A DNA stretch of 42,184 bases from an uncultured Bacilli bacterium (GCA_947630585.1 CANRIE010000001.1:1-42184); one strand, 5' to 3'; positions 1 through 42,184 are shown, counted from the first letter of the stretch. The notes: generated from the sequence alone by a model not told the origin. Made by a program: numbers and translations.

Positions 1-831
1 TTTCATAGTATTAATCCAGCAATTAGAAGTCGTTGTCATTTATTTGAACTTAAACCTTTAGATGAAGAAGATATTAAAGAAGGAATAAATTTTTGTATTG
101 AAAAGAATATTTTGCCTAACTTAGATATTGATTTAGAAAGCATTGATTATATAGCAAATGTTTCAGGAAGTGATTTAAGATATGCTTATAATTTGCTAGA
201 ACTTGCTTATTATTCAACAAATGACGGAAAAATTAATCTTGATGTATTAAAAAGTATTGATAATAAACATAATTTTTTTCATGATAAAAATGAGGATGGT
301 TATTATGACGTATTAAGTGCATTTCAAAAATCAATTCGTGGAAGCGATGTTGATGCAAGCTTGCATTATCTTGGAAGAATGTTAAAGGCTGAGGATTTAG
401 ACAGTATTTTTAGAAGATTAACCGTTATTTGTTATGAGGATATTGGTCTCGCAAATCCAGGGATGGGACCTAAAGTAATGGCAGCAATTGCAGCTGCAGA
501 ACGAGTTGGCCTTCCGGAAGCCATCATCCCTCTTTCGGATGTTGTAATTGAGCTTGCTCTATCTCCTAAATCTAATAGTGGTGTTTCAGCTATAAATGCA
601 GCATTAGCTGATATTGATACCGGAAGATGTGGAAATCCCCCAGACCATATAAAAACAACATCTCCTGATTATAAATATCCTCATAATTATCCTAATGCTT
701 GGGTTAATCAGCAATATTTACCTGATAATATTAAAAATAAAAAATACTATATTCCTAAAGAAACTAGTAATTATGAAAAAATGTTAAAACAAGTTCGTGA
801 TAAAATTGATAAATTAAAGAAAGAGGTCTAG
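1..831 (+). CDS. rarA: Replication-associated recombination protein A (RarA/MgsA AAA+ ATPase), 3' portion; the 5' end lies outside the window
   Basis: Frame 1 is open from nt 1 (FHSINPAIRSRCHLFELKPLDEEDIKEG...), so the TTG at 112 in the ORF track is internal. An AAA+ sensor-2 'RSRC' segment is followed by MgsA C-terminal helical-domain motifs (YDVLSAFQKSIRGSDVDASLHYLGRML; YKYPHNYPNAWVNQQYLP). Confidence 0.85.
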   Translation, partial: FHSINPAIRSRCHLFELKPLDEEDIKEGINFCIEKNILPNLDIDLESIDYIANVSGSDLRYAYNLLELAYYSTNDGKINLDVLKSIDNKHNFFHDKNEDGYYDVLSAFQKSIRGSDVDASLHYLGRMLKAEDLDSIFRRLTVICYEDIGLANPGMGPKVMAAIAAAERVGLPEAIIPLSDVVIELALSPKSNSGVSAINAALADIDTGRCGNPPDHIKTTSPDYKYPHNYPNAWVNQQYLPDNIKNKKYYIPKETSNYEKMLKQVRDKIDKLKKEV

Positions 832-904
832 GAAAAATAACTTTTATATGTTAAAATAATTCATGTGATGCATTTTCTTAAACAAGAATATTATATCATA
901 AAAC

Positions 905-934
905 GCCGTGGTTTTATAACTTTGGCGCCTTTTT
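905..934 (+). terminator. Possible rho-independent terminator of rarA
   Basis: Imperfect hairpin GCCGTGGTT-TTAT-AACTTTGGC (two G-U pairs, one mismatch) followed by GCCTTTTT. Confidence 0.35.
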
Positions 935-936
935 AT

Positions 937-977
937 AAAAAAAGACTGATACAAAATTAAAAATATGTAACAGTCTT
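937..977 (-). terminator. Possible terminator of the P-type ATPase gene
   Basis: Arms AAGACTG (942-948) and CAGTCTT (971-977) with a 22-nt loop. On the minus strand a T5 run follows, 6 nt after the ATPase stop. Confidence 0.4.
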
Positions 978-982
978 TTCTA

Positions 983-3361
983 TTATACTATAACTTTTTT
1001 ATGTTCATTACTTTTTCTTTCAATGAAATTTAAGAATGTCATAATCATATCATAAGAATAGAATGAGAAAATAATTAGTAAGAATGTAATTAAACCAATT
1101 CGTAAATTCATGCCTTGAATATCGAAGAATGAATATTGAAAGAACACACCATATAGAAATGCTAATAGTAAAACTGTAAATAATGCAGTTCTTAAGAAAT
1201 TAAATGGTTTAGAAACATGATATAAATGAATAAATCCCGTAGTTCCAGTTATTAAAACAGCTAAGGAATTAACTAAAGCTTCGTCAAGATGAAAAGCAGT
1301 TTTAAATAAAACAATAATTACAACATCAAGAAAAACGGTAACTCCAGCTGGAATACTATTTTTAAATATTTTTAAGATAAAGTTTCCCGATACAATATTG
1401 GTGTTAGGCTCTAAAGCCAATATAAATGATGGAATACCAATTGTACAACTAGTAATTAAAGTAAGTTGAATTGGAATGAAGAAATACTCAGACATTGTAA
1501 ATAAACAAGTTAGAATCAATAAAATTGTATAAATGGTTTTTACAAGTAAAAGTGAAGAACTTCTTTCAATATTATTAATAGTTCTTCTTCCTTCAGCAAC
1601 AATTTGAGGCATAGAAGCGAAGTTATTATCAAGTAAAACAATTTGACTTACAGATCTTGCTGCATCACTTCCACTCGCCATGGCAACTGAGCAATCAGCT
1701 TCTTTTAAAGCTAAAACATCATTTACACCATCACCAGTCATTGCCGTTATATATCCTAACTTTTTAAGAGTTAAAATAATTTTCTTTTTCCCACTTGGAG
1801 TAACGCGCCCAAAGATATCATTTTCAACAACAGCTGTTTCTAAATCTTCATCAGCAATTGTTGTTGCATCAATTGCTTTTAAATCGTCTTTAATGCCTGC
1901 TTTTTTAGCAATATTTAAAACTGTAATAGGATTATCACCTGATATTAATTTAATTTTAACGCCTTGATTTTTAAAGAACTCTAAGGTATCTTTAGCTTCT
2001 TTTCTAATTTCATCCTCAATTAAAACAAAGCCTATTATTTCAAGTTTCTTTGGAGATTCTTCTAAATCATCTTTATTTTTAGCAACAACTAAAATCCGAT
2101 AATCTTTTTGATAATTTTCAATTAAAGAATAATCTAACTCTTTTTCATTTTTAAATACATATTCATAAGCTCCAATGTAATATGACGCATCATCCTTAAA
2201 TTTAACAGCTGAAAATTTTCTTTCTGATGAGAAAGGAATCTTATCCGTAACCTCAAGTTCAATATTATCAGGATATTTATCTTTTAAAGCTTTAAACGTT
2301 GCACTTTCATCATATAAAGTACAGGTTAATTTAGCTAATATTTTAGAAAATTCGTTTTTAGTATATTTACTAGTTGGAATAATATCATATACTTTCATAT
2401 TTCCAGTTGTAATTGTTCCAGTTTTATCAAGGCAAATAACATTAACACGCGATAAAGTTTCAATGCAATATAATTGTTGAACTAAAACTTTATATTTACT
2501 TAATCTAATGATGCTAACAGCCATTACAGAACTTGTTAAAAGAACTAACCCTTCAGGTATCATTCCAATTAAAGCTGCAACTGTGTTAATAATTGAGTCG
2601 CTTATGGAGTCTCCTATCATTAAATATTGATTACAAAATAAAGCAGCACCTAAAGGAATAATAACAACTGATAAAACTTTAACAATTTTTTCAAAAGAGT
2701 TTAAAATAACCGAATTATTTTCTTTAATATATTTAGCTTCACTTGAAATTGTATTTATATAGTTATCATTTCCAACATGGATAACTTGACTTGTACAACT
2801 TCCTGAAACAATAAAACTTCCTGATAATAATAGGTCCCCTACTTTTTTAGAAATAGTTGCCGACTCACCAGTTATAAACGATTCATTTACTTCTACTTCC
2901 CCACTTCTAATAACTGAATCAACTACTACTTGATTACCATTTTTAAGTAAAACAATATCATCTAAAACTATTTCGTCGTTTTCAATAGTTTTTGTTTCAC
3001 TATCTCTTAACACGTTTGCCTTAGTACTTGAAATAACCGATAATTTATCAATTATTTTCTTAGAAATAATTTCTTGAATCGTACTTATAATCGTGTTACA
3101 AAATATAACTCCCATGAATAAGCAATTTTTAAGAGAATAGAAAATTCGACCTGAAAATATTCCAGCAAGAAGAATAGCAGCTCCTAAAAAGATATTTAAA
3201 AAGTTAAAGTAAGTAAAAACATTATCTTTAATTATTTGTTTAATGGTTTTTGTTGCTGGTTGATTATTAAAGTTAAGAAGATTTTTATTAATCCTTTCCT
3301 CCACCTCAGCACTCGTTAGCCCCGTTTTTAAATTGGTTTTAATTTCTAATTTTTCTTTCAT
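983..3361 (-). CDS. Cation-translocating P-type ATPase (type II-like, Ca2+/Mg2+ class), 792 aa
   Basis: DKTGTIT phosphorylation motif, PEGL (IPEGLVLL) in M4, TGDGVNDVLALKEADCSVAM hinge and multiple TM helices. SD AGGAGGGAG precedes the ATG. Confidence 0.9.
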   Translation of the reverse strand: MKEKLEIKTNLKTGLTSAEVEERINKNLLNFNNQPATKTIKQIIKDNVFTYFNFLNIFLGAAILLAGIFSGRIFYSLKNCLFMGVIFCNTIISTIQEIISKKIIDKLSVISSTKANVLRDSETKTIENDEIVLDDIVLLKNGNQVVVDSVIRSGEVEVNESFITGESATISKKVGDLLLSGSFIVSGSCTSQVIHVGNDNYINTISSEAKYIKENNSVILNSFEKIVKVLSVVIIPLGAALFCNQYLMIGDSISDSIINTVAALIGMIPEGLVLLTSSVMAVSIIRLSKYKVLVQQLYCIETLSRVNVICLDKTGTITTGNMKVYDIIPTSKYTKNEFSKILAKLTCTLYDESATFKALKDKYPDNIELEVTDKIPFSSERKFSAVKFKDDASYYIGAYEYVFKNEKELDYSLIENYQKDYRILVVAKNKDDLEESPKKLEIIGFVLIEDEIRKEAKDTLEFFKNQGVKIKLISGDNPITVLNIAKKAGIKDDLKAIDATTIADEDLETAVVENDIFGRVTPSGKKKIILTLKKLGYITAMTGDGVNDVLALKEADCSVAMASGSDAARSVSQIVLLDNNFASMPQIVAEGRRTINNIERSSSLLLVKTIYTILLILTCLFTMSEYFFIPIQLTLITSCTIGIPSFILALEPNTNIVSGNFILKIFKNSIPAGVTVFLDVVIIVLFKTAFHLDEALVNSLAVLITGTTGFIHLYHVSKPFNFLRTALFTVLLLAFLYGVFFQYSFFDIQGMNLRIGLITFLLIIFSFYSYDMIMTFLNFIERKSNEHKKVIV

Positions 3362-3377
3362 ATATACTCCCTCCTAT

Positions 3378-4583
3378 TCAAATTTCATCGATACTAATTT
3401 GCTTATCATGTTTTATTTCTTCCCAAGTCTTATTAGGATCAAAAATAGCTAAGAACACACTTATAATTCCCGTTACCATGAAAAGTGAGAACAGAAAAAT
3501 AGCTGGTAATAAAGGAATTATTTTCTTTTTATTTACGATACATAGGAAAAGTGATAAGACAACTGTTCCTAAATAAGATAGTAAAGTGAACCCAAGCATT
3601 ACTATTATATTATCTACAAGTATAATATTAAAAATGGTTGTTGTTGCAACTAACAATTGATAGATTGGTCCAAAAGCTAAGATAAAACTATCAATTGCAT
3701 GAAGATTATGATTTTTCTTGAATCCTACACCTAAATTTTTAACATATTTTTTTAAAACTTGTAAAGTTCCTAAATTCCATCTTTTTCTTTGTTTAATTGA
3801 AGGAATTAGGCTTGATACTTGTTCATCATAAAAAATTGCTTTTTGAGCAAACCCAATTTTAACGTTATGAATGGCACAGATAGCAGTTAATTCAATATCT
3901 TCTGTTAAAGTAGTTGCTTGATAATTAATTTTTTCTAAAGCTGACTTAGTAATAGCATACCCCGTTCCATTTATATTAGCACTTGCTCCTATTCTTTCTC
4001 TTGTATCATATAAAAATATATGTTGTAAATAATATGAAATCGCATAACTACCACTTAACCAATTTTCATATAAGTTTTTGCAATCACGGAATCCTTCTAC
4101 AACTTCATACCCATTTAATAATTTATTATTCATTTCTTTTAAGAAGTTCTTATCAACAACATTATCAGCATCAAAGATTACATAAGTATCAAAAGATTTA
4201 TCATTTTTAAATTCTTTATAAACATAGTTTAAAACATCACCCTTCGATTTAACATTACCTTTGATATCTAAAACTAAAGCCCCATGTTTTAAACTAATCT
4301 CTCTTGTTTTATCCGTACAGCTATTCGGAACAACATAAATATCATACATGTCTTTAGGATAATCTTGACGCTTTAAACTATCAATTAAATTAGGAATAAC
4401 TATTTCTTCATTTCTTGCTGCAATAATAATTCTAAATTTATGTTTAGGTTTAAAAGTTTTTTCAATTCTCTTCTTCTTTAAAAGAGGTAATATTCCGAAG
4501 ATAAAGAAATAAAATCCATAGATAAACAATATAAAATTGATTATTAATAAAATAATTTTAATAATTAGCATACTTCTACTCAC
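3378..4583 (-). CDS. Membrane-embedded processive family-2 glycosyltransferase (IcaA/NodC/cellulose-synthase-like)
   Basis: N-terminal TM helix, a GT-A core (IIIAARNEE..., DxD in FDADNVVD), the Q(R/Q)xRW motif (QRKRW) and C-terminal TM helices. The GTG start overlaps the upstream stop (GTGA); an alternative ATG lies at 4571. Confidence 0.8.
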   Translation of the reverse strand: MSRSMLIIKIILLIINFILFIYGFYFFIFGILPLLKKKRIEKTFKPKHKFRIIIAARNEEIVIPNLIDSLKRQDYPKDMYDIYVVPNSCTDKTREISLKHGALVLDIKGNVKSKGDVLNYVYKEFKNDKSFDTYVIFDADNVVDKNFLKEMNNKLLNGYEVVEGFRDCKNLYENWLSGSYAISYYLQHIFLYDTRERIGASANINGTGYAITKSALEKINYQATTLTEDIELTAICAIHNVKIGFAQKAIFYDEQVSSLIPSIKQRKRWNLGTLQVLKKYVKNLGVGFKKNHNLHAIDSFILAFGPIYQLLVATTTIFNIILVDNIIVMLGFTLLSYLGTVVLSLFLCIVNKKKIIPLLPAIFLFSLFMVTGIISVFLAIFDPNKTWEEIKHDKQISIDEI

Positions 4584-5968
4584 TTTCTAAATTTCTTTAA
4601 AATCATTTTAATATATTTTTTATTTAAATAATAAGTATAAAAGATAGCAACTCCAAGTCCTACTAATATTAACCATAAATTCTTAGTATAGTATAATAAA
4701 GTTACTAATATAAGAACAAACATATTTAAAAATAAGTAATCATCTTTTTTTAAAGTAATATATTTTCTTAATTTATAATTTCTATATATAAAGATAACAA
4801 AATAAGATATTAAAGTTGCAAAAACAGTTGCATATAAACCAATATATCTAATTAAGATAAATCCAACAACTAAGTTAATTATAGTTGAAACAATCGTTGT
4901 TTTAGCAAGAATTTTAGTATCTTTATAAGCTGAGAAGATACCACTACAGAAATTTGACATATTAGAAAGATAGACAGATATTACCATAATTGGTATATAG
5001 AAATAAGCTTCCCGATAAGCATTTTTAATTAGTAAATTAAAGATAAATGGAAGGCCTGCAATAATTAAAATTGAAACACATATTAATAAATGTTTAAGAT
5101 CAATATAAACACTATTGTAAAAATCATCTTTGTCTTTATCATTAACAACTTTACTTGCTGATTCTTTCCAAGACAAATTAAAATAACTATAACAAGTATT
5201 AATTATTGTTGGAAACCTATTACCAACTGAGTAAATCCCGTTTTTCCCTTCACCTAGATAATGAATGATTAAAAATCTATCAGTTAAGGCAATCGCATTC
5301 CACGAAATACTATTAGGAACAAGTGGCCATGAGTATTTAACCATTTCTTTAATTTTCTTTTTATTTAAATATTTGAATTTAACAAGTTTATGCATTTTTA
5401 ACTTAAATAAAAGCCAAATTGAAACTGCACTATTAGCAATTATATAAGAAATAAATAAACTAACAAGTCCCATTTTAAAAACAACAATAAGTAATATATT
5501 TAAACCAATATTAAAGAAACTTGATAAGAAACAAAAAATTGAATATATTTTAAATTTTCCCATTCCTCTTGCAGATGATCCTGCTAAAGCAGAAAGAAGG
5601 CTTGCTAAAATATAGAAAATTAAATAAATGGTATAAGGATAATCTACAATTACTCCAACAATTAGAATTAAAATACTCCAAATAAGAAAACTTACTAAAG
5701 AAAATATGGTTGTAACCGAGAATACTTCACCCTTTTCATGGTCTTTTTTAGCATCAATTAAAAATCTAAACATTCCTTCATCCATAAGTAAAGTTACACA
5801 TGGTATTAAAAAAATAGAAATGGTATTTAAAAAATCATAAGCCCCATATTCACTAGTTGTTAGCATACTTGTATATAAAGGTAGTAATAAAAAACTAACT
5901 AGTTGTGTACTGAATTTACCAATTGAAATAATTAAGGTATTTTTAATAAGTTCTTTTTTCTGATTCAT
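4580..5968 (-). CDS. Polysaccharide biosynthesis protein / oligosaccharide flippase (MOP/Wzx family)
   Basis: A 462-aa protein of about 12-14 TM helices with the typical N-terminus LIKNTLIISIGKFSTQLVSFLLLPLYT. It overlaps the downstream GT2 gene by 4 nt. Confidence 0.75.
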   Translation of the reverse strand: MNQKKELIKNTLIISIGKFSTQLVSFLLLPLYTSMLTTSEYGAYDFLNTISIFLIPCVTLLMDEGMFRFLIDAKKDHEKGEVFSVTTIFSLVSFLIWSILILIVGVIVDYPYTIYLIFYILASLLSALAGSSARGMGKFKIYSIFCFLSSFFNIGLNILLIVVFKMGLVSLFISYIIANSAVSIWLLFKLKMHKLVKFKYLNKKKIKEMVKYSWPLVPNSISWNAIALTDRFLIIHYLGEGKNGIYSVGNRFPTIINTCYSYFNLSWKESASKVVNDKDKDDFYNSVYIDLKHLLICVSILIIAGLPFIFNLLIKNAYREAYFYIPIMVISVYLSNMSNFCSGIFSAYKDTKILAKTTIVSTIINLVVGFILIRYIGLYATVFATLISYFVIFIYRNYKLRKYITLKKDDYLFLNMFVLILVTLLYYTKNLWLILVGLGVAIFYTYYLNKKYIKMILKKFRK

Positions 5969-5986
5969 TTTATCACACTCTACGAT

Positions 5987-6015
5987 AGTATATCATGTAA
6001 TAGCCAAGATGTAAA
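5987..6015 (-). promoter_or_regulatory. Sigma-A-type promoter for the flippase-GT2-ATPase gene string
   Basis: Minus strand: -35 TTTACA (6015-6010), 17-nt spacer, extended -10 TGaTATACT (-10 hexamer 5992-5987). Confidence 0.45.
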
Positions 6016-6044
6016 TTAGAAAATGAAAAATTGCAGTTAACTAC

Positions 6045-6072
6045 TTGAATTTCTAGTTAAAAATTAGTATAA
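6045..6072 (+). promoter_or_regulatory. Near-consensus promoter for the small ORF at 6088
   Basis: -35 TTGAAT (6045-6050), 16-nt spacer, -10 TATAAT (6067-6072). Confidence 0.5.
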
Positions 6073-6087
6073 TTTAATTGAGGTGTT

Positions 6088-6174
6088 TATGAAAAAGAAA
6101 ACGGTGAAGATAGTAACATCAATTTTGTTATTAATCATGATTGCATCATTTATTTGTGGTCTTATTTATCTATA
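6088..6174 (+). CDS. Unlisted 28-aa hydrophobic peptide (MKKKTVKIVTSILLLIMIASFICGLIYL)
   Basis: It has its own promoter, an SD (GAGGTG) 4 nt (TTT + A) before the ATG, a single predicted TM helix after a KKK N-terminus, and the terminator hairpin starts 7 nt after the stop. It is below the ORF-track length cut-off. Confidence 0.45.
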
Positions 6175-6209
6175 AAAAAAAACTGAAATTAATCAGTTAT
6201 TTTTTTTAG
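6173..6209. terminator. Bidirectional rho-independent terminator (sORF on +, topA on -)
   Basis: AACTGA-AATTAA-TCAGTT hairpin (6181-6198) flanked by an A8 run upstream and ATTTTTTTT downstream. Confidence 0.55.
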
Positions 6210-8233
6210 TCTTCTTTTGTAAATCCGCATTTAGAACATTTAATATCTCCATTTTTTTCAACCATCATTTCCCCACACTTTGGACATTTTTCACCTGTTG
6301 GTTTGTCCCAATAAGCAGTTTTACATTTCGGATAATTATTGCAACCATAGAACACTTTTCCTTTTTTACTATGTTTTTCAACAATTTTTCCAGAACAATT
6401 AGGGCAATCAATTATTTCAATCGTTTCATGTTCTTCTTTTTTTATGTATTTGCAATTTGGATAATCACTGCAAGCAATAAATTCCCCGTATCTTCCTTTT
6501 CGAACTACTAAAGGACTGCCACATTCCGGACATAACTCCCCAGTTTCTTCTGGTTTTTCTTTTTCCATTCCTTGGAAAGCTTTTTTTAAAGTATCATCAA
6601 AAACTTCATAGAATTTGGTTAATACATCAAGATTATTTATTTTACCATTTGCAATTTCATCTAAATCATTTTCCATATTAGCTGTATATTTAACATTAAT
6701 GATATTATTAAAATATTCTTGTAATCTATCAGTTACTTGGAATCCTACATCAGTTGGCACGAATTTCTTATCTTCGATGTTAACATATCCTCGGTCTTTA
6801 ATATTTGACATAATTGTTGCATAAGTTGATGGTCTACCTATTCCTAATTCTTCCATTTCATGAATAAGTCTTGCTTCTGTATATCTTGGTTTTGGTTTCG
6901 TGAAATGTTGTTCATAGATAATATCTTCACTTGTAATTACTTTATTTAAATATTCTGATAAATCAGGTAGAATTGTATCTTTAGTATCTTCAAACTCCGA
7001 ATAAACTTTTAAGTAACCATCGAAAGTGACAACAGAACCTGTTGATTTAAATTTATAATCATTGTTATCAAGAATAATTGTTGTTGCAAGTGTTTTAGCA
7101 TCAGCCATAAGAGATGCTAAAGTTCGTTTATAAATTAAATTATATAACTTGTATTCGTCTGCTGTTAAAAATTTCTTTAAACTTTCAGGAGTTCTCATGA
7201 TACTTGTCGGTCTAATACCTTCATGAGCATCTTGAACATTTTCAGTTTTCTTACTTTTTTTAACATAACCAATATAATCTTTGCCAAAATTATCTTCGAT
7301 ATAATGGAAAGTACTGCCAACAAACTCCTCACTTAATCTAATTGAATCGGTACGCATATAAGTAATTAAACCAACTGTCTCGGTTCCAATATCAATACCT
7401 TCATACATCTTTTGAGCAAGGCTCATCGTTTTTTTAGCATTAAAGTTAAGTTTAGTTGAAGCTTCTTGTTGCAAAGTTGAAGTTGTAAATGGGAACTTAC
7501 TAGCTCGATTTTTATTTTTAGAATCAATACTTTCGACTTTAAAATCTTTGGCTAATTTTTCTAAAATACTATTTACATCATCTAAACTTTTAATTTCAAT
7601 ATCTTTATCTTGAAACTTAAATAAATCTGAATCAAAATCTTTAAATTTAGCTGTAATAGTATAATACTCTTCACTTACAAAGGCTTGAATTTCTCTTTCT
7701 CTATCAACGATTAATTTTAAAGCAACACTTTGAACCCTTCCAGCACTTGTACCACTTGTCTTTGACTGCATTAATTTACTTAATCTAAACCCAATTATTC
7801 TATCTAAAAATCTTCTTGTTTCCTGGCTTTTAACTAAATTATAATCAATCTTTCTAGGATTCTTAATCCCTTCTAAAACTTTATCTTTAGTAATTTCATA
7901 AAATAAAACTCGGTCATACTTATCATCTTTAATTTTAAGGGTATCATATAAATGCCATGATATAGCTTCCCCTTCACGGTCGGGGTCAGTTGCAAGATAT
8001 ATATGATCAGCATCTTTAACTAATTTCTTTAATTCATTTATAATCTTGTTTTTCCCTTTAATAGCAACATAATTTGGTTTAAAACCATTATCTATATCAA
8101 TACCTAGTCCATATTTACCTGTTGTTGCTAAATCTCTAATATGGCCTATGGAACTTACTACTTTATAATTTTTTCCAAGGTATTTTTCAATTGTTTTACT
8201 TTTAGCTGGTGATTCCACTATAACTAAATCCAT
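6206..8233 (-). CDS. topA: DNA topoisomerase I
   Basis: The Toprim N-terminus MDLVIVESPAKSKTIEKYLG, a type IA core (tyrosine context RPSTYA-like GRPSTYATI) and three C-terminal CxxC...CxxC zinc ribbons. I prefer the ATG at 8233 (SD GGAG upstream) to the track start at 8248. Confidence 0.93.
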   Translation of the reverse strand: MDLVIVESPAKSKTIEKYLGKNYKVVSSIGHIRDLATTGKYGLGIDIDNGFKPNYVAIKGKNKIINELKKLVKDADHIYLATDPDREGEAISWHLYDTLKIKDDKYDRVLFYEITKDKVLEGIKNPRKIDYNLVKSQETRRFLDRIIGFRLSKLMQSKTSGTSAGRVQSVALKLIVDREREIQAFVSEEYYTITAKFKDFDSDLFKFQDKDIEIKSLDDVNSILEKLAKDFKVESIDSKNKNRASKFPFTTSTLQQEASTKLNFNAKKTMSLAQKMYEGIDIGTETVGLITYMRTDSIRLSEEFVGSTFHYIEDNFGKDYIGYVKKSKKTENVQDAHEGIRPTSIMRTPESLKKFLTADEYKLYNLIYKRTLASLMADAKTLATTIILDNNDYKFKSTGSVVTFDGYLKVYSEFEDTKDTILPDLSEYLNKVITSEDIIYEQHFTKPKPRYTEARLIHEMEELGIGRPSTYATIMSNIKDRGYVNIEDKKFVPTDVGFQVTDRLQEYFNNIINVKYTANMENDLDEIANGKINNLDVLTKFYEVFDDTLKKAFQGMEKEKPEETGELCPECGSPLVVRKGRYGEFIACSDYPNCKYIKKEEHETIEIIDCPNCSGKIVEKHSKKGKVFYGCNNYPKCKTAYWDKPTGEKCPKCGEMMVEKNGDIKCSKCGFTKED

Positions 8234-8292
8234 TTTCTCACACTCCATTGATATTTATACTAGGAAAACTCAAAAATGTCAACTCCTAATTT

Positions 8293-9000
8293 TCATTTTT
8301 TTGAAAATTCATATAAAGCAATTGCAACCGCATTATCTAAATTTAAACTATCAATATCTTTAGTATGCCTAATAATAACAGGAGTTCCAACTTTTAAAAA
8401 CTCATCAGGTAACCCCGCTCCTTCATTGCCAAAAATTAAGGAATATTTTTTATCTTCTTTCTTAATCTCTTGTAAACTATCTTTAGCTTTTAACATAAAA
8501 GGATAAAAGTTTCTATCATTAAATAATTTAAAATAATCATCAAAACTATCAAAATATTTAATATTAATATTAAATATAGCTCCCATACTACTTCTTATAA
8601 CTTTTGGGTCAAACGAATCAACTCCAGGTCTTATAATTACTAAATCATGAATGTTAAAACCAACTGCACTTCTAATAATCGTTCCTAAATTTCCCATATT
8701 AGAAGGATTAACTAAAACAATATGATTACTATTACTTAAATTCATTTCATACTTTTGAAATACCCCAATTATATAGCAATTTTCTTTATCAGATAAAGTA
8801 TTAATTATTTTATCACTATAAATAACTTCAATTTTATTATCATTACATATTTTAATTATTTTGTTATATGCATCATTCTCTTCTTGCTTCGAATGAATAT
8901 AAACTCTTTTTACATATTCTAGTTTTTTATTTAATAATTCTAAAGTTAAAGTTGTTCCTAAAGTATAACTTTCTAAATCATTTTTCTTATATTTTTTCAT
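8293..9000 (-). CDS. TrmH/SpoU-family RNA 2'-O-methyltransferase
   Basis: SpoU methylase motifs (LVNPSNMGNLGTIIRSA; LIFGNEGAGLPDEF; DSLNLDNAVAIALYE). Confidence 0.8.
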   Translation of the reverse strand: MKKYKKNDLESYTLGTTLTLELLNKKLEYVKRVYIHSKQEENDAYNKIIKICNDNKIEVIYSDKIINTLSDKENCYIIGVFQKYEMNLSNSNHIVLVNPSNMGNLGTIIRSAVGFNIHDLVIIRPGVDSFDPKVIRSSMGAIFNINIKYFDSFDDYFKLFNDRNFYPFMLKAKDSLQEIKKEDKKYSLIFGNEGAGLPDEFLKVGTPVIIRHTKDIDSLNLDNAVAIALYEFSKK

Positions 9001-9002
9001 AA

Positions 9003-9233
9003 CTATTCTCGGTAATTAATTAAAATTACATCTTCTCCTATCTTACTAATTTTTTCATAACTTAATTCAATTTTATTAGAACCCCGAAAAGAAAATACCC
9101 CTTTAAATGGTTCGATTATAAATGAAGAAATCTTCCCTGTTCCTGGATCTATCTTACAATCAACAATATTTCCAAATTTTTTTCCATCATATAAATTAAC
9201 AACATCTTTATTTTGAAATTCGGATAAATTCAC
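9003..9233 (-). CDS. YlmC/YmxH-family PRC-barrel protein (sporulation-associated)
   Basis: A 76-aa protein with the typical pattern DVVNLYDGKKFGNIVDCKIDPGTGKISSFII. Confidence 0.7.
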   Translation of the reverse strand: MNLSEFQNKDVVNLYDGKKFGNIVDCKIDPGTGKISSFIIEPFKGVFSFRGSNKIELSYEKISKIGEDVILINYRE

Positions 9234-9265
9234 ACTATCACCTAACTAATTTTATGTTTTATATT

Positions 9266-10498
9266 CTATTTTATTTCATAGTAATTTGTATAATCAATAT
9301 TTAATAAGTTTCGTTCATTAGGCTTTTTATATAAAGTAAACAAAGTATCTCCAATATTAACCTTATCACCAACTAATTTATTTAAAACAACTCCAACCGA
9401 ATAATCTATTTTATCTTCTTTATTAAGTCTTCCAGCTCCAAGTGAACATGATAGTTTTCCAATATTTAAGGCATTAATACTTTTAACTTCACCCTCTTTA
9501 GTTGCTTTAATTTTTTCAATATTTCGACTTATTTCAAGAGAATTAATGTCTCCTCCTTGATTTTTCACAAATTCTATGAATTTATTAAAGGCTTTTTTAC
9601 TATTAATAGCATCAATTACTTCTTTTTTGGCTTCTTCAATGGTTATATCTTTAGAAACTTTTATCATTTCAGTTGCAATTTTAATTGCTAAATCGGTTAA
9701 ATCTCCCTTTTTGCCTTGTAAAACATCCATAGCTTCAATTACTTCTAAAGAGTTACCAATATTAGAACCAAGTGGGGTATTCATATCACTTATTTCACAG
9801 ATTGTTTCTTTATGGTAATATTCTCCAATTTTTTCCATGATTTCTCGTAATGCTTCTGCATCTTCCCTTGTTTCCATCAACGCTCCGTTGCCACACTTAA
9901 TATCAATTAAAATTTTGTCAGCACCACCAGCAATTTTTTTAGACATGATACTTGATGCAATTAAAGGAATTGATGAGGTTGTTCCTGTTACATCTCGAAG
10001 AGCATAGATTGCTTTATCCATTGGGCACAAGTTAGCAGTTTGTCCAGTTATAGCAAGCCCTACAGTTTTTAAAGAATTAATAAATTCTTCTTCGGTTAAA
10101 CTGACATTAAAGCCATGTATACTTTCTAACTTGTCAATTGTGCCTCCCGTGTATCCTAACCCTCTTCCACTCATTTTAGGAACGATAACTCCACACGCTG
10201 CAACAATAGGTCCAATTATTAAAGTTATCTTATCCCCTATTCCCCCTGTTGAATGCTTATCAACTTTAACTCCAGGAATTGAACTTAAATCTAATACATC
10301 TCCACTTTTAATAAATATATCAACTAAATCAAAAATTTCTCTTTCACTCATACCATTAATACAAATTGCCATTAGTAAAGCTGACATTTGATAATCTTTA
10401 ACAAATCCTTTTAAATAACCATTAAAAGCCATTTCTAATTCTTCTTTTGTTAATTCTTCCTTAACCCTTTTTTTATTAATTATATCAACTATATTCAT
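9266..10498 (-). CDS. pdp: Pyrimidine-nucleoside (thymidine) phosphorylase
   Basis: The VDKHSTGGIGDK phosphate-binding motif and a glycosyl-transferase-3 core with a C-terminal PYNP domain. The ATG at 10498 has SD AGGAGA 8 nt upstream; the track start at 10516 is probably an extension. Confidence 0.9.
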   Translation of the reverse strand: MNIVDIINKKRVKEELTKEELEMAFNGYLKGFVKDYQMSALLMAICINGMSEREIFDLVDIFIKSGDVLDLSSIPGVKVDKHSTGGIGDKITLIIGPIVAACGVIVPKMSGRGLGYTGGTIDKLESIHGFNVSLTEEEFINSLKTVGLAITGQTANLCPMDKAIYALRDVTGTTSSIPLIASSIMSKKIAGGADKILIDIKCGNGALMETREDAEALREIMEKIGEYYHKETICEISDMNTPLGSNIGNSLEVIEAMDVLQGKKGDLTDLAIKIATEMIKVSKDITIEEAKKEVIDAINSKKAFNKFIEFVKNQGGDINSLEISRNIEKIKATKEGEVKSINALNIGKLSCSLGAGRLNKEDKIDYSVGVVLNKLVGDKVNIGDTLFTLYKKPNERNLLNIDYTNYYEIK

Positions 10499-10583
10499 AA
10501 ATCCATCTCCTACCAATATTATACAAAATAGATTTTATTTATTCAAGAAGAAAAATCGAAAATAAAAAAATTGTTTATTTTAC

Positions 10584-10612
10584 TTGAAATTCATTAAAAA
10601 ATATGATAATAT
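10584..10612 (+). promoter_or_regulatory. Promoter of the candidate sRNA
   Basis: -35 TTGAAA (10584-10589), 17-nt spacer, extended -10 TGaTAATAT (10604-10612). No protein gene lies downstream on this strand. Confidence 0.5.
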
Positions 10613-10618
10613 GAATAC

Positions 10619-10733
10619 ATGAAGGGATACTTCATATAATAAAAAAGGATATACCTAATTTGCTACTGTTAGGTACTATTCCAAGTGGGTTTAGCACACT
10701 AACGCATAGACATCGCTAGTGTGCTCTTTTACT
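10619..10733 (+). ncRNA. Candidate ~115-nt sRNA with three stem-loops, putative type I antitoxin
   Basis: SL1 is ATGAAG-GGATA-CTTCAT (10619-10635). SL2 is GGATATACCTAA...TTAGGTACTATTCC (10647-10682). SL3 is the terminator AGCACACTAACG-CATAGACAT-CGCTAGTGTGCT followed by CTTTT (10693-10730). It converges on the sORF at 10732-10809. Confidence 0.4.
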
Positions 10734-10809
10734 ATTTAAATAGTAAAATAAATACTACTACAAATAGTAGGACAATTATAACCCGAAGAAAAAAATTTTC
10801 TTTAGTCAT
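10732..10809 (-). CDS. Unlisted 25-aa hydrophobic peptide (MTKENFFLRVIIVLLFVVVFILLFK), candidate type I toxin
   Basis: SD AAAGGAAG upstream and a single TM helix with charged ends. An in-frame ATG 6 nt upstream (10815) is an alternative start. On the minus strand the SL2 hairpin followed by TTTTTT (10646-10641) would terminate this mRNA inside the sRNA gene. Confidence 0.45.
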   Translation of the reverse strand: MTKENFFLRVIIVLLFVVVFILLFK

Positions 10810-10878
10810 AAGCATCACTTCCTTTACAACAATATTTTTAGGATGTAGTCTTATCATGATTTTTTAATTGTCTATAAA

Positions 10879-10908
10879 GGAATAGCACCTAACGAATTAG
10901 ATATATCC
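10879..10908. repeat. Second, inverted copy of the SL2 hairpin module
   Basis: GGAATAGCACCTAAC-GA-ATTAGATATATCC closely resembles the reverse complement of 10647-10682 (GGAATAGTACCTAAC...TTAGGTATATCC). The two copies bracket the sORF. Confidence 0.5.
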
Positions 10909-10963
10909 AAGATTAATTATAAAATAATTGTATCAGTTATATCGAGATAAATTTGATACTTTT

Positions 10964-12160
10964 TTATTTCTCTAATAAGAAATCAATTATATTCTTATGA
11001 ATTATACCATTTCTTGAAAAATCATATTTATCCATAGTTATAACATATTTAGGATAATTATCATCAATTCCTGAATATGCTCCAAATTCTCTTTCGATTA
11101 CTTTTTCGTCGGATAAAATATAAGCAACTTGAACATATATTTTTTCATCAAATCTCGTTGCAACAAAATCTATTTCTTTACCATTGTTATTTCCAATACT
11201 TACATTATAACCTCTATATAAAAGCTCATTATAAACTATATTTTCTAAATATGATCCCATTTGAGTTTTTCTATCTTTATTAATAACTTGTCCTAATCCT
11301 AAATCTGTTAAATAATATTTATCTTTTCTTGATAAGATTCTTTTCCCTCTTATATCATAAGTCGAAATTTTAGACATTAAAAATGATGCTTCAACATAGT
11401 CTAAACAATCATAAACTGTTTTAGTAGAAATAGGTATTTCTTCTTTTTTAAATTCTTCTAACATATTTGTAGGTGAAAAAGTTTGAGATGGATTAGTTAC
11501 TAAATATTCTAATATTCTTTTGAATAAATTAACATTAGTTATATTGTATCTTGAAACAATATCTTTTATCATAATTGCATCAAATAAATCAGATAAATAT
11601 AGTTTAATTCTATCTATATCTTGAAAATCAAATCTTTGAGGCATACCACCCCATAGTAAATAATCATCAAAAGCATTTGCTATTTCTTCCTTATTTTTTA
11701 ATTTTTTAAGTTCTACTATTTCTTTAAATGTAAATGGAGATATTTTAAAAGATACATATCTTCCTGAAGGTAAAGTTGCAAGTTCTCCAGATAATAATTT
11801 AGAATTAGAACCTGTTACAAAAATAGAAACATTTAAAGTTGCTTTAAAAGAGTTGATTACTTTTTCCCAATTTTCAACTAATTGTATTTCATCAAAAAGT
11901 AAATAATATTTCTTTTTATCTTTTATTTTATCTTTAATATATTTATTTAAATCAAGATAATTTTTTATAAAATGATATTCGACATCTTCAAAATTAATAT
12001 AAATAATATGGTCTTCTTTAACACCTTTTTCTTTTAATTCATCAATTATTTGTTTTAATAATATTGATTTACCACATCTTCTAATTCCCATAATAACCTT
12101 AATTAAATCAGAATCATAAAAACCTCTAATTAAAGATAAATATTTTTCTCTTTTAATCAT
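10964..12160 (-). CDS. AAA_14 / DUF4143-family ATPase
   Basis: The Walker A context GIRRCGKS near the N-terminus, Walker B LLFDEIQ, and a C-terminal DUF4143-like region. This architecture is typical of this widespread orphan ATPase family. Confidence 0.75.
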   Translation of the reverse strand: MIKREKYLSLIRGFYDSDLIKVIMGIRRCGKSILLKQIIDELKEKGVKEDHIIYINFEDVEYHFIKNYLDLNKYIKDKIKDKKKYYLLFDEIQLVENWEKVINSFKATLNVSIFVTGSNSKLLSGELATLPSGRYVSFKISPFTFKEIVELKKLKNKEEIANAFDDYLLWGGMPQRFDFQDIDRIKLYLSDLFDAIMIKDIVSRYNITNVNLFKRILEYLVTNPSQTFSPTNMLEEFKKEEIPISTKTVYDCLDYVEASFLMSKISTYDIRGKRILSRKDKYYLTDLGLGQVINKDRKTQMGSYLENIVYNELLYRGYNVSIGNNNGKEIDFVATRFDEKIYVQVAYILSDEKVIEREFGAYSGIDDNYPKYVITMDKYDFSRNGIIHKNIIDFLLEK

Positions 12161-12256
12161 AACTCATCACCATATTCATTATATAACAAAAATAAAAAAA
12201 TGTCAATTATATTTTTCTGCAGGAAAATATAATCACTTTTTTCGGCTTTTATTTTC

Positions 12257-13087
12257 CTAATCTATTTTTTCATAATCTTCTAAAAAACTTTGATATTTAC
12301 CATTCTTTTTGTAACCTAAAACACAATCTAAATTAATATTATCTAAAGCTTTAAAAATATTATAATCAACATTAGGATTAATTTTCTTTAAATTTTTAAT
12401 TAATTCTTTAACTTCTAATCTTTTACTTGAATTTTCAACTTTATTTTTATTTTCTTCCGTAAACTTACAAGCACAGTTTAAGAATTCTAATTTATTATAA
12501 TTTTTCCAAGCAATAATATCTTCTTCTCTTATTAAATACATAGGTCTAATTAATTCTAAACCTTCAAAATTCTCACTATGAAGTTTAGGCATCATCGTTT
12601 TTGTTTCAGCTCCATACAACATTGAAAGTAAAGTTGTTTCAATTACATCATCAAAATGATGACCTAAAGCAATTTTATTGCAACCTAGTTCTTTGGCTTT
12701 ATTATATAAGAATCCTCTCCTCATTCTAGCACATAAATAGCAAGGACTTTTATCAATATTAGTTACAATATCAAAAATATCACTTTCAAATATTTGAATA
12801 TCTAAATTTAGTTTTTTAGCATTTTCAATTATTAAATCATGATTTTTTTTACTATAACCAGGATCCATTACAACATAATAAGCATCAAATTTAAACTTTC
12901 CATGTCTAATTAGTTCTTCTATACACTTGGCCATTAGAAACGAATCCTTCCCACCTGATATACAAACCATTATTTTATCATTTTCTTTAATTAATTCGTA
13001 TTCCGAACAAGCTTTAACAAATCTACTCCAAATTTCTTTCCGAAATCTTTTAATAATACTTCTTTCAATTTCTTGATAATTTTCCAT
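12257..13087 (-). CDS. PP-loop ATP pyrophosphatase, TtcA-like tRNA 2-thiocytidine synthase family
   Basis: The SGGKDS PP-loop plus Cys motifs (SPCYLCARMRRG; CACKF). It starts 15 nt after the copA stop. Confidence 0.75.
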   Translation of the reverse strand: MENYQEIERSIIKRFRKEIWSRFVKACSEYELIKENDKIMVCISGGKDSFLMAKCIEELIRHGKFKFDAYYVVMDPGYSKKNHDLIIENAKKLNLDIQIFESDIFDIVTNIDKSPCYLCARMRRGFLYNKAKELGCNKIALGHHFDDVIETTLLSMLYGAETKTMMPKLHSENFEGLELIRPMYLIREEDIIAWKNYNKLEFLNCACKFTEENKNKVENSSKRLEVKELIKNLKKINPNVDYNIFKALDNINLDCVLGYKKNGKYQSFLEDYEKID

Positions 13088-13102
13088 TTTAACACCTAAC
13101 TT

Positions 13103-15286
13103 TTATAATTTTTTTAATCGTAATGAATTTAGAAGCACTGTTACACTACTAATTGTCATAGCAATTCCTGCAAACATCGGATTCATACTTATTCCAAACG
13201 GACTTAATACACCTATTGCAATTGGAATCATGCAGCAGTTATAGAAGAATGCCCAAAATAAGTTTTCCTTAATATTCTTAATTGTTTTTAGACTTATCTT
13301 TATAAGTAAAGGAATTTTTTCTAAATCATCATTCATTAAAATAACATCAGCAGAATTTACAGCAATATCAGTAGCACTATTGAAACTAACTCCAACGGTT
13401 GCTGATTTTAAACTTGGAGCATCATTAATTCCATCTCCTACCATCATTACTTTATGATTACTATTAACAAGTTCTTTAATAACCTTAGTTTTCTCGCTTG
13501 GCATGACACTTGCTATAACCTTCTTAATTCCTAAACTATTAGCAATAATCTCGGCAGTTTCAGGGTTATCTCCAGTTAACATTACAATTTCTTTATTCAT
13601 TTCTTGTAATTTTAAAATGGCACTCTTCGCATCACTTCTAATAATATCTTTAACTCCAAATAAACCAAAAATTTTTTTATCAACAACTAAATAAACTATA
13701 CTATTCCCAAGCTTAGTTAACTCTTCTTCATCTTTTAAATAATCATTTTTTATTTTAAATTCTTTAAATAACTTATTATTTCCAATAATAATTTCTTCTT
13801 TGTTAATAGACCCCTTAACACCAATTCCTGGAATATTTAGAAACTCTTTAACATTTAAAAGTTTCTTTTTATTAGCATCTAAAAATGCTTTAGCAATTGG
13901 ATGGGGAGTTTTACTTTCTAAGCTTGCAACAATTCTAATTAACTCTTCATTTGATTTATCACTATAGTTTTTAATTTCTGAAATCTTTAAATTACCATAA
14001 GTTAAAGTTCCTGTTTTATCAAATACAATCGTATCAACTTGACTTGCACTTTCTAAAATTTCACTAGTTTTAATTAAGATACCATGGCGAGCACTTGCAC
14101 CAATTGAAATTACCATAGCAAGAGGCGTTGCAAGACCAAGTGCGCAAGGACAAGCAACAACTAACACCGTTGCCATTTTAATAACTGCATCATCTATTCC
14201 CACTCCAAATATTAAATAACCAATTAAAGTAAGAAAAGAAATACCTATAATTGCTGGTACAAAGTAACTACTAACTTTATCGGCTAATCTTTGAATATTA
14301 GCTTTTGTGTTAGTCGCTTCAACAACTAATCTAACTATTTCTGATATTGTTGAATCTCTTCCTATTCTTAAAGCTTTATATTCAAGGTAACCATCTATAT
14401 TAAGACTTCCGGCAACTACTTGATCATTTACAATCTTTTTAAATGGCTTTGATTCACCTGTTATAAATGCTTCATCTAAATGGGATTCACCTTTTGTGAT
14501 TACTCCATCAACTGCAATTTTCATTCCCGGTTTAGCAATTAAAATATCATCTTTTTTAACTTCATCAATTGTTATTTCAATTTCTTTATCTAAATCTTTC
14601 TTTAAAGCCTTAGTAGGTGTAATTTGAACTAATTCTTTAATTGCTTCTTTAGTTTTTCCTTTACTTTCCTTATCGATTATTCTTCCTAATTTAATAAAGA
14701 ATATAATAATAGCAACTGATTCAAAATATAAATTCATGTGGTATTCCATCCGACCAAGACAAATCATGATAAATGATACTAAACTAATTATAAAACTTGA
14801 AAATACTCCTAGCGTCACTAAAGTATCCATATTAGGATTTTTATGAATTAAATTCTTAATCCCATTTTCAAATATATCTCTTCCATACCAAAGAAATGGA
14901 ACTGTTAAAACAAGTAAGGTTAAAGCATAATTAAAATGATTTTTAAAGAAACTAATATTAGGTAAATGAAACATATCTGACATTCCTATATATAGAATAA
15001 GTATAGCAAGAGGTAAAAAGATAAATAATAATTTTTTATCTTTAGAATTATCATCATCAATATCTTTTTTCTCATCAAATATTCCTAAACTTTCATATCC
15101 TTTTTCTTTAATATATTTTTCTAAATTTAAAACTGTTAAGGAATCATCATATTCAATATAAACTTCTCCGAGAACCAAATTAACATTAGCTCTTATTATA
15201 CCTTCTTTACTATTTAAATGTTTTTCTAAACCACTAGAACAAGCACTACAACTCATTCCTCCAATTTTTAAAATTATTTTTTTCAT
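13103..15286 (-). CDS. copA: Copper-translocating P1B-type ATPase
   Basis: An N-terminal HMA domain (GMSCSACS), CPC in TM6 (ACPCALGLATP), DKTGTLT and GDGINDAP. Confidence 0.9.
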   Translation of the reverse strand: MKKIILKIGGMSCSACSSGLEKHLNSKEGIIRANVNLVLGEVYIEYDDSLTVLNLEKYIKEKGYESLGIFDEKKDIDDDNSKDKKLLFIFLPLAILILYIGMSDMFHLPNISFFKNHFNYALTLLVLTVPFLWYGRDIFENGIKNLIHKNPNMDTLVTLGVFSSFIISLVSFIMICLGRMEYHMNLYFESVAIIIFFIKLGRIIDKESKGKTKEAIKELVQITPTKALKKDLDKEIEITIDEVKKDDILIAKPGMKIAVDGVITKGESHLDEAFITGESKPFKKIVNDQVVAGSLNIDGYLEYKALRIGRDSTISEIVRLVVEATNTKANIQRLADKVSSYFVPAIIGISFLTLIGYLIFGVGIDDAVIKMATVLVVACPCALGLATPLAMVISIGASARHGILIKTSEILESASQVDTIVFDKTGTLTYGNLKISEIKNYSDKSNEELIRIVASLESKTPHPIAKAFLDANKKKLLNVKEFLNIPGIGVKGSINKEEIIIGNNKLFKEFKIKNDYLKDEEELTKLGNSIVYLVVDKKIFGLFGVKDIIRSDAKSAILKLQEMNKEIVMLTGDNPETAEIIANSLGIKKVIASVMPSEKTKVIKELVNSNHKVMMVGDGINDAPSLKSATVGVSFNSATDIAVNSADVILMNDDLEKIPLLIKISLKTIKNIKENLFWAFFYNCCMIPIAIGVLSPFGISMNPMFAGIAMTISSVTVLLNSLRLKKL

Positions 15287-15307
15287 AAGTTTCCCCTTTC
15301 AAAATAA

Positions 15308-15335
15308 ATTATACTATTATTTATCTTCAAGTCAA
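15308..15335 (-). promoter_or_regulatory. Promoter of copA
   Basis: Minus strand: -35 TTGACT (15335-15330), 16-nt spacer, -10 TATAAT (15313-15308), then SD GAAAGGGGA. Confidence 0.5.
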
Positions 15336-15378
15336 GAAAAAAAGAACCAAAGTTCCTTTTCTAAATTACCTTAAATTA

Positions 15379-15633
15379 TTATTTTTGAATTCTTGTAATT
15401 TTAATTGTATAGCCAAGAGGAGCTAAAATTTTAAGTAATGTACTAACTTGAGGAGATGTAATTGAATTTTCAATTCTAGCAATTGTCTCTCTAATAACAT
15501 TAGCTTTATCAGCCATTTCTTGTTGAGTCATTTCATGTGCCTTTCTTAAAGCATGAAATTCTGCTACAAATTCTTCTTCAAGTTCTTTTAACATAGCTTC
15601 TCTTTCGCTGTCTTTGTTAACAACTTTTTTCAT
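15379..15633 (-). CDS. XRE-family helix-turn-helix transcriptional regulator (84 aa)
   Basis: HTH segment MTQQEMADKANVIRETIARIENS. The ATG at 15633 has SD GGTGGTGA. The track's longer start (15684) would run through the gene's own promoter. Confidence 0.8.
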   Translation of the reverse strand: MKKVVNKDSEREAMLKELEEEFVAEFHALRKAHEMTQQEMADKANVIRETIARIENSITSPQVSTLLKILAPLGYTIKITRIQK

Positions 15634-15655
15634 TATATTCACCACCAACAAATAG

Positions 15656-15684
15656 ATTGTATTATATTTATGGCATTTTTGCAA
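15656..15684 (-). promoter_or_regulatory. Promoter of the XRE gene
   Basis: Minus strand: -35 TTGCAA (15684-15679), 17-nt spacer, -10 TACAAT (15661-15656). Confidence 0.5.
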
Positions 15685-15720
15685 GTATTTTTGTGCTTTT
15701 TTTTCAAAAAAATTACAATT

Positions 15721-15760
15721 TTAGCCTATTTTTGGCCTTTTTTAGCTATTTTTAGCCTAT
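15721..15760. repeat. Four helically phased 10-11 bp units (TTAGCC/TTGGCC/TTAGC plus T-tract)
   Basis: The sequence is TTAGCCTATTT TTGGCCTTTTT TAGCTATTTT TAGCCTAT. Units start at 15721, 15732, 15742 and 15752, immediately upstream of the XRE promoter. Confidence 0.5.
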
Positions 15761-16347
15761 CCAGTGATAAAAATTATTACATCTTTACCTAATTTAGTAC
15801 CAAAATCTGTTTTTATATCATTGAAAAATCGTGAGAATAAAACATCATCTTCGCTAAAGATTTTATCGCAACTAAACCAAAGACTTAGTATATCAAAAGT
15901 AATAGTAACATTCTTAGTCCTCTTATCAGAACAATATGTAACCAGCCAGTAATTATCATACCAATTCGCACTATCTAGTCCACTTATTTCTTTACCCTTA
16001 TATAAGAAGATTGGTCTATCTTCGTCATCCATTTTCAAAATTAAAGGATAATTTTCTTGATTAAATTCTTTACTTTGAAAAACTTTCATGTTATCTTCTA
16101 ATTCATAATCTAATATACTAAGATACATCTTTTTACTTAATTTAGATATTAAATCGTGAATATTATTATTAAACACGTCTTCCTTTAAAGTAAATACAAC
16201 CCCATTTTGGTAGATTTCAGATTCATAATCATCCGTATTAATAAATCTTTTTAAATCTTTTCTTAAATTTTTCTCTAATTCAGTTGGTGTTAATTCGCAT
16301 TCATCTTTCTTTATAATTCTAATTTGGGATGCAACACACATTTTCAT
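15757..16347 (-). CDS. Hypothetical cytoplasmic protein, 196 aa, no family recognised
   Basis: A long ORF with its own promoter and no TM helix or signal peptide. I recognise no catalytic motif. Confidence 0.6.
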   Translation of the reverse strand: MKMCVASQIRIIKKDECELTPTELEKNLRKDLKRFINTDDYESEIYQNGVVFTLKEDVFNNNIHDLISKLSKKMYLSILDYELEDNMKVFQSKEFNQENYPLILKMDDEDRPIFLYKGKEISGLDSANWYDNYWLVTYCSDKRTKNVTITFDILSLWFSCDKIFSEDDVLFSRFFNDIKTDFGTKLGKDVIIFITG

Positions 16348-16385
16348 ATATCATTCCATAGCAATTTCTTTCTAGTATCTCTTTG

Positions 16386-16430
16386 GATACAGCAAATTGT
16401 ATCATAAAATATCATGGTGCCAACTAAAAT
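16386..16430 (-). promoter_or_regulatory. Promoter and palindromic operator of the 196-aa gene
   Basis: Minus strand: -35 TTGGCA, 16-nt spacer, extended -10 TGaTACAAT. The inverted repeat GATACA-N6-TGTATC (16386-16403) overlaps the -10 and start region. Confidence 0.4.
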
Positions 16431-16450
16431 AATACAAATTTTGTACTTTT

Positions 16451-18295
16451 TTAAGATAATCCTATAGTGTAAGCACTTTCAGGACTCATCCCATCTCCTC
16501 CAGTTATTATGACATTTGAATTTAAAGAGATGGATGGCCGAACGCCATACGTGCGTGATGAAGGTGTATCGCTACTTGAATAGCCATAGTTGTAGACGTT
16601 CCGCACATCAGAGACACTATATGGTGTCATTAACCATATATATGTTGAAGTATCATCATAACCTTTTCCTAACATTGCAGAAAACATTTCTCCTACTCTT
16701 GACAATCCTACTAATCCTTGCCATGTACTTGTAGTTCTTGTGCAACTACTTGTTGGGTCTGTTGTATTACTTTCACTACATATCGAATTTTTATAACTCG
16801 ATGATGATCCAACTTGTCCCAAATAGTATGTTCCAGTTGTTATATAATTTTCTAATTCACTTGTTAACCATATATTATTCAAATAATAACTCCAATATTT
16901 ATCATCACTATCAGTTGCAACTGATGTTGCCCAACTTACATTGCTTCCAAAATTTTTAGTTAATACTGCTCCACTATCATCTCTTATATAATCAATGCTT
17001 GTTAATTTTGTTGTTCTATTTTCTATTCCTACTATTCTGTATACTCTATTATCTACTTTGACATACTCGCCGTTTAATCTAGTGTTGATTAATTCTCCAC
17101 TATTTCCAGGCTCCTTATCTCCGCTTATTCGATATGGATTAGTCTCACTTCCATCTCCTCCTGATACTATTTCGATATTGGATTTTAGATTTATGGACGG
17201 GCGAACGCCATACGCATATGAAGAAGACACAGCTGCGAACAAGGAGCCGTTGGATTGCACATACCGCACATTTGTACCACTATATGGTGTTATTAACCAC
17301 CATATATAACCTATATTTAAATATCCGTTTGAATAATTTACATTTTTATAACTTTGATAATATTCATAAACATTTAATAATCCGACATCTCCGGTTATCT
17401 TTGTTGCAGTACTATCATCTATTGGTGGTCTTGCTGGAGTTGAATTTTTATCTTCAGTTACATTCCAACTTGTATTTTGAACGATTATTTCTTCATAATT
17501 ATATAAAGTATCCTTAAAATCTTCATTTAACCATTGATATATCCAAGAATTTTCATAAGTTGTATCTGCTCCCCAATTTATTGCTGTTATTTCATCTTGA
17601 GTTACTAATTTCATTGAACCATCTGGATTTATGGCTGTTATTCTCCATAATTTTCCGGAATACCAAACATAATTAAAATTAATTGTTTCATTATCTCCTG
17701 ATAAATAGATAGTTCCATCTTCATCAGTTATAGAATTAGTATCATCTAATTTATCAATAAAACTTTTTTCTAATACTTGATTTCCTTCAACAACTACTTT
17801 AGCTTTAAATTCTTTATTCATATAAGTATTATCAGCAGTCTCATCTAACCATACTTTAACATGATATTCACTTGTTTCTCCAACTTTTAATTTACCATTA
17901 TTTTCTATATATTTATCCTCATTTAATATTTTAGGTTCAGAATATCCTTTATTATCTTTATTTACTATATATTTTATAACTGTTTTAAATTCAGGTTCTG
18001 TTGATAACTCTTCTATATAAACATTATAATTAGCAACTAAATTACCTGTATTTTTTACTTGGAATACTAGTTCTTGTTCTAAAGATTTACCTTCTTCATC
18101 AGTCATTGGATACATATTAGTAAGATTTAAAAACTGAGTTTTCGAGTCAACAAATGTAACTTCTAATGTACCTACATTAATTACATAACTATTATTTGAT
18201 TCTTTAGTATACATTAAATAAGCATAACTAGAACCTAGTATTAATACTAAACTTAATGTTATTATCATTATTAATAAATTTCTTTTATTATTCAT
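16451..18295 (-). CDS. Secreted/surface protein, paralog 1 (614 aa): SipW/TasA-class signal peptide, N-terminal beta-rich domain, two WW(L)ITP...GVRPSI modules (DUF6273-like)
   Basis: The N-terminus MNNKRNLLIMIITLSLVLILGSSYAYLMYTKESNNSYVINVGTLEV resembles the TasA/camelysin signal pattern (h-region, then xYAYF/L, then N-x-F/Y...GTL). Two repeats end WWLITPYSG...YGVRPSINL...GGDGSETNPY and IWLMTPYS...YGVRPSISL...GGDGMSPESAY. Confidence 0.7.
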   Translation of the reverse strand: MNNKRNLLIMIITLSLVLILGSSYAYLMYTKESNNSYVINVGTLEVTFVDSKTQFLNLTNMYPMTDEEGKSLEQELVFQVKNTGNLVANYNVYIEELSTEPEFKTVIKYIVNKDNKGYSEPKILNEDKYIENNGKLKVGETSEYHVKVWLDETADNTYMNKEFKAKVVVEGNQVLEKSFIDKLDDTNSITDEDGTIYLSGDNETINFNYVWYSGKLWRITAINPDGSMKLVTQDEITAINWGADTTYENSWIYQWLNEDFKDTLYNYEEIIVQNTSWNVTEDKNSTPARPPIDDSTATKITGDVGLLNVYEYYQSYKNVNYSNGYLNIGYIWWLITPYSGTNVRYVQSNGSLFAAVSSSYAYGVRPSINLKSNIEIVSGGDGSETNPYRISGDKEPGNSGELINTRLNGEYVKVDNRVYRIVGIENRTTKLTSIDYIRDDSGAVLTKNFGSNVSWATSVATDSDDKYWSYYLNNIWLTSELENYITTGTYYLGQVGSSSSYKNSICSESNTTDPTSSCTRTTSTWQGLVGLSRVGEMFSAMLGKGYDDTSTYIWLMTPYSVSDVRNVYNYGYSSSDTPSSRTYGVRPSISLNSNVIITGGDGMSPESAYTIGLS

Positions 18296-18324
18296 ATTCT
18301 TTTTACTCCTATCATTATAAATAA

Positions 18325-18370
18325 ATTATACATCTCTTTAGATGTAATGTCAACACATCTTTTTGAATGT
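18325..18370. promoter_or_regulatory. Consensus promoter of paralog 1 overlapped by two palindromic operator-like sites
   Basis: Minus strand: -35 TTGACA (18353-18348), 17-nt spacer, -10 TATAAT (18330-18325). O1 is TACATCT-CTTT-AGATGTA (18329-18346) and fills the spacer. O2 is ACATCT-TTTT-GAATGT (18355-18370) and sits just upstream. Confidence 0.55.
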
Positions 18371-18399
18371 ATAGGAAAATAATAATAAAGGAGTGAAAT

Positions 18400-18621
18400 A
18401 TGAATATAAAAAGATTAAAAGATTTAAGAGAAGATAATGATTTAAGTCAAAAAGAAATTGCTAAATTACTCAATACAACACAGCAACAATATTCTAAATA
18501 TGAACTTGGTATTAGATTAATACCAATTGATAAATTAAACATCCTTGCTGATTTCTATCAAACTAACACCGATTATTTACTTGGAAGAACTAATGTTAAA
18601 AAGCCTTATCCCAAAAAATAA
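18400..18621 (+). CDS. XRE/Cro-CI-family HTH regulator (73 aa)
   Basis: HTH segment LSQKEIAKLLNTTQQQYSKYELG, SD AAAGGAG. It is divergent from paralog 1. Confidence 0.85.
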   Translation: MNIKRLKDLREDNDLSQKEIAKLLNTTQQQYSKYELGIRLIPIDKLNILADFYQTNTDYLLGRTNVKKPYPKK

Positions 18622-18645
18622 AATCAGTCTTCACGATTGATTTTA
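18619..18645. terminator. Shared hairpin between convergent genes
   Basis: TAAAATCA-(11 nt)-TGATTTTA spans both stop codons. Confidence 0.4.
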
Positions 18646-19659
18646 TTTCATTTCTATTTTTAAAGTTCCTTTATTGTTTTCATATTCAAATGTTCCTAAA
18701 CTACCATTTATAATTGTAAATGTTGGCATCAAGTGACCAATATCAACATCATAAATAACTGGAACATTTAATTCATCAAATACTTTATGTAAAGCATCTA
18801 AGTATTCAAAGTCTCCGATTTCTTTCATGGCTCTTGTTCTGCCAATTAGAAATCCTTTGGTGTTAGAAAACCATCCAGCTTCCTTCATTTGCCAAAGTTT
18901 AGAATATAAATCTAAAGGGTTAGCATCAAAATCATCTAAATACCAAAGCATTCCTTCTTTAAATTCTCCAATAAAGTTTTTAGTATTATCATACTTAGTT
19001 CCAATAATTGAGGCAATGGCCTCCAAACACCCTCCAATTAATCTTCCTTTAATCACGATTTTTTTATCTTCATATAAACTTTTATAAGATACTTTATCAG
19101 TTAAATTAAATAAGGCATCATAAGTTTCTTTAGAAGATTTCTTCTTTTCATACATTCCATAACTTTCTTGAATTGATTCTTTATTTTTTAAAACCTCAAG
19201 AGATTTTAATAAAGATTTATCAAGAGAATACATACCAAATTTCATAATATTAACAGTAGTTGCTGTTGCTATATTAAAGTTTGTTGTTAAATAGAAATTA
19301 AGCAAACTTGAATCAGAATAGCCAGTTACCCATTTTGGTTCATTATTTAAAATGATATCTCTATCAAGATATGGTAACATATCAATTAAGAATTCTCCTC
19401 CTCGAACTTGGGCAATCATTGATATGCTATCATCCTTCCATAACTCAAGAAACTCTTTAGCACGCTCTTCACCACTTGAACTTACAAACTTTTCGTTACT
19501 CCTGACATTACTAGTTTCAATTATTTTATAACCTAATTTTTCCATATTTTTATAAGCATTATCAAGTCGTCTTAAATCAGTTAACTCTGTAACTCCAGAA
19601 CTTGTTGCTGTTACACCAATTACCCCATCATCTTTTAAAAACTTTGGATATTTAATCAT
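18643..19659 (-). CDS. S66-family LD-carboxypeptidase (MccF-like)
   Basis: The nucleophile context VTGYSDSS, a C-terminal His in DVDIGHLMP, and typical length. SD AGGAGG. Confidence 0.8.
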   Translation of the reverse strand: MIKYPKFLKDDGVIGVTATSSGVTELTDLRRLDNAYKNMEKLGYKIIETSNVRSNEKFVSSSGEERAKEFLELWKDDSISMIAQVRGGEFLIDMLPYLDRDIILNNEPKWVTGYSDSSLLNFYLTTNFNIATATTVNIMKFGMYSLDKSLLKSLEVLKNKESIQESYGMYEKKKSSKETYDALFNLTDKVSYKSLYEDKKIVIKGRLIGGCLEAIASIIGTKYDNTKNFIGEFKEGMLWYLDDFDANPLDLYSKLWQMKEAGWFSNTKGFLIGRTRAMKEIGDFEYLDALHKVFDELNVPVIYDVDIGHLMPTFTIINGSLGTFEYENNKGTLKIEMK

Positions 19660-19668
19660 ACAGTCCTC

Positions 19669-20814
19669 CTAATTAATAGTTGCTTTAAGCTTATTCATAA
19701 AGTGATGTTTATCTTCTAAATACATATATATTATTTTTAAAGTTGCAATTATAGGTGGTGCAAATATCATTCCAACTACTCCAAAGAAATATTCAAATAC
19801 TAATAAACTAACCATAATTGTAATTGGATGCAAAGAAATTGCTTTTCCAACAATTAAAGGATGAAGAATATTTCCTTCTAAGAATTGAACGACAAATACG
19901 GTTATCAAGCAACCAATTCCTGCAAAAGGACTAATTGCAAAACCAACAACAACAACTGGAATTCCTCCAATATAAGGTCCAAAATAAGGAATTATATTAG
20001 TAATTGCACAGAAAATTGCAAATAGAAGTGGAGATGAAATACCTGATATTAAGAAACCAATAAGGGATAAGATCAATACAAATAAACAAGAAAGTAAAGT
20101 ACCATTTACATAACTTCTTAACATATCATTTAAAGCAACTTTTAATTTATTTACTTCATTTTGATATTTCATAGGAACAAATAAGTTTATATATTTTGAC
20201 ACTTTAGAAAAATCAAGCGATAAGTAAAAGGCAATTAATAATCCTAAAGTAAAGTCAAATATTACTTTAAGTGATGAACCAACTCCTGAAACAATTCCAC
20301 TTAAATCATTAGCACTTAAGTTAGTTGCCCAATCATTAAGAGTTTTTAATAAATTATCTTTAAGTTCTGTTAAATCAAACTCACTACTTGAAATACTTGT
20401 AAATATATCATTAATAAATGTATTTATTTCACTTAAGAAATCAGGAATTTTTTTAATTAATTCATTGACCTGAGATATAAATTCTGGAACAATTAAAGCT
20501 AAAATTATACCTATTAAAAATATAAATATTAAATAAACAACGATAGTTGCTAGTTTTCTTCCAACTTTATTTTTAACGAAATAATTTATGGCAGGCTCAA
20601 GTATCCAGGCTAGACCTACTCCTATAAAAAATGGAGAAATTATACCTAAAATTTTTCCAATTGTAACTAAAACACTAGTCTTATCAAGAAGATAAATTAT
20701 TAAAACTCCAATTGCTAATATAAATAAAGTTAGCATTATCTTAAGTAAAATATTTCCAGTTTTAATAAGCTCATTTAAAGTTTTATAATCCATTTTATTA
20801 TTTTTATCTTGCAT
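19669..20814 (-). CDS. AI-2E family transporter (PerM/UPF0118)
   Basis: A 381-aa polytopic membrane protein with the typical NIIPYFGPYIGGIPVVVVG segment. Confidence 0.75.
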   Translation of the reverse strand: MQDKNNKMDYKTLNELIKTGNILLKIMLTLFILAIGVLIIYLLDKTSVLVTIGKILGIISPFFIGVGLAWILEPAINYFVKNKVGRKLATIVVYLIFIFLIGIILALIVPEFISQVNELIKKIPDFLSEINTFINDIFTSISSSEFDLTELKDNLLKTLNDWATNLSANDLSGIVSGVGSSLKVIFDFTLGLLIAFYLSLDFSKVSKYINLFVPMKYQNEVNKLKVALNDMLRSYVNGTLLSCLFVLILSLIGFLISGISSPLLFAIFCAITNIIPYFGPYIGGIPVVVVGFAISPFAGIGCLITVFVVQFLEGNILHPLIVGKAISLHPITIMVSLLVFEYFFGVVGMIFAPPIIATLKIIYMYLEDKHHFMNKLKATIN

Positions 20815-20823
20815 TATGCCCTC

Positions 20824-21849
20824 CTATATTATTAACATAGCATCCCCAAATGAGAAGAAACGATATTTCTCTTTTTGGGCTATCATATATGCATTCATTA
20901 TATATTCTTTTTTTGAAAAAGCACTAACTAACATTACTAAAGTTGATTTAGGTAAATGAAAATTAGTTATAAGTCCATCGATTGCTTTAAATTGATATCC
21001 AGGATAAATGAAGATATTTGTTGTTCCTGAACATTCTCTAAATTCATTATATTTTGAAGCAATCGTTTCAAGTGTTCTAGTTGAGGTTGTTCCAACAGCA
21101 ATTATCCTTCCTCCATTTTTCTTAACTTGATTTAGTTCTTCTGAAACGCTCTTGGACATCGAATAATATTCGCTATGCATTTCATGATCTTTGATATCAT
21201 CTACCATTACAGGTCTAAATGTACCTAACCCAACATGAAGCGTTATAAATAAAACTTTCACACCCTTTTCTTTAATTTTTTCTAGTAACTCATTTGTAAA
21301 ATGTAATCCTGCAGTAGGAGCAGCTGCACTCCCAATATTTTTAGCATAAACTGTTTGATATCTATCTTTATCATCTAACTTTTCATGAATATAAGGTGGA
21401 AGTGGCATTGAACCTAATTTATCAAGAATTTCCATTAATATTCCATCATAAATTAATTTAAAATGCCTTATTCCATCATCTTCTATTTTAATACATTGGG
21501 CTTTTAATAATCCGTCTCCAAACGTTACTATCGTATTAAGTTTTATTCTTTTAGCAGGTTTAGCAAGTGAAACCCAAACATTATCTCCAATATCTTTTAA
21601 GAGTAACACTTCAATTACTGCTTTAGTATCTTCCTTTTCACCAATTAACCTTGCAGGAATTACTTTGGTATCATTTAAAACTAAAGCATCGCCTTTTTTT
21701 AAATAATCTAAAATATCATAAAATTTTTTATGTGTGATGCTCCCGTCATTCTTTCCTAAAACCATTAATCTTGACTCATCCCTTTTTAAAATTGGAGTTT
21801 GAGCAATTAAAGACTCATCAAGTGGATAGTCAAAATCACTTACTTTCAT
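20824..21849 (-). CDS. queA: S-adenosylmethionine:tRNA ribosyltransferase-isomerase
   Basis: The N-terminus [19 protein letters not shown], plus PPYI and GTTSTRTLE motifs. Confidence 0.93.
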
Positions 21850-21867
21850 TTTCTCACCCTCTTGTAA

Positions 21868-22260
21868 TTATATTTTTCTAACTTTTCTTTTTATATCTAT
21901 ACTTTCTATTATATTTTGCTTTCTTTTTAAAGCTTTCTCACTAGGAGTTTCTTTTTTTACTTCTATTTCAATATTCCTAACTGGAATAGTAGCACTTTCT
22001 ATATCCTTTTTTTCTACACTTGTAGAGTCATTATTACTAATCTTTTTATTTTTTTTAATTTGTTTAAACATAAACCAATTTGTTTTTAAAATCGTTGCAA
22101 CTAAAAAGATTACCCCGATTATAAATATTGGAATTGCTAAAGTATCATCTGAAAATATTAAAACAGAAATTAAGATTAAAATTACTCCAACTGCATAAAA
22201 GGGGGTTGCTTTCATATTTTTATTTCTTATTTTTTCAGCCATATATTTATTTTTATCCAT
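21868..22260 (-). CDS. Hypothetical membrane protein (two TM helices and a Lys/Glu-rich tail), 130 aa
   Basis: SD AAGGAGA. It sits between ruvB and queA. No family recognised. Confidence 0.55.
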   Translation of the reverse strand: MDKNKYMAEKIRNKNMKATPFYAVGVILILISVLIFSDDTLAIPIFIIGVIFLVATILKTNWFMFKQIKKNKKISNNDSTSVEKKDIESATIPVRNIEIEVKKETPSEKALKRKQNIIESIDIKRKVRKI

Positions 22261-22271
22261 TTTTATTCTCC

Positions 22272-23279
22272 TTAACTAAATAAATTTTCTTGATAATTTA
22301 TTCCTAATAATTTATAAGATTTCATTGTTGCAACTCTGCCTCTTGGTGTTCTTTTAATAAATCCTTTTTGCATTAGGAATGGTTCACAAACATCAAGTAA
22401 GGTTGTAACCTCTTCCCCAATACTTGATGCAAGTGTATCAACTCCAACCGGGCCCCCATTGAATTTTTCAATTAAACTTCTTAAATATTGATGATCTATT
22501 TCATCAAGACCAAATGTATCAACCTTTAATCGGTCTAATGCATCTTCGGCAGTCTTTAAATCAATCGACTCACATCCTGCAACGAGTGCAAAATCACGAA
22601 CTCTTTTAAATAACCTATTGGCAATTCTTGGAGTTCCCCTGCTTCTAGTTGCAAGAGCCATTGCGGCATCTTCATCAATTGGCATTTCAAGAACTCTACT
22701 TGTTCTTTCAACAATTAACTTTAATTCTTCATTAGTATAATATTGTAGTTTACAAACTATTCCAAATCGATCTCTTAACGGACTTGTTATATCACCAGCT
22801 CTTGTTGTTGCACCAACTAAGGTAAAAGGTGGTAAATCAATCTTGATACTTCTTGCTTGTGAGTCACTTCCAACGACAATATCTAAAGTAAAATCTTCCA
22901 TTGCTGGATATAATATTTCTTCTATATATCTTGGAATTCTATGAATTTCATCAATGAATAACACATCCCCTGGCTCTAATGTTGAAAGAATGGCTGCTAA
23001 ATCCCCCGGCTTTTCAATAGCAGGGCCACTTGCAGTTTTTATATTTTTATGTAATTCATTTGCGATAATCATTGCAAGGGTTGTTTTTCCAAGTCCAGGC
23101 GGTCCATATAAAAGAACATGATCTAGGGCTTCATCTCTTATTAAAGCAGCATCTATAAATACTTTAATATTTTCTTTGGTTTCCGTCTGCCCAATATACT
23201 CAGATATTCTTAAAGGCCTAATACTTGATTCTATTAATGTATCTTCTTCTTCTTTTTCACTATCAATTATTCTAGCCAT
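22272..23279 (-). CDS. ruvB: Holliday junction branch-migration helicase RuvB
   Basis: Walker [12 protein letters not shown], Walker B LFIDEIH, sensor and winged-helix regions. Confidence 0.95.
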
Positions 23280-23291
23280 CTTTAACCTCCT

Positions 23292-23840
23292 CTATATCAT
23301 TAACCTTAATGCTTCTTTAATTTGTTCCTCAATACTATTTTCTTTATTAATTCTAGCAATAACACTTCTTACATCTTTATCTTTATAGCCAAGCGCAATA
23401 AGTGCTTCAAATACTTCATCAGTACTTGTTTCTTCAACAACACCTTCAATATGAATTTTACCCTTTAAGTCTAAAATCATTTGTTTAGCTAATTTATCTC
23501 CAATTTTTGGAAATTTCTTTAAATATAAAATATTTTCTCTATTAATTGCATCAGCTATTCCTGCAATTGAACCTGCTGCAATAATTGGTAAAGCCATTTT
23601 AGACCCTAACCCTTTAACACTTATTAATTTTAAAAATAATTCTTTTTCTTCCAAAGTTTTAAATCCAAATAATAAATGTTCATCTTCTTTAATTTGTTGA
23701 TATAGATAAACTTTATATTCTTCATTTTCTTTAAATGCATAAGGATTAGGAGTATATATTAAATACCCTATTCCATTATTATCTAAAGTAATACTACTAC
23801 TATCAACTTCACTTATTTTTCCTATAATATAACTATACAT
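23292..23840 (-). CDS. ruvA: Holliday junction DNA-binding protein RuvA
   Basis: MYSYIIGKI..., an OB fold, HhH motifs (VKGLGSKMALPI; FPKIGDKLAKQMILDLK) and the C-terminal domain III. The track's GTG at 23849 is a possible alternative start. Confidence 0.9.
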   Translation of the reverse strand: MYSYIIGKISEVDSSSITLDNNGIGYLIYTPNPYAFKENEEYKVYLYQQIKEDEHLLFGFKTLEEKELFLKLISVKGLGSKMALPIIAAGSIAGIADAINRENILYLKKFPKIGDKLAKQMILDLKGKIHIEGVVEETSTDEVFEALIALGYKDKDVRSVIARINKENSIEEQIKEALRLMI

Positions 23841-23920
23841 ACCTACCACTTAACTTTCATTAATAATTATAAAATAAAAAAAGTAATTTGTCTATAAAAT
23901 AAATCACTTTCTTTATATTT

Positions 23921-25861
23921 TTATTCAGGTAGTCCAATAGTATAGGGACTGTCAGGACTCATACCATCGCCTCCAGTTATTATAACTTCTGGCTTTAAGT
24001 AGATGGATGGGCGAGCGTTAAAATCCTGGTAAGGAGTCTCATAATAAAGCACACCATAATCAAGCATAAAGAGTACATTGGAGCTATCGTAAGGTGTTAT
24101 CAAGCATATCATATCACTTGATGGTGAAGAACCACTACCTAATTGTACCGAAAACATTTCTCCCATTCTTGGTAATCCTACTTTCCCTGTCCATGTGCTT
24201 GTTGTTTTTACACAACTACTTGTTGGTGCGGTTGTATTACTTTCACTACATATCGAATTTTTATAACTTTCATAATTTACTTGTCCCAAATAGTATGTTC
24301 CTTTGGTTATATATTTATTTAATTCTTCAGTTAACCATGTTCCTTTAAAAGTTTCTTCATTAGTATTATTTAAATAATAGCCCCAACAATCATTACTTGC
24401 ACTGGCAACTGAATCTCCATAATTAGTTGTTCTTCCAAATTCTTTATTTAAGATTACATTATTGCTATCTCTTACATAATCGATACTTGTTAATTTGGTT
24501 ATGTTATTACCATTTTCATCTTTATCTATTCCTACTATTCTATATTTTTTATTATCTACTTCGACATACTCTCCACTTAATCTGGTATTGATTAATTCTC
24601 CACTATTTCCTGGCTCCTTATCCCCGTTTATACGATATGGATTAGTCTCGCTTCCATCTCCTCCTGCTACTATTCCGATATTTGATTTTAGATTAATAGA
24701 TGGACGAACGCCGAGTGGTTCCATACCCAAATTGGAGGAGATCCGATAGCCATCGTAGTGCACAAAATACACCTCATCATCTATTGATGGTGTTATTAAC
24801 CACCATGAAAAACCATTATTTAAATAACTATTAGATTCATCTTCTGCATTTTTCCAACTTTGATAATGTTCATACGAATTCAATGACCCTATAGCTCCTT
24901 TTACTATTGTTGCATTTTCATATATTGATGGGTTTGTGGCATAAACATCAGTTTTAGTTGCATTCCAAGAGGCATCTTTGACTATTATATTTTCATAATT
25001 ATAAAGTGTATCCTTAAAATCTTCATTTAACCATTGATATATCCAGGAACCTTCATACTTTGTATTATTTTTTTCATTCCAATTTATTGCTGTTATTGCA
25101 TCTTGCGTTATTAATTTCATGGAACCATCTGAATTTATGGCTACTATTCTCCATAATTTCCCTGAATACCATACATAGTTGAAATTTACACAATCGTTGG
25201 TTCCTGAAAAATAAATTGTATCATCACTTGGGTCTCCTGGAGTATAATTATCATCAGTTAAAGTTGGAGTACATGTATCTGTAGTATGAGTTTGAATGGC
25301 TTCTTTAATTTTATCCCCTAAAGGAATTGGCTTATCTAAATTTTGATTTCCTTCAACTACTACTTTTGCTTTAAATTCTTTATTCATATAAGTATTATCT
25401 GCTGTTTCCATAAGCCATACTTTAACATGATATTCACTTGTTTCTCCTACTTTTAATTTACCAGAACTCTCTATATATTTATCATCATTTAATATTTTAG
25501 GTTCAGAATAACCTTTATTATCTTTATTTACTATATATTTAATAACTGTTTTAAATTCAGGGTCAGTTGATAATTCTTCTATATAAACATTATAATTAGC
25601 AACTAAGTTACCTGTATTTTTTACTTGAAATACTAATTCTTGTTCTAAAGACATTCCTTCTTCATCAGTCATAGGATACATATCAGATAGATTTAAAAAC
25701 TCTGTTTTAGAATCCACAAATGTAACCTCAAGTGTTCCTACATTAATAACATAACTATTATTTGATTCTTTAGTATACATTAAATAAGCATAACTAGAGC
25801 CTAGTATTAATACCAAACTTAATGTTATTATCATAATTAATAAATTTCTTTTATTATTCAT
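23921..25861 (-). CDS. Secreted/surface protein, paralog 2 (646 aa), same architecture as 16451-18295
   Basis: The first ~172 aa are nearly identical to paralog 1 at both protein and DNA level. After that, conserved framework blocks (NFNYVWYSGKLWRI, SWIYQWLNEDFKDTLYNYE, GVRPSINLKSNI..GGDGSETNPYRI.GDKEPGNSGELINTRL, ITGGDGMSP.S.YTIGL) alternate with divergent segments. Confidence 0.7.
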   Translation of the reverse strand: MNNKRNLLIMIITLSLVLILGSSYAYLMYTKESNNSYVINVGTLEVTFVDSKTEFLNLSDMYPMTDEEGMSLEQELVFQVKNTGNLVANYNVYIEELSTDPEFKTVIKYIVNKDNKGYSEPKILNDDKYIESSGKLKVGETSEYHVKVWLMETADNTYMNKEFKAKVVVEGNQNLDKPIPLGDKIKEAIQTHTTDTCTPTLTDDNYTPGDPSDDTIYFSGTNDCVNFNYVWYSGKLWRIVAINSDGSMKLITQDAITAINWNEKNNTKYEGSWIYQWLNEDFKDTLYNYENIIVKDASWNATKTDVYATNPSIYENATIVKGAIGSLNSYEHYQSWKNAEDESNSYLNNGFSWWLITPSIDDEVYFVHYDGYRISSNLGMEPLGVRPSINLKSNIGIVAGGDGSETNPYRINGDKEPGNSGELINTRLSGEYVEVDNKKYRIVGIDKDENGNNITKLTSIDYVRDSNNVILNKEFGRTTNYGDSVASASNDCWGYYLNNTNEETFKGTWLTEELNKYITKGTYYLGQVNYESYKNSICSESNTTAPTSSCVKTTSTWTGKVGLPRMGEMFSVQLGSGSSPSSDMICLITPYDSSNVLFMLDYGVLYYETPYQDFNARPSIYLKPEVIITGGDGMSPDSPYTIGLPE

Positions 25862-25886
25862 ATTTTATTACTCCTATTCTATTTAT

Positions 25887-25915
25887 ATTTTAACACATTG
25901 TGTCCCGTTTTACAA
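25887..25915 (-). promoter_or_regulatory. Promoter of paralog 2
   Basis: Minus strand: -35 TTGTAA (25915-25910), 17-nt spacer, extended -10 TGtTAAAAT (-10 hexamer 25892-25887). The spacer contains the palindrome ACACA-T-TGTGT (25893-25903), which differs from the paralog-1 operators. Confidence 0.45.
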
Positions 25916-25923
25916 ATCAAAAT

Positions 25924-25973
25924 TAAAAAGACATATAAAACCTAGTAGTATTATTCTACCAGTTTTATATGTC
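25924..25973 (-). terminator. Rho-independent terminator ending the pfl/sORF transcript
   Basis: A perfect 12-bp stem, GACATATAAAAC (25930-25941) with GTTTTATATGTC (25962-25973). On the minus strand TTTTTAATTTT follows. Confidence 0.6.
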
Positions 25974-26000
25974 GAAAAATAGTATTTATTGTAATTTTAA

Positions 26001-26087
26001 CTAGATGATTTTTTGATACGCCCCCCCCATAGTTATCATATCGTTAACATATTTATTTGATACAAATCTATTTTCTTTTCTTAACAT
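26001..26087 (-). CDS. Unlisted 28-aa sORF (MLRKENRFVSNKYVNDMITMGGAYQKII) containing a G8 tract
   Basis: A strong SD (AAAGGAG) lies 9 nt before the ATG, between pflA and the terminator. There is no homology information. Confidence 0.3.
   Translation of the reverse strand: MLRKENRFVSNKYVNDMITMGGAYQKII
26021..26028. repeat. C8/G8 homopolymer tract
   Basis: Eight consecutive C residues on the plus strand. This is the only long G/C homopolymer I noticed in an otherwise very AT-rich window. Confidence 0.9.
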
Positions 26088-26149
26088 AATTGAGGGCTCC
26101 TTTCTTTATTTTCTATTTAATCATATCATAATTAATTAATTTTGAAAAG

Positions 26150-26851
26150 TCATAATTTTAAAAATTCTTGATATAATCTGTCACATTCATCTTTATCCAT
26201 TGCAGGAAGTTTTCTTAAAGGATTTTTTAGATTTAATTCTAAATATTTTTCACTTCCAAGTTTATGATAAGGAATAAATGTTATATCCGTAATATTATTA
26301 ATCTTTTTTAGATATTCTTTTAATTCTTTAATATAGTTTAAATTATCATTAAAATTAGGAACTATTACTTGTCTTATGGAAACATCTTTTTTACTTTCAT
26401 TTAATATTTTAATAAATTCTTCTACTTTATTTATTTTCGATTTTGTTAAATATTCATATTGTTTTGGTTTAACATGTTTAATATCAAGAATTATTAAATC
26501 AACATATTTTAATAACTCTTTAATATCACCATTAAAGTCTCCTGCAGTATCAATTGCAATATGAATACCTTCTTTTTTTAATTTCTTACAAACTGATATT
26601 AAAAAGTTAGTTTGAAGAAGGGGTTCACCTCCTGAAAAGGTTATCCCACCTCCTCTTTTAAAATAATTTTTATAACGAAGTAACTTTTTTACTAATAAAG
26701 TATCGGTGTAATTTGGTTTTTGCATTTTAAACATTTCAGGGTTATGACAATATAGGCAACGTTTATTACAACCTGACATAAAGACAATCGTTCTAATTCC
26801 TGGTCCATCAACACTAGTTAGGGTTTCAATTGAAAACACTGACCCATTCAT
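26150..26851 (-). CDS. pflA: Pyruvate formate-lyase activating enzyme (radical SAM)
   Basis: The CNKRCLYCHNPE CxxxCxxC cluster and the GGGITFSGGEPLLQ motif. Its ATG overlaps the pflB stop by 1 nt. Confidence 0.92.
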   Translation of the reverse strand: MNGSVFSIETLTSVDGPGIRTIVFMSGCNKRCLYCHNPEMFKMQKPNYTDTLLVKKLLRYKNYFKRGGGITFSGGEPLLQTNFLISVCKKLKKEGIHIAIDTAGDFNGDIKELLKYVDLIILDIKHVKPKQYEYLTKSKINKVEEFIKILNESKKDVSIRQVIVPNFNDNLNYIKELKEYLKKINNITDITFIPYHKLGSEKYLELNLKNPLRKLPAMDKDECDRLYQEFLKL

Positions 26852-29061
26852 TACATAGCCTCATGGAAAGTTCTTCTTATTACTTCATCTTGTTGTTCAG
26901 GAGTTAATCTATTAAATCTTACAGAGTAGCCTGATACTCTAATTGTTAAAAGTGGATACTTATCAGGATTATTTTTAGCATCAATTAATAATTCCCGGGT
27001 TAAAACATTTACATTTAAGTGATGAGCCCCCTCTAGGAAATAACCATCTAAAATACCACATAGATTGTTAATTTGAACATCAAGGGTTTTACCTAATGTA
27101 GTTGGAACAATTGAGAAAGTATTGCTAATTCCGTCCCTGCAACAATTAGCATAATCGAGTTTTGCAACACTATTTAAACTAGCAAGGGCACCACTTGAAT
27201 CTCTTCCATGCATTGGGTTTGCACCAGGTGCAAAAGCTTCCCCACTTCGTCGTCCATCAGGAGTCGTTCCCGTTTTATGGCCATAAACAACATTAGAAGT
27301 GATCGTTAAAACTGATAAAGTTGGAAAACTATCTCTATATGTTTCATGTTTTGCTAATTCATGATAAAGTTTTTTTAATACGTCTTTCGCAATACTATCA
27401 ACTCGATCATCATCATTACCATACTTTGGATAATCACCTGTAACTTGAAAATCTATAGCAATTCCGTTTTCATTTCTAATTGGTTTTACTTTCGCATATT
27501 TAATTGCTGATAAAGAATCAGCAACAACTGATAATCCAGCAACTCCATAAGCCATCAAACGTTTAACATACGTATCATGTAAAGCCATTTGACTTGCTTC
27601 ATAAGCATATTTATCATGCATATAATGAATAATATTCATAGCATCAACATATATCTTAGCTGTTTTTTCAATAGATTTATAAAAATTCTTTTTAACTTTA
27701 TCATAATCTAAAATTTTATCATCAAGCCTATCTATTCCATCTAATACTTTAACTTGTTCTAACTCGTCATACCCATTATTGATACTATAAAGTAAGGCTT
27801 TAGCAAGGTTACATCTTGCACCAAAAAACTGCATGTTCTTTCCGATTTCCATTGCTGATACACAACAAGCAATTGCATAATCATCACCATAAATTGGTCT
27901 CATCAAATCATCATTTTCATATTGAATAGCATCAGTTTTAATACTCATTTTACAAGCATATTTCTTAAAATTCTCTGATAAATTTTGACTCCAAAGAACA
28001 GTCATATTAGGTTCTGGAGCTGGATCTAAATTAGTTAAAGTATGAAGAATTCTGAATGAAGTCTTAGTAACCATTGAACGATTTTCTTTATCAACTCCAC
28101 CAATTGAACAAGTAACCCAAGTTGGGTCGCCTGAAAATAACTCATCATATTCTGGGGTTCTTAAGTGTCTTACAAGTCTTAACTTAATTACAAACTGATC
28201 AATTAGTTCTTGAACCTCATCTTCCGTGATTACTCCATTTTGTAAATCTCTTTCAAAATAGATATCTAGAAATGCGTCAACCCGTCCTAAACTCATTGCT
28301 GCTCCATTATTTTCTTTAACAGCAGCAAGGTACGCAAAATACAACCATTGAACTGCTTCAAAACTATTTTTAGCAGGTTTACTAATATCATATCCGTAAC
28401 TTAAAGCCATTTCTTTTATTTTTTCTAAGGCTTTAATTTGCATACTAACTTCTTCACGAAGTCTAATTGACTCATCAAGTTCAACTTTAATTCCTTTTAA
28501 ATCTTTCTTTTTCTCTTCAATTAAAAAATCAATTCCGTATAAAGCAACTCTTCTATAATCTCCTATAATTCTTCCTCTTCCATAAGCATCTGGAAGTCCT
28601 GTAATTAACCCAACATGTTTAGCAAGTTTAATTTCATCATTATAAGCATCATACACTCCATCATTATGAGACTTTGTAAACATTGGAAAATACTTTTCAA
28701 TATCTTTGTTCATCTCATAATTATAAGCTTTCAAAGAGTTTTTAACCATTCGAAGTCCCCCAAACGGATTCATCATTCGTTTTAAGGGACTATCAGTTTG
28801 AAGCCCAACAATAATTTCACTCTGTTTATCAATATAACCTGGTTTAAAATTAGTAATTCCTGATACATGCTCAGTATCAATATCTAACACTTTCTTTTTT
28901 AATTCTTCTTTTAATAGGTCTGTACATTTATCCCAAACTATTTTGGTTTTCTTACTAATTGGTTTTAAAAAACTTTCGTCACCATCATATCTAGTAATAT
29001 TTCTTTGAATAAAGTCTCTAACATCTACTTTTTTTTCATAATTTCCACTTTTAAATTCCAT
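26851..29061 (-). CDS. pflB: Formate C-acetyltransferase (pyruvate formate-lyase)
   Basis: The glycyl-radical motif RVSGYSVRF near the C-terminus, the active-site Cys-Cys (IACCVSAME), 736 aa. Confidence 0.95.
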
Positions 29062-29160
29062 TTTTAACTACCTCAATTCCATTTAATTATATCATGAATA
29101 ATAAAGATTAAAAATAGTTTTTAAAAAGAAAAAAATAGATTAACACTTTTTCATGTCAAC

Positions 29161-29385
29161 CTATTTACTAGTTAACCCACTTGCACTCATTAAACTTTGT
29201 AGTCTTTCAAGAATCTTCTTTAATTCTTTTTCAACATCATCACTGGCTTTTAACTTATCATCTTTTCGCATTTCCTTAATAATTGAAACTTTCATTTCTA
29301 AATTATCAAGTTCACTTTCAATATCATCAAGTTTTTTATTTAAAATAGCCAAGTCTTTTTCAATTCTTTTAATATTACTATCCAT
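29161..29385 (-). CDS. Small coiled-coil protein, 74 aa, function unknown
   Basis: SD GAGGGTGA, heptad-rich sequence, and its own consensus promoter. Confidence 0.55.
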   Translation of the reverse strand: MDSNIKRIEKDLAILNKKLDDIESELDNLEMKVSIIKEMRKDDKLKASDDVEKELKKILERLQSLMSASGLTSK

Positions 29386-29464
29386 ATTATCACCCTCACT
29401 ACTATTTATTATCTAAAAGAGCTTTTTATTCTTTTTTTCCATTATACCCCTTCAAATTACCAAG

Positions 29465-29493
29465 ATTATAACATACTTTTTCTAAATATTCAA
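29465..29493 (-). promoter_or_regulatory. Consensus promoter of the 74-aa gene
   Basis: Minus strand: -35 TTGAAT (29493-29488), 17-nt spacer, -10 TATAAT (29470-29465). Confidence 0.5.
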
Positions 29494-29531
29494 GATATTT
29501 TTTTCGGAAAATTAAAGAAACTAATTAAAAA

Positions 29532-29726
29532 TTAGTCTCTATTTCTCTTTTCCCGTTTCCGAGCATTCTTGATTCCAGCTTTTTTAGCTTCTCTTCTTTT
29601 TACTCCTGGCTTATCATAAGCTTCTCTTTTTTTGAATTCAGAAGGGATACCATCTCTAGCAACTTTTTGCTTAAACTTTCTTAAAGCCCCATCTAGATTA
29701 CCGTTACGAACAGCAACATGTGTCAC
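29532..29726 (-). CDS. rpsU: 30S ribosomal protein S21
   Basis: (M)THVAVRNGNLDGALRKFKQKVARDGIPSEFKKREAYDKPGVKRREAKKAG...; GTG start preceded by SD GGGAGGGAG. The terminator hairpin GAGACTAAT-TTTTA-ATTAGTTTC spans the stop codon. Confidence 0.9.
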   Translation of the reverse strand: MTHVAVRNGNLDGALRKFKQKVARDGIPSEFKKREAYDKPGVKRREAKKAGIKNARKREKRNRD

Positions 29727-29850
29727 TCTTTACTCCCTCCCTTCGTTCATAAATCAACTAAAATTATAGCAGATTAATTTGAAAAATTCAACAAAATTCG
29801 TCATTTTTTTCTAAAATATTATATGTTTTTAGAAAAAAAAGGTCATTTTT

Positions 29851-30015
29851 TTAAATATTTTTCAAAATAAGTTCATATAAGCCTCTCATAAACACTCCTA
29901 AATAGCTACCTAAATTGAAAAATATTTTTAAAAATATTTCTAAAATAATAGCTATAAAAGGAAGTAAGATAATAGGTAAACAATAATTCACAAAAATATT
30001 TTTAATATTTAACAT
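29851..30015 (-). CDS. Unlisted 54-aa hydrophobic protein, candidate bacteriocin immunity protein
   Basis: MLNIKNIFVNYCLPIILLPFIAIILEIFLKIFFNLGSYLGVFMRGLYELILKNI. Its ATG overlaps the end of the upstream precursor gene (GAATGTTAA), which implies translational coupling. One or two TM segments. Confidence 0.45.
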   Translation of the reverse strand: MLNIKNIFVNYCLPIILLPFIAIILEIFLKIFFNLGSYLGVFMRGLYELILKNI

Positions 30016-30179
30016 TCGCATAATTTATTATCCTTTATCCGTCTAAATGAACTACCAACTGCTTGCCCAATTCCAAATATCACTTGAATGCATCCTGAAA
30101 TTGCTTCAACTAAAGCACCCGTGATACTTACTCCTCCTCCACAAGTCTTCATCATTTCATACTTTGTAATTTCTTCCAT
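30009..30179 (-). CDS. Double-glycine-leader bacteriocin precursor, peptide B (56 aa)
   Basis: MEEITKYEMMKTCGG|GVSITGALVEAISGCIQVIFGIGQAVGSSFRRIKDNKLCEC. SD AGGAGGA (30184-30190) lies 4 nt from the ATG at 30179. The leader has Glu at -8 and hydrophobic residues at -7, -12 and -15. The track's 73-aa version starts upstream with no SD. Confidence 0.7.
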   Translation of the reverse strand: MEEITKYEMMKTCGGGVSITGALVEAISGCIQVIFGIGQAVGSSFRRIKDNKLCEC

Positions 30180-30192
30180 AATATCCTCCTTC

Positions 30193-30336
30193 TTAATTCG
30201 TACATTTCTTTGGATTAACAAATCCATCAATTACTCCAGCTAAAAATACAGCTAAAGCTCCAATGCCAACAATAACCCAGCCAGTTATTCCTCCACCTTT
30301 TATTCTCATCATTTCATTTTTCTTCAATGTTTCCAT
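30193..30336 (-). CDS. Double-glycine-leader bacteriocin precursor, peptide A (47 aa), absent from the ORF track
   Basis: METLKKNEMMRIKGG|GITGWVIVGIGALAVFLAGVIDGFVNPKKCTN. SD GAGAGGAGA lies in the end of the upstream gene. The leader has hydrophobic residues at -4, -7, -12 and -15 and Glu at -8. Confidence 0.7.
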   Translation of the reverse strand: METLKKNEMMRIKGGGITGWVIVGIGALAVFLAGVIDGFVNPKKCTN

Positions 30337-30337
30337 T

Positions 30338-30742
30338 CTAATCTCCTCTCATTATTTTAACTATAAACTGGTATAAATTTTCTTCTTTTAGTAAAACATC
30401 AATTCTTAAACTTTTAGAATCTAAATAATATTTATTAAGTTCTAATTTTAAAGTATAAGTATTTCTAACTTCTTTAGTATCCAATACTTTATATTTAATA
30501 CTTTGGTCATTAATTTTAATATCTTTACTATCTAATATTAAATCAACATCATATTTTTCTAAATTAGAAATAACTAATATATTATTATTACTTATAATTC
30601 CATCATATTTAATTATAGTTTTATTTTTAACACATAATAAGAAAATTAATACAACAACAATAATATTTATAATTAAAAGTAGATACAAAAATTGATAATA
30701 CCCCTGATTTCTATTAAATTTTTGATATAAACTAGTATTCAT
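30338..30742 (-). CDS. Small membrane-anchored protein, putative minimal bacteriocin secretion accessory protein (134 aa)
   Basis: One N-terminal TM helix and a beta-rich C-terminal part. It overlaps the ABC exporter gene by 11 nt and stops 1 nt before peptide A. Confidence 0.45.
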   Translation of the reverse strand: MNTSLYQKFNRNQGYYQFLYLLLIINIIVVVLIFLLCVKNKTIIKYDGIISNNNILVISNLEKYDVDLILDSKDIKINDQSIKYKVLDTKEVRNTYTLKLELNKYYLDSKSLRIDVLLKEENLYQFIVKIMRGD

Positions 30743-32807
30743 AAATCATTCCTTTCTGGACTAAGATAAATCTATTATATAAATCTTGATTATTAAACCT
30801 ATGACTTATAACAATAATTGTTTTATCATTTAAATACTTAAATATAGCATCGAGTATCATTCTTTCCGCCTTAATATCTAAAGCACTTAACGCTTCATCA
30901 AATATATAAATATCACTTTTTTTAAGTAAAGCCCTTGCAAGAATTACTCTTTGACGTTCTCCTCCTGATAAGTTTCCGCCATCATTTTCTAAAGTCATAT
31001 TATCTTTTAAAATACTTCTTTCAATTATTTTATCAATTCCAAGTAAAGAAATAATTTTTAAATAATCATCGTAACTTGCATTAGCCCCAAGCATAATATT
31101 ATTATATAAGGTATCTGTAAATAAAACTTCATCTTGAGATACATAGGTAATCTTTTTTCTAATATCTTTTAAGTTATAGTTATAAACCTTTCGATCATCA
31201 ATTAGAATTTCCCCTTCATAATTATCAATGTATCTTGTAATTAGTTTCATTAAAGTAGATTTCCCACCACCTGACGTGCCATATAGTAATACTTTATCTC
31301 GTGCTTTTATTTCTAAACTTGGACACTTAATAATTTCATCAATCCCATTATAAGAATATTTTAAATCGGTTATCTTAATATTTCCAAATAAATGATAACC
31401 TGTAACTTTAGGATCGAGACTTAAACTCTCACTTTCAATATTTAATAATTCTTTAATTCTTGTAAATGAAACACTAGCTTCTTTAATTAATATTTGTAAA
31501 CCACAAATATTAGTTATAGGACTAAAATAATAACTAAGTAAACTATTAAATACTAGTAACTTTGATAAAACTAAATTGCCAGCAATTACTTCTTTAATCC
31601 CAACATAAATAATAACTAATAAACCAATTCCATAAACAATCTCTTTAAAGAAATTTTCAATATAAAAGTGATGATATAAATTAAAACTTTTATCAAGAAA
31701 TTTATCAAACTTATAACTTAATTTATCTCCTAAGTTATCTTCAATTTGCATTCCTTTAACAGTATTAATTGATGTTAATGATTCAATTAAATGATTATCA
31801 ACATCAGTTTCCATTTCTTTCATATCTTTTATTTTAGTATCCAAAAAACTATTATAAAATAAGATAATAAAGACATAAATAACTGTAATTATAAATGTAA
31901 TAAAAGCTAACTTTGAACTAATATTAGAAAGACAAATAAATATTAATATAAGTAAAACTAAATCAATTGCTAAAGTTACAAACACTTTACTAATTACATC
32001 GCGAATTTTAAAGACATCTCTTATTCTTGTTATAATATCGCCTTTTGTTCTATTTTTAAAATATAAATATGGAAGTCTTATGATATGGTTATATACTTCT
32101 TTAATTAAAGATTCATCTAGTTTATGATTAACATAATTTATTAAGTTATTCCGAAATAAATTAGTTAATTCTTTTAAGATAACAACAATTATTAGTAATA
32201 TTAATATATATAACATTGTCATTTTATTGTTATTACTAAATAAATCAATAAAGAATTGAAACTGATAAGATATTAGAATATTAGAAATAGTATAAACAAA
32301 CGAAAGAACAAAAAGTAGAATAAAGGTAAATTTAAATTTATTAATAATTGGAAATATTAAACTTAAGAAACTTTTTTCTTTAGCTTGTTTTAAAATTTCG
32401 GTTTTAGGCTTTAGGATAATATAAACATTAGTTGTTAGTTTATTCCAAGCGTCCATCCCATAAGACTTAAACCCTCCATCTGGATCCATGATGGTTATCG
32501 TTTTATCTTCTATTTTCGTGACAATTACAAAGTGGCCAAATTGTTTGTCAACTAAAATATGGGCAATTAAGGGAACGCTGTCTTTTAAATTAGAGTTTAA
32601 GATACCTTTTACAGCTTTTGCTTCAAATCCTAGTTTCTCGGATGCTGCAACTAATGAATAAACTGATACCCCTTCACTAGTAGTTTTGGTGATTTCCCTT
32701 AAATACTCACGAGTTACATATCCTCCATAATATTTCACTATTGAGATTAAACAGGAAACCCCACAATCTCTTAAATCAGTTTGCTTTGTATATGTTATTT
32801 TTCTCAT
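30732..32807 (-). CDS. Bacteriocin-processing ABC exporter with an N-terminal C39 peptidase domain (LagD/ComA/LcnC type), 691 aa
   Basis: C39 motifs are present: the catalytic Cys in QTDLRDCGVSC and His in FGHFVIVTKIEDKTITIMDP. There is a six-TM domain, Walker A GTSGGGKST, signature LSGGERQRV and Walker B IYIFDEALSALD. The ATG at 32807 follows SD GGAGGG; the track start at 32819 has none. Confidence 0.9.
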   Translation of the reverse strand: MRKITYTKQTDLRDCGVSCLISIVKYYGGYVTREYLREITKTTSEGVSVYSLVAASEKLGFEAKAVKGILNSNLKDSVPLIAHILVDKQFGHFVIVTKIEDKTITIMDPDGGFKSYGMDAWNKLTTNVYIILKPKTEILKQAKEKSFLSLIFPIINKFKFTFILLFVLSFVYTISNILISYQFQFFIDLFSNNNKMTMLYILILLIIVVILKELTNLFRNNLINYVNHKLDESLIKEVYNHIIRLPYLYFKNRTKGDIITRIRDVFKIRDVISKVFVTLAIDLVLLILIFICLSNISSKLAFITFIITVIYVFIILFYNSFLDTKIKDMKEMETDVDNHLIESLTSINTVKGMQIEDNLGDKLSYKFDKFLDKSFNLYHHFYIENFFKEIVYGIGLLVIIYVGIKEVIAGNLVLSKLLVFNSLLSYYFSPITNICGLQILIKEASVSFTRIKELLNIESESLSLDPKVTGYHLFGNIKITDLKYSYNGIDEIIKCPSLEIKARDKVLLYGTSGGGKSTLMKLITRYIDNYEGEILIDDRKVYNYNLKDIRKKITYVSQDEVLFTDTLYNNIMLGANASYDDYLKIISLLGIDKIIERSILKDNMTLENDGGNLSGGERQRVILARALLKKSDIYIFDEALSALDIKAERMILDAIFKYLNDKTIIVISHRFNNQDLYNRFILVQKGMIYEY

Positions 32808-32900
32808 TAGACCCTCCATATATAATATACACGAAAAAAAGTCGATTTTACCGAAAAATTTTTATTTTTTTTATTCCATATTTTATATATTTTTAAGACT

Positions 32901-32925
32901 AAAAAAAGGTGATATTTAATCACCT
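32901..32925 (-). terminator. Rho-independent terminator
   Basis: AGGTGAT-ATTTA-ATCACCT (32907-32925), followed on the minus strand by a T6 run. Confidence 0.55.
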
Positions 32926-32993
32926 ATATACATTTGATACACAATTTTTTCTTAATTTTGTATCTTATAAGAATTATTTTTCAAGTTTTTAAA

Positions 32994-33021
32994 GAAAAAA
33001 GATAGATAATTTTATCTATCT
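32994..33021 (-). terminator. Rho-independent terminator directly after the start-less ORF fragment
   Basis: AGATAGATAA/TTATCTATCT (33000-33021), followed on the minus strand by TTTTTT. The fragment's stop codon lies inside the stem. Confidence 0.55.
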
Positions 33022-33162
33022 AAAATTGCAACATGAACCTGGGTCAACATTACTTACTACATTTTCTTCACAGCAAGAATATTCAGGTCTATAAGTATGT
33101 TTGTAAATATGATGATTGATTATTCTAGTCCTAATTGGGCAAACATGAGATTGTTTCTTGAG
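33016..33162 (-). pseudogene. Start-less Cys-rich ORF fragment (48 codons), probable 3' remnant of a disrupted gene
   Basis: ...LKKQSHVCPIRTRIINHHIYKHTYRPEYSCCEENVVSNVDPGSCCNFR*. No ATG, GTG or TTG is in frame after the preceding TAA codons. It looks locally less AT-rich and ends in its own terminator. Confidence 0.3.
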
Positions 33163-33193
33163 TTAGTATTTTTATCTTAAAATTCCTGTTTTT

Positions 33194-33221
33194 GAATTGG
33201 AGAGACGCTTCTCTCCAATTC
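33194..33221. repeat. Palindrome GAATTGGAGAGA-CGCT-TCTCTCCAATTC, 17 nt beyond the DUF1016 stop
   Basis: A perfect 12-bp arm pair. It is related to the palindrome at 34278-34303. Confidence 0.85.
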
Positions 33222-33238
33222 AAAGCAACATTATTTTT

Positions 33239-34261
33239 TTATTCATTTTTATCATCATTGCTATTTAAAACTTTTTCTACTTCATTTATAAGTTGCTCTT
33301 TATCTGGAATATAATACGTATACGTTGATGCAAATATATTATTAGATAAGCCACCTAAAGCATATTCTAGTAAAACTTTATCTTTATCAGCACATAATAT
33401 TATTCCAACTGGTTTACCATCACCCTCACTATTTACATCTTTTTCATAATAATTTAAATACATATTCATTTGTCCTAAATTTTCAGCTTTCAACGAATTC
33501 ATTTTTAAATCTATTAAAACATACGATTTTAAATATTTATTATAGAAGACCATATCAACATAATAATCTGTATTATTTAAAGTTATCCGTTGCTGACTAC
33601 CCACAAACATAAAACCTTTGCCTAATTCTAGCAAAAAATCCTCAATATGTCTTATTAACTTATATTCCAAATCTTTTTCTAACAATGGTTTTTGTTCTTT
33701 TATTCCCAAAAACTCAAATACATAAGGTTGCTTAACTATATCACTTGGTTTTGAAATAATTTGACCTTTTTTTGATAATTCAATAACTTTTTCTTTATTG
33801 GATTTACCATCAGACAATAATAGCCTCTCAAATAATGAGGTGTCTAATTGGCGTCTAAGTTCTCTAACACTCCAATTTTCATTAATACACTCTTTTTCAT
33901 AAAAATTTCTTTTATCTTTATCTTGAATTATCATTAATTCTAAATAATGTGACCAAGATAATTTATCACTTAATTCTTCTAATTTTGGATAAGCCTTATA
34001 AAAAATTCTCATGTATTTTAAATTAGAAACTGAATATCCTTTTCCTAAATATTTTGTTAACTCTTTTGATAATTCTTTTAAAGTCTCTTGACCATATTCA
34101 AGTCTATTATTATATTCATTTTCATTTAAAACAATAATTTTTCCTATATTCCAATATACATAAACAATAGATTTGTTAATTTCTTGAGTTAAATTTATTC
34201 GAGTTTGATTTACTAACTTAGTTATTTCATTTATCATTTTATTATTTACTTTTTCTAACAT
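33239..34261 (-). CDS. DUF1016/YhcG-family PDDEXK nuclease
   Basis: The YhcG-type N-terminal region (VYVYWNIGKIIV...EYGQETLKELSKELTKYLGKGYSVSNLKYMRIFYKAYP) and a C-terminal PD-(D/E)xK core (YYVDMVFYN...VLIDLKMN). SD AGGGAGGA. Confidence 0.8.
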   Translation of the reverse strand: MLEKVNNKMINEITKLVNQTRINLTQEINKSIVYVYWNIGKIIVLNENEYNNRLEYGQETLKELSKELTKYLGKGYSVSNLKYMRIFYKAYPKLEELSDKLSWSHYLELMIIQDKDKRNFYEKECINENWSVRELRRQLDTSLFERLLLSDGKSNKEKVIELSKKGQIISKPSDIVKQPYVFEFLGIKEQKPLLEKDLEYKLIRHIEDFLLELGKGFMFVGSQQRITLNNTDYYVDMVFYNKYLKSYVLIDLKMNSLKAENLGQMNMYLNYYEKDVNSEGDGKPVGIILCADKDKVLLEYALGGLSNNIFASTYTYYIPDKEQLINEVEKVLNSNDDKNE

Positions 34262-34277
34262 TATTTTCCTCCCTATG

Positions 34278-34303
34278 AATTGGTCAGACGCGTCTGACCA
34301 ATT
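34278..34303. repeat. Perfect 26-bp palindrome AATTGGTCAGACG|CGTCTGACCAATT, 16 nt upstream of the DUF1016 start
   Basis: It shares the outer arms AATTGG...CCAATT and the inner AGA.G/CGTCT with 33194-33221. The differences are compensatory on both arms. Confidence 0.85.
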
Positions 34304-34374
34304 TAAAACAATATCACATTTATAGTTTTTACAATATTTTTAGTATTTTATCTATCGCATTTTTAACTTTTAAC

Positions 34375-34998
34375 TTATTCATCAATTCCATCAATACAAT
34401 TTTCATAAATCCAAGTTTTAATATCAGTCATATCATTTGTTTCATAATATTTTCTAAGCAAGGCTACATATTCATCTATTTTAGAAACTGGTACCATAAT
34501 TATCCCTTGACCATGTTTTATCATTTCATGGTTTGCAACTAAATTAGCAACTCTTTTATTTCCATCCTGAAACATTTGGTTTATTTGAAGCCAGCAAAAT
34601 ATACTAATAGATCTTTCTAAATCATTAGGAATTTTTAAGATATTTTTGAACTCAGTTTCATAATCACTTTCAATAGTCTTTGAAAGTTCAACATTTCCAT
34701 ATTTGCAAATCTCAAAATGAACTTTTTTGATAAAATCAATAGTTAAATCTTCTTGAATATTATTTAATACGTACTCCCAAGCATCAACTAAACCTTTTAA
34801 TTTAAACATATCAAGAACTGCAATTTTACCTGTATTAACATTATTAACAAAAGAATAGATATCTGCAAATGTTACTTTTATCCCTTCTAAAATAGCACTT
34901 TGATAGATATTATCAACTAATTTTCTTTTAGCAAAAAAGATATTATCTTTAATTTCCATGTTGTATTTATTTTTCACATAATTTGTCCTTTCTTTCAA
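34375..34998 (-). CDS. Fic/Doc (Fido)-like protein with a non-canonical active-site motif
   Basis: The C-terminal segment LQINQMFQDGNKRVANLVANHEMIKHG matches the Doc-type motif HxFxD(A/G)NKR, but Gln occupies the His position. The start is uncertain: TTG 34998, GTG 34977 with SD AAGGA, or ATG 34959. Confidence 0.5.
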   Translation of the reverse strand: MKERTNYVKNKYNMEIKDNIFFAKRKLVDNIYQSAILEGIKVTFADIYSFVNNVNTGKIAVLDMFKLKGLVDAWEYVLNNIQEDLTIDFIKKVHFEICKYGNVELSKTIESDYETEFKNILKIPNDLERSISIFCWLQINQMFQDGNKRVANLVANHEMIKHGQGIIMVPVSKIDEYVALLRKYYETNDMTDIKTWIYENCIDGIDE

Positions 34999-35088
34999 TT
35001 TGCTTTCATATATATATATTTTACCAAATTTTTCACAAAAAGTCTTTATTTTTTTAATATTTTTTCAAATTTATGCTGTTATCATAAA

Positions 35089-36603
35089 TCATTTAAAAGT
35101 TAATATAATATTTATTTCTTTATTTTCAGATATTTCTATTTTTTCAATTAAATTAGTAATTAAAATTCTTTCAAATACTTTAAAATTTAAAAAATCATCA
35201 ATATATTTATCAATTACTTGTAATTTATTATCACGATTATTTTCTTTATTTAATTTTAAATAATAATTAATTTTATCTTGATTATTCCTTAATTCCTCTT
35301 TCATTTTTAAGACAAGTCTTTCATATTGTTCAAGAGTAATAACTTGATTTAATTTATCAAGATAAATATTATCTAAATTTTCATTTATTCTTTTTATTTC
35401 TTGTTCTAATTTTTTTATTTCCAAGTTATAATCATCATCTTTTAAATCATTTAAAATATTATTTCTAATTTTATCTTTATTAACTTGCTTTAAGAATTTA
35501 GTTTTTAATAAACTAACAATAATTAATTCTAAATCATCATAGTTATTAGAGTGTGATGTGCAAAGTTTTTCTTTTCTATAGGTTCTAAAATAGTTACAAA
35601 TTGTATAACATCTATCGTCTTTCTTTCTTCTTGGAGTTACCGAAATTCTACTTGAGCACTCATGACAATACATCAAAGAATCTAATAAATGTTCTTCTTT
35701 TTTATCAAGCCTTGAAACATTTTTAGGTAACATTTTTAAAGTACTTTCAAATACACTTCTTTCTATAATTGCTTCATGAGTATTCTTAACTACAATAAAT
35801 TCATCCTCTTTATTTTTAACAACTTTCTTAATTTTATAATTTATTTTATTTCTTTTATTTTGAACTAAATCTCCAACATAAACTTGATTATGTAAAATCT
35901 CATTTATGGTTTTAGCATTCCAAGTATTATAATGAATAGTATTAATATTATCATAGTAAGACGATGGGGTTCTTATTTTTAAATTTGTTAACGCATCAGC
36001 AATTTGATAATAATTTAACCCATTAAGGGCTAAATTAAATATCTTTTTAATAACATTCGCTTGCTCTTTATTTATAACTAAATGATTCTTATTCTTTTTA
36101 TCTTTTGAGTATCCGAAGGGCGCTTTTGCACCAACGAACTTCCCTTCTTTCATCTTAGCCTTCAAACTTGATCTTATTTTTTTTGAAATATCCTTGGCAT
36201 AAAAATCATTCATGATTGCTTTAAAGGGTGCTATATCATTATTAGAATTATCAAGATAAGTATCTAAATTATCCGTTACTGAAATATATCTAATATTGTG
36301 TTCCGGAAAATATTTTTCAATTAATTCTCCCGTTTTTATATAATCTCTCCCTAACCTAGACATATCTTTAGTTATAACCATATTAATTTTTTTATCTTCA
36401 ATATCTTTAATTAATCTTTTAAAACTTGGTCTTTCAAAATTAGTTCCTGAATACCCATCATCTATATAAATATCATAAACAAAAATATTATTTTCTTTGG
36501 TATATTGAAGTAATAAACTTTTTTGATTCTTGATACTCTCACTTACCATCACCTTTATATCATCTTCTTTTGATAATCTAATATAAAGTCCGGCTTTATT
36601 CAT
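35089..36603 (-). CDS. Large serine recombinase (resolvase/invertase N-domain, recombinase domain, zinc ribbon, coiled coil), 504 aa
   Basis: GLYIRLSKEDD (catalytic-Ser context), DGYSGTNFERPSFKRLIKDIE, VITKDMSRLGRD, the Cys cluster CHECSSRISV...RCYTICNYF...CTSH, and a Lys/Glu-rich coiled-coil tail. Confidence 0.9.
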   Translation of the reverse strand: MNKAGLYIRLSKEDDIKVMVSESIKNQKSLLLQYTKENNIFVYDIYIDDGYSGTNFERPSFKRLIKDIEDKKINMVITKDMSRLGRDYIKTGELIEKYFPEHNIRYISVTDNLDTYLDNSNNDIAPFKAIMNDFYAKDISKKIRSSLKAKMKEGKFVGAKAPFGYSKDKKNKNHLVINKEQANVIKKIFNLALNGLNYYQIADALTNLKIRTPSSYYDNINTIHYNTWNAKTINEILHNQVYVGDLVQNKRNKINYKIKKVVKNKEDEFIVVKNTHEAIIERSVFESTLKMLPKNVSRLDKKEEHLLDSLMYCHECSSRISVTPRRKKDDRCYTICNYFRTYRKEKLCTSHSNNYDDLELIIVSLLKTKFLKQVNKDKIRNNILNDLKDDDYNLEIKKLEQEIKRINENLDNIYLDKLNQVITLEQYERLVLKMKEELRNNQDKINYYLKLNKENNRDNKLQVIDKYIDDFLNFKVFERILITNLIEKIEISENKEINIILTFK

Positions 36604-36745
36604 CTTTTATTCCTTTTATTTTTAAACTTAAAACTTTACTTATGATACTTTCTAAATCATTAGTACCAAATGTAAATTTAATTTTATATTTATTCATATT
36701 AATCATTAAATTATATGATAGGTATTAAAAAATAAAACGATGTTA

Positions 36746-38464
36746 TTATAATAATTCTTTTTTGTATAGTCTTTGATATATTTTATTATTTTTAATTAGA
36801 TTCTCATGCGTATCAAACCCTACTATTTTCCCATCATCAATAACTAAAATTTTATCACAGTCAATAACTGTTGTTAATCTATGAGCAATAATTAGAATAG
36901 TATAATCCTTACGTATTTTTCTAATTGAATCATGAATATAATCTTGAGTTTCATTATCTAAACTACTTGTTGCTTCATCAAGCATAATTATTTTAGAATT
37001 CTTAACTAAGGCTCTGGCAATAGCAAGGCGTTGCTTTAAACCACCTGATAAAATAACTCCATTTTCACCAACTAAAGTATCATATTTATCTTCTAAAGTA
37101 TCAATGTATTCATTTAATTTACATAGTTTGCATTTCTCTTCTATTTCTTCGTCAGTTATATCAGGATTAACAATTTTTAAATTTTCTTTTATAGACATAT
37201 TAAATATATAAGGATCTTGGGTAATTGTTGAAATATTCTCCCTAATTGAATCTTCCGTTAGCTCATTAAGACAAATATCATCTAAATAAATATATCCAGA
37301 CTTTGGATTATATAATTTATTAATTAAATTGAAAATAGTTGTTTTCCCGGCTCCACTTTTTCCAACAATTCCAATTGTTTCACCTGCTTTAACTTTAAAA
37401 TCAATTCCTTTTAAAACCTCATTTTTATCATAACTAAAGATAACATTCTTAAATTCAATATCTCCTTTAACTTCCTTTAATTTAATATTGCCATATACTT
37501 CTTTTAAATATTTCTCACCACTAATAACATCATATATTCTCTCAATTGATAGATTTACTTCTTTGTAATTTCTATAAATATTACCAATTTCTCCAACTAA
37601 GGAAATAACTCTATTTCTATACATATATAAAACTAACATATTAGCACCATCTAATAACCCATTTTTAATTAATACGATACATAAAATAATAAACAATAAT
37701 TCATATATATTTTGCAAAATATCTTCTAAAAACCACTCTCTTTCATCTCTTTTCATAGAATCATAATCAATTTTTTTAATTGCTCTTTGGTCTTTCAAAG
37801 TCTTTTTAATTAAAGTATTTTTTAAATTTAAAACTTTAATATCTTTTATCCCTCTTATAAGTTCATTAAAATTACTTGAATATTTTTCATACATTTCATT
37901 AGATTTCTTTCTTTCCCCTTCCCATCTTTTAGTTCTTCTTATATTTAGATAAAAGAAAATAAATGAGAAAACAACAAAATATAAACCTAAATAAATATTA
38001 ATATAAAATATATAAAGTAAAATACCAAATGAGGATAAAAAACCAATTAAATTATATCTTAAATAAGTGAAGATACTTGCTAAAGAAGAAGCTGCATTAT
38101 TAACTCTTTCAGCAAAGAAACCGGTTCCATTTTGATCAAAATTCTTAATTTCTAAATTAAATAATTCTCTTGATGCATCTTCTTTTATTTTTAACTCAAC
38201 ATCATCTTGAATTTTAACACTACTCATTTTATTAATATAAGAAATTAATTGATCAACTATTCCACATATTACAAGTAAAATTGAATAAAATAGTATCTTA
38301 TTAAAATCAACTTTCGTGATTGCTTCTAAGCTTTTTGCAGAAATCAAAGGATTTAACATATTTATTCCGGTTATTCCAAGTGATGTTATCAAATAAACTC
38401 CAATTAAAAATTTCTTTTCTTTAAAATAAACTAAAATTCTTTTATAATAATCCCTCTTTTTCAT
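36746..38464 (-). CDS. ABC exporter, fused permease-ATPase half-transporter (MsbA/MdlB type, no C39 domain)
   Basis: Six N-terminal TM helices, Walker A GKSGAGKTT, signature LSGGLKQRLAIARAL, Walker B IIMLDEATSSLD. SD AGGAGAG. Confidence 0.85.
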   Translation of the reverse strand: MKKRDYYKRILVYFKEKKFLIGVYLITSLGITGINMLNPLISAKSLEAITKVDFNKILFYSILLVICGIVDQLISYINKMSSVKIQDDVELKIKEDASRELFNLEIKNFDQNGTGFFAERVNNAASSLASIFTYLRYNLIGFLSSFGILLYIFYINIYLGLYFVVFSFIFFYLNIRRTKRWEGERKKSNEMYEKYSSNFNELIRGIKDIKVLNLKNTLIKKTLKDQRAIKKIDYDSMKRDEREWFLEDILQNIYELLFIILCIVLIKNGLLDGANMLVLYMYRNRVISLVGEIGNIYRNYKEVNLSIERIYDVISGEKYLKEVYGNIKLKEVKGDIEFKNVIFSYDKNEVLKGIDFKVKAGETIGIVGKSGAGKTTIFNLINKLYNPKSGYIYLDDICLNELTEDSIRENISTITQDPYIFNMSIKENLKIVNPDITDEEIEEKCKLCKLNEYIDTLEDKYDTLVGENGVILSGGLKQRLAIARALVKNSKIIMLDEATSSLDNETQDYIHDSIRKIRKDYTILIIAHRLTTVIDCDKILVIDDGKIVGFDTHENLIKNNKIYQRLYKKELL

Positions 38465-38520
38465 ACTTAAACTCTCCTAAATCAGTCATATTATACCTTA
38501 TAATAATAATTTAATCAATA

Positions 38521-38544
38521 ATAAAACTTATCAGTGAGATAAGT
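38521..38544 (-). terminator. Rho-independent terminator of the DUF308 gene
   Basis: ACTTATC-AGTGA-GATAAGT (38526-38544), followed on the minus strand by TTTTATTATT. It lies directly after the stop codon. Confidence 0.55.
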
Positions 38545-38545
38545 C

Positions 38546-39112
38546 CTATTTTCTATTTTCAAAATATTTTTCTATTTTTCTTATATTTCTATTAAATATA
38601 ATAGCTTCAACAATATCAATTATAGCGAATCCAGTTAACATATAACCAACCGTTGCAACTAATATTCCTTTAGTTAAAATTATAATTACACCAAGTAACA
38701 TCATTAAAATTGATAACAATAAACTAATTATTCCTAATTTTTTACTTACAAATAATAACTTACTAACTAAAGATAAATTTTTAATACCTTCATAAATAGC
38801 AATTAAACCAATTATAATTCTAATAATACTTTGGAATTCATTTTTAAAGAAAAGACAAAGTAACCCCATTATAATATTTAATATTCCATAAGATAAATCA
38901 TAGTTAAAAATATTATATTTACCATCAAACTTAATATAGTAATAAATTTTTAAAACTCCATTTAGAATTAAAAAACCACCTATAAAGTAACTTATAATAT
39001 TTAAAATATTCTTAGGAAATAATATCATTATAATTCCCATTATGATAATTAAAACTCCAATAAAGATATTTTCATAATTATATTGTTTTAATTCTTTCTC
39101 AATCATTTTCAT
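38546..39112 (-). CDS. HdeD/DUF308-like integral membrane protein
   Basis: A 188-aa protein of about six TM helices with repeated IIxxIxGxLxIxxGI-type segments. SD AGGAGGA. Confidence 0.6.
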   Translation of the reverse strand: MKMIEKELKQYNYENIFIGVLIIIMGIIMILFPKNILNIISYFIGGFLILNGVLKIYYYIKFDGKYNIFNYDLSYGILNIIMGLLCLFFKNEFQSIIRIIIGLIAIYEGIKNLSLVSKLLFVSKKLGIISLLLSILMMLLGVIIILTKGILVATVGYMLTGFAIIDIVEAIIFNRNIRKIEKYFENRK

Positions 39113-39189
39113 TTTTTTATCCTCCTAATAACATTATAACACTTTCATAAGATAATTAATAGATTATTTGCTATATCATACATAAATAC

Positions 39190-39414
39190 TCAATCATGAG
39201 GTACTTCATGCATGATTGTTCTATGAACACATCTTTCTTGCATTGGTTCAACAACTGGTTGATTGCATCCACCATTACTATTACCCATCATATTCATATT
39301 ATTATTGAAGTCATTAGTAACGTTAGTATCAATATCAATGTTGTTAGTCATATCATTTGCAAAAAAGTTATTATTTATATCGTTATCTCTTTCATAACAT
39401 CTTTCTTGAAACAT
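39190..39414 (-). CDS. Asn-rich 74-aa protein with a CotD-like C-terminal motif
   Basis: SD AGGAGGA. The C-terminus QPVVEPMQERCVHRTIMHEVPH resembles the P(I/V)VxP...C.H.T....VPH pattern of CotD-family spore coat proteins. There is an internal repeat: FQERCYER and MQERCVHR. Confidence 0.4.
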   Translation of the reverse strand: MFQERCYERDNDINNNFFANDMTNNIDIDTNVTNDFNNNMNMMGNSNGGCNQPVVEPMQERCVHRTIMHEVPHD

Positions 39415-39510
39415 AAAAATCCTCCTATCTACTTTTATAGTATGAGCAGAATATTTATTTGAAAAGTATATTCACCTAATAACATGAATATAATTTTTTT
39501 GGAGGAACTT

Positions 39511-40590
39511 ATGAAAATAATTGTTTATGCTATTTCAAAAAATGAAAGTAAGTTTGCTAGTCGTTGGTATAATTCTATGAAAGAAGCAGATGAAGTGCAT
39601 GTCTTAGATACTGGGTCAACTGATGATACTAAAAAGAGGTTGCGCAAGTTAGGTGCAATTGTTCATGAAAAAGTATTTGATAATTTTAGATTTGATAATG
39701 CAAGAAATGAAATTTTAAATCTTTTACCAAGTGATGCAGACCTTTGTGTTTCAACGGATTTAGATGAAGTATTTATAAGTGGTTGGAGAAAGATTTTAGA
39801 AGATAATTATCATGGCGAAACAAGAGTTAGTTATACTTATAATTGGCACTTTGATGAATATAACAAACCTGATGTTACTTTTTATCTTGATAAAATTCAT
39901 ACAAGGAATGATTATAAGTGGACACACCCTGTTCACGAGGTTTTAGAAAATATTAATCATAATGAAACAAGAGTTACTATTCCCTCTTTAGTTTTAAATC
40001 ATTATCCTGACCCAGAAAAAAGTAGAGGTAACTACTTACCACTTTTAGAATTATCAGTTAAAGAAGATCCAGCTGATGATCGGAACATGCATTATTTAGG
40101 ACGCGAATACATGTATTATAAAAGATATCAAGAGGCAATTGATACTTTAATTAAACATTTAAGTTTAAAAACAGCAACTTGGAAAGATGAAAGATGTGCA
40201 TCTATGCGTTTTATTGGCAGATGTTATAAATATTTAAATAGATTTGATGAAGCAATTATGTGGTATGAAAAGGCAATTCAGGAAGCCCCTTACTTAAGAG
40301 ATCCTTATATGGAAATTGCACTTCTCTACTACGAAAAAGAAGATTATCAAAAAGTCTATACTTATTTAAAACAAGCCTTAAAGATAAAAAGTCACGGGAA
40401 GACTTATATTAATGAGGTCTTCTCTTGGAATGAAACTATCTATGATTTATTATCAATTGCTTGTTATTATCTAAATTATCTGCCTGAATCTCTTTATTAT
40501 ATAGATAAAGCCTTAGAAATAAATCCTAATAATGAAAGAATTAAAAATAATAAACTATTAATTGATAAAGTATTAAATAAAACAAGTTAG
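39511..40590 (+). CDS. Glycosyltransferase (GT-A/GT2-like N-domain) fused to TPR repeats
   Basis: MKIIVYAISKNE...VLDTGSTDDT...STDLDEVF, then TPR-like helices (HYLGREYMYYKRYQEAIDTL; RCYKYLNRFDEAIMWYEKAIQ; ALLYYEKEDYQKVYTYLKQAL). The ATG at 39511 follows SD GGAGGAA; the track start at 39484 lacks one. Confidence 0.75.
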   Translation: MKIIVYAISKNESKFASRWYNSMKEADEVHVLDTGSTDDTKKRLRKLGAIVHEKVFDNFRFDNARNEILNLLPSDADLCVSTDLDEVFISGWRKILEDNYHGETRVSYTYNWHFDEYNKPDVTFYLDKIHTRNDYKWTHPVHEVLENINHNETRVTIPSLVLNHYPDPEKSRGNYLPLLELSVKEDPADDRNMHYLGREYMYYKRYQEAIDTLIKHLSLKTATWKDERCASMRFIGRCYKYLNRFDEAIMWYEKAIQEAPYLRDPYMEIALLYYEKEDYQKVYTYLKQALKIKSHGKTYINEVFSWNETIYDLLSIACYYLNYLPESLYYIDKALEINPNNERIKNNKLLIDKVLNKTS

Positions 40591-40607
40591 GTTTAGTAAC
40601 TTGTTTT
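40579..40607. terminator. Bidirectional terminator hairpin between convergent genes
   Basis: A perfect 11-bp stem AAAACAAGTTA-GGTTTAG-TAACTTGTTTT that includes A/T runs on both sides. Confidence 0.65.
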
Positions 40608-40614
40608 AAGTTTA

Positions 40615-42093
40615 TTAGAAACTATCACATACTTCATGATTTTTGCCATAAATAGTTACACCAGGTGCTGTATAAGGTTCAAAATAATCTAACCATGGAT
40701 ATTTTTTTGTTGTATCTTCAGATGATGCTTCTATATTTTTAATTTCTGTACATGTTTTATCTATTGTTATTGAGGAAAGATTAATATTAGTATAATCTTT
40801 TTTTTCAAAGACACTAGCTCCTATGTATTGTATACCATTTCCTATTGTCACACTTGTTAATTGATTATAAGAAAAAGCGCCGACACCACTCCTCAAATTA
40901 CATTCTAAATCTATACAAATTGATCCGCCTATCGTTGTTACACTATTTGGTATATTTACATTTGTTAATTTATTATTTGCAAAAGCACTTGCTCCTATTG
41001 TTGTTACGCTATTTGGTATATTTACATTTGTTAATTTATTATTTGCAAAAGCACTATCTCCTATTATTGTTACACTACTTGGTATATTTACACTTGTTAA
41101 TTGATTATCAGCAAAAGCACTATCTCCTATTATTGTTACACTACTTGGTATACTTAAACTAATTATCCCTTTATTCTCAAATCCTACACCCCCACTTATA
41201 ATTGCAACTGGCTTAATAATAGAATAATCTTCTCCTAGTATTGTTACTTTAACCTTATCTATCACGCTTGGAATTACTACATCTTTTTGACAAGCATTAT
41301 CATAATCTAAATTTTTTCCACTATATTTTTCTTTTGTAATTTGTAAATCTTTAAATATCCCTAATTCAACTAACTTTTGAATTTGTGCTTGTGAAAATCT
41401 TCCTCTATCAAGCCAATTTTTAATTGTACCATCACCATCAAATTCACCGGTTCCATCACAAAAAACACGATATGTAATTTCATCGGGATTTTTTCCCAAT
41501 GGAATTGGAAGGTTTAATTTTGCCCATTCAACACAAGCATTTATCTCATTATCAGTTCTATCTTCATTATAAGTTGCTGTTGCTATAGTTCTTGTAAAAC
41601 AATTCATATAAGTTTTTTCATTAAAATCACCATTAACTGATACTTTAATACTTGCATAAACTTTATTATTCCAAGTATCCATATCATATATAGAATTATC
41701 TAAATTTCCTATTCTTGTTAATGGAGATATCCACATATATAATCGATACTTTCTAGTTATTTTATTTATGGTGTTAGCATTTATTGTATCTACCCATATA
41801 CTAGTTTTTTCTAAACTTGGATAACCCATTCTATCAAATATTACTTCTTCTTCATTATTATTTTTTACTTCTACTAGTTTAAATAATAATAAATCATCTC
41901 TTATTCTTTCAGTTCGATTTGTACTTACATCAGGAGTATCACCATAACTTAAAACTATTTCATAATTAATATCTTTAGAATAAGTATTTCGCCCATCAAT
42001 AGTAAATTCAAAATAAGGATCTGTTTCACTTACATATTCTTTAGGCATTGAATTTTCTATACTTAATGCTTTTGTTGGTTCTGTATATTTCAT
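40615..42093 (-). CDS. BspA-type leucine-rich-repeat protein with an N-terminal domain resembling that of the two secreted paralogs; no signal peptide (492 aa)
   Basis: The ATG at 42093 follows SD GGAGA and an extended -10 (TGgTATAAT, about 42115-42123). The LRR units are 22 aa: NIPSSVTIIGDSAFA(D/N)N(Q/K)LT(S/N)V. In-frame stops lie upstream, so no leader can be added. Confidence 0.7.
   Translation of the reverse strand: MKYTEPTKALSIENSMPKEYVSETDPYFEFTIDGRNTYSKDINYEIVLSYGDTPDVSTNRTERIRDDLLLFKLVEVKNNNEEEVIFDRMGYPSLEKTSIWVDTINANTINKITRKYRLYMWISPLTRIGNLDNSIYDMDTWNNKVYASIKVSVNGDFNEKTYMNCFTRTIATATYNEDRTDNEINACVEWAKLNLPIPLGKNPDEITYRVFCDGTGEFDGDGTIKNWLDRGRFSQAQIQKLVELGIFKDLQITKEKYSGKNLDYDNACQKDVVIPSVIDKVKVTILGEDYSIIKPVAIISGGVGFENKGIISLSIPSSVTIIGDSAFADNQLTSVNIPSSVTIIGDSAFANNKLTNVNIPNSVTTIGASAFANNKLTNVNIPNSVTTIGGSICIDLECNLRSGVGAFSYNQLTSVTIGNGIQYIGASVFEKKDYTNINLSSITIDKTCTEIKNIEASSEDTTKKYPWLDYFEPYTAPGVTIYGKNHEVCDSF
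40925..41165. repeat. About 3.5 tandem copies of a 66-bp coding repeat (LRR units)
   Basis: The unit GGTATATTTACA(T/C)TTGTTAAT... recurs at 40949, 41015, 41081 and 41147, a period of exactly 66 nt. Confidence 0.9.
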
Positions 42094-42184
42094 GTATATA
42101 TCTCCAGCTATCATTATACCAACTATTTTTTTATCCCAACTTTTACCTTATTTTCCTTATTTTATAAGGAAAACGTGTTTGATA

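Follow-up and report, generated by a model that had tools for sequence, protein, structure and literature searches.

A five-gene operon of an uncultured low-GC bacterium encoding a candidate two-peptide bacteriocin of the class IIb type

Five tightly packed genes run on the minus strand from 32807 to 29851 of the window (the whole stretch of DNA analysed, 42,184 nucleotides), in the order exporter, 134-aa protein, peptide A, peptide B and 56-aa protein (Table 1). They constitute a real operon of an uncultured bacterium with a GC content of about 25–26%, and every feature that a preliminary description of this DNA had assigned to a two-peptide operon at 29851–32807 was found in its place on that strand. 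The spacing of 1–13 nt given there corresponds to an 11-nt overlap, a 1-nt gap, a 13-nt gap and a 13-nt overlap, and the strong ribosome-binding sites that it claimed for both peptide genes are GAGAGGAG 5′ of A and AAGGAGGA 5′ of B. Upstream, the hairpin with T-run is the sole terminator-like site between 29400 and 33400; an equivalent occupies the same place in three related loci (L007, L010 and L013), and it probably stops transcription of the preceding unit and sets the upstream edge of the operon. The 24-nt leader TGTATATTATATATGGAGGGTCTA contains an AT-rich −10-like element and a GGAGG ribosome-binding site, is almost unchanged in the window and these three loci while the DNA farther upstream varies, and may act as the promoter. 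An in-frame ATG lies four codons upstream of the exporter start, at 32819; the ATG at 32807 has GGAGGG 5 nt ahead of it, and gene callers likewise give the exporter 691 aa on identical metagenome contigs.

Table 1. Coordinates of the operon and of its upstream signals in the window.
Feature	Position	Strand	Remarks
Terminator-like hairpin + T-run	32907..32925	−	some 100 nt 5′ of the ABC gene
Conserved 24-nt leader	32808..32831	−	TGTATATTATATATGGAGGGTCTA; directly 5′ of the ABC start
Peptidase-containing ABC transporter (PCAT), 691 aa	30732..32807	−	C39 peptidase + 6-TM domain + ATPase
Single-pass membrane protein, 134 aa	30338..30742	−	first 11 nt shared with the end of the ABC gene
Peptide A precursor, 47 aa	30193..30336	−	leader 30336→30292, METLKKNEMMRIKGG
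Predicted mature A, 32 aa	30291→30196	−	GITGWVIVGIGALAVFLAGVIDGFVNPKKCTN
Peptide B precursor, 56 aa	30009..30179	−	leader 30179→30135, MEEITKYEMMKTCGG
Predicted mature B, 41 aa	30134→30012	−	GVSITGALVEAISGCIQVIFGIGQAVGSSFRRIKDNKLCEC
Membrane protein, 56 aa	29851..30021	−	first 13 nt shared with the end of the peptide B gene

The exporter scores 98.5 bits against the Pfam model Peptidase_C39, which bears out the N-terminal C39 domain proposed earlier, 123 bits against ABC_membrane and 95.5 bits against ABC_tran. Its best solved relatives are PCAT1 (4ry2, E 1e-111) and then ComA (E 3e-92). In alignments with PCAT1, Cys15 corresponds to the site changed from Cys to Ala in structure 7n87, and His92 and Asp108 pair with their PCAT1 counterparts; Gln9 is also present, and the ATPase carries Walker A, LSGG and H-loop motifs. 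Judged from these alignments the catalytic triad is intact, as expected of a dedicated leader-removing ABC transporter, and we predict that the protein cleaves double-glycine leaders and exports A and B. The full-length match to TIGR01193 reaches 406.2 bits (cut-off 523.85), and the scores against two further NCBIfam PCAT subfamilies are likewise under their cut-offs (TIGR03796, 320 of 853 bits; NF045998, 309 of 500 bits). Because such scores coincide with a complete Pfam architecture and catalytic residues, the protein classifies by sequence as a PCAT outside the curated TIGR01193 subfamily. Its identity to any plasmid-borne PCAT is at most 34%.

Both peptide precursors begin with a 15-aa leader with Gly-Gly at −2/−1, Glu at −8 and hydrophobic residues at −12 and −7, as had been described; at −4, A has Ile and B has Thr. 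A search of all six frames of the window for ATG-started ORFs of 30–100 aa with the pattern M-x2-hydrophobic-x3-[ED]-hydrophobic-x4-GG returned exactly two, A and B, and no such ORF occurred in 200 mononucleotide shuffles. Orthologues reach 13.7–14 bits against the leader model TIGR01847 (cut-off 15.7), and the double-glycine leader is recognised by its pattern, not by a curated HMM; cleavage would fall after Gly-Gly. The 73-aa ORF called for B is indeed an over-extension, its TTG-started addition not being conserved and the orthologues in L007, L010 and L013 sharing the Met of the 56-aa form. Beyond the leader A and B have no sequence relationship, and each mature peptide carries a low net charge of +1. 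Mature A (computed monoisotopic mass about 3228.8 Da) is a TM-like helix with Kyte–Doolittle hydropathy above 2 across residues 1–25, an invariant G-x-x-D-G and a C-terminal P-x-x-C; among 14 aligned family members F31, G34, D37, G38 and P42 are invariant and C45 is at least 90% conserved, which gives the hallmark F-x2-G-x2-D-G-x3-P-x2-C. Mature B (about 4238.2 Da) is predicted to be a single long amphipathic helix bearing G-x-x-x-G, then R-R, then a C-terminal Cys; the AF2 model places helices at 6–14 and 21–49 (pLDDT 84–94 in the core), and G38, G42, R46, R47 and C54 are at least 90% conserved in 106 sequences. The GxxxG motifs pointed out earlier, one in each mature peptide, are conserved more strongly than anything else in the two families: G19VIDG23 of A is invariant in the 14 sequences and G23QAVG27 of B is at least 90% conserved in the 106. 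An exhaustive profile search, counting cluster representatives at E<1e-3, extends the B family to at least 135 sequence clusters (50% identity) of 52–58-aa double-glycine peptides with the same layout.

Neither mature peptide is a named bacteriocin, again in line with the preliminary description, and neither has a curated family, PDB relative or literature match; for the B-side family as a whole we found neither a curated model nor a literature record. The bacteriocin HMM check that had been proposed gave a divided result. A passes TIGR03949 by 1.6 bits (23.1 against 21.5), a marginal and mostly leader-driven match, eight A orthologues stay below the cut-off (14.7–20.8 bits), and mature A by itself has no match; B matches none of the bacteriocin HMMs. 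Against the lactococcin G-type models NF038034 (G-beta/1071B) and NF038035 (G-alpha/1071A), A and its orthologues score 12.5–29.6 bits (cut-off 37), and weak matches come from 12 and 6 of the 106 B-family members, respectively.

All five genes are under purifying selection when compared with the orthologous operons of three related metagenome-assembled genomes, with dN/dS of 0.12–0.22 for the exporter, 0.16–0.45 for the 134-aa gene, 0.13–0.31 for A, 0.18–0.32 for B and 0.22–0.64 for the 56-aa gene, at a dS that is near saturation (pS 0.4–0.67 for the peptide genes). These values bear on the idea that only the transporter is functional and that the small ORFs arose by chance or are in decay. 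The genome is AT-rich (GC about 0.25), and the peptide ORFs are short, one of them falling under the usual ORF cut-offs, but their low dN/dS at such synonymous divergence in three orthologues, their intactness in all loci examined, the strong ribosome-binding sites, the empty shuffles and the size of the B family make this extremely improbable, and the conservation data effectively refute it.

The two remaining genes encode small membrane proteins. The 134-aa protein, a putative accessory subunit of the exporter, consists of an N-terminal TM helix, a small beta-rich outer domain and a C-terminal helix in an AF2 model of moderate confidence (pLDDT 71). It has 10 relatives, each of about 134 aa, and no match in Pfam or NCBIfam; its profile retrieved nothing from the PDB sequences, and a Foldseek search of the model against the PDB gave no significant fold (best E 0.037, unrelated small barrels). 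An LcnD/ComB/HlyD-type identity was considered and rejected, these searches showing no sequence or fold similarity. The gene lies between the exporter and peptide A in most loci, encodes 126–163 aa in some and merely 41–44 aa (the TM helix alone) in L017–L020, and is absent from L027. The 56-aa protein has one clear TM helix and an amphipathic C-terminal segment. Orthologues are present in L007, L010, L013, L016 and L018–L020, and in the distant L025 and L023 uncalled homologues that share the motif NLG-x-Y-x-G-T-F-I-R overlap the 3′ end of B. Pfam and NCBIfam revealed no relationship to an established immunity protein; we assign the 56-aa protein putatively as the immunity protein because it is a small membrane protein whose gene overlaps the end of B.

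Class IIb bacteriocins are characterized by double-glycine leaders of 15–30 residues on both preforms, a dedicated ABC transporter that removes them, a GxxxG (or AxxxA/SxxxS) motif in both mature peptides and an immunity gene in the operon (PMC2850506). At the sequence level each of these features is present in the window or not contradicted, and the two peptide genes are adjacent on the same strand, which supports the class IIb interpretation given in the preliminary description. An A-like peptide gene lies directly upstream of a B-like one in 18 of 18 readable loci, that is, the window and 17 others (among them L007, L010, L013, L015–L020, L022, L024, L025 and L026–L029); the same exporter type precedes the pair wherever upstream DNA is present, and the pairing is kept down to 37% exporter identity. 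Loci with several bacteriocins and a shared exporter are common, and A and B are unrelated outside the leader, so that one transporter might serve a pair of independent class IId (one-peptide) bacteriocins, or a single bacteriocin accompanied by an inactive or helper peptide. We judge this quite unlikely, considering that the 18 loci retain the A→B order, gaps of about 9–47 nt and just one immunity-like gene, that neither peptide was seen alone where both positions could be read, that each has exactly one conserved GxxxG, and that the C-terminal Cys is missing from both partners in L029.

The genomic neighbourhood is less typical. The module lies directly upstream of rpsU in 10 of the 14 loci with readable downstream DNA, including one in which S21 is just 50% identical, and this adjacency across deep divergence suggests long vertical inheritance. 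Such conservation next to rpsU is unusual for a bacteriocin locus and looks more like a core function than like a fast-turnover, mobile bacteriocin locus. In one strain an IS element interrupts the locus, which indicates that it is dispensable. Radical-SAM modification of a double-glycine-leader RiPP was considered as well and rejected, as no maturase gene (rSAM/SPASM) occurs in the operon or the related loci; the only radical-SAM gene nearby (26150–26851), being 233 aa long and overlapping the stop codon of a pyruvate formate-lyase gene, encodes the activase of that enzyme. Double-glycine-leader/C39-ABC systems also export pheromones, such as ComC, and the two could be signalling or membrane-active peptides exported for the producer's own use, for example in cell–cell communication, in its envelope or biofilm, or as a tag for recognising kin. 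The rpsU linkage, peptide genes that evolve about as slowly as the exporter gene, the low net charge and ComA as the second-best solved relative of the exporter all fit such a role. We nonetheless consider it unlikely. The absence of a histidine kinase and response regulator noted earlier holds for HisKA, HATPase_c, Response_reg and LytTR domains in all window ORFs of at least 90 aa and in the gene tables of the related loci, which removes a ComC/BlpC/PlnA-type pheromone system with its cognate regulators from consideration, and no other receptor gene occurs in the 42 kb or the related loci. Moreover, mature peptides of 32 and 41 aa that form TM-length helices with GxxxG motifs differ from pheromones of 17–25 aa, the small membrane protein overlapping B resembles an immunity gene, and the locus is dispensable.

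Most likely, then, the operon serves to produce and export a two-peptide antimicrobial and to make its host immune to it, and we regard a self-contained class IIb-type bacteriocin operon as the probable identity of the locus. The two precursors would be translated from their adjacent genes in roughly equal amounts, and their leaders would dock in the C39 domain of the transporter, which would cut after Gly-Gly and pump out the mature peptides, probably with help from the translationally coupled 134-aa protein. Outside the cell, the very hydrophobic A helix and the amphipathic B helix may pack through their single GxxxG motifs, with the invariant Asp of A and the Arg-Arg of B as a candidate inter-peptide salt bridge, and the pair may insert in the membrane and permeabilise related bacteria, while the 56-aa protein would protect the producer. 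Several findings count against a bacteriocin, namely the thin HMM support, the sub-cut-off TIGR01193 score of the exporter, the dissimilarity of the 134-aa protein to known LcnD/ComB accessories, the low net charge and the rpsU-linked vertical conservation.

The C-terminal cysteines raise a more specific idea. Exactly one Cys is present in 80 of 106 B-family peptides and in 13 of 14 A peptides, 0–4 residues from the C-terminus, and with a lone Cys in most members of both families any disulfide would need to be intermolecular. We tentatively consider, as a doubtful proposition, that A and B form a disulfide-linked heterodimer through these residues, exported by a PCAT with a new miniature single-pass accessory from an rpsU-linked, vertically inherited module. 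We know of no class IIb bacteriocin described as a covalent heterodimer of this kind. The one-Cys counts and the joint loss in L029 fit the idea, as does a lipoprotein encoded next to the exporter, on its upstream side, in L013; this protein carries a CPWC thioredoxin motif and matches TIGR01295 (PedC/BrcD) partially (E 6e-8, 32.7 bits, cut-off 120); no such gene was found in the window or in the other related loci. Counting against it are L010, whose A lacks the Cys that its B retains, the three cysteines of window B and the probably anaerobic life of the hosts.

If active, the pair would represent a new and apparently large two-peptide bacteriocin family, with at least 135 clusters on the B side, from uncultured, very AT-rich bacteria known here solely from metagenome assemblies. 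Its natural variation could map two-peptide recognition, with one GxxxG and one Cys in each peptide and the Asp of A facing the Arg-Arg of B, and the module offers a minimal PCAT accessory protein for study. It is also puzzling that a bacteriocin-type locus stays beside the S21 gene over deep divergence. HMMs built from the family alignments would help annotation pipelines to catch peptides under the usual ORF cut-offs.

Known systems share parts of this design. PCAT1 of Clostridium thermocellum (4ry2, 7t54-57) and Streptococcus ComA (8hf4) have the same three-domain architecture over the full length, the same C39-site Gln, Cys, His and Asp and a double-glycine cargo gene nearby, but the window exporter scores below all NCBIfam PCAT subfamily cut-offs and is translationally coupled to a 134-aa partner, of which we know no counterpart for PCAT1. 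A partial parallel comes from two Mycoplasmopsis families. The window exporter matches the Mbov_0121-family peptidase ABC transporter (NF045998) over the full length, and the MAG1140 family (NF045999), the sole family recurrently matched by the accessory homologues, gives weak, near end-to-end matches with five of nine of them (best E 0.004); the scores, however, remain below the cut-offs of 500 and 35 bits, and the window 134-aa protein has no match. With the lactobin A/cerein 7B peptides of TIGR03949, A shares a double-glycine leader followed by a Gly/Ala-rich hydrophobic stretch, but its hallmark motif is not recognised by that model. Bacteriocins assisted by PedC/BrcD (pediocin PA-1, brochocin C) resemble the family in the conserved Cys of both peptides and the L013 lipoprotein, and differ in that the window and other loci lack such a gene and mostly have one Cys per peptide; to our knowledge, pediocin-type peptides do not form intermolecular disulfides. 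[quoted passage not shown] Like the class IIb operons of lactic acid bacteria, the window has adjacent genes for different peptides with 15-aa double-glycine leaders, an operon that also supplies its own accessory protein and dedicated C39-ABC exporter, an immunity-type gene for a small membrane protein by the peptides, and a GxxxG in each helical peptide. Unlike them, its host is an uncultured bacterium of about 26% GC, and the operon is chromosomal and rpsU-linked, starts with the exporter and encodes one conserved C-terminal Cys per peptide. LcnD-type accessory proteins are larger than 134 aa, and the window accessory, a 41–44-aa TM helix in some relatives, is not of that type. Mature A and B are unrelated in sequence to the named class IIb peptides, and their sub-cut-off scores with the lactococcin G-type models come mainly from the leader. 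The operon design is a known one, and its peptides belong to a widespread, uncurated family.

The operon comprises five tightly packed genes, which encode, in order, an ABC exporter, a 134-aa membrane protein, two double-glycine (GG) leader precursors (peptides A and B, each with a 15-aa leader and with predicted mature parts of 32 and 41 aa) and a 56-aa membrane protein. Going down the operon, the first two genes overlap by 11 nt, the next two junctions are gaps of 1 and 13 nt, and the last two genes overlap by 13 nt; the ABC gene, A and B each have a ribosome-binding site of the GGAGG type ahead of them. The preliminary description had proposed this five-gene unit at 29851-32807, its two GG-leader ORFs and the shorter starts of the ABC gene and B, and all three proposals hold. 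A regular expression for the 15-aa leader matched exactly two ORFs, A and B, in the six frames of the 42-kb window, and nothing in 200 shuffles. The ORF finder lengthens the ABC gene by four codons and B to 73 aa; the shorter ABC start has GGAGGG 5 nt ahead of its ATG at 32807, identical metagenome contigs carry gene calls of 691 and 56 aa, and the B extension is missing from orthologues. The 24 nt before the ABC start (32808-32831), TGTATATTATATATGGAGGGTCTA, are nearly invariant in four species; the remaining intergenic region is not, and the conservation reaches beyond the ribosome-binding site itself. A promoter scan was uninformative in this AT-rich DNA (36 sites vs 32 expected).

Features of the operon and its surroundings, with the rpsU counterparts in related loci; positions are those of the window unless a locus is named, and dN/dS was obtained by Nei-Gojobori against the related genomes L007, L010 and L013
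Feature	Coordinates	Strand	dN/dS	Remark
691-aa ABC transporter gene	32807->30732	minus	0.12-0.22	
134-aa protein gene	30742->30338	minus	0.16-0.45	
Peptide A, 47 aa	30336->30193	minus	0.13-0.31	
Peptide B, 56 aa	30179->30009	minus	0.18-0.32	
56-aa ORF	30021->29851	minus	0.22-0.64	
rpsU	29726->29532			downstream of operon; own promoter-like site
Terminator-like hairpin	32925->32907			upstream of operon
YhcG/DUF1016 PDDEXK nuclease	33239-34261			upstream of operon hairpin
207-aa protein	34375-34998			upstream; Fic-like FQDGNKR motif, no HMM match
504-aa large serine recombinase	35089-36603			distant Ccr/XisF-type NCBIfam matches far under cut-off
rpsU in related loci	L007:9083-9277, L010:7034-7228, L016:823-1017, L017:995-1189, L026:1226-1411, L028:4284-4379, L029:2069-2263, L030:392-586			

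The same five-gene operon is found in three related metagenome-assembled genomes (ABC identity 76% in L007, 75% in L010 and 77% in L013), with pS of 0.36-0.67 across its genes (Nei-Gojobori). These substitution patterns mark each of the five as a protein-coding gene that evolves under purifying selection, and beside them the notion that A and B are merely spurious ORFs is extremely improbable. In the related locus L005, from a strain 96-97% identical to the window, a ~1-kb insertion with a 276-aa DDE_Tnp_1 transposase (L005:505-1501) lies within the final ~12 codons of the exporter gene, at a site corresponding to window 30768-30777; it has a 10-bp overlap resembling a target-site duplication, and the exporter is cut off from the four downstream genes.

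The C39-peptidase ABC exporter recognized at first reading is borne out by Pfam matches to Peptidase_C39 (98.5 bits), ABC_membrane (123 bits) and ABC_tran (95.5 bits), and its nearest solved relatives, aligned end to end, are the peptidase-containing ABC transporter (PCAT) PCAT1 (4ry2, E 1e-111) and ComA (E 3e-92). Cys15 aligns with the PCAT1 position occupied by Cys in 4ry2 and by Ala in 7n87, an inactive mutant; His92 (GHF) and Asp108 (DPD) likewise align with PCAT1, and the sequence also contains Gln9, Walker A, LSGG and the H-loop. Because these catalytic and ATPase residues are retained, both the peptidase and the ATPase are expected to be active. The protein scores under every curated cut-off of the NCBIfam PCAT subfamilies (TIGR01193, 406 against 524; NF045998 'Mbov_0121 family', 309 against 500) and its identity to plasmid-borne PCATs does not exceed 34%; by these comparisons it can be classed as a divergent PCAT. 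A plasmid or phage origin of the operon was rejected on the same low identity and on a tblastn search of B against 72,556 plasmids, which returned no match.

The 134-aa protein has a strong N-terminal TM helix, no family match in Pfam or NCBIfam, and ten relatives of the same length. Its AlphaFold2 model, of moderate confidence (pLDDT 71), consists of a TM helix, a small beta-rich domain and a C-terminal helix, and Foldseek found no significant neighbour for it in the PDB. A cut-down membrane-fusion protein of the HlyD/LcnD-like type was considered and dropped, with no support from Pfam, NCBIfam, a profile search against PDB sequences or Foldseek on the model. Most related loci have a gene in this position, which overlaps the ABC stop in every one checked and encodes 126-163 aa in L022, L024, L025, L026, L028 and L029; only a 41-44-aa TM helix is encoded at L017:256-381, L018:834-968, L019:601-735 and L020:977-1111 (metagenome loci with GC of 19-27%), and the counterpart is absent altogether from L027 (862-875). 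Since only the TM helix is present in the former four and the gene is missing from the last, we infer an exporter-associated subunit with a dispensable outer (extracellular) domain, apparently of an unrecognized type. Weak matches of five of nine homologues to NF045999 'MAG1140 family' (best E 0.004, under cut-off) may offer a lead towards a Mycoplasmopsis PCAT/partner pair rather than membership; a literature search on Mbov_0121/MAG1140 returned nothing useful.

Close relatives of A and B numbered only 2-3 in word-indexed searches. A HMMER search, run exhaustively with a B profile built from three sequences, returned 135 cluster representatives (E<1e-3), almost all of them 52-58 aa long and matched over their full length. 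Nearly invariant in a 106-sequence B alignment are both leader glycines (the second strictly so), G38, G42, R46, R47 and C54, where G38 and G42 form a GxxxG motif that is followed by a basic pair in 93 of the 106 members. In the AlphaFold2 model of the B precursor the leader forms a short helix, the helix is interrupted at the Gly-Gly, and a single long helix spans mature residues 6-34 (core pLDDT 84-94); the mature sequence of B starts out moderately hydrophobic and turns strongly amphipathic and cationic. No internal gaps were needed to align fourteen A sequences, whose hallmark is F-x2-G-x2-D-G-x3-P-x2-C, with F31, G34, D37, G38 and P42 invariant and C45 present in 13. Mature A consists of a hydrophobic, TM-like helix (mean KD >2 over residues 1-25) and a short polar tail.

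The preliminary description had noted GxxxG motifs in both peptides and recognized neither as a named bacteriocin, and both statements stand. The family alignments contain one invariant GxxxG per peptide (G-x-x-D-G in A), a motif tied to helix-helix pairing in class IIb (two-peptide) bacteriocins (PMC2850506). When the 106 B members were compared with NCBIfam and Pfam, scattered weak matches to bacteriocin or leader models appeared in at most 12 members and no curated family covered B, while the B profile found nothing among PDB sequences but a faint leader match to the PCAT1 cargo leader CtA. Peptide A passes the lactobin A/cerein 7B model TIGR03949 (23.1 bits, cut-off 21.5); it was not filed there because the match is largely leader-driven, mature A alone giving no score, and because eight A orthologues stay below the cut-off (14.7-20.8 bits), the window's A alone passing. 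Full-text searches for GSSIRR-type and IDGFARP-type motif strings returned no relevant paper. Both peptides appear to lie outside every named or curated mature-peptide family.

An A-like gene lies upstream of a B-like gene in all 18 readable loci (window, L007, L010, L013, L015, L016, L017-L020, L022, L024/L023, L025 and L026-L029), with exporters down to 37-45% identity with the window's. The spacing is 9-47 nt, except in L027, where the two genes overlap by 4 nt. Beside this constant pairing, it seems quite improbable that A and B are two independent one-peptide bacteriocins, each acting by itself. A 102-aa database protein, P0064 (L015:112-420), is a gene call fusing A and B across the stop of A; the locus does not translate to P0064.

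Most A and B peptides contain exactly one Cys, near the C-terminus (in the B family, 104 of 106 members have Cys, 0-4 residues from the C-terminus with one exception, and 80 have exactly one), and one Cys in each member of a secreted pair invites an intermolecular disulfide. Such a covalent A-S-S-B product is favoured by L029 (1601-1924), where the C-terminal Cys is missing from both B and its partner A (…TPIYNN), and by the gene immediately upstream of the exporter in L013 (L013:3165-3809), which encodes a 214-aa lipoprotein with the lipobox LTGC and a CPWC motif, a partial match to the bacteriocin disulfide isomerases of the PedC/BrcD family (32.7 bits, E 6e-8, cut-off 120). Against it count L010 (6406-6751), where A is without Cys but B retains it, the three Cys of the window's B, and the absence of a homologue of this lipoprotein from the window; none was found in the other loci either. 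L029 and L010 are the sole Cys-less cases among the loci read, and one concordant double loss and one discordant case are too few to decide strict covariation. A limited literature search found no report of a disulfide-linked class IIb bacteriocin of this type, and we regard the covalent product as rather unlikely.

The 56-aa ORF, which overlaps the end of B, encodes one clear TM helix and an amphipathic C-terminal segment. The close clade has orthologues of it; uncalled homologues in L025 and L023, both distant loci, occupy the same overlapping position and share the motif NLG-x-Y-x-G-T-F-I-R. Both its size and its place in the operon are as expected for a class IIb immunity gene, though it is without homology to known ones. 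We propose that A and B would be produced in similar amounts, that the C39 domain would recognize their leaders and cut after Gly-Gly, and that the exported peptides would pair by their GxxxG faces into a membrane-inserted helix pair permeabilizing related cells, while the 56-aa protein would shield the producer. Taken as a whole, this class IIb mechanism is fairly probable.

The window has a GC content of about 26%, and no tRNA genes or Rfam families were found in it. The module lies immediately upstream of rpsU (S21) in 10 of the 14 loci with readable downstream DNA, and the linkage persists at identities as low as 50% for S21 and 37-45% for the exporter. No clear terminator separates module and rpsU in the window, and beyond rpsU follow a 74-aa coiled-coil ORF and a pyruvate formate-lyase (PFL) gene with its activase. 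The linkage is old and vertical, which is unusual for a bacteriocin locus; together with the slow evolution of the peptides, this conservation speaks for an exported peptide pair with a non-antimicrobial role, a reading we nevertheless consider unlikely, the class IIb mechanism being preferred. The window contains no kinase, response regulator or peptide-modifying enzyme, in agreement with the earlier remark on histidine kinases and response regulators. A pheromone system was rejected, with no kinase or regulator anywhere, as was RiPP/rSAM modification, the nearby rSAM gene being the PFL activase.

Upstream of the operon, window 33239-36603 is probably an integrated mobile element, because its nuclease, 207-aa protein and recombinase are not adjacent to the operon in L007, L010 or L013. 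Probable surface proteins are encoded at window 16451-18295, 23921-25861 and 40615-42114: a pair of large paralogues with DUF6273 and one leucine-rich-repeat protein of the BspA type. LRR_5 paralogues are further found flanking the module in L010. L007 (CAYTGK010000003.1), which is the closest genome record, bears the label 'uncultured Muribaculaceae bacterium'. Its contig, however, has a GC content of ~25% and shares the gene order of the window from the operon through rpsU to the PFL gene, and either the taxonomic label or the binning is probably in error.

GG-leader bacteriocin candidates are a common yield of genome mining. The present one is of moderate interest, for its large uncurated family, the natural mutational map this provides, its unusual core-genome linkage and a testable heterodimer hypothesis. 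The peptides are best described as, in effect, a new family within a known kind, the class IIb operon: compared with operons of the lactococcin G type, the system displays all of the class-defining features that can be tested in silico.

Follow-up and report, generated by a model that had tools for sequence, protein, structure and literature searches.

Gene-intervening elements are already known, with gin, skin, SPbeta, vfbin, and yin as precedents (PMC5595907, PMC4191935, PMC6957869, PMC10747680). The gin element lies within gerE of Bacillus cereus ATCC10987 and encodes the large serine recombinase (LSR) GirC and the recombination directionality factor (RDF) GirX (Abe et al. 2017, PMC5595907). 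It is 28.6 kb long and carries three recombinases, and both its excision and its RDF have been demonstrated (PMC5595907). Other examples are skin (in sigK; SpoIVCA) and SPbeta (in spsM; SprA/SprB) of Bacillus subtilis, and skinCd of C. difficile (PMC4191935, PMC5499854, PMC5025042).

The window analysed here, that is, the whole stretch of 42,184 nucleotides, contains a probable further example. The host is an uncultured spore-forming gut/rumen member of the Bacilli. Sporulation proteins encoded in its genome include matches to Spo0A_C (141 bits), SpoIVA (361), SpoIIGA (140), and SASP (70); SpoIIID was not found in this genome, which is 83% complete. At ~33147-39197 lies a non-phage, non-conjugative integrative element of 6,051 bp, inserted by its own LSR, with ends placed from the two halves of a split gene and from alignment with empty sites. 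Three other assemblies of the species (ERZ27249118, ERZ27249603, and ERZ27249329) contain the same two junctions, and a 2-kb interior piece was found again in a Logan contig from run DRR848885. An assembly artefact can be rejected because independent assemblies share the same junctions. For the anatomy alone, comprising the split gene, the extent, and the sites, our confidence is very high.

Read from the 39197 end, and all on the minus strand, the element encodes a 188-aa DUF308 (HdeD-like) membrane protein (38546-39112), a 572-aa fused TMD-NBD, MsbA-like ABC exporter (36746-38464), a small ORF, the LSR, a degenerate Fic-like protein of 207 aa (34375-34998), and a DUF1016 nuclease (33239-34261). 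The nuclease combines DUF1016_N with a YhcG PDDEXK domain (Pfam 3.5e-55 and 2.4e-42) and belongs to the PADLOC candidate defence family PDC-S02 (1.6e-128). The 207-aa protein matches PADLOC PDC-S04 and phrog_11900 (3e-24, function unknown), and its match to Pfam Fic (E=0.004) falls under the cut-off, with QMFQDGNKR in place of HxFxxGNGR. No relaxase, mobilisation, coupling protein, VirB4-type ATPase, or conjugation genes occur within the 6,051 bp. A scan of the element for sigma-70 promoters and terminators did no better than shuffled sequence (67 versus 61 +/- 8). Separately, a 26-nt palindrome lies just 3' of the DUF1016 stop codon (33195-33220), and a second, related one lies between the DUF1016 RBS and the region upstream (34278-34303). 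The genome contains no further palindrome of this kind.

The interrupted gene can be followed on both sides of the element. Its 5' half (MFQERCYERDN...RTIMHEVP; 39197-39414, minus strand) is 86% identical to residues 1-80 of an intact homologue, and in the integrated state reads two codons into the element before a stop, giving a 74-aa ORF at 39190-39414. The 3' half (33016-33146, minus strand; HVCPIRTRIINHHIYKHTYRPEYSCCEENVVSNVDPGSCCNFR and a stop codon), after which comes the gene's terminator hairpin, corresponds to residues 66-112 of the intact homologue by tblastn. It shares 83-91% nucleotide identity with one locus per same-genus genome, and this homology begins exactly at 33147. The start-less 3' fragment at 33016-33162, previously described as consistent with an insertion scar, is indeed one: it is the 3' half of a CotD-like gene whose 5' half lies 6 kb away. 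The same gene is uninterrupted in 18 same-genus genomes. The DNA of these relatives is contiguous over the 6-kb gap, running from 40582 to 39191 and then from 33147 to 32991; empty sites (attB) therefore exist, as the earlier suggestion to look for one among relatives had anticipated. Joining the halves in silico yields an in-frame 115-aa ORF (MFQ...HEVPHVCP...CCNFR) that is collinear with intact homologues and 83-86% identical to them. For annotation, this means that two ‘fragments’ in a metagenome-assembled genome are one gene and not pseudogenes.

The split gene of ~115 aa is CotD-like and presumably has a spore-coat product. The only Pfam family matched by the target family is Spore-coat_CotD (26 of 35 members at E<=0.01, best 2e-5), and the match of the split gene itself, at 17.5 bits, is under the Pfam gathering score of 22. 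Upstream, at 39421-39478 (minus strand), lies a conserved region with an AGGT(A/G)AATATAC box and, before the RBS, a -10-like CATAC(T/G)ATA motif that fits CATAnnnTA. Both are kept in all 18 aligned sequences. The -35 region departs from the B. subtilis consensus for both sigma-E and sigma-K. We infer that this upstream region may be served by a mother-cell sigma factor.

The attachment sites have been reconstructed from both junctions. At the attR-type junction (33120-33175, minus strand), the element arm meets the 3' arm of the host at CA; at the attL-type junction (39170-39225, also minus strand), the 5' arm of the host meets the element arm, again at CA. They share the core CTCATG (33144-33149 and 39195-39200), within which the CA crossover dinucleotide lies at 33146-33147 and 39197-39198 on the gene strand. 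Across seven independent attL/attR pairs from different genomes, only CA is common, always at the same codon position. Rejoining at CA restores the ...HEVP/HVCP... reading frame, and the same holds for six other elements at this site. The attB junction is reconstructed as ...CATGAAGTACCT-CA-TGTTTGCCCAATTAGG... and the attP junction as ...AAGAAACAATCT-CA-TGATTGAGTATTTATG..., with imperfect inverted-repeat arms around CA in reconstructed attP sites (for example, 18/22 in the related element of genome G041). In the left att arm of the window element, the distal and proximal motifs stand ~11 bp further apart than in the right arm or in relatives. The locus combines the features of LSR integration, namely a short core, a 2-bp crossover, no target-site duplication, and inverted-repeat attP arms.

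The LSR itself (504 aa; 35089-36603, minus strand) contains Resolvase, Recombinase, and Zn_ribbon_recom domains (PF00239, 1.2e-23; PF07508, 5.9e-20; PF13408, 1.2e-5). Its catalytic motifs, YIRLS and KDMSRLGR, are intact and align to TnpX. Immediately upstream, with a stop codon that overlaps the LSR ATG, is a conserved small ORF of 33-36 aa, M(INM)NKYKIKFTFGTNDLESIISKVLSLKIKGIKDE (36596-36706, minus strand). The LSR is thus preceded by this ORF and by a 142-bp intergenic region, and its start at 36603 is 2.6 kb from the element end at 39197. A homologous small ORF stands ahead of every recombinase in the family, and similar ones precede distant LSRs. Its 183 database clusters are all labelled ‘hypothetical’, and Pfam scans of 14 members (E<=10) returned no Pfam family or similarity to a known family. 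A resemblance to TnpW, a small transposon protein of Tn4451, was considered and dropped, as none of these 14 scanned members gave such a match. The family is also absent from a paper on RDF prediction (NAR 2025). We propose this small protein, widespread but unannotated and coupled to the LSR gene, as a candidate for a directionality factor.

Related recombinases place the element in a broader context. LSRs targeting the cotD site form one clade (support 97/98), in which the window LSR is a basal, long-branch member (branch length 0.57 versus about 0.2); its excision ability could therefore be impaired. At the identical site, related LSRs are carried by a 7.8-kb DpnII restriction-modification element and a 34.5-kb conjugative element. 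The latter, in genome G041, is an integrative and conjugative element (ICE) at the same attB, with a T4SS coupling protein, a VirB4-like ATPase, sortase/SpaA, and SSB. In two further genomes (G042 and G043), the att arms are near-identical while the host genes have diverged, which indicates recent horizontal spread. The sister clade (100/100) comprises LSRs with a different target, a P-type ATPase gene, which an element splits in the window's own genome (G000:C109 ~3591-7498, in the PEGLP motif) and in five related species. In all six, the split ATPase halves are stop-free, with dN/dS of 0.07-0.15 at dS of 0.66-1.04. This purifying selection speaks for continued function of the genes that this recombinase family splits. 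The ATPase is not obviously sporulation-specific; sequence (AGTACC...TTGyC), and not function, may therefore guide the choice of site.

How might a gene split by 6 kb of foreign DNA still be used? The element would stay integrated in the germ line, carrying its candidate defence and export cargo, and would be precisely excised by the LSR with the aid of a directionality factor, for which the coupled small ORF is the candidate. Excision would most plausibly take place in the terminal mother cell during sporulation, where the coat gene would be rebuilt, while the spore would retain the element that the mother cell loses. We consider this whole reading, in which an LSR-inserted element in a CotD-like gene behaves like skin, SPbeta, and gin and is excised in the mother cell, to be slightly more probable than not. 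Searches for the excised form covered several sources. There was no attB or attP sequence in the genome assembly, and no conspecific intact gene in a collection of 5.8 billion proteins, where the best intact homologue was 83-86% identical. Conspecific contigs spanning a junction had the integrated form in every case found, and an exact look-up of the neighbouring TPR protein for a conspecific empty site returned nothing. A degenerate pattern for the species' attB, attP, attL, and attR had no match in metagenome_contigs. The 18-nt attP pattern of the ICE-type sites in G041-43, which is short, had at least 120 unrelated matches in that collection; none of 80 fetched loci extended to a full attP, and the sole low-GC locus (L131) was unrelated.

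The outcome of these searches also counts in favour of a plain integrative island, an ICE-derived, mobilisable or decaying element that entered the CotD-like gene because the attB of its recombinase lies there, and that has knocked out a dispensable gene and excises only for horizontal transfer, or has lost this ability. Such an island has an appreciable probability, though clearly below even, and the evidence pulls in both directions. Both CotD-like halves are perfectly intact, with a pN/pS of 0.07 for the split gene against G014, compared with 0.08-0.19 among intact genes, and thus no relaxation, which argues against a dispensable gene. Yet the insertion occurs only patchily within the genus, and the five closest relatives lack it; it may be recent, and if it is, intact halves say little. 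The full ICE in G041, the horizontal spread seen in G042 and G043, and the window element's atypical left arm and long-branch LSR likewise favour an island. Against it stand the intact LSR and coupled small ORF, the strong purifying selection on the sister element's split ATPase in six species, and the general retention of elements in mother-cell genes as rearrangement systems (PMC6957869).

A defective prophage remnant, comparable to skin of B. subtilis, is very improbable. The LSR does match the phrog_95 integrase, and cargo proteins match PHROG families of morons or unknown function, but the element lacks phage structural, lysis, and replication genes, no close relative of its LSR was found among 2.9 million IMG/VR contigs, and its large relative at this site is conjugative rather than viral. 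A prophage origin was rejected. The most likely reading is a non-phage intervening element of the skin/gin type.

The initial annotation had proposed a smaller element of 3.45 kb (33167-36633), bounded by an imperfect direct repeat and with a promoter-less recombinase at its edge. Much of what it described stands: an LSR-borne integrated element is present, the repeat copies are where it placed them (TATTTTTATCTTAAAA at 33167-33182 and TATTTTTAAACTTAAAA at 36617-36633), and of its three genes the DUF1016 nuclease and the 504-aa LSR hold, the third being only weakly Fic-like. It was the significance of the repeat, and the idea that it brackets the element, that failed. The gapped pattern occurs at just these two places in the 1.25-Mb assembly, and the nearest solved structures to the LSR are TnpX of Tn4451 (catalytic domain, E=4e-24), in keeping with that model, and SprA/YokA. 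However, the best local alignment of the two intergenic zones scores 11, against 10.2 +/- 2.7 for pairs of equally long AT-rich genomic segments drawn at random, 37% of which reach 11 or more. The left copy falls in the element's own att arm, ~20 nt inside the true left junction, and the right copy falls mid-element, inside the coding sequence of the conserved small ORF, with the true right end 2.56 kb further on. The att core is not the repeat but CTCATG, with crossover at CA, and what homologous elements have in common across six other genomes is CA and inverted-repeat arms, not this repeat. Its own caveats, that an AT-rich 15-mer is not decisive and that serine recombinases make no target duplication, were apt; its alternative, in which the bacteriocin operon forms part of a larger island, is not supported, as the att sites do not enclose this operon. 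The recombinase gene is mid-element, behind the coupled small ORF and the intergenic region, and with 2.6 kb of element DNA upstream it therefore needs neither read-in nor a Tn4451-style junction promoter. With the ends set at 33147 and 39197 by the split-gene halves and the empty sites of relatives, the 3.45-kb model is refuted, and we leave it scarcely any probability.

Looking beyond this locus, ICE-derived LSR mini-elements may have been domesticated as programmed DNA-rearrangement switches in small-genome gut/rumen spore-formers, a tentative proposal that, with all its parts taken jointly, we regard as rather doubtful. One genome would then contain two switches, one interrupting a coat-protein gene and the other the PEGLP motif of a P-type ATPase. 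This second element would have diverged together with its hosts across at least six species, its split gene under strong purifying selection. Such elements would carry defence genes in the germ line and be shed only from the terminal mother cell, and the 30-60-aa protein translationally coupled to the recombinase would represent a new directionality-factor family.

To the short list of gene-intervening elements in spore-formers, the element adds a target gene (CotD-like) and a host lineage (uncultured gut/rumen Bacilli of ~1.3-1.5 Mb) that are both new, together with a very small, non-phage form carrying candidate defence genes. It also provides a direct link between such elements and ICEs with the same attB. 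For one LSR clade, seven natural attL/attR pairs are now available whose crossover is defined as CA, and for a second clade another attB has been defined. Such LSR/att sets serve as source material for genome engineering.

Compared with known systems, the element resembles gin in being a non-phage insertion within a very small mother-cell sporulation gene (presumably so here, for a CotD-like gene thought likely to encode a spore-coat protein), and in its LSR, short common core, attP-type inverted repeats, and in-frame rejoining. It differs in size and complexity (6.05 kb with one recombinase, rather than 28.6 kb with three), in its target gene and its uncultured, small-genome gut/rumen host, and in its cargo of candidate defence and export genes; excision and an RDF, demonstrated for gin, are here proposed. 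With skin, SPbeta, and skinCd, it shares the interruption of a (presumed) mother-cell gene via an LSR, but those elements are prophages or their remnants of 14-134 kb, while the window element is without phage genes. The likeness to SPbeta extends to the recombinase, as the window LSR has SprA (YokA) among its nearest solved structures, and to gene order. In SPbeta, sprB stands immediately upstream of the recombinase gene, and a small gene occupies this position here too. No known family shows detectable similarity to the window's small ORF. Tn4451/Tn4453 (TnpX) and the LSR-type ICEs and IMEs of Firmicutes share the 2-bp-core crossover and the lack of a target duplication, and a relative that occupies this attB is a genuine ICE. 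In Tn4451, the tnpX promoter is formed on the circular junction of the transposon; the window element has its recombinase away from the edge and requires no junction-formed promoter. Unlike these mobile elements, the window element carries no relaxase, mobilisation, or conjugation gene, and it integrates into one specific ORF.

It is essentially certain that the insertion of a 6,051-bp large serine recombinase (LSR) element at a CA dinucleotide has divided a CotD-like gene in two. The presence of an LSR element at this locus had been recognised in the initial annotation, as had a start-less gene fragment that was read as an insertion scar. The 8.5 kb surrounding the finding was compared with 40 related genomes by similarity search. 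A piece of approximately 155 bp (window 32991-33147) had one matching locus, 83-91% identical, in almost all genomes of the same genus and was better conserved than its neighbours. Each of the 20 loci retrieved begins to match at exactly window 33147. The frame extends upstream in most of these genomes to encode a 108-117-aa protein, MFQERCYDR...EPMQERCVHRTIMHEVP|HVCPIRTRIINHHIYKHTYRPEYSCCEENVVSN..GSCCNFR, and the scar fragment is therefore the 3' half of this gene. Searching the window's own genome (G000) with an intact homologue located the 5' half at 39166-39414, on the same strand and 6 kb away.

The suggested search for an empty site settled the element boundaries, as relatives align unbroken across its position. 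In 13 relatives the alignment is continuous from the upstream TPR gene through the 5' half (window 40582 to 39191) directly into the 3' half (33147 to 32991), and four more relatives have shorter flank matches. These unbroken loci are empty sites. Counting junction sequences, 18 same-genus genomes are uninterrupted and four (G000, G004, G012, and G017) are interrupted at the same position, while one (89% completeness) has no match to the locus. The recombinase led to three further genomes with the break at the same codon: G041, G042, and G043, which are MAGs from rumen or gut with the label uncultured Bacilli or Erysipelotrichaceae.

On the gene strand, the junction beside the 5' half (around 39197) reads GAAGTACCT-CA-TGATTGAGTATTTATG and that beside the 3' half (around 33146) reads AAGAAACAATCT-CA-TGTTTGCCCAATTAGG, with CTCATG as the common core. 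Joining them in silico yields a 115-aa open reading frame (...HEVPHVCP...), collinear with intact homologues. Across all seven attL/attR pairs, CA is the only sequence always shared, and every reconstructed attP has imperfect inverted-repeat arms flanking it (in G041, GTCTACCATAAACGGACAAGGA versus GTCTACCATAAGCGGGCAATCC). Crossover within 2 bp, attP arms in inverted repeat, and the lack of a target duplication are what an LSR is expected to leave. Assembly artefact can be dismissed, since contigs of three other assemblies (ERZ27249118, ERZ27249603, and ERZ27249329) reproduce the junctions at 99.9% identity or with genes in the same order. The element interior is likewise reproduced, at 99.25% identity, in a Logan contig from run DRR848885. 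Several contigs (G045:C67 and C95, G012:C49 and C52, and G004:C53) end at the att core of the split gene or approximately 100-190 nt from it; such breaks would be expected of an assembler if a sample contained integrated alongside excised forms, or alternative elements.

The specific model first proposed, a 3.45-kb element bounded by a 15-nt direct repeat with a promoter-less recombinase at its edge, is refuted, the core-to-core length being 6,051 bp. Both repeat copies do exist (33167-33182 and 36617-36633), and their gapped pattern occurs only these two times in the 1.25-Mb assembly, but as boundary evidence the match is at chance level. Between the two intergenic zones, local alignment reaches a best score of 11, against 10.2 ± 2.7 for random segment pairs of the same length and AT-richness, and 37% of random pairs from the same genome (25.9% GC) score at least 11. 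The right copy lies within a small ORF.

All element genes are on the minus strand. Inward from the 5' junction, they encode a DUF308 membrane protein (38546-39112), a fused ABC exporter (36746-38464), the small ORF of 33-36 aa (36596-36706), whose stop overlaps the recombinase ATG, the 504-aa LSR (35089-36603), a 207-aa Fic-like protein (34375-34998; PADLOC PDC-S04, 9e-10), and a DUF1016_N/YhcG nuclease (33239-34261; PADLOC candidate defence family PDC-S02, 1.6e-128). The LSR is thus mid-element, with the coupled small ORF and 142 bp of intergenic DNA ahead of it, so the notion of a promoter-less edge recombinase falls away. The three genes originally called were confirmed, although the Fic/Doc-like label holds only as a faint likeness (Pfam Fic E=0.004; degenerate motif QMFQDGNKR). 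No phage structural, conjugation, or relaxase genes were found among the element genes, and a search of IMG/VR returned no close recombinase relative.

Related 26-nt palindromes, AATTGGAGAGACGCTTCTCTCCAATT and AATTGGTCAGACGCGTCTGACCAATT, flank the DUF1016 gene (33195-33220 and 34278-34303) and no others of that form occur in the genome; lacking a T-run after them on the gene strand, they are not ordinary terminators. In G005 (C23, 3147-3924), the intact CotD-like gene is followed directly by a homologue of the Fic-like gene with 73% identity that extends over the 70-nt upstream region, and no recombinase is nearby. This homologue represents either a gene moving independently or a remnant of an older element.

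Synteny with relatives stops just past the CotD-like terminator (window <32990). The adjoining two-peptide bacteriocin operon, once considered part of a larger island, is a separate variable region outside the LSR element; in relatives it is on other contigs (e.g., C32 versus C34 in G014). Upstream of a C39 peptidase/ABC transporter gene is an intergenic segment of approximately 130 bp (32804-32941) with 88%-identical copies on contigs C36 and C109 and weaker ones on C57, C44, and in other genus genomes; bacteriocin-type loci may share it as a regulatory region.

It is also essentially certain that the element's relatives span ICEs to defence-carrying mini-elements. At the same site, G041 carries a 34.5-kb ICE (T4SS coupling protein, VirB4-like ATPases, sortase with SpaA/thioester adhesin, SSB, and M23 peptidase), and G017 carries a 7.8-kb element encoding a DpnII endonuclease, two methylases, an HTH_36 protein, and a 523-aa protein weakly matching PDC-S62. 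The G017 restriction-modification system (C72, 5691-8201) is a complete DpnII type, with D12-class and N6_N4 methylases. Between the end of the recombinase gene and the junction lie 35-100 nt in G004, G042, and G043, and one or two cargo genes in the window, G017, and G041. A homologous small ORF (consensus MxKYKIxFxF..(L)..IFIKVLLKEL) precedes every family recombinase, and more distant LSRs (30-40% identity) have small ORFs with the same pattern. Its 183 database clusters are all 'hypothetical', and no Pfam family was found for it; position and conservation make it a candidate directionality factor.

A second LSR of this genome (contig C109), 54% identical to the first, has the same small-ORF-plus-recombinase layout. 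Its approximately 3.9-kb element (~3591-7498; HTH_3 protein, 242-aa unknown, small ORF, and 478-aa LSR) splits a P-type cation ATPase inside the PEGLP motif (...VAVP|DDCFLL* and ...AEGLPMMITL...); the ATPase is uninterrupted in at least 10 congeners. In the recombinase tree, LSRs of the cotD site and those of the ATPase site form separate clades (97/98 and 100/100 support, respectively), and target choice is therefore a clade property. Five genomes (G005, G008, G010, G011, and G014) carry the same element at the same ATPase site and are also closest to G000 at a neighbouring ABC transporter. All recovered ATPase halves in carriers are full-length and stop-free, with dN/dS of 0.07-0.15 at dS 0.66-1.04, and LSR divergence ranking tracks that of the ATPase. 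The pattern is consistent with a split gene that has been passed on vertically and remains under selection.

For the CotD-like gene, we favour, by a modest degree of confidence, developmental excision as the most likely mode of action: the element would be excised during development and the gene rebuilt. G000 encodes Spo0A, SpoIVA, SpoIIGA, and an alpha/beta-type SASP. The sole Pfam match of the split gene's family is a weak one to Spore-coat_CotD (E<=0.01 in 26 of 35 homologues and 2e-5 at best; the window protein reaches 17.5 bits where the cut-off is 22). Its upstream region is kept in 18 of 18 sequences, where CATAC(G/T)ATA fits the CATAnnnTA mother-cell -10 form and no recognisable -35 was found.

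The main rival, a plain and possibly recent integrative island, is conceivable, though we lean against it. No excised product was seen in the assembly, protein collection, conspecific junction contigs, or metagenome contig pattern scans, and the five nearest relatives lack the insertion, so it may be recent. The window copy also has approximately 11 extra bp between the distal and proximal motifs of its left att arm and an LSR on a long branch of the recombinase tree, and might consequently excise poorly. Against a plain island, no relaxation of constraint is seen in the split gene (pN/pS 0.07 versus the nearest intact orthologue).

Our literature search found no report of a developmentally excised element in a cotD-type gene. 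Precedents for just this arrangement exist elsewhere: LSR elements, whether or not of phage origin, interrupt genes of the mother cell and leave them again during sporulation, as exemplified by skin, SPbeta, vfbin, vrin, gin, and yin (PMC5595907, PMC4191935, PMC6957869, PMC10747680).
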